64,000 bases of DNA from Setoptus koraiensis (GCA_048013815.1 CM106585.1:2852001-2916000); one strand, 5' to 3'; positions 1 through 64,000 are shown, counted from the stretch's first letter. Made by a program: numbers and translations. The notes: generated from the sequence alone by a model not told the origin.

Positions 1-612
1 TTGAGGAATGTTCAAGTTGATAGATTTCAATATAGGTATAAATGAGCATTTTTTTGAGCATATCATTAGATCATTGACTAAACTTTGTTTCCTTGAAATA
101 CTATAGCAAACGTTTTCAAAGATTACTGCTTGACAAAATTGATATTTGAGCGCAACAATTGCATGTGTTGGATGAGCTTCACTATGCTCCGCTTCTCTTT
201 GTTTATTTGCAATATAATCAATTTGACTAGTATGATTAGTTTCAGGTAACGTATAGTTGCTGAGCTTTTTAAGAACGCCACTAACAGGCTTGCTTGGTCC
301 GTATCCATCATTTGTATCAACGAATCCCTGATTGGAGAAAGCGTATTTTTCGTTGTTGTGCGATTTACTGCAACTTTTTGTTTTAATTTTATCATTTGTA
401 TTCAGTGGTTTTTTTATGTGGTGAGATGACATGTAATTACGTAACACTGGCGGAGAATCTTCGTTACTTATTGCAGTCTGGAGGTTTTTGCTACACATAT
501 CTTGAGTTTGACAATTTTGATTCACTTCTCTCGTCGTCTTGTGATCTTTTTCAGTGGCCAAATCAACATAGCGCGACTCGTGATGAACTTTAGGACAATA
601 GTTCACTGCCAT
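1..612 (-). CDS. 5' part of a probable ABC transporter with an N-terminal nucleotide-binding domain (ABCH/ABCG-like); truncated by the window edge
   Basis: Manual translation: ATG at 612-610, then 204 codons without a stop to position 1 (MAVNYCPKVHHESRY...QAVIFENVCYSISRKQ...PILKSINLNIPQ). It is missing from the ORF track, probably because no stop lies in the window. The ending resembles the strands preceding Walker A in ABC NBDs; Walker A itself would be outside the window. Confidence 0.5.
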   Translation of the reverse strand, partial: MAVNYCPKVHHESRYVDLATEKDHKTTREVNQNCQTQDMCSKNLQTAISNEDSPPVLRNYMSSHHIKKPLNTNDKIKTKSCSKSHNNEKYAFSNQGFVDTNDGYGPSKPVSGVLKKLSNYTLPETNHTSQIDYIANKQREAEHSEAHPTHAIVALKYQFCQAVIFENVCYSISRKQSLVNDLMICSKKCSFIPILKSINLNIPQ

Positions 613-2944
613 TTTTATTGCGACTCAACCTACCAGCCGTTATCGTCAACAATGATGATACTGACCACTACAGCGGGATAGAATACATTGATCGAAATAG
701 TTTTAATTGTTCGCTGTGAAGATGGACAATGCTGACGCTGTTTATTACTACGAAAACACTCTAAAGAAGATTAAACAATTCATCTCTCTTCCTTGTTGTT
801 AGTGTTTAGTTCAAGATAAGATCGACTATCACTTGTTGCCCTGTTCGTTCGACTTGAATCTGGTTTAATTTGCTGATTTGCTTCGTACGACTTTGATTCT
901 CGGTGAACTCGTTGTTGTTGTTATAAGCAGTAATCTGGCACATTAAGCGAGATGTTTGATTCTAACGGATAGAGACACTAACAAATGGATGAAGCAACGA
1001 AGTGCATGTTGAGCAATCAGTTAATGGCAATGGCAATGATATTCAATTTGAGATTCATTCGATCTGGCTCGTAAGGCTGATAATGAACGAGAGCGACAGA
1101 TTAATCGAGACAAACACCTGAATGATTGATTATGTTGTTGAGCTATCTGTTCATTCAGCACTTTTCCTTCCTTCGATAGATTTTATTATTTTGGATTTAT
1201 TACGTGTTATTTGTTTATTCAATTTTTGAATGTTTACGACTGTCTTTCCTGGGCTAGGTCTAACTAGAATAGCATATCTTCTGCACTGTTCGTTGATGGC
1301 ACAATGAGCATGCAATCAAAGAATTTTCAACTAATCACGATAACATCCACTTTTTGCCTCTAACAATTTATGCCATTACACAATAACAAACTAACCAACT
1401 ATATATGGCACATGGTTCAGTTCAGTAACTTGGACAAGGGACGTTCCTCGTTCGATGAGTCAAATTCTTGTTTGTTTCTTTTCGCTTACTTACTCGTTCA
1501 AGTGTGTGATATCAATCACTGAATATATCCAACTATAAATGAAGAGGAGATTCAAGATAAATCTCTAACCCCTAAAATATCAAGACAGTGACCGCCCTCG
1601 TTCATGCACTCTTTTATCTTTCTTTTCACTACAACTATGAAACTAAGTACAGCCCATGCTTATATCATAATGGTGATTGGTAGTGTTCAAATAACTATAA
1701 TGAGCAACATAAGGAAGTCTGTGCGTTTAACTTTCTTCATTTATGTAACCAGTTTTGCACTCGTATTGGCGATGCTTGGCTTCCTATTTTTTCGATTCAT
1801 TGCAAAGCATTCTTCTGACTTTAACTAACTAAATGTTATACCAGGCCCACAAAATCCATTCTAAAACATAATCAATAATAATAGCTTACACAAGTACAAA
1901 TTGTCATGAAGGAAAGAAAAACCCCTATCGAGAGAAAATGCAGCAAGTCCGAATTGAATATGATAATTCTCAGCCAATATAATGATGTGTATACGTTTCA
2001 ACTAAAACTGGTCACAGCACGCACATGTGATAGAGAGTTTTGTAAAGGATAGTTTATCTTTAGGCAAATGGTGATGATCAAGCCCTTTCAGCTATTACGA
2101 GTTAGTTGGTTAGTTAGTCAGTTAGTTAGTTAGTTAGAGTGTTGCTTAATCTAAATTAAGTATTGCCTTCTCTGCACTCGCGAAAGTTAACTTATTCAAT
2201 TGGTACAATCGGGTTGGGTTCGATACAAGCAACTACTGCTTGACGCCAAGACTTGACTTTCACTTCCAATGTCCGTTAGTTTTCTTTTTGTGTAATCGTC
2301 TGTCAAAGCGAAGAGAAGTTTTTACATTCAGTTCAGACTGAAACTGGTGGTGATTTTTCTTTCTCAAATAGCTGATAGAGATAATGGCAAAAAAAACTAG
2401 TTAGCGTCTCTCTGCTTGCCTAGCAGGCACATAATCCAATCGTGCAGCCTTGAATAAAACGCGCGTTGCTCTTGGCAAAGGTTGCTCGCCGATTTGTCCG
2501 TCTAGCCAGCCTTTCTAGCTCGAAAATGATGAAATGATTCGATAAAATATTCAACCAACAAGGTTATTATCTACAAGTTGGTACGTATATAATGTTCAAC
2601 AAGTTTTTCTTCAATTTGATTACGGAAACTCGAGGTTCGAGTTTCAAAATTGTGACGTGAACACGGGGACGGGAGATGGCTCCCACACCGCGGGGCAAAT
2701 TCACCATGAGAGGATCTCACTTTTTAATTCTATTTTTTATGGGGTCACCATGACTTTATCCGAGAAAGTCTACCCGGCTAGAATCCCAGGAAGAGGAAGT
2801 CTAGAAGAAAACGCTCACTACGAAGTGTTTCCATTTTTTTTTTATTCAATTTTGCCGCCCGAAAAACGTGAAAAAAATGAAAAACGTGAGCATTTTCCGC
2901 ATTCTGACCATACGTTCACGATTAGGTGAACCTTACCAGAGAAG

Positions 2945-3268
2945 ATGTCTAAAATATCTACATTTGAGAAATTCAAGACACTTATTAAGAAATACTGGTT
3001 CGTGGCATTACCGGTGCACGCGGCGACATCAGTCGTTTGGTTTGGAAGTTTCTATGGAGCCACTAAAGCCGGCTTGGATTTTGTGCCCTTACTAGAGAAG
3101 ACACCCATACCGGAAAAGTATATCCAACCGTTGAAAAAAACAGATGTAGGAAACATAGTCATAGCTTTAGCCATGTATAAGTTAATAACCCCCATCAGAT
3201 ATGCTACAACTATAGGAGTGACATCAAAGTCAGTTAAATATATTAGGGCACGAGGATTTATTAAATAA
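2945..3268 (+). CDS. FAM210A: FAM210A-like DUF1279 membrane protein, 107 aa
   Basis: KKYWFVALPVHAATSVVWFGSFY...ALAMYKLITPIRYATTIGVT matches the DUF1279 pattern of FAM210A as I recall it (YGKVLIPVHLITS.VWFG.FY...YALFKIATPARYTVTLGGT). ATG 2945, TAA 3266-3268. Confidence 0.8.
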   Translation: MSKISTFEKFKTLIKKYWFVALPVHAATSVVWFGSFYGATKAGLDFVPLLEKTPIPEKYIQPLKKTDVGNIVIALAMYKLITPIRYATTIGVTSKSVKYIRARGFIK

Positions 3269-3848
3269 TGATTCTGTTGAGTTTTCTTTCAATAACTTTG
3301 TTAAAAAAAACGTTCAGCCTTCGACAGTTCTCTCTACCGTATTCTGTGGTTTCATCAAATGTGAGCACATCCAATGAATTCACTTTCAAACCCTTCTCTT
3401 CCGAATTTCTAAGCGATCCTGACATTGACAACTGTGAATAACTATTTGCCGGCGCTAGATCTATCTTTGTTGCTATTGTTATTATTGGAATATTATGATT
3501 TATAGATGATTCGAGATCCATTGTCAATGAAGATTGCTGAGTTGCTTCATTCAACCACTCATTTAAATTGGTCTTGGATTTTGAATTTGTTGAATCATAG
3601 ACAAGCATGATTCCATGATAATTTGAATAATAAAATGATCTAGCAATCTTGTGATTTATCGAACCTCCAATGTCCCAAAATTCTAGGTAGCAAGTTTCAT
3701 GTATCAATTTAACATCTAAAGAGCATCCAATTGTCCATTGGGGTGAATTTAACACAGTCGAATGACATATCAGGTGTATGAGACTAGATTTACCAACTCC
3801 AGAGTCACCCAAGACTAATATCTTGGCACTGGGTAGGCCATAGTGCAT
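3261..3848 (-). CDS. RABL3: Rab-like protein 3, small GTPase, 195 aa, intronless
   Basis: KILVLGDSGVGKSSL P-loop, WTIGCSLDVK, LEFWDIGGS and HGIMLVYD.TN.KS..NL.EWL are characteristic of RABL3; no C-terminal prenylation cysteine. Confidence 0.9.
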   Translation of the reverse strand: MHYGLPSAKILVLGDSGVGKSSLIHLICHSTVLNSPQWTIGCSLDVKLIHETCYLEFWDIGGSINHKIARSFYYSNYHGIMLVYDSTNSKSKTNLNEWLNEATQQSSLTMDLESSINHNIPIITIATKIDLAPANSYSQLSMSGSLRNSEEKGLKVNSLDVLTFDETTEYGRENCRRLNVFFNKVIERKLNRIII

Positions 3849-5115
3849 TATGATTTGATCCGGATTCCTGATTTAAGATTATCTGTGATTAAAATGATTT
3901 GAATTCTACTATAAACAGTATGTTTATATACCACACAGAAAGAACAGACAACATTTGGTTGGAAATGGAATGATTCACTAGAAACTGCTCTCCATGCAAC
4001 ATATATCAACAATGAACAGTCAGGTAGACACACGAACAAATGTAAGACAGGCTGGCACTCACAAATACATGGTGTACCATTCTAGTTTGCAACGCATACA
4101 GCCGTATAGAGTTGATCACACCTAGAAAGTTCATTGCAGCAACATTTATTTGACTAATAAAGCTCATTTTGTTGCAGACGAACCATTATCTACAACTTGT
4201 CACATCATATTAATACAAAAATATATACTTTTATTATATTATAAGAATATTTTATTTATTTTTTATAAATAAAACATTTAACAAACGCAACAATAGTTAA
4301 TCATTTTTAACAGCATGTCCATAACCAATATCAATTTGTCATATCACATAACGTGAGGTCATCATCAAATGGACTGATCTGGGAATACAACGATAAGAAG
4401 TTCGAGCACTGATGAAACAGCTGGATTTTATCCACTTACTACTTACGATAAGCTGCATAGAGCCTCACGTAGAAACATTTAGAGATTACGACAATATCTC
4501 AGCCAATCAAGACAGTCCATTCTGATGTAAATGGATTCAATGGTTTTAGGATGTCAATGATGAATTAAAAAATATATAAGAATTCTTACGATAAATGTCC
4601 TCGAATATGTTGCGTTCTGCGACGCCCTTATCGTTCAACCGACAATCAGCAAGGTGATATATATTTTACTCAATCTCATTGTCAACCTAACTAGGTTGTC
4701 TATGACTATCAATAATCAACACTTGAAACACAATAATATTCAGGACTATGATATCAAGGAGCCATCATTTATTCATGGGTTAGATTCCAATGGGCATTTT
4801 TAGCCTTCGATATTATTTCAATGAGTATGCTTTAGACTCGACGCATACTATCATCAGTAGTAGCCGACCAACCTAACTGATCGATTATTTATGCTTGATC
4901 AGATCAAAGAAAACATTTTTGTTGTTGTCAGAAGCAATCACTATACGGTCGAAACCTAGAGTTGAAGGTTGTATTTCAAATTTTCTCTATATTTCTAGAC
5001 TATAGCAGCAATCAATTCGTCTTCAATCATAAAAGGAAGCTCATAGAGGGAAAGAAAATTTTGAAGGAACAGCTTATTGATCTTCCGTTTTGCAAAGCTG
5101 TTCTAGACTACACTG

Positions 5116-7725
5116 ATGTTCGACGAATCCAATGAGGAGAAGCCTCCGGCTCCGCCTGTCAGGCTCACATCTACACTACAGTCAAAAAATTACATTAAAA
5201 TAGATCTACGTCCATTACCCAAGACGCCTGAACCAGTACCACAGCCTTCCGACGGCAGTCATAGAAGTAGATTTAATATAATATCTAAATCCTTTAGAAA
5301 TAGTAAGAAAACGATCAATATCGGGAGTAATACTAATAATGAGCAGTCAGAAAAGTCCATCATTTCAGGTCCCACTGATTTCGAACACACTGTGCATGTT
5401 GGTTACGATCCGATCAAGGGTGAATTTACTGGCATGCCAGAATCATGGGCTCGTCTCCTCAAAGAAGCTGATATTACCAAAAGTGAGCAGAAAAAGAACC
5501 CGGAGGCTGTCCTTCATGTTCTAAGATGGTTTGAAAAATCAAATAACTGTGAGAAAGATGGCAAATTCATGAAGATGACGAAAGAGGCTGAAAGCAATTT
5601 CTCAGATCTATCTAACCTCAGCAATATGTCTACGGGTTCACCAAATGTGTCTAATAACTATGACAATCGTTACGTGGGTCCTAGTCCTTCCACTACAACT
5701 ACTTTTGCATCATCCAATTCTTCGCCAACTTTCGTCACCTTTCATCAATCACCTCAAAATCTAAAATATCAGCAAGTCAACGGGGATAACGATAGAACAT
5801 CAGATGGTTCTAATGAATCTTCCGTCCAATCTGTGGTCCAAAACATGAGTGAAACTAATGTCAAAAACAATATATTAAACGGAGACATGACTTCAGCTAG
5901 GTCTGAGAAACAGCAAGTGATGCAAGACTCTCCCGTGTACATTCAAACTCCGTCCCTAAAAGAGGCACTCGATAATCATTATGTAAATGCTCACACTACT
6001 AGAGTTATGCCGCTTCCATCCACGTCTACTTTTCGCCCAAATGCTACAAATAATAAACTTTCCGAACGCATTGCTGATATTGAACTTGGGAATAATGCAA
6101 AGAACAACTTTAAGATGGAGCTCTCTCTTGATGGAACACAATCAGATGCATATAAATCAAATTCTCTAGGTAGCCATAAATTAGTTAAATCAAAATCAGC
6201 TGACGCGGCTAAGCAAAGCGCCTCCAAGAATCAAGCTGACAAGATGGACTCGGGATATGCAAACTCTCCAGCTATATCTCCACCGCAGAATTCATACAAT
6301 CTACCCGCAGAGCCTACTGAAACAACCACATCGGATCCTGCGAGCGATGCCACTTATCTATCACCTAAAGATTCTCCTTCTGGCCCACTCAAGAGCCAGC
6401 ATAAATTCAATTCAAATGTGGTTGGTCGAGGTCCTCCAAGACGATACCTGAACCCTGAGAAAAGCAAAGAAAATCCAATTTTGAATAAATTAATGGCCAT
6501 TGTATCTGAAGGCGATCCGAGAGAGAGGTATACCCCTATGGGTCAAATTGGACAAGGTGCTTCCGGATGCGTGATCACGGCGATTGATCGTGAGACTGAT
6601 ATGATAGTCGCCATAAAGCAGATGAATCTTGATCAACAGCCCAAGAAAGAATTCATATTAAATGAGATTCTGGTCATGAGAGAAAACAGGCACCCTAATT
6701 TAGTCAATTATCTTGATTCTTATCTAATCAAATCAAGAAAGCACAATAAGAGAGAATGGATATTATGGGTCGTGATGGAGTATTTGCATGGTGGTAGTCT
6801 GACAGATATAGTCACCGAAACTCGGATGGAGGAATATCAGATTGCCACTGTCTGTCGAGAGGTTTTGAAAGCATTAGAGTTTTTACATAGTAATCACGTG
6901 ATACATCGAGACATTAAATCAGACAATATTCTTTTAGGTATGGATGGTAGTGTGAAATTGACAGATTTCGGTTTTTGTGCACAAATTGCTGAACAAAATA
7001 AGAGAACTACAATGGTGGGAACGCCATATTGGATGGGTAAGTAATTCAATTGATAGCTTTTATCATCAAAAATAAAAACTGGAAACAATTTTTGTTTTAA
7101 CGTCATATGTTTATATGTTATTCCAGCTCCCGAAGTGGTCAAACCAGAGCGCGCAGATGTTGAAGGTTACGGCCCGAAAGTAGATATATGGTCGTTGGGT
7201 ATAATGGCTATCGAGATGATTGAGGGTGAACCACCTTACTTGGTGAGTAAAGTCTAAGAGGAGGATTGGAAAGTTCAATTCATTTCAAATGAGAAACATT
7301 ATTTATATTTTTTTATAATCTGACCATCTTTTACTTCTTTTCTTAAAATAGAATTTGGCTCCATCCAGGGCTTTATACATCATAGTGACCACCGGGAAAC
7401 CTGAGTTTAAACGGGATTATTTATCCGCTGACTTTCAAAATTTCCTTGATCAATGTTTAGAGGTTGATGTTGAGAGAAGAGGTACAGCTACCAGTTTGCT
7501 TTCGGTAAGTAAATCTATATCGATTCGACAAATTTCAAATATTTTTTCATTGTAAAAATCATCGAAATCTAAATAGGAACGTGACAACTTTTAACCCGAT
7601 GAACATTGTTTGATTCATTCCTCCTTCTCTTTGAGCAGCATCCCTTTATAAAGCTCGCTCAACCAGTGTCAGTTCTATGTCCTCTGATTTTGGCCACCCA
7701 AGAGGCTCAAAGATCATACAGTTAA
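5116..7725 (+). CDS. Pak: Group I p21-activated kinase (PAK1/2/3 type), 758 aa; exons 5116-7036, 7127-7242, 7352-7504, 7639-7725
   Basis: Nck-site [32 protein letters not shown], autoinhibitory [38 protein letters not shown]. Three GT-AG introns (90, 109, 134 nt) join in frame to give YWMAPEVV...[23 protein letters not shown]|NLAPSRALY...LLS|HPFIK...RSYS stop. Confidence 0.95.
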
Positions 7726-8212
7726 TCAATTAGTCACCCGTAAAGAAACCACCAAAAGAATGTGAAACAATCAAAATAATTCCTCCGATTCTAGCACGTT
7801 CTGAGCACATTTGAAGGTTATCTTTTCAATAGCAATATTGGCAGTATCAACTCAATTAGGACTATAAGGATGTATGATTATACATATGCACAGAGATTTT
7901 ATGATTATTTACATTTGTAAATATATGTTTAATATATATTTGGTATCTAATCCTCTTGTTTTGTATCCAAAAATAAAAGATAAGAGTAACTTAATGAATG
8001 AATAAACAAAAGAGACGACAACGAAGTATAGGGTAGTTTCTACGATACCGTCTCACTATCACTTTTGGACTGTGTCCATCTTTCATTGCTAGCTAATAAG
8101 TTGTTGTGCAATCATGCGCTTAAATAACAACAGATAACTGGTATTAGTTTAAGAAAATGAATGGATGAGTTGAAAGAATTGGAGAGAGGAGTCGATGGAT
8201 ATAGAGTGAGTA

Positions 8213-9022
8213 GTTGCCCTGAAAAAAGGCCATCGGCAGGCCAAATGGCTGGCTTCTCCGTCTCATTCTAACTTTAGCGTCTTCATGGCTGCGAACACTT
8301 CAGAAGTATGTGTTCATGCGACTTGAGATGCATGTATAGCAAGAGTAAACAGTCTATGTAGTTAGCTAAATAGTTTTGTATCACTAACTAGAGTGAACTA
8401 AGAGATCCCGATGGAGTTAGCCATCACAGAAACAGAGTTATAATCATTAGTATTACTAATAAATGTACCTTAGGCAATAATCTTGCTCAAAAACAACAAG
8501 AGCAAAGGCTGGCAAACTGAATAACAGGTAACCAGCGTTAGTCGTGGTGTAAATTTTGAGTAGGGAGAAAGGTGAGCCCTGCTTCTAATGGTGGTACTAG
8601 AAGTGGTCGTCTTCGGCGTCTGGTTCACTGAGTGAAGCTGTTGCCCTAAAAAAAGGCCATCGGCTACAAATATTGGCTTGTCTCATGGCGTCCTCATCCC
8701 GATGTCAACTTCGGAGAAGAAATTATGAAGAAGATAAGTCTAGATGTATATCACTACCAAGTGAACTGTGAGTGAGCGAATTCAAACTAAACTAAACCAA
8801 AATTTTCTTTTTCTCTCTCCCTCTTTCTCTCCATCTCTTATTCTTATTCAAACACAAACATTCGGTGAATGATTCACTTTTCATTACTCAATGTGCGACT
8901 AGCTAAAGCATTCATGCACAACAACGGTAACATCATCAGCAACAACAACAACAACAGGATTGGCCAAAGCTTCTAAGAGAGCCTGGTTAAAGTCAGTTAG
9001 TTGCCCTAAAAAGGCCATTGGC
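8213..9022. repeat. Three dispersed copies of GTTGCCCT(G)A5-7GGCCAT(C/T)GGC plus two copies of TATCACTA-N-AGTGAACT
   Basis: Copies at 8213-8237, 8640-8664, 9000-9022; second motif at 8379-8399 and 8749-8767, each downstream of a first-motif copy. Confidence 0.75.
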
Positions 9023-12000
9023 TATTAATAATAGCAAGTAACAACTATTGGCGTCATTTCCAACTCGAATTGTTGTATCTCTCTCCCTTTCCAAACAACA
9101 TATAGTCAACAATTATTTTGTCCATTTGGACTACAACAGACTGAGACGCAACCGCTCTTATTCTAGACAACATTGAAGATGGTAAACATGAAACATGGTT
9201 ATACTAATCTAGTGATGTTGTTCCTTTGGGTTGTGGCAGTGGTGGTATACTGGTTGCCTGTGTTGAGTTCGTCTCCAAGATTACACCAAAAACACACACA
9301 CACAATCAGTCACAGAGCTCCGTGTCAAGGCGAGTGGTGTAGAAAGAAAGAAAGAAGAAATATACGAAGAAGATCTGACGAGGAACACAGGGAATGAAAG
9401 GAATAATCCCTTGCCTAATGGTAATCTATGAGTTTACCTCTTCCCTCTTCCTCCTTCGGATCTACCCAATAGCCTGTTGTTGTTGTTGTTACTCTTGTCC
9501 CCACAGTCATGTTGTCTATTGTTATATCTCAAAACCGCCTCACCTGTTGTTGTTGTTGTTGTTGTCGTTGTTTCTAGTGTGTAACATGAAAACGAATTTC
9601 CTACAGTTGGCCTGTTTCGCCAGTCAGCTCATGATGATCATCATTATGTTGTTAAGCTTGACTTAGTCATTATTGGGTTAATTTAGTGTGCAAACGTCGC
9701 TCAACTATCTTAATGGTTGATAGTCGCAGGAGACTGTTTTATTGACGTCCTTGTCGAATTAAAGGTGCTTGCCTTCACCTGAGATCATCTTGGCCGCTGT
9801 CTCTCTGTATGTCTGTCTCTGTCCCTTATTATCACAGTCTACATTTTCACCGTATTTGTATATACGTGTGACAATCGACATAGATCGCATGAGATATCTT
9901 CTTTTGAGCGGCAGTAGACAACCCCACTTGTAGTGGTAGTGGCAAGTCAAACAAGTTTAGTTTGTAGTTGTCATTTTGAGTTAATTTATAGGTGGTAGTG
10001 CACCTATAGTCTCTCTTTCACTGTCTGACGTTCCCTATTAGCCGAAGTATCTTTTCTGCGCTGGTTTTCCTATTATAAATGGTGATATAACTATTATATT
10101 ATTCATTCTCCCGTTTCGCCCCTCCGATCGTTTCAACTAACATATCTCATCTGACATGCACACTCACACAATCGAGAATAGTCATCGGGTTTAATACCAT
10201 GCAAACGACAAACTGTATGGGTGCATGTGATTGAGCAAAAAACGACAGGTGTACAGCTAGTGAAAACAGTAAAAAATCCAAACTAACAGAGCAAGCCGAC
10301 AAACAAACAAACAAACAACTTTTGACATTGCAACCAACATACTAACACACTCATGCACACCAACACTGTCTAGAGTTGCCTTCTTATATATGTAGATTAC
10401 ACCTTTCATTTTACCTTGCTAAAGTTGAATCTTCTTCTTTATAACATTTCTGTTGTGTCATCGTCATGGTTTCAGAAACTGTCCGATGGAGTTGATAGTG
10501 CATGACAGCAACATTATCACCACTACCACTACTTCAGACACGACAGCCACTGGAAGCAACCGTTTGGCGTGTGCAATTTTTTGTAGTTGAGATGCAAACA
10601 GTAATAGTATCTCGTGGAAAATCAATATGTTGATGATGGTCTAGCACAACAGGTGTATGTTGACAATAATCATTTTATACAGACAGCAACAATAAAATGA
10701 AATATTATAAAACCTATATGATAGGGAGCAGGGAGCGGGAGCTAAAATAGCGAGTCGGAGTAGCTAGTTTTTGTGGCCGATCATGTCTAGCCGTCTTATT
10801 ATGATCGGAGGAGACAAATCCGGGAACGTGAATGAGTTGTCAGTCGGCATACTACGGCGTACGGTGTGTGTTGTGAGTGTGTGTGTATATCTCTTTAATA
10901 TTAATATTAGTGGTGGTAGTGGTATTAATGCATAATCATACTAGGATCATCCGATAGTTTTTGTAAGATCATGTGATGATCATGAAGGCGCTCACACACT
11001 TTTCCATCGGATCACCATCGCCGCCGCTGGCTTGCTACCGCCTTTGACGCCTACCCAACGAATGCCAAATGCCGGCTGTGGCCCTTTCCTATAAGATCTA
11101 CTACATTACAACCACTGCTAACGCCATTATTATAATAGTGGTATTATTACTATGACTATTATTTGCATATAAACATTCAGCAATAATAATAATAATAATA
11201 GCACTGGCTCTCTCTCTCTCTCTCACTTTAAATATTGGTTTAGTGTGATAGACGCATGTGTTAATATACTATCACTATCATCACCGCCACTTGTTGTCTT
11301 GTCAAATCGTCGTGATGGCCATGATTTTAGTAGTTAGTAGTGTCAATTTGACTACTAACTTTAGCTAAACCAGCAACCGCCACCAGTCAATGTTTGTTGG
11401 TCGGAGGTGATAGACCCAATAGAGCGCATAGTGGCTGTTGTTGCCCGAATGAAAGTTTATTTCCTCCAAGAAATGATTTTCGCTTATTCTTCTTTTTCTT
11501 TCTTGCACCAGTGCAATAGGTAAATGTATGCCAGCATCATCATGTTTGGTCTGGTGGTGTACAACTTTTATTTTCTACTTTTCCATTGAGCTCACACTCA
11601 TTCCTGGCATGCCCCTCGTACCATTTACCATTGCTATTAGTATTACTATTGTAATTATGCTCATGGAGCTACCCCAACAAATACCACTTGTTTTCGCGTG
11701 ATTAAATGCTTGTAATAATGGGAACTTTACCATAGTGAGCACGCTTCCATTGATCAAGTACTTGTCGGGTTTAGTTTGCAAATGGGCCAGCCCAGGCCAA
11801 GCTACTAGCACTAGCACTAGCTGGGCTTTGTCCAATATGGCAATTAACCGTCGTAGTACCTAATAGACACATTACCGGCCGGCCCGACCAACAACCGGCA
11901 AGCAATCAACGTTGGCAAGCAAGCGCTCACGTTGGAGTCAATGCAAGAAACTTGCTGGTTCAAGGTGGTTTATCCAAAGATGACGACGATGTAGAAAGTG

Positions 12001-12320
12001 AATGGTTAATGGATCATGATGATGCCTATGACCTATCAAGTTATTCATAGTTGAGTGCTGCAAAATTTCCTCCTCGTTGTTCTCTGCCAACAACACTTGT
12101 GCCTCGCCTCTGTTACATATCACCTCATGTTTGGCTTACATCACAGCAGCACATTTATTCAATTTGTAGTGTGTAAAAGCGAGCCAAGCTTACGAGTCGA
12201 GACAGACACAAAGTTATGATATAACTTTTTGATCAATAGGCAGCCAGCGTACAGATGCAAATTACTTTATTCTTCTTCTGAAATATCGACAACAATCACT
12301 GGCTGGCCGTATGCCCAAAT

Positions 12321-12324
<4 letters not shown>

Positions 12325-12366
<42 letters not shown>
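12325..12366. repeat. (AG)21 microsatellite
   Basis: Direct reading; it explains the ERERERE in ORF 12229-12540. Confidence 0.95.
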
Positions 12367-12373
<7 letters not shown>

Positions 12374-15300
12374 ACATGGTTTATTTTTCCCATTCAAATC
12401 ACAATCAAATGGCAACACCTGACACATGTTTAAATTTGATGTTGTTCATTAGATGTGGCGCGTGTTGCCCGAATGGCATCACTCATGAACCTGGCGCCAC
12501 CTTTGCGCCATTGCCATCGGCTGCTGATATAATAATATGATAATATAATATCATTCGACGGCATTATACATCTTGGGCGCATGTATTATCATGATGAATG
12601 GTATAATGGCAGAAAAAGCTCGCCGTCTCCCGATCGCACTATCAAGCATCAGACGACAATTGTGACTCCAATGATGCAATAGGCATGGCTTTAGCGACTA
12701 CTAATAAAGGTACAGAACTTGCTAGCTGTTTGTCGTCGTCTTAATATGATTTGTTTGTTACTACATGGTGGTGCGCACATGTGTGTCAGTGTCTCCATGC
12801 CACTGTTACGTTCATTGGCGAGACGAGGCGCCTGGCAACTGCAAGTAATGCATAACTATCGAAAGTTTATGCAAGCTGTTTATGCAAAAAACAAAGTGTA
12901 GTTGCAGTAGTAGATTAATTAATACAGATAACACGCTGCAGTCATTAGTGTTTGTTTGTTGAGCGTGCTCGCCGGTCGTCGTTGCTGTGAGCACTTGTCA
13001 GCCATTGGTTCACAAGTCAGCCGATTGTCAGCGCAACATTTGGCACAACATTCAGCAATAGCGATAACAACAGCAACAGCTACGACAAAGTTGCGTAATT
13101 GGATTGTTCGAGAAGGCCAGCCACTGGAACAATGTGCCGGGGCTGCTTCGTCGAACGCTCCGACGATTGTTTTTTGCGCTGCCATTTTGTGCGTTAGCAC
13201 ACGTTTAGCCAAAAGGTGCACACATGCAGCGCGAGCGGCAAGATTATATAATCTACTGGATATGGTATTATATAATAGTAGTAATAGCTCAACAAAGCTC
13301 CATCATGCAAATGTGATACATTGACATGATTGTTAGCAATCATATTTTACAATGTTAATGCGCCGCCAGCCAATCACGTGTTTGCTCACTATTAGTCACT
13401 GTGCGCCATGAGCTTGTCACCTCTATGCCAAAGCCCGCGTATGCACACAAGTTAACGAGCTAGCGAGCTAGTGAGCTGGTGAGCCGGCGAGTGTGAGCCA
13501 GCTGAGGGCGCAAGCTGGCTGTTGTTTAGACAGCGGAGACACACACACTCTCTCGAAGCGAATCTTGACGGCGGCGGCGATAAATCAAGGTTTGCACACA
13601 GCTCGTCTCTTGGTTCTCGTAACACTGACACACTGGCATTAATTCACTTGTTGGCGAGCAACTGATTGCAGCTGATTGCATGGGCCAGATTGTGTGGATG
13701 GTACACGGCTGATTGGCAGTGTGGCGGTGGTGGTGGTCGTTGTTGGCGACGGCGGCAAGACACTCACAATAACTTGTTGTTGTTGTTGTTGTTGTTGCCA
13801 TTGCAGGGCTTCCACTAGGCGCGGTGCATGCTTGATTGTGTGCACCAATTGGCAGTTGTGCAAGCAAGCAAGCAGAGTGCAATCAGTTGGCGTTGTAAGA
13901 CACGCCATCTTGCCAATCGCGATAACACACACACACTCATAATGGGCGAGTTGAGCAACGATCGAGTGATTAGAGTTGAGTCGGCTGACTGGCTGTTGCG
14001 GCGCTGGCTCCAGTTAAGCCACTCGCCGACTGTCGGTGCATCTTGCAGCCAACGAGTGCCCATACTATTATTAGCTGGCTCATTGGCGAGCTAGCCGTTT
14101 ATTATAACTGCGGATTAGACACTTGTTGCTATATGTAAGTTATGTGTAAGCTATGTGTGTGTGCGTGTATCGTACTATGCGTACGGCTAACTGGCTGGCT
14201 GGCTGGCTGGCGCCTCCCCCGCACACAAATTAGTATGTGCGGCTTGTGTAATATAGAGATTGATCTTGATCTCGTCGGCGCTCTCTCTCTCTCTCTCTCT
14301 CGCCCTGTAATGTAGTCAGCTGATAATGCGCGAATGCTAATCAATTAATGGCCAGCCAAAGGGGTCTAATCGGGCTAACGCTCAGCCGAGTGAGCGACGG
14401 CTGGCTGGCCGACCGGCTCCATGATGCATGCGCTGAGTGCATCCACTGAGCGCGGAGACCGCATTGCAGCGGCTGCAACGGCTTCAACGGCTGCGACGGC
14501 TAGACAACTCACAAGCTGCGAGTGGGCAATTGGGCGAACAAGTTGAGCCGATCTGGCTGTTTGAACAGCCAGAAACAGCCAGAGCGACCCAGACACTCTG
14601 GCACCGCCGCACTCGCTCAAGTAGAGCATGCGGCAGACCAGATCAGACATGACAACGCAGCGCATCGCAACGCAGCAGCGGCGGCGCCAGCAGTGGCATC
14701 GGCGCAACGTAACGCAACGTCACTTGCAAACGGCAAGACCGAGTAGCGCAGTTAGCAGAGATCGAACTAATAATTTTTCTGTCCGCCTGCGATGAAACTT
14801 GAATAGAACTACTTACTTTTGCCACTTGTGTGTGCCGCTGGCGAGCGAGGGGCAGGCAAGCAGGCAGCGGGCGCGCGAGGGGCAGGCAGCGGCGCGCGGC
14901 CGAGTAAAAGTGGCGGCAAGCGAAAGTCGAACAGCGCTCATTAGAGGTAGCGAACTTTTAACTGCCCCAACTGTAGCGGCGGCGGTGGCGGCGGTGGCGG
15001 CGGCCAGCAGCGGCGGAGTAGGCGACTCACTTTTATACTTTTATGCTTGCTCAACTGGCTCGCTTGTTAACTGGCTGCACAACTTGTGGGCCACAAGTGA
15101 GCTGCAGACGAGTTATCGAATGTTAGGTGAACATTGTGTGCTCAGGCGCCTGAAGCAGCCGAAAACTAGTTGCTCATCTAACGCGCATGCAAGAAAAGAT
15201 GGGTTAGTGGTAGTAGCGTCGTGTCCTCGCTGTGTGTTAGCAGCCAGTGCGTTAGCAGCCAGTGCGCTAATGTTGATTGTGTGTGTAATCATTGTCAACG

Positions 15301-15846
15301 GCATATCATATATCATTAGTGGCGCTAGTCGCACCACTAATGCCAGCTGCACACTCAACACGGCGCTACAGTATGCGTTGCAGTATGCGTAGTGGTGCCA
15401 CAGTGCAGTGAGTGCGGTGTGGTCGCCAGTAAAGTTGAGTTGGATTTAAGGTGTAGCGCTGCCAAAAATCGAACAAACTGCACACTCTCGCGCTGGTGCC
15501 ATAGGGTTGGTACTTGCTGGTAGCGGCCATTACACTCAAGACGCGCCGAGCGCATGCGACCATACGCAACATGCCGCTTACTGCTTACTGCGGATAGCAT
15601 GCACTGCTCTGCCACACACTCACACCGGGCCGCGCGTCTCATGGCTCAGCCGGCTCACGGCGGCTCAAGCGCCTGAGCTGCTCGGCGCTTGGCGAGCCGC
15701 TTTGAGCTGCCTTGGTGCGCTGCTTGGTGCGCTGCAGACACGCAAGAGCCGATTGAATTTAGTTCGCTATCCCTTTCTCACTCTCGCTCGCCATGCCTCT
15801 GCCACTATTGCTGACTGATTGTGAGTCCCCCCCCCCGTTGCCCTCC

Positions 15847-15942
15847 TGAGCCCTATAAGCACTGTGAGCCCTATGAGCACCGTGAGCCCTATCGGCACTG
15901 CGAGACCTGTGAGACCTGCCAGCGCCTGAGACCCGTGAGCCC
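15847..15942. repeat. Minisatellite: 18-nt unit TGAGCCCTATNNGCACYG x3, then 9-nt GAGACC-containing units
   Basis: 15847-15864, 15865-15882, 15883-15900, then cgagacctg tgagacctg ... tgagacccg tgagccc. Confidence 0.85.
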
Positions 15943-16299
15943 AGCGCCACCACCGACAACAACAACAATGACAACAACCAGCCGAAACAGGAGAGCAGCA
16001 GAGCAGCAACCGAGGACCAACCAGCATTGACGACAATAATTCCATGAGCGTCTCACTCTCGTCGGCACACACACACCAGTCTCATCATTATATCGATCGG
16101 CGTAGATCGATCAGATTTTATCCATTTTATCCAACCTTCCCCACGACACGCACACACGCACGACAACAACAACATCAAGGGCTATCATTGTAATAGTTTC
16201 GTAATTGTTGCACTTGTTGACTTGAGTCATTATATTGTGTGCCGTCTCGTTATCATCACGAACACCACAAATTGCGTCAAACTAATTAATGTTGTGACA

Positions 16300-16419
16300 T
16301 TAGCAGCACACACACACACACACACACACAACAAATTAGCCGCTTAGCTAGCTTATCTCTGACACTTCTCATTATTTTTTATGATTTAATGTTGAGCAGA
16401 AAAAATTCATTCATTTATT

Positions 16420-16456
<37 letters not shown>

Positions 16457-17167
16457 GATTCCACAATAGATTAAATTTACGTGAATTTATAATACAACAA
16501 AAACTTGTTGTGCTCATACACACACAACAGCAGATTATCTTAGCGACGTTCACCAAAAAAAGCGCAAGATTATACAATCTTTCGATCGATACATTATTGA
16601 TCGCGCCTGATTCAGCTACACTAGTTAGTAAATTTGTCCACGGTTAGAATAGTGTGCAAAAGTCGTGCCTAGCGAAAGCATACCTCCCACAGAACACACA
16701 CACACACACACACACACTTGATGATAGAACTGCAAATGCAAATTGCTCCGGATATTCCTCATTAATCGTCGTCATTATTACTTGCTATACATTTAGACAG
16801 ATTTATCATCAGCGAGACAGACGCGCATGACATGCACACGTCTATATATACGAGCAACAAAATATAAAACCGCCCTCATTCATTGAAACATCAAACTAGC
16901 TAACTGTTAAATCATTACACACACACACACGTTGATATATCATCACTCCAGATATCAACACGCACATATTATACACACACACAAACTGATTTATATATAA
17001 TTATATATATATAAATTAAATAGCAAAGTAACAAGTACATTCGACACTTAGGAATTGATTGATTCAAAACTTCATATTATTGTTTGAATCAGCATTTAGA
17101 ATTTAGAGTAAATAATAAGAGATATATACAAATTCATATATACATATATACACGCATACATACACTC

Positions 17168-17198
<31 letters not shown>

Positions 17199-17200
17199 CA
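16300..17200. repeat. Cluster of (AC)n and (TA)n microsatellites just upstream of FASN
   Basis: (AC)n runs near 16308-16331, 16423-16452 and 16695-16717; (TA)n near 17168-17198. Confidence 0.9.
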
Positions 17201-17215
17201 GTGATTAACAACTAA

Positions 17216-25180
<7,965 letters not shown>

Positions 25181-26854
25181 ATGCGATCATGTTCATCGTC
25201 CTATTATCTCTCTACAGTTAGTAAATATATAAAATAAATGTGTGTGTTTGTGTATGTGTGTGTTTTGTATGCTAAACTTTGAAAAAAATGGATACAAATC
25301 AATTATATTACGGTTAAATTTTTTTTTATAAACTCATTCGTTATCGTTCATAATTTTCTATCCAACAATACCTTTCAACGGTCTGAAAGTTGCTTGCGTA
25401 TCATTGAAGATTTCTAATATCTGCTCTCGACAATTTGAAAAATTGGCAAGTTTTGTGGGTTTGCTAGGTGTTAAGGGCAAGCAGATCAGTTGCTGAACTA
25501 TTTACAAGTACCTTTCACACACATCACGAGAACAAATAACAAGTTACCGCAATCATTCCTAGATCAACCACTTACACCATAACAAGAGACCCCAAGCTTC
25601 CTGTTCCGCGCACAACGCATACGAATTCTCAACTGACAGCTCAATAATGAATTAAAGCTAGAAAACTGGGGTAGCCTCATCTTGGTTGATTGGCCTAGGA
25701 GTGGTAAGCCCCTCTTGGCTGATATGCTGTTTTCATGGTTCCTATAGTGAAATCAACATGAATTTTTGATTTCGATTCTTTACATGTGTTGGCTTCGGTG
25801 ACTCATGCAAGACTAACAGCTTGGACAAAGAACCGAGGCGATTAACGAGGCGCTTGAAAATCATTACGGAAACACCCAAAATATCATCGATTATCGCTGG
25901 CGATATCAAGATAGACATACGTATATAATTTAATCGAGCATGAAAATGAATGTTTGTTACAGAATATAAATCAGTTATCTAGCCGTTGCATTGTGGTTTT
26001 ATTATGTAACACGTGCTGTGTGTTTCACTGTGAATCAAGAATTCTGAATTCATTGACTTTTGTAATTCGCGGTTGTTATTCTCGTTTTGAGGATTCTCGT
26101 TGCGAGGATTTCTACTACACTGTGTGATCATAATGTACCATTGACAATTGTATTGTAAATTGGAAATAGATTGAAGAGATGCAATATCACAGAGACATTT
26201 AGATTGAATGACACTTACAATTGTCCACAATAATAATATCTATATCCCACTGCTCGAATATAACCAATCATTCATTACCAGGCTAACAGCTGATATGAGA
26301 GACCATAGGTAAATAAAAACAGATCATTATTACTCTTCAAGTCTGTATTCGGGGGTTTACCATTACTCGCTACCATAAATCAAAGACCAAGTAGTGGTAG
26401 TCGAATAATTGGAGCACCTTTCAATGGCTAATAGCAGGCCAAAATTTCAATTCCCACATCAATTATTAAGCCCAACCTATTGAAGTTTATAATTTCGACT
26501 GAAATCTCATTGTCAACTTACAACATAACCCTATTTCTCCCTATTGTGTTTTGGATCTTTTATGGATAAATTAGTGGCCATTGGGATTGTCAACTAGCAA
26601 TTGCCTCATGATATTGTTTAGCATCTATTTGCAATAATATTATCTCTAAGCCCGTCTTGTGATAGTGACATAGTCTACATAATATTCATTTATTATCGTC
26701 TATTAGACTTATTTAGTCTTCACAAATAACAAGACGCATCAAAATTGAAATCAATGCTGATCAATATTATTAATCAGAGCAATATTATTTTATCAACTCA
26801 TTATTACCATTATTATACTAGACATCACTATTATATCCATTTGATAAAGCGACC

Positions 26855-28902
26855 ATGACGGCTAAGGAAGATCTGCCAAGTGAAATAAGGTTCCCAAATA
26901 TAGAGTCTACTTATCATTTGAAATGGGTACAGTGGAATAGTGGCAGGGTGCCAATAGTTATGCAACGTATCAATGGTCCATGCCCGCTCATAGCCATCAT
27001 GAACGTCTTACTGTTCCGTGAGAAAGTTAAACTGCCGCCAATGCTGGAACAAATTACAGCCCACCAATTGATGACATTTCTGGGTGAATGTATAATGGAC
27101 AGTGTACCAGAGGATATGCAAAACAATGAAGATGCCCTCTTAAATCTTGAGCAGAATATCCACGATGCAATAGAAATACTGCCAAAACTGCAAACTGGTC
27201 TCGATGTTAATATTAGATTCTCCGGTATATCTGATTTTGAATACACCCCAGAGTGTATTATCTTCGACCTACTGCGCATTCCTCTATTTCATGGTTGGCT
27301 AAGTGATCCTAGTATGCCAGAGGTACAACGAGTAGTCGGAAACCTAAGCTATAACCAACTAGTAGATAGTATCATAACAGGTAAAACGTCTATTGAACCT
27401 GAGATTGCTGCTCGTGTTCTAATAGCTGAAGATTTTCTCGAAAAAACTGCTAGTCAATTAACACATTATGGCTTAAGCCAATTGAAGGATCAGATCAAAG
27501 ACAATGAACTTGGCATCTTGTTCAGAAATAATCACTTTGTTACCTTATTCAAGAGAGATGTAAGTCTTCTTACTACCTTCACCATCACTGCTTAACATAT
27601 ATGCTCTTCACATTCGATTTTAGGCATATCATTAATTCTTAAAATATTTATCTATTTTGCTTTTTTCTATGTATTTATTTCCTCTTATAACATTAGGGCA
27701 ACCTATATCAACTAGTCACTGATCACGGATTCTTGACTGAGAGTATCATTTGGGAGACTCTGGATAATATCGAAGGTGACGGCAAATTCGTCGATTGTAA
27801 CTTTGAAACCATCGATATCAAAGACAGAGAGGCAGCATCTCTCGATAAGAAACTACAACAACTAGAGAATGATTATTTAATGGCTTTGAGTCTCAAAGAG
27901 GAAGAATCGGAAGGCACGGGTCAGATCGATAATCGGCCCCTTGATTGGACTACATTTCCGTCTGAAAAAAAGAATGGAATTAACACATTTTCAGATTCAT
28001 CGAAAGAGTGGATCGAGGAGAGTGATTTCAAGTTAGCCCAACGATTACAGGAAGAAGAGACTAGAATGTATCAAGCACAGCCAGCGACAATGCTCACAAA
28101 ACCTGATATCGTCATTGATAATCATTGTGAGGAGCATGATTGCAGAGAGCACGACTCGCAGAATCTTCCACCTAGTCCAGAACCCGGACCTAGCCGTGCT
28201 GAAAGTGTTATAAATGTACAAGCAGACACCAGAACTACTGAAAATTCTGACCAACAATTGATTCGCGAAGATCTTGTCAACGATGCCCAGCAACCTAGTG
28301 CTGTCAATAGTCAATCTAGATCTTCAGAACATGAGGACACGTCCTCGTGTCAACAAGGGTTAGCTGATGCTATAGTTGAACAATCATGCGAACCTTCAAG
28401 GAATGCAGTCAACAAGCTGCACTCGAGTGCTTCAGAGTGTCTATTAGCAGACTCTGACTATTCCCATCTTGGAGGAAATCCAGAGAATCAATCTCACCCT
28501 GTAGGAACTTTCGACGAAGATTTAGAGACTCGTCAACGAAGAGCTTCTCACAATCAGTCCATTCTAGCTGCTGCTGCTGCTCAAGTGCCAACTGTAGATG
28601 CTCGATTGCATCATCAGCAAAACTCTTTACCTGGAAGACCTAACAGTTCTAAGTTGCCCCGCGCTCCTCTCCGCTCGTCCGATAATAACAAAAGTGTATG
28701 TACAGATTACAGAGCCTAAGCGACATTCAACAATGTGGACTTTCCATCGTAACATACTAACACGAACCATCTCTCTCCCCTCTCTGTCTTGTTTCCCTTG
28801 TCTATCTAACCATTCTTATCTATCTGTTAACATTGAATGTAACACTAATTCTAACACGACGAACCTGGAATTTCCTAATGAATCAAGTGCGCTTTGATGT
28901 GA
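26855..28902 (+). CDS. MINDY1: MINDY1/2 (FAM63) deubiquitinase, 572 aa; exons 26855-27559, 27697-28695, 28888-28902 (the last is inferred; without it the ORF ends at 28719)
   Basis: Catalytic NGPCPLIAIMNVL and LFRNNHF; intron 27560-27696 joins to GNLYQLVTDHGFL..IIWETL; MIU-like DYLMALSL and DFKLAQRLQEEE; a spliced terminal exon encodes CALM-stop (CaaX). Confidence 0.92.
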
Positions 28903-29135
28903 ACCTTTATTCATATCGGACAAATGCTATAGAATACTATTAATTCATTAATTTAATGATGAAAATTCATGTCGGGACGCAAAAGAAAAAATCATCAGAC
29001 TATCTGAAACATACTAATGTGATCTAATAAATGGTTGCCAACCCGTAAAATAAATAATTAATATCTCTCTGTCATGCTTGTAAGAAATTAGAATAGAAGA
29101 AACCAAGAGCTAACCTCAGGAAACAGTAGATGATA

Positions 29136-29158
29136 TGAGATCATTTTGTGTAGCTGCT
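29136..29158 (-). promoter_or_regulatory. Candidate extended bantam miRNA target site in the putative DNase II 3' UTR
   Basis: Plus strand TGAGATCATTTTG-TGT-AGCTG matches bantam (UGAGAUCAUUUUGAAAGCUGAUU) at nt 1-13 and 16-20, so the minus strand is complementary. It lies about 115 nt past the DNase II stop and upstream of a minus-strand AATAAA at 28906-28911. Confidence 0.4.
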
Positions 29159-29271
29159 ACAGGTGCACATACTTGTCATGTCCATCACAGATTTCTATTC
29201 AGAATTATCACAATCAATATGGTTTTGAGTGAACGGATAGTATGTCTGAAGAGAAGTTTGGCTGGGATTAA

Positions 29272-30758
29272 CTAACAATTTTCGATTTGTCCAATTGTAT
29301 TCCTGAAGACATTCCATCCTCTGTCACTTTCAATACAGACTATGCCACCACCCCTTCTGAATTGTGAATGCATTCTGTTTATATCACCAATGCAAACATG
29401 GCCAGGATCTTCTTTTTGGGTTATGGCCCACTTAGAATGGTCGTGAGTATATCGCCAATCAATCTGTTTTGAAGCTATATCAATCTTCAATCCACTGACA
29501 TTGTTGACTTTGTGAGCATGTAATGGACAAGATGAGTTGAGTGGGCTTCCGCCACCATTGCGCCAGGTTTCAACGAATAGATCGCTATCCAATTCATTGA
29601 CCAACCAATCTGCGTACAGATCTCTTTGGAAATTCCTAGATTTAGAAAATAAGTTCAACTGTTGTCCTCCATAAGTTTCGATGGTCTGGTGGAGGTGATC
29701 ATCTTTGACACTGGTTCTCCCTCTAATAGTTCTTCTGTGTAAATTACCAGAATGTCCTAACTTCAAATTTCTAAACTCTGGAATTATATCTAAAAGTTTT
29801 GCACTTAATCGATGGTCATAAATTTGAGGTTTCATTGTGACTAGATGTTTGGCTATGTTATCTCCAGTTTTTGTCAAGTCGAATGTCACACACATGAATG
29901 TTTGTCCATTTACAGCCGCATTCTTTTCAAACTTCAAATCGTTTATGTGTTGTGGCGGAAACCTCGGGGTCTATAGGGTATCGAGAAATGGAGAGAATAA
30001 TAGTTGAGTAATTATATTAGGAGTTGTTTTATGATGATACGCAATTATGGATTTCTTGTTACATAATTTACCGAATGGGTTAACCAGATTCCTATTTTGG
30101 ATGTTTCGTCCATTAAAACAACACCTTTGGAGTGGGCATAATCATCATTGCTTGTGGGTCCTCCGGCTGGAGGTTGATCATTATAAAATATCAGATTCAA
30201 GCTATCATCAGACCTTCCGGCTGACTTCTTGAAAGCTGGTCTAAGTGTTCGAAAAATTATCGAGTCGTCGTCTTTGATTAGTCTATCAGAAAGAGTCCAA
30301 TGAGAGTTTTGATCTCTACGGCTCTTTTTCTCATCTGACTGTGATCTCCTTGGATTCTCATCTGACTGTGATCTCCTTGAATTCTCCTCATTGTAACACC
30401 CATTATCTCTCGTGGGGAACAAACATCCATAAAATAGCCTTGATAGAGAAAATTGATTTCGATGAACCGCTGGTTTATCTTTTGTTTTATTGAGTTTGGA
30501 TCGATGCCCACTCGACTGGTCACTCATTATGTAGCCATAAGCGTACCCAGAACCCAGACTTGCGTCATTAATAGTTTCGTGTACCTCAGGGAATTTGTAG
30601 GCTATGAACCAGTCAACAGATTTTCCATCTTCGTTTAAGCAAGATAATTCTGTTGATGTCACGAGCGACAATTTTCCATCTAGTGTCGAACAAATAATGA
30701 ATATTGTCCCCAGGATGGTCGACAAAGTGTAAAATTCGAATACTTCGGACACTAGCAT
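29272..30758 (-). CDS. DNaseII: Deoxyribonuclease II (acid DNase, PLD fold), 461 aa; exons 30758-30072 and 29970-29272
   Basis: Hydrophobic N-terminus, SCLNEDGKSVDWFIAYKFP, first HxK motif HSKG, intron 30071-29971 (GTAAAT...CTATAG, 101 nt) giving WLTHS|TPRFPP, NGQTFMCVTF, second motif DHSKWA, CIGDINRM.SQF.RGGG.VC. Confidence 0.95.
30328..30386. repeat. 27-nt tandem repeat (x2.2) inside the DNase II coding insertion
   Basis: ttctcatctgactgtgatctccttg(g/a)a twice; encodes the repeated (S/P)RRSQSDE(N/K) peptide on the minus strand. Confidence 0.9.
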
Positions 30759-32366
30759 GGCTGTAATTGTGTTATTGTGAATTATTCATTTATACTGTAA
30801 AACTGAAAAGATTTATTAAATGCTCGCCGCAATTGGAGACGTAGCAAAACAAGCATTCAGATATATTTGATATTCGTGAGTGTTCATTTCGACATCAGAT
30901 GTTGTTTGCAGTGAGCGAGTCAATCAAAGATAACAGTGATGATATGTATGATCTATCTTATTTATCTTGCAAGATCTTCATCTCTTGACTTATAACAATA
31001 ATTGATTCCATCTAAGCTGATTATGAATCTTATATTAACAACAGATAGAACTACAAATAGAAGTGTGCCATTCAAATAAGCGGGATCAATATCTATCACC
31101 CACTGCTGACAAGATGTATTCAACCATCAGAATAGATACGATTTGTGTACATTCTTTGCCTGATACCTGGTGACTTGATGCTGACTAGGCAGTCTTGGTC
31201 GGTCTACTGATAACGCATAGATAGACAGATGTTATCAGCCTAAAGAATTTTACTACTTTGACTTTGCTAAATAGACAATAAGCTAATTATCTAAACAGAT
31301 GTCAATCAACTAGATAAAATTTACAAGTGCAGAATGTACAGGATAACTTTAATCGTGGATCAATCATATAATTTGTGTGATATCTGTTGTATCATATATC
31401 TATTGAATCATTAGTTTTTAACGTTTGGCCAGCCTCTCGTTATCTATTGATGTCTACGTGAGTGGTCGTGATATCAGTTGTGAAACTTTTCAGTTTGATA
31501 GTGATTGGAAAATGAATAACATTTGAAAACAATCAGTTTATCATTCTGAGCACCAACGAAAGGTTTCTGACAAGGTCAGTCGAACTATGTTGTTGTCTAA
31601 TGTAATTTGCGAAGTGAAGTTTCAAATAGATACTTGTAACTTTGAAATTTTCAAAAAGTTTCTAAATATCGCCAATTTATGTTTTTTAAGCTAACCGTGC
31701 TGGAAGCTTTATTCCTGTGTAGGTCACCATTATCGGAGTAAGTGAGTCATGAAAACTGAGGTATGAATGAAATTCTTGCAAAAACACCAATCGATTTATG
31801 GATAGATCGGCTTCGATTTATGTATCATAGGGTGACATATAACGCGGTTGTGCAGTGAAATGATTGGGCTCACCTGAGCGTAGAACAAATTGTGAGTCGG
31901 CCTGTAAAGAGTGCATTTTAGAGAGATTGACGACAAAGACAGTGGAATAGATGACGAATGTTTGAACCGTTTGTCATTGGGTGGCTCTCACTGAGTGTGT
32001 TGTTAGCAAGCACCATTGTGATGAGCTCATGCTCATCACAATGCTGACAATAACGAAGATAATGGAGCGCGCGTTTAATTGTTGGTGTTACTGTTGCACG
32101 TTCCAAAAGAACGAGGTCATCATAGCATCGGTACGTGGCATCAGTAGCGTGAGAAAGCAACGGCATGTGCTCACACACACACGCACGTACGCACGTAGAA
32201 AACATGTGACTTGGACACAAGAACAAACACACAGACACACGTTTACCGGCGTGGACGTCGAAGGAGGAGGGCAAGGGAGCACGTGCCAGATGCCGTTACT
32301 TGGGAGCAACTTGTTGCCGTGCGACCGGCGCACTAGTAGCAACGCGTGCTAATATGTGTCAGTGGG

Positions 32367-32385
32367 GCGCGCGCGCGCGCGCGCG
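32367..32385. repeat. (GC)9G alternating tract, Z-DNA prone
   Basis: Direct reading; a second interrupted CG tract lies at about 33013-33036. Confidence 0.85.
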
Positions 32386-32929
32386 TTTTACTTCAATAGG
32401 GCCGGCTCACTGACCAGATGATCTGTTGAGTGTGTTCGGCGCTTCGTTTTTTCCTGTTATCCTCCAACAAGAGCAACCAAAAAAGTAGTGCATGCCTGAG
32501 AAGTTTTGAGTCAGAAGCGGTTCAGTGTGGTGCGGCTAGCACGTATTATTGTACTAACCGAGTAGCGTTATACAAACGGTTGTGGCACGTCGCGCCTCGC
32601 GCTCAAAGTCGAGCCTAATCGGCAGTTTGGCATACAGCGCGCCGACAGGCCACAGCCGACAGCCGACAGAGCACATGGTTGGCCATAGGAGAGCAGCAGC
32701 AACTGGTGGCAATCGTACCGTGGGAGCGGACCAATGATAATCTCACATTGTCACTCATCGTCTCGCCGGCTCTCACCACGGTGCCGTTGGTCGTGCTGGT
32801 CACGGGCAGCAGCACGTGATGCTGCGCGTCGTGCCGGTCGTGATTGAGACCAGATGATCAATTTAGTGTGGGCACCTCACTGGCGTTAGCCGCCAGGTAA
32901 ACTGCTGCTCAAGGTGTGCACACGCTCGT

Positions 32930-32961
32930 GGGATTTGGGGGTGGGTGGGTGAGGGGGGGGG
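32930..32961 (+). other. Potential G-quadruplex motif
   Basis: GGG ATTT GGGGG T GGG T GGG T GA GGGGGGGGG: five G-runs of at least 3 with short loops. Confidence 0.7.
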
Positions 32962-34247
32962 CGAGCAGGGCGACTGTTTGCGATGGTGGGCATGGGGTAG
33001 CACGCGCAAGAACGCGCGCGCGCGCTGGCGCGCGCGTCGTCTATTAATTGCATTCAAGTGCGTGAGGCGCAAGGGGCAGATTGTGGCGCACCGGGGCACA
33101 CGGGCACATTCCGGCAGTCATTATGCGGCGTGCGCACGGCCAGTGGCGAGCGCATTGCCATGGACCGCGCCGGCATTGCCATGGACAGGGCCGGCTTTGC
33201 AGTGGTCAGCGCCGGCACGGCGTCGGACACGCCACTGGACAGCGATCCGAGTGAATGGTCGGTGCCCGTTGGCTGGCACCACGCTGCGTCGGGCACATCT
33301 TGCGCGTGCGTCATCACTCTGGCCTGTGACGACCACCACTTACCTGTTGATTTTTTGTTGCTGCTTTGTCGCCGCGGGCGTTGCGGCTTGCCCGACGGTG
33401 CCGCATACACATACAGTATGTACTACAGTATGTACTACAGTATGCATGAGATGCCAACGGGCAGCGGCGGCGCTGGCGTGTGAATGCAGCCGCAGCAGCC
33501 GCGACTGTGACCAGTGATAGTTCACAGCGGACAGCACACTTATGCACCGACGGCCAGCCGTGCGGTGGCGTCCAAACTGGTGCCTTCCCCCAATTCTCAC
33601 GATCCCGGCATGTCGGCGTGCGTTGGCGCTGGTGCAAGAGCGTTCTTTATAAGTTGTTCTTCGCCGAGAATAACCGAGATAAGAATCTGGCAGCTCGTCG
33701 CGTTGCCTGCATCGCTGCCATTCAACGCGTCTCAAGCTGCGCAAAGTGTGCTGCTATTCAACTGGCACAAACGCAAACTTGTGCCAACTACCACTGGCCA
33801 CTGGCCACTGGCCACACTGATACGGCCAGTGGGAACGAGGGGCAGCGGGCGGGGGGCGGGCAGGCACGGGCAAGGACAGCCGAGGGGCGCGGGCAGGCGG
33901 CCGACAGCGCCGCACAACAGAGCCGCACGAGAGAGCCGGCCGACAGAGCCGCACAACGGAGCCGGCGGAGAGAGGGGAGGCTGCGTTCACACGCTCGCCG
34001 CTCGCTCGTTTGTCGTTACTGTCGCTCTTTTGAATATCGCTTCTGGCCGGAGTGTCGGCCGCTCTAACTAGCGTGACCAATCGCAATAGAAACAACGCCA
34101 ACAACAACAACCAAAACAATTATCTACAACAAATAAAAGAGCGACTCACCATTGGCACGCACTTTGCACACGCGCCACTAACCAACTCGCCAATAATTGA
34201 CACTGGCCTACCTGACACTGGCCAGCGCCATTTACGCTGCACCGTGC

Positions 34248-34319
34248 ACTGTGCTGTGAACTGTGCTGTGTACTGTGCTGTGTACTGTGCTGTGTACTGT
34301 GCTGTGTACTGCGCTGTAT
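34248..34319. repeat. 12-nt tandem repeat ACTGTGCTGTGT x6
   Basis: Direct reading; source of the CAVYCAVY and HSTQHSTQ pseudo-ORFs. Confidence 0.95.
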
Positions 34320-37300
34320 AGTGTGCGCTGGTGGCGGCTTGTGCCGCGACCAGCCACCGCCGGTGCCGTGCACCGTGCGGCTCGAACAATAATATAATTG
34401 CCAAATAAACAACATCAACCAGTGACCGGCTTGCTCTACTTTACCTGTGCGCGCGCGGCCTGCTTAACGCCGCCCGCTTGACAGTGCCCGCGCACGTTCC
34501 CCGCACACGCACACACACACACAACAGGCAACACACACACGCACACTCAACAGGCAACGCGCACACGCACACTCGACAGGCAACAGGCACGCACACGCAC
34601 ATCGGGCACGCTTGTGCAGCCTGCCGGCCAAAGAGGCACACGGAGGCGCAAGAAGATGCAAGGAGGTGCGAGGAGGTGCAAGGGGGCGCAGGAGTAGGGG
34701 CGCGCGGCCGCAGCGCCGAGAAACTGGACAGCAGCAAACTTGTGAGCCGGTGCGCCTTTGTTGACCAACAAACTTTTGTTTGAAACGTCCAGCCGATCGG
34801 TCGGTGGCGCGGCTGGTTGCCGCTTCGCACCTCTGCTAACCGGGCACCGCACCGGCTCGTGCCGCTGCCCATTGTTGGCCGGTGCCGCTCGCCTGCCACA
34901 ATGGGCAGCATTTGCATAATTGTCGGTCGGTCGGTCGGTCGTCGATTGTGTGTGCGCAAACTGGCTCCAACTGCCAACCGGTTGTCGGCTGCACAGCTTG
35001 TGTTGGCAAGACCGCGCTCGAGTGCCGACAAGCGCATGCAAATGACTTGAACTTGCCACAACCAGCAAGTCGCAACTAGCAAGTCGCAACTAACAACTCG
35101 CCACTTGCAAATTACACTGGCCTGCCGTTGCAGTGCGTTCGGCCAGCGGACCAGCCAGCCAGACAGACGGACAGACGGGCAGACGGACTGAGCGTCCGGC
35201 CATCGGCCAGTGAGATCAATGGTCAGCGCAGGGATCAATGGTGAGCAGTCATGAGAGCGGGCCGCTCATTAGGGCGGTCGCCAGCTACGGCCGGGCTGCG
35301 GGCAAATTGCAGGCCGGCAGGTGGCAACGTAGAAGCAGCGGCCACATACCAATATGATCGCACACATAATCGTATATAATAATTGTTGTCAACAAGTGTG
35401 CAACTTGACCAATTGGTCCAATTTGGGCCATCGAAACAACCTGTTGGCGTGGTTGCTGTCGGCGCTGTCGCTGTTGGCGCTGCTGCCCGGCGAGCATGCG
35501 GAATGAGTGCGCCCACTAGCCTCAGACACACGCACTGGCATGTATCGAGCGGCCTCAGGTTGCTCGATGATGCATGCGTGTGGTGTCATGAGCACTGTGT
35601 CATGTGATTAATCATACCAATGCAAGTGCCACAAATATAATCAATAGCGTGATTGCGTGTGACCTATATACACACTTGTTAATGTTGCGCAACAGGCGTC
35701 ATGTGTCGCCCTTTGGCCTGCTCGCTCTCGTCATGACAGTGAGCATGTCAATAGATTCATGCCGAATCTCGCTGCACATGATTTCTGTGCACTGGCCAAT
35801 CAATATTGGCCAGTGACTCGTTGGACAGTGCGCACCTATATGAGATATAGGCCATCATCAATAATTAGCCAGCAATAATCGCTCACAATGTGACTCGCTC
35901 GTTGTTGCAACCCGGCGCCGGCCAGCACACAAACAATTGGCTGCTACGTTCACTTGGGTCATTTCATTGGGGGGGGGGGGGCTGACAAGCGTCGTGGTAA
36001 AACAAACAAAACACAATGCGCAAGCTGTTGCGTCATGTCAGATCAGCTGTTGTTGTGGCCAGCCGATATTGGCGTTGCTTGACGTTGCTTGTGTGACAGC
36101 TGCCAGCACTGGGCTGCCGTGGCCAGAGTGAGCATTGCTCACTGAGCAAGTCGCTCGATCGAACAAAAGAACCGTCTCGCCAGCTCGGCAACTCGGCGGC
36201 TCGGCACGTATCGGCAAGACAATACAGGACAAGACTGGATTTGATTGGACGCCCCCACGCAAACACACCGGCCAACACACATGATCTGTAACGGGCGTAA
36301 ATTGAGTGGCTCAACCGACGCAATGATTAGCACACAGGTGAGCTGGCAGCTTGTACAACAATGCGCGCCAACAAGCGCTGGCCACAGCTCAATGAGCACA
36401 CAAGCGCCATCAAATGAGCGCTCTATTGGCCGACGAAAGCTCATTGGATTGATCGGTTGATCGGTAGACTGTACATTGTAGAGCCACAGTTGGAGCTAGT
36501 TGAAGCGAGCGACGTTTCGCATGTTTCGTGCTTTTGGGCGGCTTTGGGCAACTAGACGTTGGACGGCGACGGAAAAGGGTCTTGGCCGGCGCGTCTCTCA
36601 ATCGGCGGCTCACATCGGTGCGTCTATTCGGAACCGCATCCGAACAGTGCACACTTTGTGCGTTTGGCCCATTTGTGGCCCATAAGCGCCACCAATGATC
36701 AATCGATGCCCGATAGATCATTGGTGGCGCCACTTGCCGTCAAAGCAAGCCCCTAGTTGAGATGCCAATGCGTTGCATGCACCAATAGCGTACCAGACAG
36801 ACAGACAGACACAATAATCATTGCGCGCCCGCCGACAATTGCCAGCAATTGGCATCAACACCGGCCCTCGAGACCGTCGAGCTGTCGAGCTCGAGCCAGA
36901 GCTTTGATTGGCAAGGGAACGGAAGTGCGCATGCAGTAGTGGACACAATGATGGATCGCTCACTACTGGCTCGCTGTGTGATAGAAATATCAAGACGCCG
37001 TCCGATACTTCTATACGGCAACACAATGGCCGGCCGCTCAACGGCAACAACAACAGCAACAACGCGGCTAAATGACAGCTCCCACTTGAGCTGTTGATGT
37101 TGGCCAGTGGCTCGGCTCGGCTTGGCCAACTTGGTCAGACTGGCCAACGGTGCGGGCGTTTGAGCAGTCGAGTAGCAATTGAACATAACGACGAACAAAA
37201 AATTTGTTGTGCGTTGATTTTTTGTTATGTTGTGCGCGGCGAGGGCCAGCAACGGCTGGCCAAACAGTGTGCAGTTGCAGTGTCCGAGCCAAGATCGCCG

Positions 37301-37485
37301 TCGCTCGACGCTGGTCTTGTCCGGTAGAGCGGCCACTCTCTGGCGGCCAGTGTGAGTCGCTCTGACACTGCCAGTCTGGCCCGGCTGGCCAGACTGGCCA
37401 GCAGTCTGCTGGAGAGCCGGTTAACTAAGCCAACGAACTTGTAAAATTACGACACGCCGACTGCGAAAAGTTGCGGGAAGTGATT

Positions 37486-37493
37486 TTCCCACG
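37486..37493 (-). promoter_or_regulatory. Su(H)/CSL consensus site CGTGGGAA
   Basis: TTCCCACG on the plus strand; exact YGTGRGAA match. Confidence 0.35.
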
Positions 37494-40019
37494 CTTCGGC
37501 GCCACTAACAGTCAGTGCTAGCTGCGCGGCCAGCCGCCACTAGCGACGGCTGTTACGCCAGACACAAACAAGTGCCCTGGTCAGCGGACATTCGATAATG
37601 TTGCTGGCGGTTGCTGGCGGTTGCCGGCGTCCGACGGGCGAGACGACAACAACAGCAACAACAGCAACAGCAACAACAGCGACAGCGACGCCAACAACGG
37701 CAGGTCCAGTCTTGGCACGGCCAACGCAGAGTTCAGCAGATGGCAACAGGTTGCATGTGTGACTGGAGTGTGTTATTTATAAAGTCACAACGACAATTTG
37801 CGATTATAAGTGATAACCATGGCAACCAAGCACGGTTGTTGTGTCAGTGGTTGTGTGTGTGTGCGTCGGATCATGGCCACATCATGGAGAGTGGCAAGCG
37901 CGACAAAATAATATCAGATCACGGTATCGGCTCGAATCGGCGGCAACGGCGTGATCACACTCACAAACAAACCGACCATACCGACGATAACGAGCTCACC
38001 TCTGGCTCGCTTATCGGCGGCGCTTCATCTCGCCAGTATCTGGCTGCATCTCGCAGTATCTGGCGGCATCTCGCAGCATCTAGCCAAGTGTCGCAATATC
38101 CAGTGCCGAGTATCGCAGCCAGCCATCTGGATGCCGGCGCGGATACTTCAGATTCGTGAGTTTATAATGCAATGTTTGCATGCCTCACAGGCCACCGCCA
38201 GGTGGTCCGGCCTGTTGTTGTCGTTGTCGTTGTTGGTGTCGTTGTTGCTGTTGTCGTTGTCGGTGTTGCTTGTGTCGTTGTTGTCGTTGTCTTCGTTGCT
38301 GGTGTCGTTGCTGGCCCGAGCGATGACGGCTGATTTATTGGCAAGGTGCGCCAACTGAGTTGGGGCGCAACATTTTATTCGCTTCATTTTATTTCATTTT
38401 ATTTTATTATGCAGTGCCGAGTGACATTTGAGACCGCGCAAAGTGTCAAAGCTGGCAACAGCACAGCTGGCATTATACGGCAAGTGACAGCGCGCCATCG
38501 GACACTGATTGTGCTAATTGATTTGAATCAATCTATTTGTTTGCTCATGGCACCGCCAACCGACATGCCGACTCTGCTCAGCAGAGTCGGCTGTGTCTGT
38601 GTCAAAACACAACGAAATTATTGTCAGCCACACAGCCAGCCGCCAATGAGTCGTCATTTTTAGTTACGTCACACATCACCTGTCCATAAAGGTGCCTGTC
38701 ACAATTTGTCGTGAGTTGCCGGCTAGACACTTGGCGCTTGCTTGTTACACTATACCAATGTGCATGCCAATGTGGATAGCTTGCTAAATGTGTGTCTAGG
38801 GGCAAACGTTTGCGAGCACACTCAACAACTGAACAAAAAGCAACAAAATATCGGGCCGGAATTTCATGTAGCCGCTTGTGCTGGTGCTGTTGTTATAGGT
38901 GAAGACGGCCAAGACACAAAGACGCAAATTTATGCAACAGCCGTCAGCTTGTTGCGTAAATCTGCGTCTTGTTGCGACAACAAACGCGATCAGAGCTTGC
39001 TAGTCGGTGCTAGCAGGAACATAGTGGAATAGTGTGTTCAATCCAGCAAGCCAACAACTGCTGGTCTTCTGGCCGCGTCAGCGTCCAGGTGAGTCGCTTG
39101 CAGGTGAGTTCACCTTAGCTAATGCTCAGCTGACTCGCTGCAACGACTCGTAGTGTGACTGGCTGGCTCGCTGGCCAGCTAGTCACACTGCCAGCGCTGG
39201 CGTAACTAGTGATAATACTTGCAATTTTGCTGCCAGCAACATTGTTAGGCTCGCTTCACAACAAAAAAAGTCATCACATGAATGAACCCAATAATGAGCC
39301 GCCTGATGGTCATTAAGTGGCACAAGTGCACTGCTCGTAATCATGCTCATTCTAATAATCTATTCATAATCTAGTTATCTCTTGCCTGGCCCAAAGATAT
39401 TAGTGGATGGTAGTAGTAATAGTGGTAGCGCTGGCAGTGGCAGTAGTTGAATTGTTTATCACACATATCCGATGGCTCGCAAAGATCGCGCGGCCGGTCA
39501 GTATCATCAGCCGGCGCCAAGAGAGTAGTTAGTGCAGCAGCCCTGTGAGCTCACCTGAAAGGCCCGCCCGGCCAATGAGTTACGGCCAGTCATGCTCGAG
39601 ATGCTCCTTCGTCATTCTAATTTGCCTAGCTGGCTGGTCGTCGTTGGCTGGTCGTCGTTGGCTGGTCGTCGTCGGCTGGCTGGCTGGCGGGCCGGCGGGC
39701 GAGAGAGACGAGAGAGCCCAACCAAATTGGGCTTACGTCGTGACTTACCGCTCGACACAGCGCTCGTTGTTCGGTGGTCGGTCGGTGGCGACGAGAGCGG
39801 GCAAAGTTGCCGCTGCCGGCTGTCGGCTGGCAACACCAGAAACAGATTGAAACAGAATTATGTTTGTTTGTTTGTGTTTGTCGGCCAGCAATTCTCAATA
39901 ATTCCCAGTAATTCTCAACAATTCTCAAAAAGGCTCGAACGGGCTCGCCGTCGAGCGCCATACACGGCGTGCCTAATCTGGTTGGCCCATTGGCCGGCCC
40001 TATTCAAATTATGGCCCGA

Positions 40020-40083
40020 CTCGACATAACGCAAGGCTCGACATTACGCAACACTCGACATAACGCAACATTCGACATAATCG
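40020..40083. repeat. 17-nt tandem repeat CTCGACAT(A/T)ACGCAA(CA/GG) x3.7
   Basis: Units start at 40020, 40037, 40054 and 40071. Confidence 0.85.
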
Positions 40084-41624
40084 TGTCGTGCTTTATAAAG
40101 GCTTATTGCGCTTACGCCGGCCGTGTATGTTGGCGGCCCGCGCTCAAATTAGTGTATCGGCTTTGGCCGGTTTGCAACAAGTGCATGCTTGGTCGAGCTT
40201 GCGACCGGCCGCAAGCACTTGTTGCCGCAGCCTCAATGTGATTGGTCATGTCCGATTGGCTAGTTAGCGCCGATTCGCTAGTGTGTCGTCGTTATATAGG
40301 AGGAGTGTGCCTTTATAGGGTAGCTGGCGCTTTATGAGTGGCCAAATGAGCCAATGCTCAGAGCAAAATCAGCCAGTTGCTCGATTGGCGTTGTTGCGTT
40401 TGGCATGGTGGCGTTTGGCTTCCAAATTGACACACAAGGCACACGGCCGGCAACTGGCAGACCGACCAACAAGCAGCGACGATCCGAGCGACTTGCGACG
40501 AGGGCAACGGGGGCCGCCAACAAAATATCCGACTCTTGTGCATAGTCAATATTGTGACGAGCCAATGTTCAGACTCACGCTAATACTAGCGCGACTTATC
40601 CGCACCACAATGCCCGGCGCTGCTGCCTATAAACAGCAAATAGGCAGCAGACGTAAACAAGTGCCAATAGTTACGGTGCCAACAACATGAGACGGGCACC
40701 GAGACCGACTAGTGGCAGTTTGTGTGCAGTGCGCACTAATGCCATTAAGCTGGCTAAACTCACGAAATCAAGCGGGCCAAAGTTGCTAAAAAACTTGCAT
40801 CTTCTTCTTCTATCCATGGGCTGACTTGTTCACACGCTTCGCAAATTACATAATAACACAACAAGCGAGCGAGTCACAGAGAGAGAGAGTCACAGAGAGC
40901 GAGTCACCGAGAGCGAGTCACAGAGGGAGAGAGAGGGGGACAACTTATGCAAACTGCACTAATAATGATTATCGCACACAATCTTACTTGTGTGTGTGTG
41001 TGTGTGTGCCCTTAATTAACGATGATTGCCTAGCCAACAGGCAGACGACCCGCTCGAGTCAGCTGATTTGCATTTGATTTGCATCCGATTTGATCGGCTT
41101 GGCAGCGGCTTCACTCACAAATTGCCAGTCACAATTCGAGTCTCTGCTCGCTCGATGGCTCGGCACGGCGCGCGATGAGCATTTCGGTTCGCTGATTGCA
41201 CAACCCGACGGCCTAACCATTAGCCTATATGTAGCGGCTAGAGCGGCAGGCTCGGCTAATAGCGACTGCATGCCGCCAACGATGGATGGTCGTCGATTAG
41301 TCGACAATTGGATAACGTCGCTGATAAATAATAACTCGTAGTTGCTATACGAACTCGACTCTGCAACAAGCAGGCTAACCCAATTCAATCGAGTCATTGC
41401 GCCAGAGTGAGTGTAGCCCGACGACAACAACAGCATCGAGCGAGCATCGACTGACGCTGGCGCAAAACATGGTCTTGTCTCTAAGAGTGACACACAGCCT
41501 ATCGGAGCTAGCACCGTCGGAGCGAACAGGCAAAGTTTGCGAGAGGCACAAATGTCGAGCCTATAAATCGCTGCTGCTTGTGTCGCTGGCAGTAGCAGCT
41601 CGCTTGCTGTATGAGAGCGCTCGT

Positions 41625-41685
41625 CAGCCAGATGCTGGCTGTCGAGATCGGCAGCCAGATGCTGGCTGTCGAGATCGGCAGCCAG
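41625..41685. repeat. 27-nt perfect tandem duplication CAGCCAGATGCTGGCTGTCGAGATCGG x2.3
   Basis: 41625-41651 is identical to 41652-41678. Confidence 0.95.
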
Positions 41686-43700
41686 CGACGGCCTTGCCAG
41701 TTGCGCAACAGCGGCTCATAGCCGAGATATGATGTGAGATATGATGTGAGATATGAGTTGTGTGCGAGACGCGCGTCAAGAATTATCATCTGCTGCCGCA
41801 GTTGTGGCTGCTGTGGTTGCTGTCGTGCTGCTGCTGCTGTTGCTGCGCTGCTGACGTCGAGCTCGCTGGCAAGCGACAGAACGTGGATGCAAACAAACCA
41901 ATGATTAGGTGTTGTCATCGGGGCGCCTTATGGCTGGCTGCGATCGCTCGCACATGACTCGCTGTAAATGGTTATAATAAATTATGTGTAGTTTTGCTGG
42001 CTCACGCTGGCTGCATTGTGCTCGTGATGTTGTTGTTGTTGGTGTCGAGCTCGCTGCCAGTTGAACAGTCTGAACGACATGACGACGATCTTAGCCCGAG
42101 AGCAACAACAAAACAAGACAGCGCTGCATGCGGCCCGCTCATTATTCATTCTCCGCATGCATTATCCGCCATTATCGCTATGTTGTTTTTTGCTGTCTCG
42201 CTTTTTGCTGGCTCGCTTGTTGGCCGCGACTAGTCGCCGACTGGCTCGACACACACACACACACAATACGACGATGCGAGCGTCGAGCCCGCTCGGCCCG
42301 GCCGCCACTCGCAAGCGGGCAAGCTGGCAAGCTCGCAAGCGCGCCTAGCCAACGCGATAAAGGCGCAGCGCCCAGCCAAAGCGCCTAGCCAGCTGTCTAG
42401 CCAAAGCGCCTAGCCGAAGCGTCTAGCCAAATAGCGAAACTTTTCCGCTTGTTGGGCTGTATCATGTTGGCACGACCATGATGCTGATTAGCGCAGCAGC
42501 GTCGCCACCGCCGCTGGCAGCCGATGTGGCGCTGCCGCCGGGCGCTTGCGCGCCGCTTCCAAGACGGCAAACAATTCTCACTTTAATCACTCTATATTTA
42601 TTTTTATAATTTATCGTTGATAATCATCACTATCGCGTGTGTGTGTCGCCATTCACGCAACAACAACGCATAATGCATGCGCCTATATGCCGACCTATGG
42701 CTGGCAAGCGACCGACGGCACTCGCTCGCCAGCCGGTCTGGCTAGCCGGCTGCCAGTCAAATCCAGTTTCAAGCGGACTACCGTGTGGCGTGTGTGTGTG
42801 TGCGGCACAGTTTGCGCGCTCGGTCTGTGCGCCACTTGCATGCACTGGTGTGTATAGGCGCCACTTGCTTGCGAGCGCGTCACAGTCGCGCATCATCGGT
42901 GCCTGTGCCCAATGTGCGGTCTTGCCAGTTCGCCCAGCTAGCGACACGCAAGCACAGTGTGCGCGCGCTCGACACTCACTGTCAGAGCGGCTCGTGAGCA
43001 TTGTGTGTGCCGTGCGAGCGTCGTTTGCGGCTCATTTGCTGCCACCGATTGGCATGCAACAGGGGCCAGCAACAGGCACTGTTGCCGGCCAGTGCGTTGG
43101 CGCTGCCCCCGCCTCGCACCGTACGGCCATTTAGCGCAATCAAAGGGCGAGTGGGCGCAGCGCCGTCTGCACTGCCGACCCCCAATTCACACGATCCTAA
43201 TCTTGCTTGCGAGCGGCGGCGGCGGCGGCAGCCAGAGCGCCAACAAGGCCGGCGCGACAGCAACAGGCCAATCATGTCAATGTTTGTAGTTGATGCAACG
43301 TCAATCGGCCGGCCTGTGTCAGCGATCGGCTGGCACAGATTGTGTGTGCGCTGTTATTTGATGCGGGCCAATCTGTGCCCGCTGGCCACGGTTGCATGGC
43401 AGCGGCCAGCACATGGCGGCGGAGTGTGCGCCAATCAGGCTCAATTGGTCATTGTTGCCGCGGCCGCCGCCGCTGCATCGGAATGCGGCTGCCAGCCATT
43501 CGGCACAGACCGGCCCGATGTGCGCGCGCGGGGAGTGTGCACACTGTGTGCCGCGTCGGCCGGCGGTGTCGGCGGCGGCCCGAGCCAACAAACAGGAGGT
43601 CGTTAAATGGTGGCAGCCTCGTGAGCCAGTCATGCTTTTGCATGCGTGTGCGTCTGCACCATCGTCATCCCTGTGTCAGACCGTGAGAGCGTGCGCCGAC

Positions 43701-43708
43701 CGTGGGAA
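43701..43708 (+). promoter_or_regulatory. Su(H)/CSL site CGTGGGAA about 1.1 kb upstream of the HES ATG, flanked by two near-matches
   Basis: Exact match at 43701-43708; CGTGAGAG at 43682 and CGTGGGAG at 43720; another exact TGTGGGAA at 45731-45738 downstream of the gene. Confidence 0.4.
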
Positions 43709-44792
43709 CGACTCAGGAACGTGGGAGCGCGCGACCACGCACACTCGTCTCCCCCACTGCTCTGGCAGCGCTGCACCACCGCACCATTGCAGACGGCGCG
43801 CCGCTGCAGACGGTGCGCCACTGCGGACGGTGCAGCGCTGCCGATGATGCTGCGGCGGCGGCGGCGGCCTGTTGCTGGCCGGCCGCCGGCTTGCACGGTT
43901 CAACTGTTGAACCTCCGCCAACTGCACACCGCTGCCGCCGCCGCACTGGCGTAGCACTGCTGCTGCGGCGTAGTGTCATTTGCGCAACACTCGACGCAGC
44001 TTTGCACCTTGTACGGCGCACCGCTGGCTGCACCGTCACCGGGGGCACCGCTACCATACAGGGTGCGCACTAAACGGGGCAGCTGCTTGACCGCTGCCAC
44101 AGCGGCAAACCTGTCGCAGGCGCGGCCGGACAGTGTGCACTCTCGGGCCACAGGCTTGGGTCACAGGCTTGAGCCACAGGCAACAGGCGGACAGAGCGGG
44201 CGGCAAGCTGCATTCTCACAATGGTCAGCAAACAAACAAACGTTGGCAATGGTGTGTCGCTGTCGCTGTTGTTGTTGCTGTTGTTGCTGTTGCTGCTGTT
44301 GGCCACACTGCTGGGCACTAATGACAGTGGTGAGCACGCTCAAAGGCGACGGTCGTTGGTCACACGCTCGGGCACACGCACAGTCACACGACTGCAGGCG
44401 CAGACAAGCGCGCTGCTCTGTGCGCTGGAATCTGGGCCCGCCGCTTTGATTGGCGTGCCGGTGCAGCCCAGCGCTGTTGTCAGTGTGCGTATAGGAATGA
44501 CGGGGCAACGAAGAGCGCTCCAACGCGCACCGCCACCCCCAAGATGCGCACAAGAGCGCGACAGCGATGCCAGGCACCAAGTGAATCAAGTGTGTGAGCG
44601 CTCGTTAGAAATCATTCTCGTTTTGAATGTCCACCGAGCAACATCGACAACGACCAACAACAACAATCAACCAACCACCAACAACCAACTCAAACTCAAC
44701 AGCAAACAACTAATACTCGTTCAGATCATCAAGCAATTGCAATCAGCATTCAGCAAACAACCACCACACACACACAACACACTCACATCACA

Positions 44793-45260
44793 ATGGCACC
44801 GTTAAGTCAGAAGGCGCTCGAGCGCAAAAGCAACAAGCCCATCATGGAGAAGAAACGCCGAGCAAGAATAAACAATTGTCTAAATCAGTTAAAGGCGCTC
44901 ATATTGGAGACCAACAACGATAGAAGACACTCCAAATTGGAAAAGGCAGACATACTAGAGATGACTGTGAGGTATCTACAAAATCTACGCCAATTTCACA
45001 ATTTAAATCACCACCAACAACTGCCCCTACAGCAACATCACACGCACCAGCAGCAGCACCCATTACAGCAACATCATCATTTGCACCACCAACAATTACC
45101 AATACACGCATTGCAACTACATCATCTTCAGCATCACATGTCACAATTGAACAGTGGCGCCCCATCAGTGCCTGGCTCGCCATCGCCATCGCCATCATCG
45201 TCAAATGAATCAGAGCAGGGTAGCACCACAACTCACGGTAGCACATGGAGGCCCTGGTAG
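44793..45260 (+). CDS. Hairy/Deadpan-type HES bHLH repressor with C-terminal WRPW, 155 aa, intronless, no Orange domain
   Basis: Basic region [18 protein letters not shown] with the HES proline, [14 protein letters not shown] helix 2, His/Gln-rich tract, terminal WRPW stop. Confidence 0.93.
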
Positions 45261-46148
45261 TTAAACCACAAACCAACTACCAGCCGGTACAAGCAACCAC
45301 ATTGAACACAGACGGACAACCCCCGCCTAACCCGGTCACTCCTCCCCCGCGCGTCACTCGGGTGTGCGCGTGTGTGTGTCGCAACAACAACAACAGCATT
45401 GCAATTTGTCAACAAATCGAACAATTTGCTCATTCTGCTAATTATTGGCAGCTAATTCAACTTGCAAAACTAAACAAACTCGCGCGCGCGCACACACACA
45501 CTTATTATTGTTATTATTATTATTACTTATAGATTATTAAAACTACTATTAAAACTATTTGAAAATTTATATATAATAATAAACTCTATTATTATCACAA
45601 TTACATTACATGACGATCATCCGTTGCTGTTTTCTTTTTCTATTTTTCTATTCTTTTTCTATTCTTTCGAAAGAACGGGCAAGAGCATCTGACGCACCGA
45701 TCGAGGGTGCAACAACGAATTCATCCGACTTGTGGGAATGGTCAGGTGAGTTACATTGTAACAGTATCGCGGAAATATATGCATACTCACTCGTGACTCG
45801 ACTAGCAGAGACAGCAAAGGTGCGCGAGCGAGCCGTTTCTCGTGCGTGCTCTCGCGTTCCTTTACTACATGTATGCTGCATACTGATGCAACTGATTTCA
45901 CCTGTCAGCTGACTGGCGCGGTAGCCTGTAATGCATTGTTTACATTTCTTTGTGTAGAATTGATCAATCGTTTTCTATTGCATGTACAATTTTAATACAG
46001 TCAATTGCAACTATTATTCAATTATTATTATTAATTTTCTCAGTCAATCTATCGACCTCAAACACAGGCCCACAAACGACCGTTGCACGAATAGCAATTC
46101 CTATCGACAAATGCGATCATCTACAAGCACTTTTATCTATCAACCAAA

Positions 46149-46694
46149 ATGGATGTAGAGCACGAAATTTCATCCATCAAGGATGCAAGCGATCTCATTA
46201 AATTAATAGATTCTTTAGATTTTCCCCCAACTCAATCAGATTGCACACAACAGAAACAGTTTGTACAACTTATTATATCATTGTTGGCCACAAAACCGCA
46301 TGTTTTTCAAACCGATGTCTACGAGTCTGTCTCCCTCTATAATGAGCGATCTGCTAAAGGCCTGGCTCAGGGCTACATCACCCCAGATAATCTTAAATTA
46401 ATGTCCACCAGCTCAAATCATCGTACAACATGGCTTAAATATGAAGTGTTACTGTGCCATTTGATCAAAAAGAAACAGTTAACGTCCAAGATATTGGCTG
46501 AAGAAATATTGACTACAATCAAACACGACCTAGATAAAAATATTCTAGCCTCAGTATCGAGCGTGTTGAGCTCTTGCGTCAGGCGGTGTCAGCAGGTTAA
46601 TCCCAACATCGCCGATGATGAAGATGAAGAGAAATGGTGTGAAATTTTAGACTGGCTAGCTTGGTTTTGTTCAGCAGAAGATGGAGAAATTTAA
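46149..46694 (+). CDS. 181-aa helical protein, tentatively like the Codanin-1 C-terminal region
   Basis: ATG-initiated ORF of normal complexity with an in-frame stop at 46092. YITPDNLKLM...WLKYEVLLCHLIKKKQL resembles the recalled CDAN1 segment LLSPRNVGLL...WDLLLFLLRELVEKGL. The coding call is firmer than the family call. Confidence 0.55.
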   Translation: MDVEHEISSIKDASDLIKLIDSLDFPPTQSDCTQQKQFVQLIISLLATKPHVFQTDVYESVSLYNERSAKGLAQGYITPDNLKLMSTSSNHRTTWLKYEVLLCHLIKKKQLTSKILAEEILTTIKHDLDKNILASVSSVLSSCVRRCQQVNPNIADDEDEEKWCEILDWLAWFCSAEDGEI

Positions 46695-46742
46695 TAGACA
46701 AATGCATTTAGATATACAAGAGTGCTCAAATTTGTGTTTATT

Positions 46743-49700
46743 CTAATTTTCAATATTAGCCGGTGGAGAGGCCAGCAATGAGGCGTATTCATGTAAAACC
46801 TCATTGAGCGATCTTTGTACAAGGGCTGCTGGCGAATCACGTGTTGCACAATCGACTAGGTGAGGATACAGTGATATTACTTGATTCCAGACACTCTTAC
46901 CGACCACTTCGGGAGGAACCTTCTTCAGTGATGACATTAAAGTGGCCATTGCTTTCAAAACAAACGATATTTCCGACATCCTATGACGTGGTAGTGGGCA
47001 CTTCCCGGCTAGTCTCTCGTCGTGATTAAACTTGATTATCACATCACTGAAGCGTTGCAGGAGACAATTCACGGCCAGTTTATTTACAATTCCCACATTT
47101 TGCTCCGGCGGAAGTGATTCATTAATAAATAATTCTGGATTACCCTGAGGACCAAAATAAGAGAACTGTAGAAGTGTTTCAAAGCAACATCGAGCAAAAT
47201 CCTCGCGCAATCTGACGCTAGTGGATTCCAAGCAAACCGGCAATATGTTTATAGTCGGAGAATGTATTGATCCTCTATTGAGAAGTGTCACTATCTGAAG
47301 AACAAATTCCTTGGGTATTGAACTAGAATTTGGTAGTATTCTATCTCTAATAAATTCGACAATCTTAACATCAAGACCCTCATCCTGAGCTTTCAATTGC
47401 GCATTGTAAATGGTTGTCACATCACTTCCACAGGTGCTGTCTAAACTACTTGTGGTAGTCGCAGATAAACTAGGCGATGATTGGTTAGATGTAGACCTTT
47501 TAATAATTCTACCACTATTGCAGACTTGATTGGAGAAGGGAAATGCCAGTTGCTGCTGCTCACCATAATATGAACTCGAAAAACTGGCGCCAAATGGAAG
47601 TTGGTTGCGAGAATTGTTGTTCATCGAATTTCCAACAACGTTCAAATTAGTAGTTCCGGAGATAACATTCGGAAAAAGGAATAACTCTAGACAGAGTGCC
47701 AGGTCAGCCCAAAGGTTTACAAACAGTTCAGGATATTTTCTTGCTACGTTCAAACCTACTTGCAATATGTTTAACAAAGACAAAACTGCTAGTTTCCATG
47801 TAGAGTGATGCAATGGACATTGTTTAAGTTGAGGAGCATCCTGCATGATGACCACTATAGTATGTAAAACTTGAGATTGTATCACGACACGATTGTTTGC
47901 AAATTGTCTATAGATTACGACAAGGTTCTTCAGACACTTTTCTGCAAATGGAGTACTGTTTGGCATCATCATCTGGTCTGGTTGATGGATAACTGGTCGC
48001 TGGTCGATCGAGATAACAGGACATTCTGTTTTGATGAAAGAATAAGTAAAGAACTTTGCTAATTGTTCGAAATATACTGGCAAAATTTCATTCTCGATGC
48101 TTGCTTTCAAGATATCATCAGTTATTTGTTGATCCGACGATTGCAGTTGGTTAGTTGGATTACCGGTTGCAATATGCTGTTCAGTACTCTCATTTTCATT
48201 GTTTTGCATTTGTGGACTCTCAGAAATTGGTTTCATTGGAATATTTTGTCTCTGAATAGGTTGTATGGCTGGGTTAACTGGAATGGGAGGTGGTTCATCA
48301 GAATGCTTGGCTAGTAAATCTTTTTCGATTTCTCCCATAACCTCGAGAGCAGCGTTATGCAAAGGAGTAGTATGTATTACAGTAAGATTGTTATCCGATT
48401 GGCCACCAGCATTACAAGCCACAGATGATGTTGAAGATGGGTTATTGTGATTGATGTGATGTAAAGGCATAGTTTGGTAAGCAAATACGGATGATATGTC
48501 ATGATCTGTAATTGGAACTGATAAACAACGGTCCAACACTTGACATACTCGTTTAAATTCAGTAGCCTTGAATTCCGTCTTAATGTTGGGATATAGATAT
48601 AGAAATATTTTAACATAATTCAATAGGTATGTTTGTGAAGGGATTGTCAGCACATTCGCTTGCTCTGGAGACGGTATGACCAAAGGTCGCGAATCTCCAT
48701 TCGAGGTTCTAATCTTGTTGCACTGGGTTATCAGATCCTGCAAAAGCTGTGGTTCTGTCGACTCTGAGATTGATACGATGGGTTTTACTTTGTCGACGAA
48801 TCCGCTAACTTGCGTCACCTCTATGCCTATTGTACACCAAGTGTTCCAGGCTGATAACCATAAGGCTAAATCTTGTGATGCGTCCAATAGTTTATTGTTA
48901 TCTTGTTTTGGTTTTGCAGTGGCGTGAGATGCATTACAACTTGTTAATAACTCTTGAAAACTCTTCAATGCCGCCAATGAAACTTCTGAAACTTTGCTGA
49001 GAGAAGCAGTTTTAATGAATTCAAGCAGAACCTTCCAAGCGTTGGGAAACTTGTTGATTGCAAGAAGATTGTCCCTTTTAGTGGTAAATACTTTAGTAAC
49101 ACCGCTCAGTGCAAGAACTTGGGTCTCTGACCATTGTTTTTGGGCTGTGTTTCGTGTATGATGCAATAGAATTTCGCCTTGCAAATCGTCATAATTCTCT
49201 TTGTTGTCTAAACCAGAACCTGTAGATTGCTGAATCTTCACGTCGGAAGCTAGGCCGGAATTAGTACGGACTTGATTTAGTAACGGGAACAGTACTTGCC
49301 ATAAAACAGCTTGCCATGTTCTGGCTTCCAAGATGGACCCGTGAGTGGTGATTGTAGCAAACAAAGTTTGACAAGCACTTTTCCTTATCGCTGGTCGAGT
49401 ATCTATACATATTTCACTCAATTTTGAGAACGACGCCATCCATATAGCATCATAGTCTGTTAAATCTGATTGTTTCATATATTCATGAATAAAAGCTAGA
49501 TTGGGTGCGTCCTCTTCGAAGCCTTTCTTTATCTGATCAGTGTCTCGACGTGTCAAACCGCCGATTATCTTGTTTCTATTCTGATATAAATAATCAGCTA
49601 CATTCCATAACAACCCAATTGCAGTCAGCGACACATTCAGTTCTTGTGTTTGAGAAGCAAATTTGACAATTCCGGCAATGACCAAAATTATATACTTGCT

Positions 49701-51710
49701 ATCTATTGCGGATAGATAGTCACTCACAATCAACTGTAAACACTGGAACGCAATCCTGATAAGATTTTCATTTTGCATTTCATCAACAGTACCTATTATA
49801 TCTATGAGCTGAGGCCAGCCGCCTCCATATCCGAAGCTCATACTTTCACTGTTCGATAATAGAGAATCTCCGGAGGTACTCTGGATTATCTGCAAAACTG
49901 CATCTAATTGCTTTTGTCTTATATCTTGATGAGCTACGGTGGAAAGACTTTGTAAAGGCCGAAGTAGAACACGTTGATTCAATGGAAGTGGCTTGAGGTT
50001 TCTATGTTGTTGCTGTAGATGACAAGAAGCTTGTCTAATCAGATGTGTTAATGCGTCAGCGCCCCACTCTCGAATCCGCAAATGCGAATGATGAATTACC
50101 TCTAGAAAATGACTTGTCAATGGTTTCCATATTACATCTATTCTATGCAAGTTGACAAGGCCAATTTCTAATAATTTAACTATTATATAAGGAGATGGCT
50201 CTCGGTTTGGTGTGCTTGCTGATATAGGTGAAGCACTGAGAGAACTCGAATCTGTTGTTGGGGAAGAGTGTCCCTCTATTGTGTCACTTGATAGTTTACA
50301 CAACTCATCAACCAACTTTAATAGACAAGCATCATCTAGAAGAGGAGAGTTTTCAAACAGCTTTGAGATCATGGTTGTTAGAACTGGTACCTCTGATGTT
50401 GTAACTGATGATATAGTTGTACCCGCTGTTCCTGTATCGGCGCTACTAAGTCGTGCTAATTTGAGGGGTCCGCCCGTCACTTGTTTTAGACTTGTGTCAC
50501 TTTCGATGAGTTTAACAAAGATGGACATAAAAATTGCACTTCTGTTAATCAATTCACGATAAAACTTTTGTATTAACATGGAGAGTATACGCAATATACG
50601 CATCGACGTGGCGTTGATTGGCTGATCTGAGCTAATGTTGGCTATAACTGACTCTTCTACTTCATTGGGTGAGTGTGCTGACTTTTGATCTTTGTTAGTC
50701 GACAAATCATGTGCTTTGTTTAAGGGTAATGTTGATGTGTTCTCACTGTCCTCATAGCTGATATCTGGTGAAAATAGTTTCAGGATCATTGGACAAACTT
50801 TCTTCTTTATTAAATATTTGAATTCCTCGTGCCTCGCCAATGTGTCAGAATAAGATATAAAAACTATCTCAAGTAGCTCCAATCCGAATGTTCTAGTCAT
50901 CTCCGTCATGCCAACTAGCCAATATGGCTGTTCTGCTTTCACAAGCTGTATTAGATCTCGCATAAGTAGGAAGGCATCGGCTGCAGCTGGCTTGAGGGAT
51001 TTGGGTGCATACTGCTGAGGGAATTTGCTTCCATGTTCCAGCATGTTAGCGGTAACACACAGATGCAATTCATTAAGGTCTAATGGTTGTACAATAAATT
51101 TGTTTGCTAAAGATGCTTCGCCGCTAGTATTACTTCCAACCAAACCTTCTAATTGATCTTTATCTTCATTTTCGACCCTCTCAATGATGTTTGCCACTAG
51201 TTGTCTGATAGTGGCTGAGGCGACGTTCCTGTGGGGACTTTTAGTAAAATGCAATCTGAAACACAATACCAGAGACTTTGCTAGCGCAGCCCCCGTTACG
51301 ATACCATTGGTAGATACTAACAAAGTGACAGTTTGTAATACTTTAAGCTCTTCGGTGTTGTTTTCCATTAATGTCCATAGACAGTCGACAAAGTTACATG
51401 CTGCGGTTGGCGATAAAGCCTGGAAAGTAATTAATCGCTGGACTGCTCCCAGGCTTATTTGAACAATTTTCTGGTTTTGTTTGTTGAATTCACAGGCCAT
51501 AATAAATGGCTCAACTATCCTGACACTATCTTCGTACAAAGCCTGTCTAAGACTGAGACCGGATCTGTCAACCATGTTACTGACGGCTCTGACCTTGATA
51601 ATGCCAGCCTCCGCAGCCTCCTTAAGAGGGGGCAGTTTTCTTTTGGCCTCATTTGATATGGTTCTGAGGTCACTTTGTAAAGAGTCAAGAAGATTTGTGG
51701 TCAGAGCCAT
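46743..51710 (-). CDS. MON2: MON2 (Sec7-family-like endosome/Golgi trafficking scaffold), 1655 aa, intronless
   Basis: N-terminal DCB LLDSLQSDLRTISNEAKRKLPPLKEAAEAGIIKV, EMTRTFGLELLE, REWGADALTHLI, DTRPAIRKSACQTLF, QKQWSETQVL, REDFARCCFETLLQFS, CPLPRHRMSEISFVLKA. Confidence 0.95.
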   Translation of the reverse strand: MALTTNLLDSLQSDLRTISNEAKRKLPPLKEAAEAGIIKVRAVSNMVDRSGLSLRQALYEDSVRIVEPFIMACEFNKQNQKIVQISLGAVQRLITFQALSPTAACNFVDCLWTLMENNTEELKVLQTVTLLVSTNGIVTGAALAKSLVLCFRLHFTKSPHRNVASATIRQLVANIIERVENEDKDQLEGLVGSNTSGEASLANKFIVQPLDLNELHLCVTANMLEHGSKFPQQYAPKSLKPAAADAFLLMRDLIQLVKAEQPYWLVGMTEMTRTFGLELLEIVFISYSDTLARHEEFKYLIKKKVCPMILKLFSPDISYEDSENTSTLPLNKAHDLSTNKDQKSAHSPNEVEESVIANISSDQPINATSMRILRILSMLIQKFYRELINRSAIFMSIFVKLIESDTSLKQVTGGPLKLARLSSADTGTAGTTISSVTTSEVPVLTTMISKLFENSPLLDDACLLKLVDELCKLSSDTIEGHSSPTTDSSSLSASPISASTPNREPSPYIIVKLLEIGLVNLHRIDVIWKPLTSHFLEVIHHSHLRIREWGADALTHLIRQASCHLQQQHRNLKPLPLNQRVLLRPLQSLSTVAHQDIRQKQLDAVLQIIQSTSGDSLLSNSESMSFGYGGGWPQLIDIIGTVDEMQNENLIRIAFQCLQLIVSDYLSAIDSKYIILVIAGIVKFASQTQELNVSLTAIGLLWNVADYLYQNRNKIIGGLTRRDTDQIKKGFEEDAPNLAFIHEYMKQSDLTDYDAIWMASFSKLSEICIDTRPAIRKSACQTLFATITTHGSILEARTWQAVLWQVLFPLLNQVRTNSGLASDVKIQQSTGSGLDNKENYDDLQGEILLHHTRNTAQKQWSETQVLALSGVTKVFTTKRDNLLAINKFPNAWKVLLEFIKTASLSKVSEVSLAALKSFQELLTSCNASHATAKPKQDNNKLLDASQDLALWLSAWNTWCTIGIEVTQVSGFVDKVKPIVSISESTEPQLLQDLITQCNKIRTSNGDSRPLVIPSPEQANVLTIPSQTYLLNYVKIFLYLYPNIKTEFKATEFKRVCQVLDRCLSVPITDHDISSVFAYQTMPLHHINHNNPSSTSSVACNAGGQSDNNLTVIHTTPLHNAALEVMGEIEKDLLAKHSDEPPPIPVNPAIQPIQRQNIPMKPISESPQMQNNENESTEQHIATGNPTNQLQSSDQQITDDILKASIENEILPVYFEQLAKFFTYSFIKTECPVISIDQRPVIHQPDQMMMPNSTPFAEKCLKNLVVIYRQFANNRVVIQSQVLHTIVVIMQDAPQLKQCPLHHSTWKLAVLSLLNILQVGLNVARKYPELFVNLWADLALCLELFLFPNVISGTTNLNVVGNSMNNNSRNQLPFGASFSSSYYGEQQQLAFPFSNQVCNSGRIIKRSTSNQSSPSLSATTTSSLDSTCGSDVTTIYNAQLKAQDEGLDVKIVEFIRDRILPNSSSIPKEFVLQIVTLLNRGSIHSPTINILPVCLESTSVRLREDFARCCFETLLQFSYFGPQGNPELFINESLPPEQNVGIVNKLAVNCLLQRFSDVIIKFNHDERLAGKCPLPRHRMSEISFVLKAMATLMSSLKKVPPEVVGKSVWNQVISLYPHLVDCATRDSPAALVQRSLNEVLHEYASLLASPPANIEN

Positions 51711-52446
51711 GAGTTTTTGATCGGTTGTATAATTTCAGGTGTTTTCAGCTTCAAATAAGGGAGTAACAAACAGAGAGGGATGCCAAGAATGGGTGTACAA
51801 ATTAGCCGTTTGCTCACTAACTCATATATCCAGTTGCTGTACACTCCACATCATGATGACACTAATCTATGGTTGTGGAGAGAAACCGATAATAATAATG
51901 ATGTCGATTTGGTTGTAGCCGTCTTATGATGAGCGATTGAAATGGGAACAATTGTCAAAATTTTTAAAAGGTAGATCCTGCTTTCGTAAGTAGCTCCATG
52001 TTCCGTCAGAGAAGGAAAACAATTTATGATTTCTATCTAGTAGTAAATGCGACAATGTTTTCAATGGTAAAATGGTAGTGATAATGGTTGTAATATAATA
52101 GAAATAATAATAATAGCGATAATTTTATCAATTAATGGTAACCGACTCCTTTGTGAAATGTTTTTGTGTTCAAGCTGTCCAACTTGGCCATACATGCACA
52201 TACTGCACAAAGAGACAGTGGGGGAAAGAGCGAAGTAGAAATGACTTCAACATTGTGGTGACGAGCGAGTAAATAAAGCAAACCATCATGCCAGCTGATC
52301 TTTTGAAACACATTTTTTTGGTTCGGCATCTTGAAAGTTCTACACAACTTTTGCACACTCTCACTAACATGTAGTTTTCCAACCACCGATGACCTTCCGG
52401 GTGCTCCCTGCAACATATGTAATTATTATCTCCTATCGCCTAGAGA

Positions 52447-54309
52447 ATGTCTATCAAAATCTGTCCAGTCATGGCAACAAGATGTCCGAAAACTCAAAAA
52501 CGAAGACAGTTAATTTTAACTAACTTAACGCGGAATGTGACTAAGACGCATCTAGAGGAGATATTTGGCACTTTTGGGAAACTCAGAAACGTCAAATTGC
52601 CAGCCAACAAGTACAATCTATTTATTCATGACGGCTACGCCATAATAGAATACGAAAAGAGGAAATATTGCAGGTTAGCATTGAGGTTTATGGATGGAGG
52701 TCAAATAGATGGTCAAGTAATCCAAGTTGAACCATACTATGAGGATGAACATGACAGCGATGAGATGAAGTGCAAACAAAATAATCACAATACTGCCGAG
52801 CACTCAGTGCTCCTAGAGAATTTGGATATTGTGAATCTCAACCCAAGCCACTTGGATGAACGCCGCACGTCAGACACTGACAATTCACAAAGGGAAAAAG
52901 ATGCAAAGAATGAACGGTTATCAGCTCGTGATAAAAGAGCGATGGTAATCGATTACGATGATATCAGTTCGTGTGATAGTTACGATTCACTTGGCTCAGC
53001 TAAATCTTCCAAAAATAACTTGGAAAATAATTGTCAAATGAGACTAAATAGATTGGGCAACAAATCAACTGATATTCCAGCCTGCTCCAAGATAGAAACT
53101 GAAAATAATCCAATGCCAAAATCTACCAGAGAAGGGGATAGAGGGAAGCACCATGATGAGGAGGATAGAGAACCAAGGAGTACCTCAGAAATAGATAAGG
53201 AACGCCTTTATCAGATTGCTAAGGATAATTTGCGTAGGCTGATGTACTTTGGTGAGATACCGAATGGTACTGAATTGTACAGACTTGCCGAATTGCACAT
53301 TAAAAGGTGGGATAAAGAGGATAGAATGACCAGGCGGTCTCAGCGAACAGGCCGACGATACTCTGACTCCGAGGATGAACTTCTCGGAGATATTGCACAA
53401 AAAAAGACTCTGAAAAAATCTCAGCCTATCGAAATCAACGTCAGAGGCGGCCACAGGTCTGCAAGCCCTGAAGATCTACGATTTTTGTACCCTGTATCCA
53501 AAGGTTATAGACCTATAATAAATCCAGACATTCCTTGGGTAGAGGTGGATCCCCATTTTACAGGAAAGAAGAAGAAATCAAAACTTGATTTGGATGAGAA
53601 GACTGATGATAGCAAAGATGAGGTCTCCTTGTCGGAGAACGAGAAGATGTCGGGAGATCACGAGATGGTTCGGCCGGGCCTTGGTTTAGATGTTGGTGTC
53701 TTACATTCACAAAGATTAACCTCTCTAAAAAAGCTAGAGGAAGATCCAGGTAATGTGGTAGCGTTGCAGCAGCTCCAGTCCGTAACTAAACTTATAGAAG
53801 TGTATGAGAACACCAGAACACCAATGACAAAATTAGGCGGTAACGATGATGAACTTAGAAATTTGATTTTCCCAGATGGAGAGGGTTTGGGTCATCATCT
53901 ACTCAAAAAGATGGGATGGACACCAGGAACGGGTTTAGGTAGGCATCAACAGGGCATAATCGAGCCTCTTGCACCAAAAACTCAACTCGATACAAAAGGA
54001 CTTGTAACCGAAGATGAAAAAGTTAGAGACATTACAAGACAGCTTCTTCCAGGTAGCCCCAATGAAGTGACGTCATGGAGTAGAACACCTGTATCTATAT
54101 TGAATGAGCATTGCTGGAAGTCAAAGAGATTGATTCCTAAATATGAAATGGTTCACGAAGATGGTCCAGCTCACAAGAAGAACTTCCAGTACGCAGTTAT
54201 AATCAATGGAATTTCTTATCAACCAACAACCTCGTGCGGTAATAAGAAAGAAGCCAAACAATTAGCGGCCGCTGTGGCTGCTGAAGCCTTCGGTTTATTG
54301 ACGAATTGA
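52447..54309 (+). CDS. SON: SON-like splicing cofactor (G-patch + dsRBM) with an N-terminal RNPS1-type RRM, 620 aa, single ORF
   Basis: RRM LTRNVTKTHLEEIFGTFGK...GYAIIEYE...ALRFMDGGQIDGQ (RNPS1 signature); SON-type IDKERLYQIAKDN, YPVSKG, G-patch LLKKMGWTPGTGLGRHQQGIIEP followed by DTKGL, dsRBM PVSILNEHC...HEDGPAHKKNF...YQP...NKKEAK. Confidence 0.85.
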   Translation: MSIKICPVMATRCPKTQKRRQLILTNLTRNVTKTHLEEIFGTFGKLRNVKLPANKYNLFIHDGYAIIEYEKRKYCRLALRFMDGGQIDGQVIQVEPYYEDEHDSDEMKCKQNNHNTAEHSVLLENLDIVNLNPSHLDERRTSDTDNSQREKDAKNERLSARDKRAMVIDYDDISSCDSYDSLGSAKSSKNNLENNCQMRLNRLGNKSTDIPACSKIETENNPMPKSTREGDRGKHHDEEDREPRSTSEIDKERLYQIAKDNLRRLMYFGEIPNGTELYRLAELHIKRWDKEDRMTRRSQRTGRRYSDSEDELLGDIAQKKTLKKSQPIEINVRGGHRSASPEDLRFLYPVSKGYRPIINPDIPWVEVDPHFTGKKKKSKLDLDEKTDDSKDEVSLSENEKMSGDHEMVRPGLGLDVGVLHSQRLTSLKKLEEDPGNVVALQQLQSVTKLIEVYENTRTPMTKLGGNDDELRNLIFPDGEGLGHHLLKKMGWTPGTGLGRHQQGIIEPLAPKTQLDTKGLVTEDEKVRDITRQLLPGSPNEVTSWSRTPVSILNEHCWKSKRLIPKYEMVHEDGPAHKKNFQYAVIINGISYQPTTSCGNKKEAKQLAAAVAAEAFGLLTN

Positions 54310-55318
54310 CTCACGAGCGTTCAGAGGTCACTTATTATATTTCAATTTTCCTTCCATAGCAGTGCCTTCCCTTACTTTAGGCCTTCATTTTCTAGTCCAA
54401 TTGGTGTGCATACTGTTCAGAAGAGTAAAGTGAGATATGTGCAGCGATCTAATCGAACTATCACAAAACTATCTGTGATTCGCCATACTTTTGTTGAGTC
54501 CACAAACCGCGAAACGATTGGTGCACTTTATAAGCATGGAACGTTTTTATCGAAGAATAAATTTTTGCTTGTTCAAGCTAAACAGAGTTGTTACAATAAT
54601 TGCAGATTTGATACTGTCAACATTTCTCATGTTTGTCCCAGATTGGGGATATTTTTCCAAAAAATCGCAAAAGTATCTTCCAGGAAGGTTGCATCAAAGT
54701 TGAATATACGTGCATTTTAAGCAATTCTCCTTTATCCTTGTATCTGGAGCAAAATTGATTGTAGTTTATTCACTCTAATCCGCAGTGTAAGACTTAGAAA
54801 GAGTATCCTCGTATTCCAGTGACTACCTATAATTGTTGTGACATTGTGTTAAAATAGTTGTTCAATCAGTCTAACGAGTGACACGCAACAAAAAACTTTG
54901 GAAAAGCATCTTTTAATTGACACTTCTTGTAAAGATATGAGGGGAGAAACGATGAATGACATGAACAACAGTCACCGATATCCGATCTCAGATTGGCCAG
55001 AATGCAGGATAGCAATTTCCCTTTGGATAATATATTAAACTCAACGAAATGAAGATACACGTGACCACTGTAGCTACTCATCATACTCTAAGCCAAATCC
55101 CTAGACTTGATTCTTTATTTCAAAACTTATCTCCATCAAGGAATTTAATACAGAATATAGAAACATTCCAGCAGATGAATGAACTTTCTCATAAGCGATA
55201 CTTGAGATATGTTTTCAGTGGGGGCGAACTCAATTCCGTGTTGAATTCTTAAGCTGGATTGTAGAATACAGTTTACGAAAGTTTCATCACAGTTTTGAAC
55301 TTCTGGACGTTAGTGAAG

Positions 55319-56143
55319 TCATCTTCGGAAGGTTGATGATAGATGTTGCGGACTAGCGCAAATATGGGCGTTGATTCGGTGAATATCTCGTTGAAATTGT
55401 TCAACATCATCCACTGATTCCCGGAGTTTCCCGGTTGGACTATCAAAAACCAACTTGTGTCTCAACTGTCTGAGCCGATTATTTGTACTTGAGGATTTTT
55501 TACTCTTTGGTGTGAGAGTAGCATCATTTTCTGTGACTGGAGCATCTACTCTACAATTAACTTGTGTTTTGATACTATCAGTGAAAACTCCAAATGGGGA
55601 GTATAATTTTGCAGAGGCTGGAGTACAAACTTCATTTTCAAGCTTTTCAAACTCGGGAGATCCATTTTGTTTACTCTTGAACTTTTGAGCAACACTATTC
55701 TTGACATCACGCAAAATGACTGTAGGATGTCTAAATACTGCATATTTAGCTTTCTTGTCATTCATCATGTTGCTGATTTTCTTCTTGGTTGGTGGTATTT
55801 CAGCGGTTTTCGTGCTTGTTTCAGAGCCCTTGGTTGCACCAGATGTTGTTGGTTTATTTGAGTGGCCAACAAACGAACGAGTTTCCTTGATGGTGAACTT
55901 TTTGCCAAAAGCATGAGTCATAAGTTGCGATAACGATTTTGATTTGGTGGCAGTCTTTATCGGGTCGTCGACACTATTGCCTGTTGCGTCGCTTTTTAGG
56001 TTTTGCTGTTGTATTTCATTGTTGTTTTGCAAAGATCGCAATAATTCATTGTTGGCAGTAACAGCATTTTGACCTGTCTGATATTCAAGAACATCTCTAT
56101 TGTCTATGTTGACAGCATTAACATAATGATGGCCAGTTTCCAT
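55319..56143 (-). CDS. Uncharacterised basic, Ser/Thr-rich protein (274 aa from the first ATG at 56143; the ORF track extends it with a TTG start at 56230)
   Basis: Open frame of more than 900 nt in an AT-rich region; mostly disordered-looking with SP/TP sites and a C-terminal KLYSPF...KLVFDSP...helical segment; family not recognised. Confidence 0.65.
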   Translation of the reverse strand: METGHHYVNAVNIDNRDVLEYQTGQNAVTANNELLRSLQNNNEIQQQNLKSDATGNSVDDPIKTATKSKSLSQLMTHAFGKKFTIKETRSFVGHSNKPTTSGATKGSETSTKTAEIPPTKKKISNMMNDKKAKYAVFRHPTVILRDVKNSVAQKFKSKQNGSPEFEKLENEVCTPASAKLYSPFGVFTDSIKTQVNCRVDAPVTENDATLTPKSKKSSSTNNRLRQLRHKLVFDSPTGKLRESVDDVEQFQRDIHRINAHICASPQHLSSTFRR

Positions 56144-56926
56144 TTTGAAGTTCCAGGTAATTCCTGCAACAACTATTGTTGCTATAGGCGTTATTTTAGT
56201 TGGACGTGGGATGAACAAATGCTGCTCCAATTGATTTTATGAGATATTGTTCCGAAGGAATGAGAAAATCATTCACTTTGATGGTTTTCAAGCCACTAGT
56301 AAAACTGACCACTTTTGCACGTCCGAACTCGTTCGTAGATCGCGAATGACAATGAATGAACGATCTTAAAATTACAACGGTTTATCTGGTACATTTACAG
56401 TGGATTCTGTTCGTAATTACCCTAGAATTCTCACATTCCAGGGTAAAGTCCCCAAGTTATTCCCTTTAAAATGAGATTCGTGCGCCTGCTCCCTACGGGA
56501 CATTCCAAGTGCATTGTCGGATGGACGGGACTTGAAAGAAGGCGTGTCAAGGGAGTGTTTACAATCGCAAAGGTGCGTCTCAGTTGAAATTATTGCAATG
56601 ACGGACCTAGAGGAGATCAAGGGAGATGATGGGGTACATTCATTCGCAGACTGCAGTCAGATAATGACATCGATAGAAGAATTGAATCCAATTGAACAGA
56701 CACAGTGCAGTTTCAACAGCAAGCTCGCCCGGCCCACCATCATTGTTTAGCCAGAATAAGATAATAACGTTGCTAATAAAACGTTATAATCCTTATTATA
56801 ATCATTATTATTATTAATATTATTATTCAGAATTACAACCGAGACACACAATATCTAGCAACATTAATATATAAATGTATTATTAGGACCACTAGCTTAT
56901 TTGTTAGATAGCTGAATAGGATCTAA

Positions 56927-59059
56927 ATGACTTCAACTGTTTATTATTATCCAACACTTATAGTCGAAAAGGTGCAACAAAGCTACGCAAGTGCCAAATT
57001 CTATCAATTCTATGCAGTCGCTCTAATTCTTGAAAGAGTTATTGAATGTTTCAATACTTTAGTAAGCGATGATACTGGCTCTCGTCACCTCCCGTCTATA
57101 ATGTGGCTGAGTGTCAAATCAAGTAGAATCTTTGAGAATGACCTCTTCCAAGAATTATTTCAAGAATGCAAAGCATCTGTATCAGACAAACCTTTATCAC
57201 AAAATATTAAAGCAAAATTGGAAAGATTATCCATTGAGGCAAGGACAAAATTAGTACGACGTGAAAAAGATGGTTGTCCACCGATATTTGTTGCGGCCAG
57301 GAAAGGTAATGTCAGCATTGTGAGATATCTTATAAAAGATTGTAATGCAGATATCGAACAAAGGGGCCGATATGAATCTACAGACGATCAGAGTGTTCAT
57401 CAAGTATCGCCTCTTTGGGTGGCAGCTGTAGCTGGCAAATTAGATATGGTCAAATTATTAGTGCAATCAGGTGCAGATATAAATTCAACCTCCAATACTG
57501 GCTCTACACCGCTTAGGTCCGCTTGCTTTCTATGCACCGAAGATCAACAATCATCCAGTCAACATTTTGAAATAGTGAAGTATTTAGTAGAAAATAAGGC
57601 AAATATATCGATTCCCAATCAAAATGGGGGTACTTGCTTAATTAACTCCGTGCAAAGTGTGCAATTAATTAAATATCTTCTAGATAATGGGGCTTCCATA
57701 GATTCCTGTGATATGCAATCGAAATCAGCCCTACATTACGCTATCCAAGAGGGAAGGTTAGAAGCTACCAAAGTTTTTCTTAACAGTGGAGCCAATCCCT
57801 ATCTAAAGACAAATTTCGACGATGATGCTCTCCAGATATGTTGTCTCAAGGCATTTACAGAGATATTCGAATATTTAATAACTAATGTCTCATACACCAA
57901 GGAAAGAATAGCTGAAGCTCATGAACTAATTGGATGTTCACTTCTAGATGAATACTTTGATACAGCAGCAGTAATTTATCATTGGAAAACTGCTATTGAC
58001 ATCCGTAACCAAAACCCAGACGGCCCTATTAAAAAGAGAGGAGTCGACCATGATATAGCTTTAGACCGTTACAGGCACAGGGCTTATCAAGGGTGTCAAG
58101 AATTCACAACGGCTCAACATTTAGATAGTCTTGATTTAGACGAACTACGTATTCAATGTTTATTAGTAAGAGAGCGTATTCTCGGCCCACTACACAAGGA
58201 AACTATACAAAGACTTATGTATAGAGGTACGGCTTATATCAATTCAATGCAACCGAGGCGCTGTATAGACTTATGGATTTATGCATGCAAATTACGCTTA
58301 AAAAAAGACACGATGTTTCATGTGGATGCGGCTTTATCCCTTCAGTCCTTGGTAAAATTGTTTCTTGACTTCTTCGTTAATACACCACCTAACGAGGTCA
58401 CTGAGCTCACCTTCGAGGACGTCAGTGATGTTATTGATTTAATAACTAGTCAATTGAAAATCAGTATGGAACTACTCAAAATCAAACCGATGCATAGTAA
58501 GCACGAGGAAATCTTTGACTTGATGCTGACTATACTTATGCATCTCATTTATATTATTCAAATAATGCCAGATCTAGAAGAAGATTATATTAGAACAAAA
58601 AATCAAATGATTAGAAGATTAATTAGGATAAACCCTGTAACTTCACAAGGAGACTCTCTATTACACCTCGCAGTTACCAGGATACCCTTCGATAACAATT
58701 ATTCAACTAGCTTATTTTTTCTGCCAGACATTGAGGTTGTCAAATTGCTACTATCGTGTGGATACAATGTGGATATCCTAAATAAGAAGAAACTGACGCC
58801 ACTTCAACTTGCATGTGTCCATCCCAAGTCAAACTCTCGACTAATAAAACTACTCCTTCACAACGGAGCTCATCCAGACAGGTATTTACCACCCATTGAC
58901 ATGAACAGGAACATGATAAAGTCACTGAGTGAGGCTTCCATAAAACCATTGAATTACATTACATTACAGTGCTTGGCAGCTAGAAAAATTGTAGAATATA
59001 AGATTCCAACTGGTAAAAAGCTGCCTAAGTGTTTGCAGGATCTGATCGACATACATTGA
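56927..59059 (+). CDS. fem-1: fem-1 homolog (ankyrin repeat/TPR CRL2 substrate receptor), up to 710 aa, intronless; true start may be Met59
   Basis: GCPPIFVAARKGNVSIV, SPLWVAAVAGKLDMVKLLV, GSTPLRSAC, GGTCLINSV, EAHELIG, LLVRERILGP.H..T, YRG.AY, RCIDLWIYA, C-terminal LQCLAARKI. Confidence 0.93.
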   Translation: MTSTVYYYPTLIVEKVQQSYASAKFYQFYAVALILERVIECFNTLVSDDTGSRHLPSIMWLSVKSSRIFENDLFQELFQECKASVSDKPLSQNIKAKLERLSIEARTKLVRREKDGCPPIFVAARKGNVSIVRYLIKDCNADIEQRGRYESTDDQSVHQVSPLWVAAVAGKLDMVKLLVQSGADINSTSNTGSTPLRSACFLCTEDQQSSSQHFEIVKYLVENKANISIPNQNGGTCLINSVQSVQLIKYLLDNGASIDSCDMQSKSALHYAIQEGRLEATKVFLNSGANPYLKTNFDDDALQICCLKAFTEIFEYLITNVSYTKERIAEAHELIGCSLLDEYFDTAAVIYHWKTAIDIRNQNPDGPIKKRGVDHDIALDRYRHRAYQGCQEFTTAQHLDSLDLDELRIQCLLVRERILGPLHKETIQRLMYRGTAYINSMQPRRCIDLWIYACKLRLKKDTMFHVDAALSLQSLVKLFLDFFVNTPPNEVTELTFEDVSDVIDLITSQLKISMELLKIKPMHSKHEEIFDLMLTILMHLIYIIQIMPDLEEDYIRTKNQMIRRLIRINPVTSQGDSLLHLAVTRIPFDNNYSTSLFFLPDIEVVKLLLSCGYNVDILNKKKLTPLQLACVHPKSNSRLIKLLLHNGAHPDRYLPPIDMNRNMIKSLSEASIKPLNYITLQCLAARKIVEYKIPTGKKLPKCLQDLIDIH

Positions 59060-59326
59060 TTCTGGAGTTGGAGTTTAAAATTCAACAAAATACTTGAATA
59101 GTAGAGAAAAATCTGTGATTATCATAATCGTGAGGACAAATAATCTAAAAAGAATATCATCATTACTTGAAAAATAAAAATGTGTGCAACAAAACTTCGG
59201 ATTTTCTATCATTAGACTTAATTGGACTCAGGTTATTCAAGAAAATTCTCGAAAGATAGTATTGGTTTAGTGTTAGAAAACGAGTCCCGAGGCGATACTG
59301 TGGCTAGGCTGGTTCCTCATCTATGT

Positions 59327-59383
59327 TATCGATAGAACCTCAATTAATATTTGTGTTACTTTATGATTAGTTAGATATCGATA
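59327..59383. promoter_or_regulatory. Two perfect DRE palindromes (TATCGATA)
   Basis: TATCGATA at 59327-59334 and 59376-59383, immediately upstream of the duplicated block. Confidence 0.35.
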
Positions 59384-59399
59384 AGTTGGATGCAAACAA

Positions 59400-59821
59400 T
59401 GACGGTGTTGCGTTATCCAGATACACAATCAGACACATCCACCTTGCATGACCTCAATGTCTACCAAGTATGTAAGGTTAGTAATAGAGTTTCGAAAATT
59501 TTCTTCTGGACCAATGAGAAAACCGTAAAAATAATTTAAAGCAACATAAGGCACAATCCTGGCATTATTTAACACTAGTTGATCTTGGACAAACTGGCAA
59601 TATCCTTGTGGTCGGAGAATGTATTGATACTTTGAACAGTCACAATCTACACACATTGATTGGGTATTGAACTGGAATCGGATAATTTTCTATCTCTAAT
59701 AGATTTAACAATCTCGACATAGCGACCCTTATCCTGATCCTTGCTTATTGTAAATGGTTGCTGCATCCATTCCACTTGTGCTGTCAGGACTACCTGTAGT
59801 AGTCTTGATATCCAAGGCGAT
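59400..59821 (-). pseudogene. Diverged, disabled copy of a 3' segment of MON2 (source about 47040-47480)
   Basis: Shared blocks include caaacyggcaatat, gtcggagaatgtattgat, ttgggtattgaact, ttctatctctaata, gaccctyatcctga, attgtaaatggttg and aggcgat; indels and an in-frame stop in the MON2 frame. The left boundary is approximate. Confidence 0.85.
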
Positions 59822-59824
59822 CAA

Positions 59825-60290
59825 AGCATTGTTGCAAGTCAAAGATTGATCCCTAAATATGAAATGGTTCACGAAGATGGTCCAGCTCACAAGAAGAACT
59901 TCCAGTACGCAGTTATAATCAATGGGATTTCTTATCAACCAACAACCTCGTGCGGTAATAAGAAAGAAGCCAAACAATTAGCGGCCACTGTGGCTGCTGA
60001 AGCCTTCGGTTTATTGACGAATAGACTCATGAGCGTTCAGAGGTCACTTATTATATTTCAATTTTCCTTCCATGGCAGTGCCTTCCCTGTCCAGAAAAGT
60101 CAAAGCGGAAGTGTACAGCGTACCAATCGAAAAACAACAAAATCTATCTGTGATTTATATACATGTAACGCTTTTGTTGAGTCCACACGCCATGAGGCGA
60201 TTGCTACATTATATAGGCATGGAATCGTGCTATCGAAAATAAACATTTGCTCATCTAAATTTAATAAAATTTAGACTAACAGTTATAATT
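59825..60290 (+). pseudogene. Copy of the SON dsRBM-coding end and 3' flank (source 54107-54372 and about 54415-54600)
   Basis: 59846-60088 versus 54130-54372: 6 mismatches in 243 nt. The stop TGA became AGA, and a 2-nt deletion lies at the 5' edge. The downstream flank is much more diverged. Confidence 0.9.
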
Positions 60291-60817
60291 TAACTTTACC
60301 TGGAATCGAAGGTCCAATAGTGCCGATATGTCCCATGTTTATCTCGAGCTAACAATGTTCAGAAGAATTGTTGCTAATATAGATACCCCCTAGAAAGAAA
60401 GCATGAAAGTTATATGGTTGGTTGGTTGGCAACCAAGTCAACAACCATCCTCGAGATGCGTGTGTTTCAATCTATTATTCTAGTAAGTATCAACTCTCCA
60501 ACGTATGCGTCAGTTCGTGACTTGATTTAATCGATCAAAACGCGCTAGCGAATAGAGAATCATGTTTAAATGTCTCATGAGATGAAAAATATATATTTTT
60601 GTCTATACTCTAGTGACTGCAACGCACAATGTTGAACTGAAAGAATATTTTATCATTGCAGCAACTCTCCTAGGCGGCTCCGACGAATTATTGTTGTAGT
60701 TATGCGCACATTAGGTTTCAAGGTGTTGTTCAATTGGTGTAACAAGTTTAGCGCCTAAGAAGGCTTCCGTTAGTGGATACAACTTTTATACAGTTACGAA
60801 GACGAACAGTGGACAAT

Positions 60818-62672
60818 ATGGGCAAGGAATACAGATTCCAGGTATGCGCCCCTTCACTGACCTTCATGCGGACTATCAATTTCTCATGGACTCCTTTTTA
60901 TTACGACAGGAAATATGGAACTGGCAGACGAATATTTAGTGCCATAGCAGAAAGGAGTAAATTTCTTTTGTTCATTCATTGTTCGCAGATTGTCTTTATG
61001 GGTGTTGTTAGTTATCAGCAGTTTTACAACGCTTTTTGCAAGATCTCTGTTGAGGAGCAACAAACAGTTGACAGAATGATGCTCAAAGAAGAATCTTTTC
61101 CAGAAAAATTGTTGACGTATGATCATTACTACGGAACGGGTAGATACAATAAAAGGCTGAACATTATAGGTTTCTTGTATAGCCTTCAAGGTTTTATACT
61201 TAGACTGTATTGCATGGCTAGGAGACAGCAAACTCAATTCAAGCTGCCGGTATCCAACAAGGATGTTGCGCTTACCAGAGGACGAAAACCCAATAAGAAT
61301 GTTAGTGCTTTTGTACATTACCTGAGGTGTATTACAAAGCCAAAATTGACTCCAGGCGAATACATAAGATTTTGTTTGCTTCGCCGATCATTAGGTGAGC
61401 CCTCGGAAAGACTGTATCCTATTTTGAAAGACAAATCACAATCGGAAATATTGAACTTTGATCTACTGGCTATAAATTATAACGACGGAATTGTATGCCG
61501 AGCGAAAGTTCTCAGATTTATATATGCGTTAATTTTTCTAGTAACCCCTTTGAATTTATTGGCTTGTTTCATCATGACGGCTATTCCCAAAATAACTCAA
61601 TACCATTACGGTAGTTTGCATATGGACAGCTTGGAAGTTGCTTTGTGTGAGCTAGTGAAGTGTTTAGTTTTACTTTTGCTCATCTTCTTGGACACTCAAT
61701 CATTTGTCGACGCATACTTTGGTCTGTTAGTGTCGATGATAACGTACGATCGAGTTACCATATATGAGAAGCAAATAACATATTTTATTCAATTGCTCTC
61801 GCGTCACAGCAAAGAAAAATCAAATCTATCACGCTCTAAAAAACTTGGGCATCGTAGCGACAATGCATCTATCGCCAGGGAGAGTTTCAAATGTACCTCG
61901 AACCTCAATTGTGAAATATGCCTCAATATGAAACAGAGCAATGATTCCATAATCGATAGTGATATAACGCAACCATGGACGGACAGCAAATGTTTAGGAT
62001 ACATTAGTGCTCTACATCAATTATTGTTTGAATTTAAACAGATACGGGAACATTTTAGTGGCGAATTGCATCTGTCTCTGTTTATAACATTTTTCTCATT
62101 AGCATGGTTCATCAATTCGATAGCTGTCACATATAAATGTCTCGATTGCGAACAGACCTTAACCATCAGCATGACGGCATTGTTGTCTGTTTGTTACCTG
62201 TTGTCTATTTTTCTACGAATCGTTGGCGTGGCGCTCATATCAATGAAGGTAACTGATCACTAATCAACACAACTCGTTAATATCTTAACTTATCAATATA
62301 CAATATATAATTAATTTCTCCATGTTTCTTCGCCGCATCTGTCATGGAAACAGTTCAAGAAAATCAATCGCAAACTGTATCAATTGTTGGCTCAGCAGTA
62401 TCTGTCGGCTCGAATGAGACGTAGATTTCTTCGTGAAAGTTCGAGGCATCTGCAGAGAAATTCCGCAACATCCGTGGTGCTATTCGGTATGATTCCTCTG
62501 ACATTCGAACATTTTCCAACGGTGAGTATCGCATCTGACAAACAACTTTCGCTTGATGGGACTGCTCGCTAACAAACAATTTACTTCTATTTAACTTGTT
62601 GTATTGCAGGTGATAGTTTGGCTGACCACGGTGGTTTATATATTTCTTCAGTTCGTGGCTCATGATCTATGA
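60818..62672 (+). CDS. Gustatory-receptor-family (7TM ion channel) chemoreceptor, about 553 aa; exons 60818-62248, 62354-62521, 62610-62672
   Basis: Multiple hydrophobic helices. Two phase-0 GT-AG introns (62249-62353, 62522-62609) join in frame to ...SVVLFGMIPLTFEHFPT|VIVWLTTVVYIFLQFVAHDL stop, a variant of the GR TM7 signature TYhhhhhQF. The ORF track starts it at GTG 60773. Confidence 0.75.
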
Positions 62673-64000
62673 TCTAAGTGCACATACATGGTCGCCACAT
62701 GAACTCATGAGCTTGCTTGTTTTTTGCAATCTAGCAAAATCTAGGATGATAAAGGGGCAAAACGTGATAGCTCTGGACTAGGCGAAACAGGCGCGTTCAT
62801 CAAGTTGCGATTCAATTAGCAAGTCTGCGGGGCGAATCCTATCACTTGTCAACCTAATTGTGTTTGTGCTGACTGTATAATGTATAAATACATTGTATAT
62901 TGTTGTTTTAGCAAACGTAACTAAAAGTAAATAACAAACTCGGCAAATATACATTGACAAGAAATAAAAGCAGATAATTAACTGACACCAAAAATAATCA
63001 ATCATTTTGCAGGCAGCGGAATAATGGATGCTCTAATTGAAAAATAATCTACTAATAACATTTCTCTTTTCAATTCCATTAATCACGTATTTTTTGAGCA
63101 TTGTGTCGTCGGCTAAGCCGTCACAAAATAACTGTGTGTGAGTGCAGCGGTGTGTCTAATTAATGAGTGTTTTGAGAGGACTATTTTCATCAATGCCATC
63201 ATTTTGGAGATACTAATTATCTCTAGTATCATATGTGCAAGTGTGCTAAACTAAAACTTTGATCGAGCATAACGCTCATCCATGCACCGGTATCGTTTGC
63301 AGCCATTAGTGACTTGACATTCACAAGTTTCATTCATTCATACATCATTGGGCTAATATCAACAATGGCAAGTCGATATCACTATCTAACGGTGTGTCTA
63401 ACGGGTGTAAAGTTGCTTGAGAGCTATGAGTGACGGAAACGTTAGATGCATTAGAAATGATGATCCGCTAATGGGCATAGCTTAGCACTAACTGCACTCA
63501 CTCTTGGCCGGGCTCGACATGGTCATCGGGGCCGGTTGGGTGGATTTGTGCGCGGGCGACATGTATCAAATAATAATAATAATAATCTATAGGTGAGGTG
63601 AGGTGAGATAAATTAATGATGGCCATCACATGATTGAGTGCTGACGGTGCTAGACGAGGGTCTATTTGTGGCCCATACAATAATTGATCATGTCGTGTGA
63701 ATATTGTTGCCGTTGCATGTTTGCGTCCGGTGAGTTGTATTGGCTGGCATTGAGTGCATCTTGTGACACAGGAAAATCACCAGAAATTGGCGCTAGTTAA
63801 TGACGAGCAAAAGAAACAACAACAGCAGCAACGACAACGACGACAACAACAACAACAATAACGACGACGACATGACGTTGTCGGGACGTGACCATTTAGC
63901 AGTGCATGTTAATGTGCTATATATACCGGTGTGGCGCAAATGTAAATGCATGTGGCAGGGTAGTCAGACAGAGACAGAGAGACAGAGTAAGAAAAAATTG

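What the first reader, a model, noticed from the sequence alone, without database searches (positions are those of the whole stretch)
52447..54309. RNPS1-type RRM fused in frame to the SON G-patch/dsRBM module
Residues about 20-100 are an RNPS1 RRM (LTRNVT..H..EIF..FGK, MDGGQIDGQ) and residues about 250-620 carry SON's conserved C-terminal blocks, in one uninterrupted 1863-nt ORF. RNPS1 (EJC-associated ASAP/PSAP complexes) and SON (nuclear speckle scaffold) are normally separate genes that both promote splicing of weak or difficult introns; SON has no RRM. The long RS-rich regions of both are largely absent. I know of no described RNPS1-SON fusion. In an intron-depleted genome this may be a streamlined two-in-one splicing-fidelity factor, and it implies a functional link between the two proteins.
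Basis: partly seen in the sequence, partly recalled or inferred. Interest (0 to 1): 0.75.

Follow-up and report, generated by a model that had tools for sequence, protein, structure and literature searches.

The report
Mite SON protein gained RNPS1 RRM
In this gall/rust-mite genome the only copy of the splicing factor SON carries, in place of the usual arginine/serine-rich front end, a domain copied from another splicing protein (RNPS1); the fusion is real, conserved in a related mite and not seen elsewhere, but RNPS1 itself still exists as a separate gene, so it is an added domain, not a two-in-one replacement.

Summary
Window 52447-54309 (+) is one uninterrupted 620-aa ORF with an RRM (aa 21-96), a disordered acidic linker (97-248), SON-specific blocks (249-475), a G-patch (479-521) and a dsRBM (548-614). 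The RRM is RNPS1-type: RNPS1 is the best solved-structure match (1.6e-15, next RRM 2.9e-6), and 19 of 22 RNPS1-conserved positions are kept. The C-terminal part aligns collinearly with Tetranychus SON from its residue 144 (E 2e-62) and is the genome's only SON locus. A syntenic ortholog in another sample (69% identity) keeps the same single frame. dN/dS is 0.07 in the RRM and 0.35 in the linker, and a linker this long is open by chance with P about 3e-5. None of 93 SON-like representatives scanned has an RRM. A canonical RNPS1 gene, SAP18, Acinus and Pinin are all encoded separately, so this is a diverged RNPS1-type RRM paralogue added to SON, not a merger that replaces both genes. My inferred mechanism is that the RRM docks SON's G-patch/dsRBM module onto the Acinus/Pinin-SAP18 platform, standing in for the lost RS domain. 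No RNA data were available. This is a new variant of a known kind, of moderate interest.

The parts
52447..54309 (+). Whole coding sequence (620 aa plus stop) of the RRM-SON fusion gene, with no intron
   Evidence: ORF listing; syntenic 638-aa ortholog P0001/L007 at 69-70% identity over aa 15-620
52507..52734 (+). RNPS1-type RRM (aa 21-96), beta-alpha-beta-beta-alpha-beta fold
   Evidence: Pfam RRM_1; best PDB match RNPS1 4a8x; 19 of 22 RNPS1-conserved positions kept; pLDDT about 88-97; dN/dS 0.07
52735..53190 (+). Acidic, Ser/Asn-rich disordered linker (aa 97-248), only one RS/SR dipeptide
   Evidence: pLDDT about 40 and no secondary structure; 42% aa identity to the ortholog, dN/dS 0.35; open frame by chance P = 2.9e-5; composition
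53191..53871 (+). SON-specific conserved middle region (aa 249-475): the IDKERLYQIAKDNL box, helices 251-297, the YPVSKGYR box and helices 416-456
   Evidence: Collinear alignment with Tetranychus SON from its aa 144; SON-family consensus blocks DK..L..IA..N and FPVSSG; local phmmer hits to mite, scorpion and insect SON; dN/dS 0.10; model
53881..54009 (+). G-patch (aa 479-521)
   Evidence: Pfam PF01585, 5e-15; 98% identical to the ortholog, dN/dS 0.01
54088..54288 (+). C-terminal dsRBM (aa 548-614), alpha-beta-beta-beta-alpha, with GPAH and KKEAK motifs
   Evidence: Pfam PF00035, 4e-14; ADAR1, HYL1 and TRBP dsRBD matches; pLDDT 95-97

Best explanation
Shown: this is the genome's single SON ortholog (SON middle blocks, G-patch, C-terminal dsRBM). 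Its N-terminal region, Lys/RS-rich in the spider-mite SON, is here an RNPS1-type RRM followed by a disordered acidic linker. The whole is one coding unit under purifying selection, shared with at least one other related mite, and absent from every other SON-like protein sampled. A canonical RNPS1 gene persists elsewhere, so the fused RRM is an extra, fast-evolved paralogue. Inferred: in RNPS1 this RRM mainly mediates protein-protein contacts. It binds the RSB motif of Acinus or Pinin and, with it, SAP18, and through them the exon-junction complex. The fused RRM keeps the RNPS1-specific alpha-1 motif (H-x-x-EIF) and the DGGQIDGQ box but has lost an RNP1 aromatic. It therefore most likely tethers SON's effector end to the Acinus/Pinin-SAP18 platform on spliced or splicing mRNPs. 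The effector end is a G-patch, presumably activating a DEAH helicase of the DHX15/Prp43 type, and a dsRBM that holds structured RNA. The RRM would thus replace the RS-domain route by which SON normally joins the splicing machinery, probably in competition with canonical RNPS1. My odds: gene identity and fusion about 0.9; the docking mechanism about 0.45.
For: One ORF with three Pfam domains. RNPS1 is the top PDB match for the RRM by nine orders of magnitude. In the own genome the best non-self RRM match is the canonical RNPS1 (1.1e-15, next 2.6e-4). 19 of 22 positions conserved in 31 RNPS1 RRMs are kept. The SON part matches Tetranychus, Leptotrombidium and Halotydeus 'protein SON' and insect Son. 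No other SON locus exists in the genome apart from a 3' fragment. The ortholog P0001 sits in a syntenic locus beside Mon2. dN/dS is 0.07 (RRM), 0.35 (linker), 0.10 (middle), 0.01 (G-patch) and 0.09 (dsRBM), with dS about 1.2. The linker is open by chance at P = 2.9e-5 here and 4.8e-6 in the ortholog. No RRM in 93 SON-like representatives and none RNPS1-type in the top 150. SAP18, the Acinus RSB motif and Pinin are encoded in the genome. The RNPS1 RRM alone pulls down ASAP/PSAP and the EJC core in human cells (PMC9178013), and the RSB C-terminal helix binds the RNPS1 RRM (PMC5441173). SON's RS domain and G-patch matter for its splicing activity (PMC4394511).
Against: No transcript evidence: no RNA run holds the locus. 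An internal start that yields an RRM-less SON cannot be excluded. The fused RRM is only 41-47% identical to any RNPS1 and sits on a long branch. It differs from all RNPS1s in the beta2-beta3 loop (HPHLS to N-L/P-F-I-H), at K203 (to D), at Y207 (to I) and across much of alpha-2, so its partner may have changed. The 76-column tree cannot say where the RRM came from, and does not formally reject placing it outside RNPS1 (AU p = 0.385). The interaction prediction gave no verdict. SON's G-patch helicase partner is listed as unknown even in humans (PMC13111387). The fusion is documented in only two species.
Confidence: 0.6

Rival explanations
1. The fusion is real, but the RRM has been repurposed. 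After duplication it diverged so far that it no longer joins ASAP/PSAP, and it now acts as an RNA-binding or other protein-binding module that gives SON a new target specificity.
For: Long stem branch (0.68) and only 41-47% identity to RNPS1s, which are 58-83% identical to one another. K203 to D lies at a surface site whose mutation (K203D/Y205D) reduces splicing-factor recruitment by the human RRM. The beta2-beta3 loop and alpha-2 are changed. The complex test gave no verdict.
Against: The positions that distinguish RNPS1 from other RRMs (L-T-R-N-V-T, H-x-x-EIF, DGGQIDGQ) are kept and under strong purifying selection (dN/dS 0.07). The K203D/Y205D and R196E mutants still bound ASAP/PSAP and the EJC in human cells. 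Only one of the three canonical RNP aromatics remains (direct reading of the alignment), which argues against a gain of classical RNA binding.
Confidence: 0.3
2. Two neighbouring genes (an RNPS1-like gene and SON) that only appear fused, through read-through of a chance-open spacer or an assembly error.
For: No RNA data are available to show a single transcript. The linker is poorly conserved (42% aa identity).
Against: The 152-codon linker is open only in this frame (P = 2.9e-5), and the ortholog's 156-codon linker is likewise open (P = 4.8e-6), while the other frames hold 4-28 stops. Linker dN/dS of 0.35 with dS about 1.2 indicates coding constraint. An independent DNA contig spans 51000-54165 with no base differences. 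The SON part has no start context of its own at the homology boundary (aa 249).
Confidence: 0.04
3. The RRM-SON architecture is ancestral or widespread in arthropod SON and merely missing from incomplete gene models.
For: Many SON-like hits are fragments or partial models. The origin of the RRM is unresolved by the tree.
Against: Full-length RefSeq Tetranychus SON (570 aa, starting MEDISS...) has a Lys/RS-rich N-terminus and no RRM. 0 of 93 SON-like representatives of at least 250 aa, up to 1610 aa and from many taxa, has RRM_1. The genes called upstream of a relative's SON (L016) carry no RRM.
Confidence: 0.04

Closest known systems
Protein SON (animal nuclear-speckle splicing cofactor; nearest named: Tetranychus urticae protein SON XP_015784061, Leptotrombidium deliense SON-like RWS22859, Halotydeus destructor SON KAI1278696, lepidopteran Son)
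   Same: Collinear conserved middle blocks, G-patch and C-terminal dsRBM (33% identity over about 420 columns to Tetranychus, E 2e-62; 41-42% over the G-patch/dsRBM module to insects). It is the single locus of this kind in the genome.
   Different: It has an N-terminal RNPS1-type RRM and an acidic linker instead of a Lys/RS-rich N-terminus, with almost no RS/SR dipeptides (4, against 20-35). No other SON sampled has an RRM.
RNPS1 (peripheral EJC protein; subunit of ASAP and PSAP; RRM structure 4A8X)
   Same: RRM with the RNPS1 signature (L-T-R-N-V-T-K-x-H-x-x-EIF, G-Y-A, M-D-G-G-Q-I-D-G-Q). 19 of 22 family-conserved positions are kept.
   Different: No Ser-rich N-domain and no RS/P C-domain. 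Only 41-47% identical to RNPS1 RRMs, with K203D and Y207I changes and an altered alpha-2. The genome's true RNPS1 ortholog is a separate gene (L002).
RRM-plus-G-patch splicing regulators (RBM5, RBM10, RBM17/SPF45)
   Same: They combine an RRM or UHM-type protein/RNA-recognition domain with a G-patch that activates DHX15 (PMC13111387). This is the same design logic: a targeting domain plus a helicase activator.
   Different: They are unrelated in sequence and domain order, have no dsRBM and no SON blocks, and their RRMs are not RNPS1-type. They did not appear among the best matches.

Membership tests
SON | G-patch followed by a C-terminal dsRBM | tested here: met
   PF01585 at aa 479-521 (5e-15) and PF00035 at aa 548-611 (4e-14); confident dsRBM fold
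SON | SON-specific conserved blocks upstream of the G-patch (DK..L..IA..N box, FPVSSG box, helical block before the G-patch) | tested here: met
   Collinear alignment with Tetranychus SON aa 144-565, E 2e-62; consensus of 79 SON-like proteins; phmmer of aa 226-470 hits mite, scorpion and insect SON
SON | Nearest named relatives are SON, and it is the only such locus in the genome (orthology) | tested here: met
   Hits are named 'protein SON/Son'; the own-genome search finds only this gene and a 64-codon 3' fragment
SON | RS domain or RS-rich region | tested here: not met
   4 RS/SR dipeptides in 620 aa, against 20 in Tetranychus SON and 29-35 in insect Son
SON | Nuclear-speckle localisation and promotion of splicing of weak introns | not testable with these tools
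   Needs cell biology; no RNA or protein data for this mite
RNPS1 | RNPS1-type RRM (family signature rather than a generic RRM) | tested here: met
   4a8x_A at 1.6e-15, next RRM at 2.9e-6; own-genome RNPS1 at 1.1e-15, next at 2.6e-4; 19 of 22 conserved positions kept. Caveat: the tree does not formally exclude a position outside the clade (AU p = 0.385)
RNPS1 | N-terminal Ser-rich domain and C-terminal RS/P-rich domain | tested here: not met
   Only 20 residues precede the RRM, and what follows is an acidic linker and SON. The canonical gene L002 has both domains
RNPS1 | Orthology to RNPS1 | tested here: not met
   L002 is the ortholog: its RRM is 74-76% identical to trombidiform RNPS1 and lies in a 100/99-supported clade. 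The fused RRM is 41-47% identical and lies outside that clade
RNPS1 | RRM binds the Acinus/Pinin RSB motif and SAP18 (ASAP/PSAP assembly) | tested here: inconclusive
   The partners exist in the genome. The single complex job returned 'no answer' and is not counted for or against

The most novel reading that the evidence does not exclude
The fusion is a Rosetta-stone record of a general partnership. In these mites an alternative ASAP/PSAP-type complex forms in which the RRM-SON protein takes RNPS1's seat on Acinus/Pinin-SAP18. SON's G-patch (helicase activator) and dsRBM are thereby delivered to EJC-marked or spliceosome-bound RNA. In other animals the unfused SON would reach the same platform through its RS domain. 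That would give SON, whose helicase partner and recruitment route are still unknown, a concrete and testable docking site.
Probability: 0.3. Interest if true: 0.7.

Novelty: new variant of a known kind. Interest (0 to 1): 0.5.

Why it matters
SON is essential for splicing of weak introns and for nuclear-speckle structure. A 2026 review still lists the helicase partner of its G-patch as unknown (PMC13111387), and its recruitment is attributed to its RS domain and repeats. Here a lineage with very small, intron-poor genomes has dropped the RS region and put an RNPS1-type RRM in its place. In RNPS1 that domain's known role is to assemble ASAP/PSAP and connect to the exon-junction complex. Conserved domain fusions often mark proteins that work together, so this one predicts a SON-ASAP/PSAP/EJC link that can be tested both in mites and in human cells. 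It also gives a compact, RS-free SON (620 aa, against about 2400 in humans) that should be far easier to express and study. It does not show that RNPS1 and SON were merged to save a gene.

Tried and rejected
1. Complex prediction: own SAP18 (L008:1501-1911) + own Acinus RSB (L009:1471-1623, minus strand) + fused RRM. The tool's verdict was 'no answer' (score 0.85; 0.00 and 0.01 with the partner replaced; 0.72 with SAP18 replaced, less than the required 0.20 below). Only one job was allowed, so the RRM-RSB pair alone could not be run.

2. RNA evidence: no listed run is RNA. The four runs are contig sets that look like DNA, and laying them confirms the DNA but says nothing about transcripts.

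3. RRM phylogeny (76 columns, 33 rows). The fused pair is solid (100/99), but its position is unresolved. None of three constrained trees is rejected: fused RRMs with the clade of own-type (presumably eriophyoid) canonical RNPS1s (AU p = 0.105), with all acariform RNPS1s (0.143), or with the two outgroup RRMs (0.385). The origin (recent duplication or older paralogue) therefore stays open. Rows left out: P0166 and P0120, near-duplicates of P0107/P0116.

4. Dating the fusion within Eriophyoidea. The canonical-RNPS1 relatives (P0167, P0171, P0173) and the other SON-like hits (P0011, P0013, P0018) come from samples other than P0001's, and P0021 was not on record. I could show neither that P0001's species has a separate RNPS1 nor that any eriophyoid lacks the fusion.

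5. A trace of the ancestral SON N-terminus in the linker: BLASTP of the linker against Tetranychus SON aa 1-160 finds only the DK box at the boundary.

6. The Murachelli 2012 ASAP structure paper is not held. Interface statements come from the review PMC5441173 and from PMC9178013.

7. The canonical RNPS1 (L002) is spliced. I searched only its RRM-bearing exon, by reference (L002:1402-1902, minus strand), and did not join exons.

Full report
OBSERVATION. Window 52447..54309 (+) is a single 620-aa ORF with an ATG start. Pfam finds three domains above their curated cut-offs: RRM_1 at aa 22-92 (5.6e-10), G-patch at aa 479-521 (5e-15) and dsrm at aa 548-611 (4e-14). Against all solved structures the RRM's best match is human RNPS1 (4a8x_A, 1.6e-15, aa 21-93). 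The next RRM family, PUF60, is at 2.9e-6.

IS IT ONE GENE? The four runs that do hold it are contig sets. One 9.9-kb contig (X1) covers 51000-54165 with no base differences, so the DNA is confirmed independently. The evidence for a single coding unit is evolutionary.
- A 638-aa protein from another sample (P0001, 69-70% identical over aa 15-620) has the same three domains. It lies in a syntenic locus, divergent from a Mon2 homolog exactly as in the window.
- Codon-by-codon comparison gives dN/dS of 0.07 (RRM), 0.35 (linker aa 97-250), 0.10 (SON middle), 0.01 (G-patch) and 0.09 (dsRBM), at dS of about 1.2.
- The poorly conserved linker is open in this frame only. From base composition the chance is 2.9e-5 here and 4.8e-6 in the ortholog, while the other five frames hold 4-28 stops.
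A chance-open spacer between two genes is therefore very unlikely.

WHAT THE C-TERMINAL PART IS. Residues 249-618 align collinearly with Tetranychus urticae 'protein SON' residues 144-565 (E 2e-62). The nearest relatives in the exhaustive search are SON of Leptotrombidium, Tetranychus and Halotydeus, then a scorpion. Insect 'protein Son' matches the G-patch/dsRBM module at 41-42% identity. The blocks upstream of the G-patch (the IDKERLYQIAKDNL box and the YPVSKGYR box) correspond to the consensus of 79 SON-like proteins. The genome has no other SON locus, only a 64-codon fragment of this gene's 3' end about 5.5 kb downstream. So this gene is the organism's SON ortholog. An earlier scan note places the genome among gall and rust mites (Eriophyoidea). 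That fits the acariform nearest relatives and the 48.8-Mb, two-contig, intron-poor genome.

WHAT THE N-TERMINAL PART IS. The RRM carries the RNPS1 signature. Of the 22 alignment positions at least 85% conserved among 31 canonical RNPS1 RRMs, 19 are kept in both fusion proteins, including H-x-x-EIF in helix 1 and the DGGQIDGQ box. It is not the RNPS1 ortholog, however. The genome encodes a canonical RNPS1 elsewhere (L002, C1:22.44 Mb) with a poly-Ser N-terminal region, an intron and a Pro/Arg-rich tail. In the 76-column RRM alignment that RRM is 74-76% identical to Leptotrombidium and Dinothrombium RNPS1, and it sits in a 100/99-supported clade. The fused RRM is only 41-47% identical to any RNPS1, on a long stem branch. 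The 76-column tree cannot resolve its origin. Constraining it with the own-type (presumably eriophyoid) RNPS1 clade, with all acariform RNPS1s, or even with the two outgroup RRMs is not rejected (AU p = 0.105, 0.143, 0.385). The RNPS1 assignment therefore rests on the large similarity gaps and the signature motifs, not on the tree. Three changes stand out relative to human numbering, which I inferred from the mutants named in PMC9178013: K203 to D, Y207 to I (an RNP1 aromatic), and a rewritten beta2-beta3 loop.

ANATOMY. An AlphaFold2 model built on a 42-row alignment gives the following:
- a confident RRM at aa 21-96;
- a disordered stretch at aa 102-247;
- confident helical blocks at aa 251-297 and 416-456;
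- the G-patch brace helix at aa 481-488;
- a confident alpha-beta-beta-beta-alpha dsRBM at aa 548-614.
The linker is acidic (35 D+E in 154 residues) and has one RS/SR dipeptide. The whole protein has 4, against 20 in Tetranychus SON and 29-35 in lepidopteran Son. Tetranychus SON has 143 Lys- and RS-rich residues before the homology boundary and no RRM. The RRM plus linker therefore stands where an RS-type N-terminus stands in the nearest full-length relative.

HOW WIDESPREAD. In the exhaustive search of 1.84 billion representatives, only P0001 aligns over the whole length. Local phmmer with the RRM finds no other protein that combines it with a G-patch or dsRBM. Pfam scans of 79 + 8 + 6 = 93 SON-like representatives of at least 250 aa find no RRM_1. 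Two very long ones (2951 and 4597 aa) were checked only by the local phmmer. No paper in the library mentions RNPS1 together with eriophyoids, and the Aculops genome paper does not mention RNPS1 or splicing factors. The fusion thus looks lineage-specific and undescribed. I could document it in only two species and could not date it within the group.

MECHANISM (inferred). The RNPS1 RRM is used mainly for protein-protein contacts. The C-terminal helix of the Acinus/Pinin RSB motif binds it, and SAP18 joins the platform (PMC5441173). In human cells the isolated RRM pulls down ASAP/PSAP and the EJC core, and the surface mutants R196E and K203D/Y205D keep those interactions (PMC9178013). This genome encodes SAP18, an Acinus with a clear RSB motif, and Pinin. 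SON's RS domain and G-patch matter for its splicing activity (PMC4394511), and its helicase partner is still listed as unknown (PMC13111387). My best reading is that the fused RRM tethers SON's G-patch/dsRBM effector end to the Acinus/Pinin-SAP18 platform, replacing RS-domain recruitment and probably competing with canonical RNPS1. The main rival is that the diverged RRM has acquired a different partner or an RNA-binding role. The one complex-prediction job returned no verdict and is not used.

VERDICT. It is a new domain-architecture variant of SON. Interest is moderate. The fusion offers a Rosetta-stone hint of a link between SON and ASAP/PSAP/EJC, and a compact RS-free SON for experiments, but the mechanism is untested and transcripts are unseen.

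PROCEDURE NOTES. Read laying was given 5001 letters. The spliced RNPS1 gene was searched by its RRM exon only, by reference, and exons were not joined.

Noticed in passing
window 59831-60085 (+), inside the 177-aa ORF 59741..60274: A fragment of about 250 bp, roughly 97% identical, duplicates the gene's last 64 codons plus about 60 nt of 3' flank. In the copy the stop codon TGA reads AGA. Upstream of the copy the similarity breaks down, so it is probably a dead fragment. The scan already logged it separately (s1-307657).
   Followed up: partly
window 54210, 54271, 54307, 54314: The four 'other letters' shown by runs X2 and X3 on one 218-nt contig (including T>A in the stop codon) are exactly the differences between the gene and the downstream fragment. 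That contig is the paralogous copy laid on the gene, not a stop-loss allele.
   Followed up: yes
window 46743-51710 (-) and 51711-52446: A Mon2 homolog (a single 1655-aa ORF) is transcribed divergently from the fusion gene across a 736-bp spacer. The same arrangement is kept in the relative's contig L007. All four runs lack 6 bases at 51744 relative to the window.
   Followed up: no
L002 (G000:C1:22441609-22444842), minus strand: The canonical RNPS1 keeps at least one GT..AG intron of about 150 nt after a short first exon, and its RRM exon ends at a likely splice donor, in an otherwise intron-poor genome. It also carries an uninterrupted run of about 25 serines.
   Followed up: partly
L010/L011 (G000:C1:12567443-12570984), minus strand: The Pinin (PF04696) match comes in two pieces, and the larger piece has two in-frame TAG codons. 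This is probably an intron or a frame change, and was not examined.
   Followed up: no
window 52463: G>A in runs X2 and X3 (organisms B and A) would change codon 6 from Cys to Tyr, in the poorly conserved N-terminal tail before the RRM.
   Followed up: no
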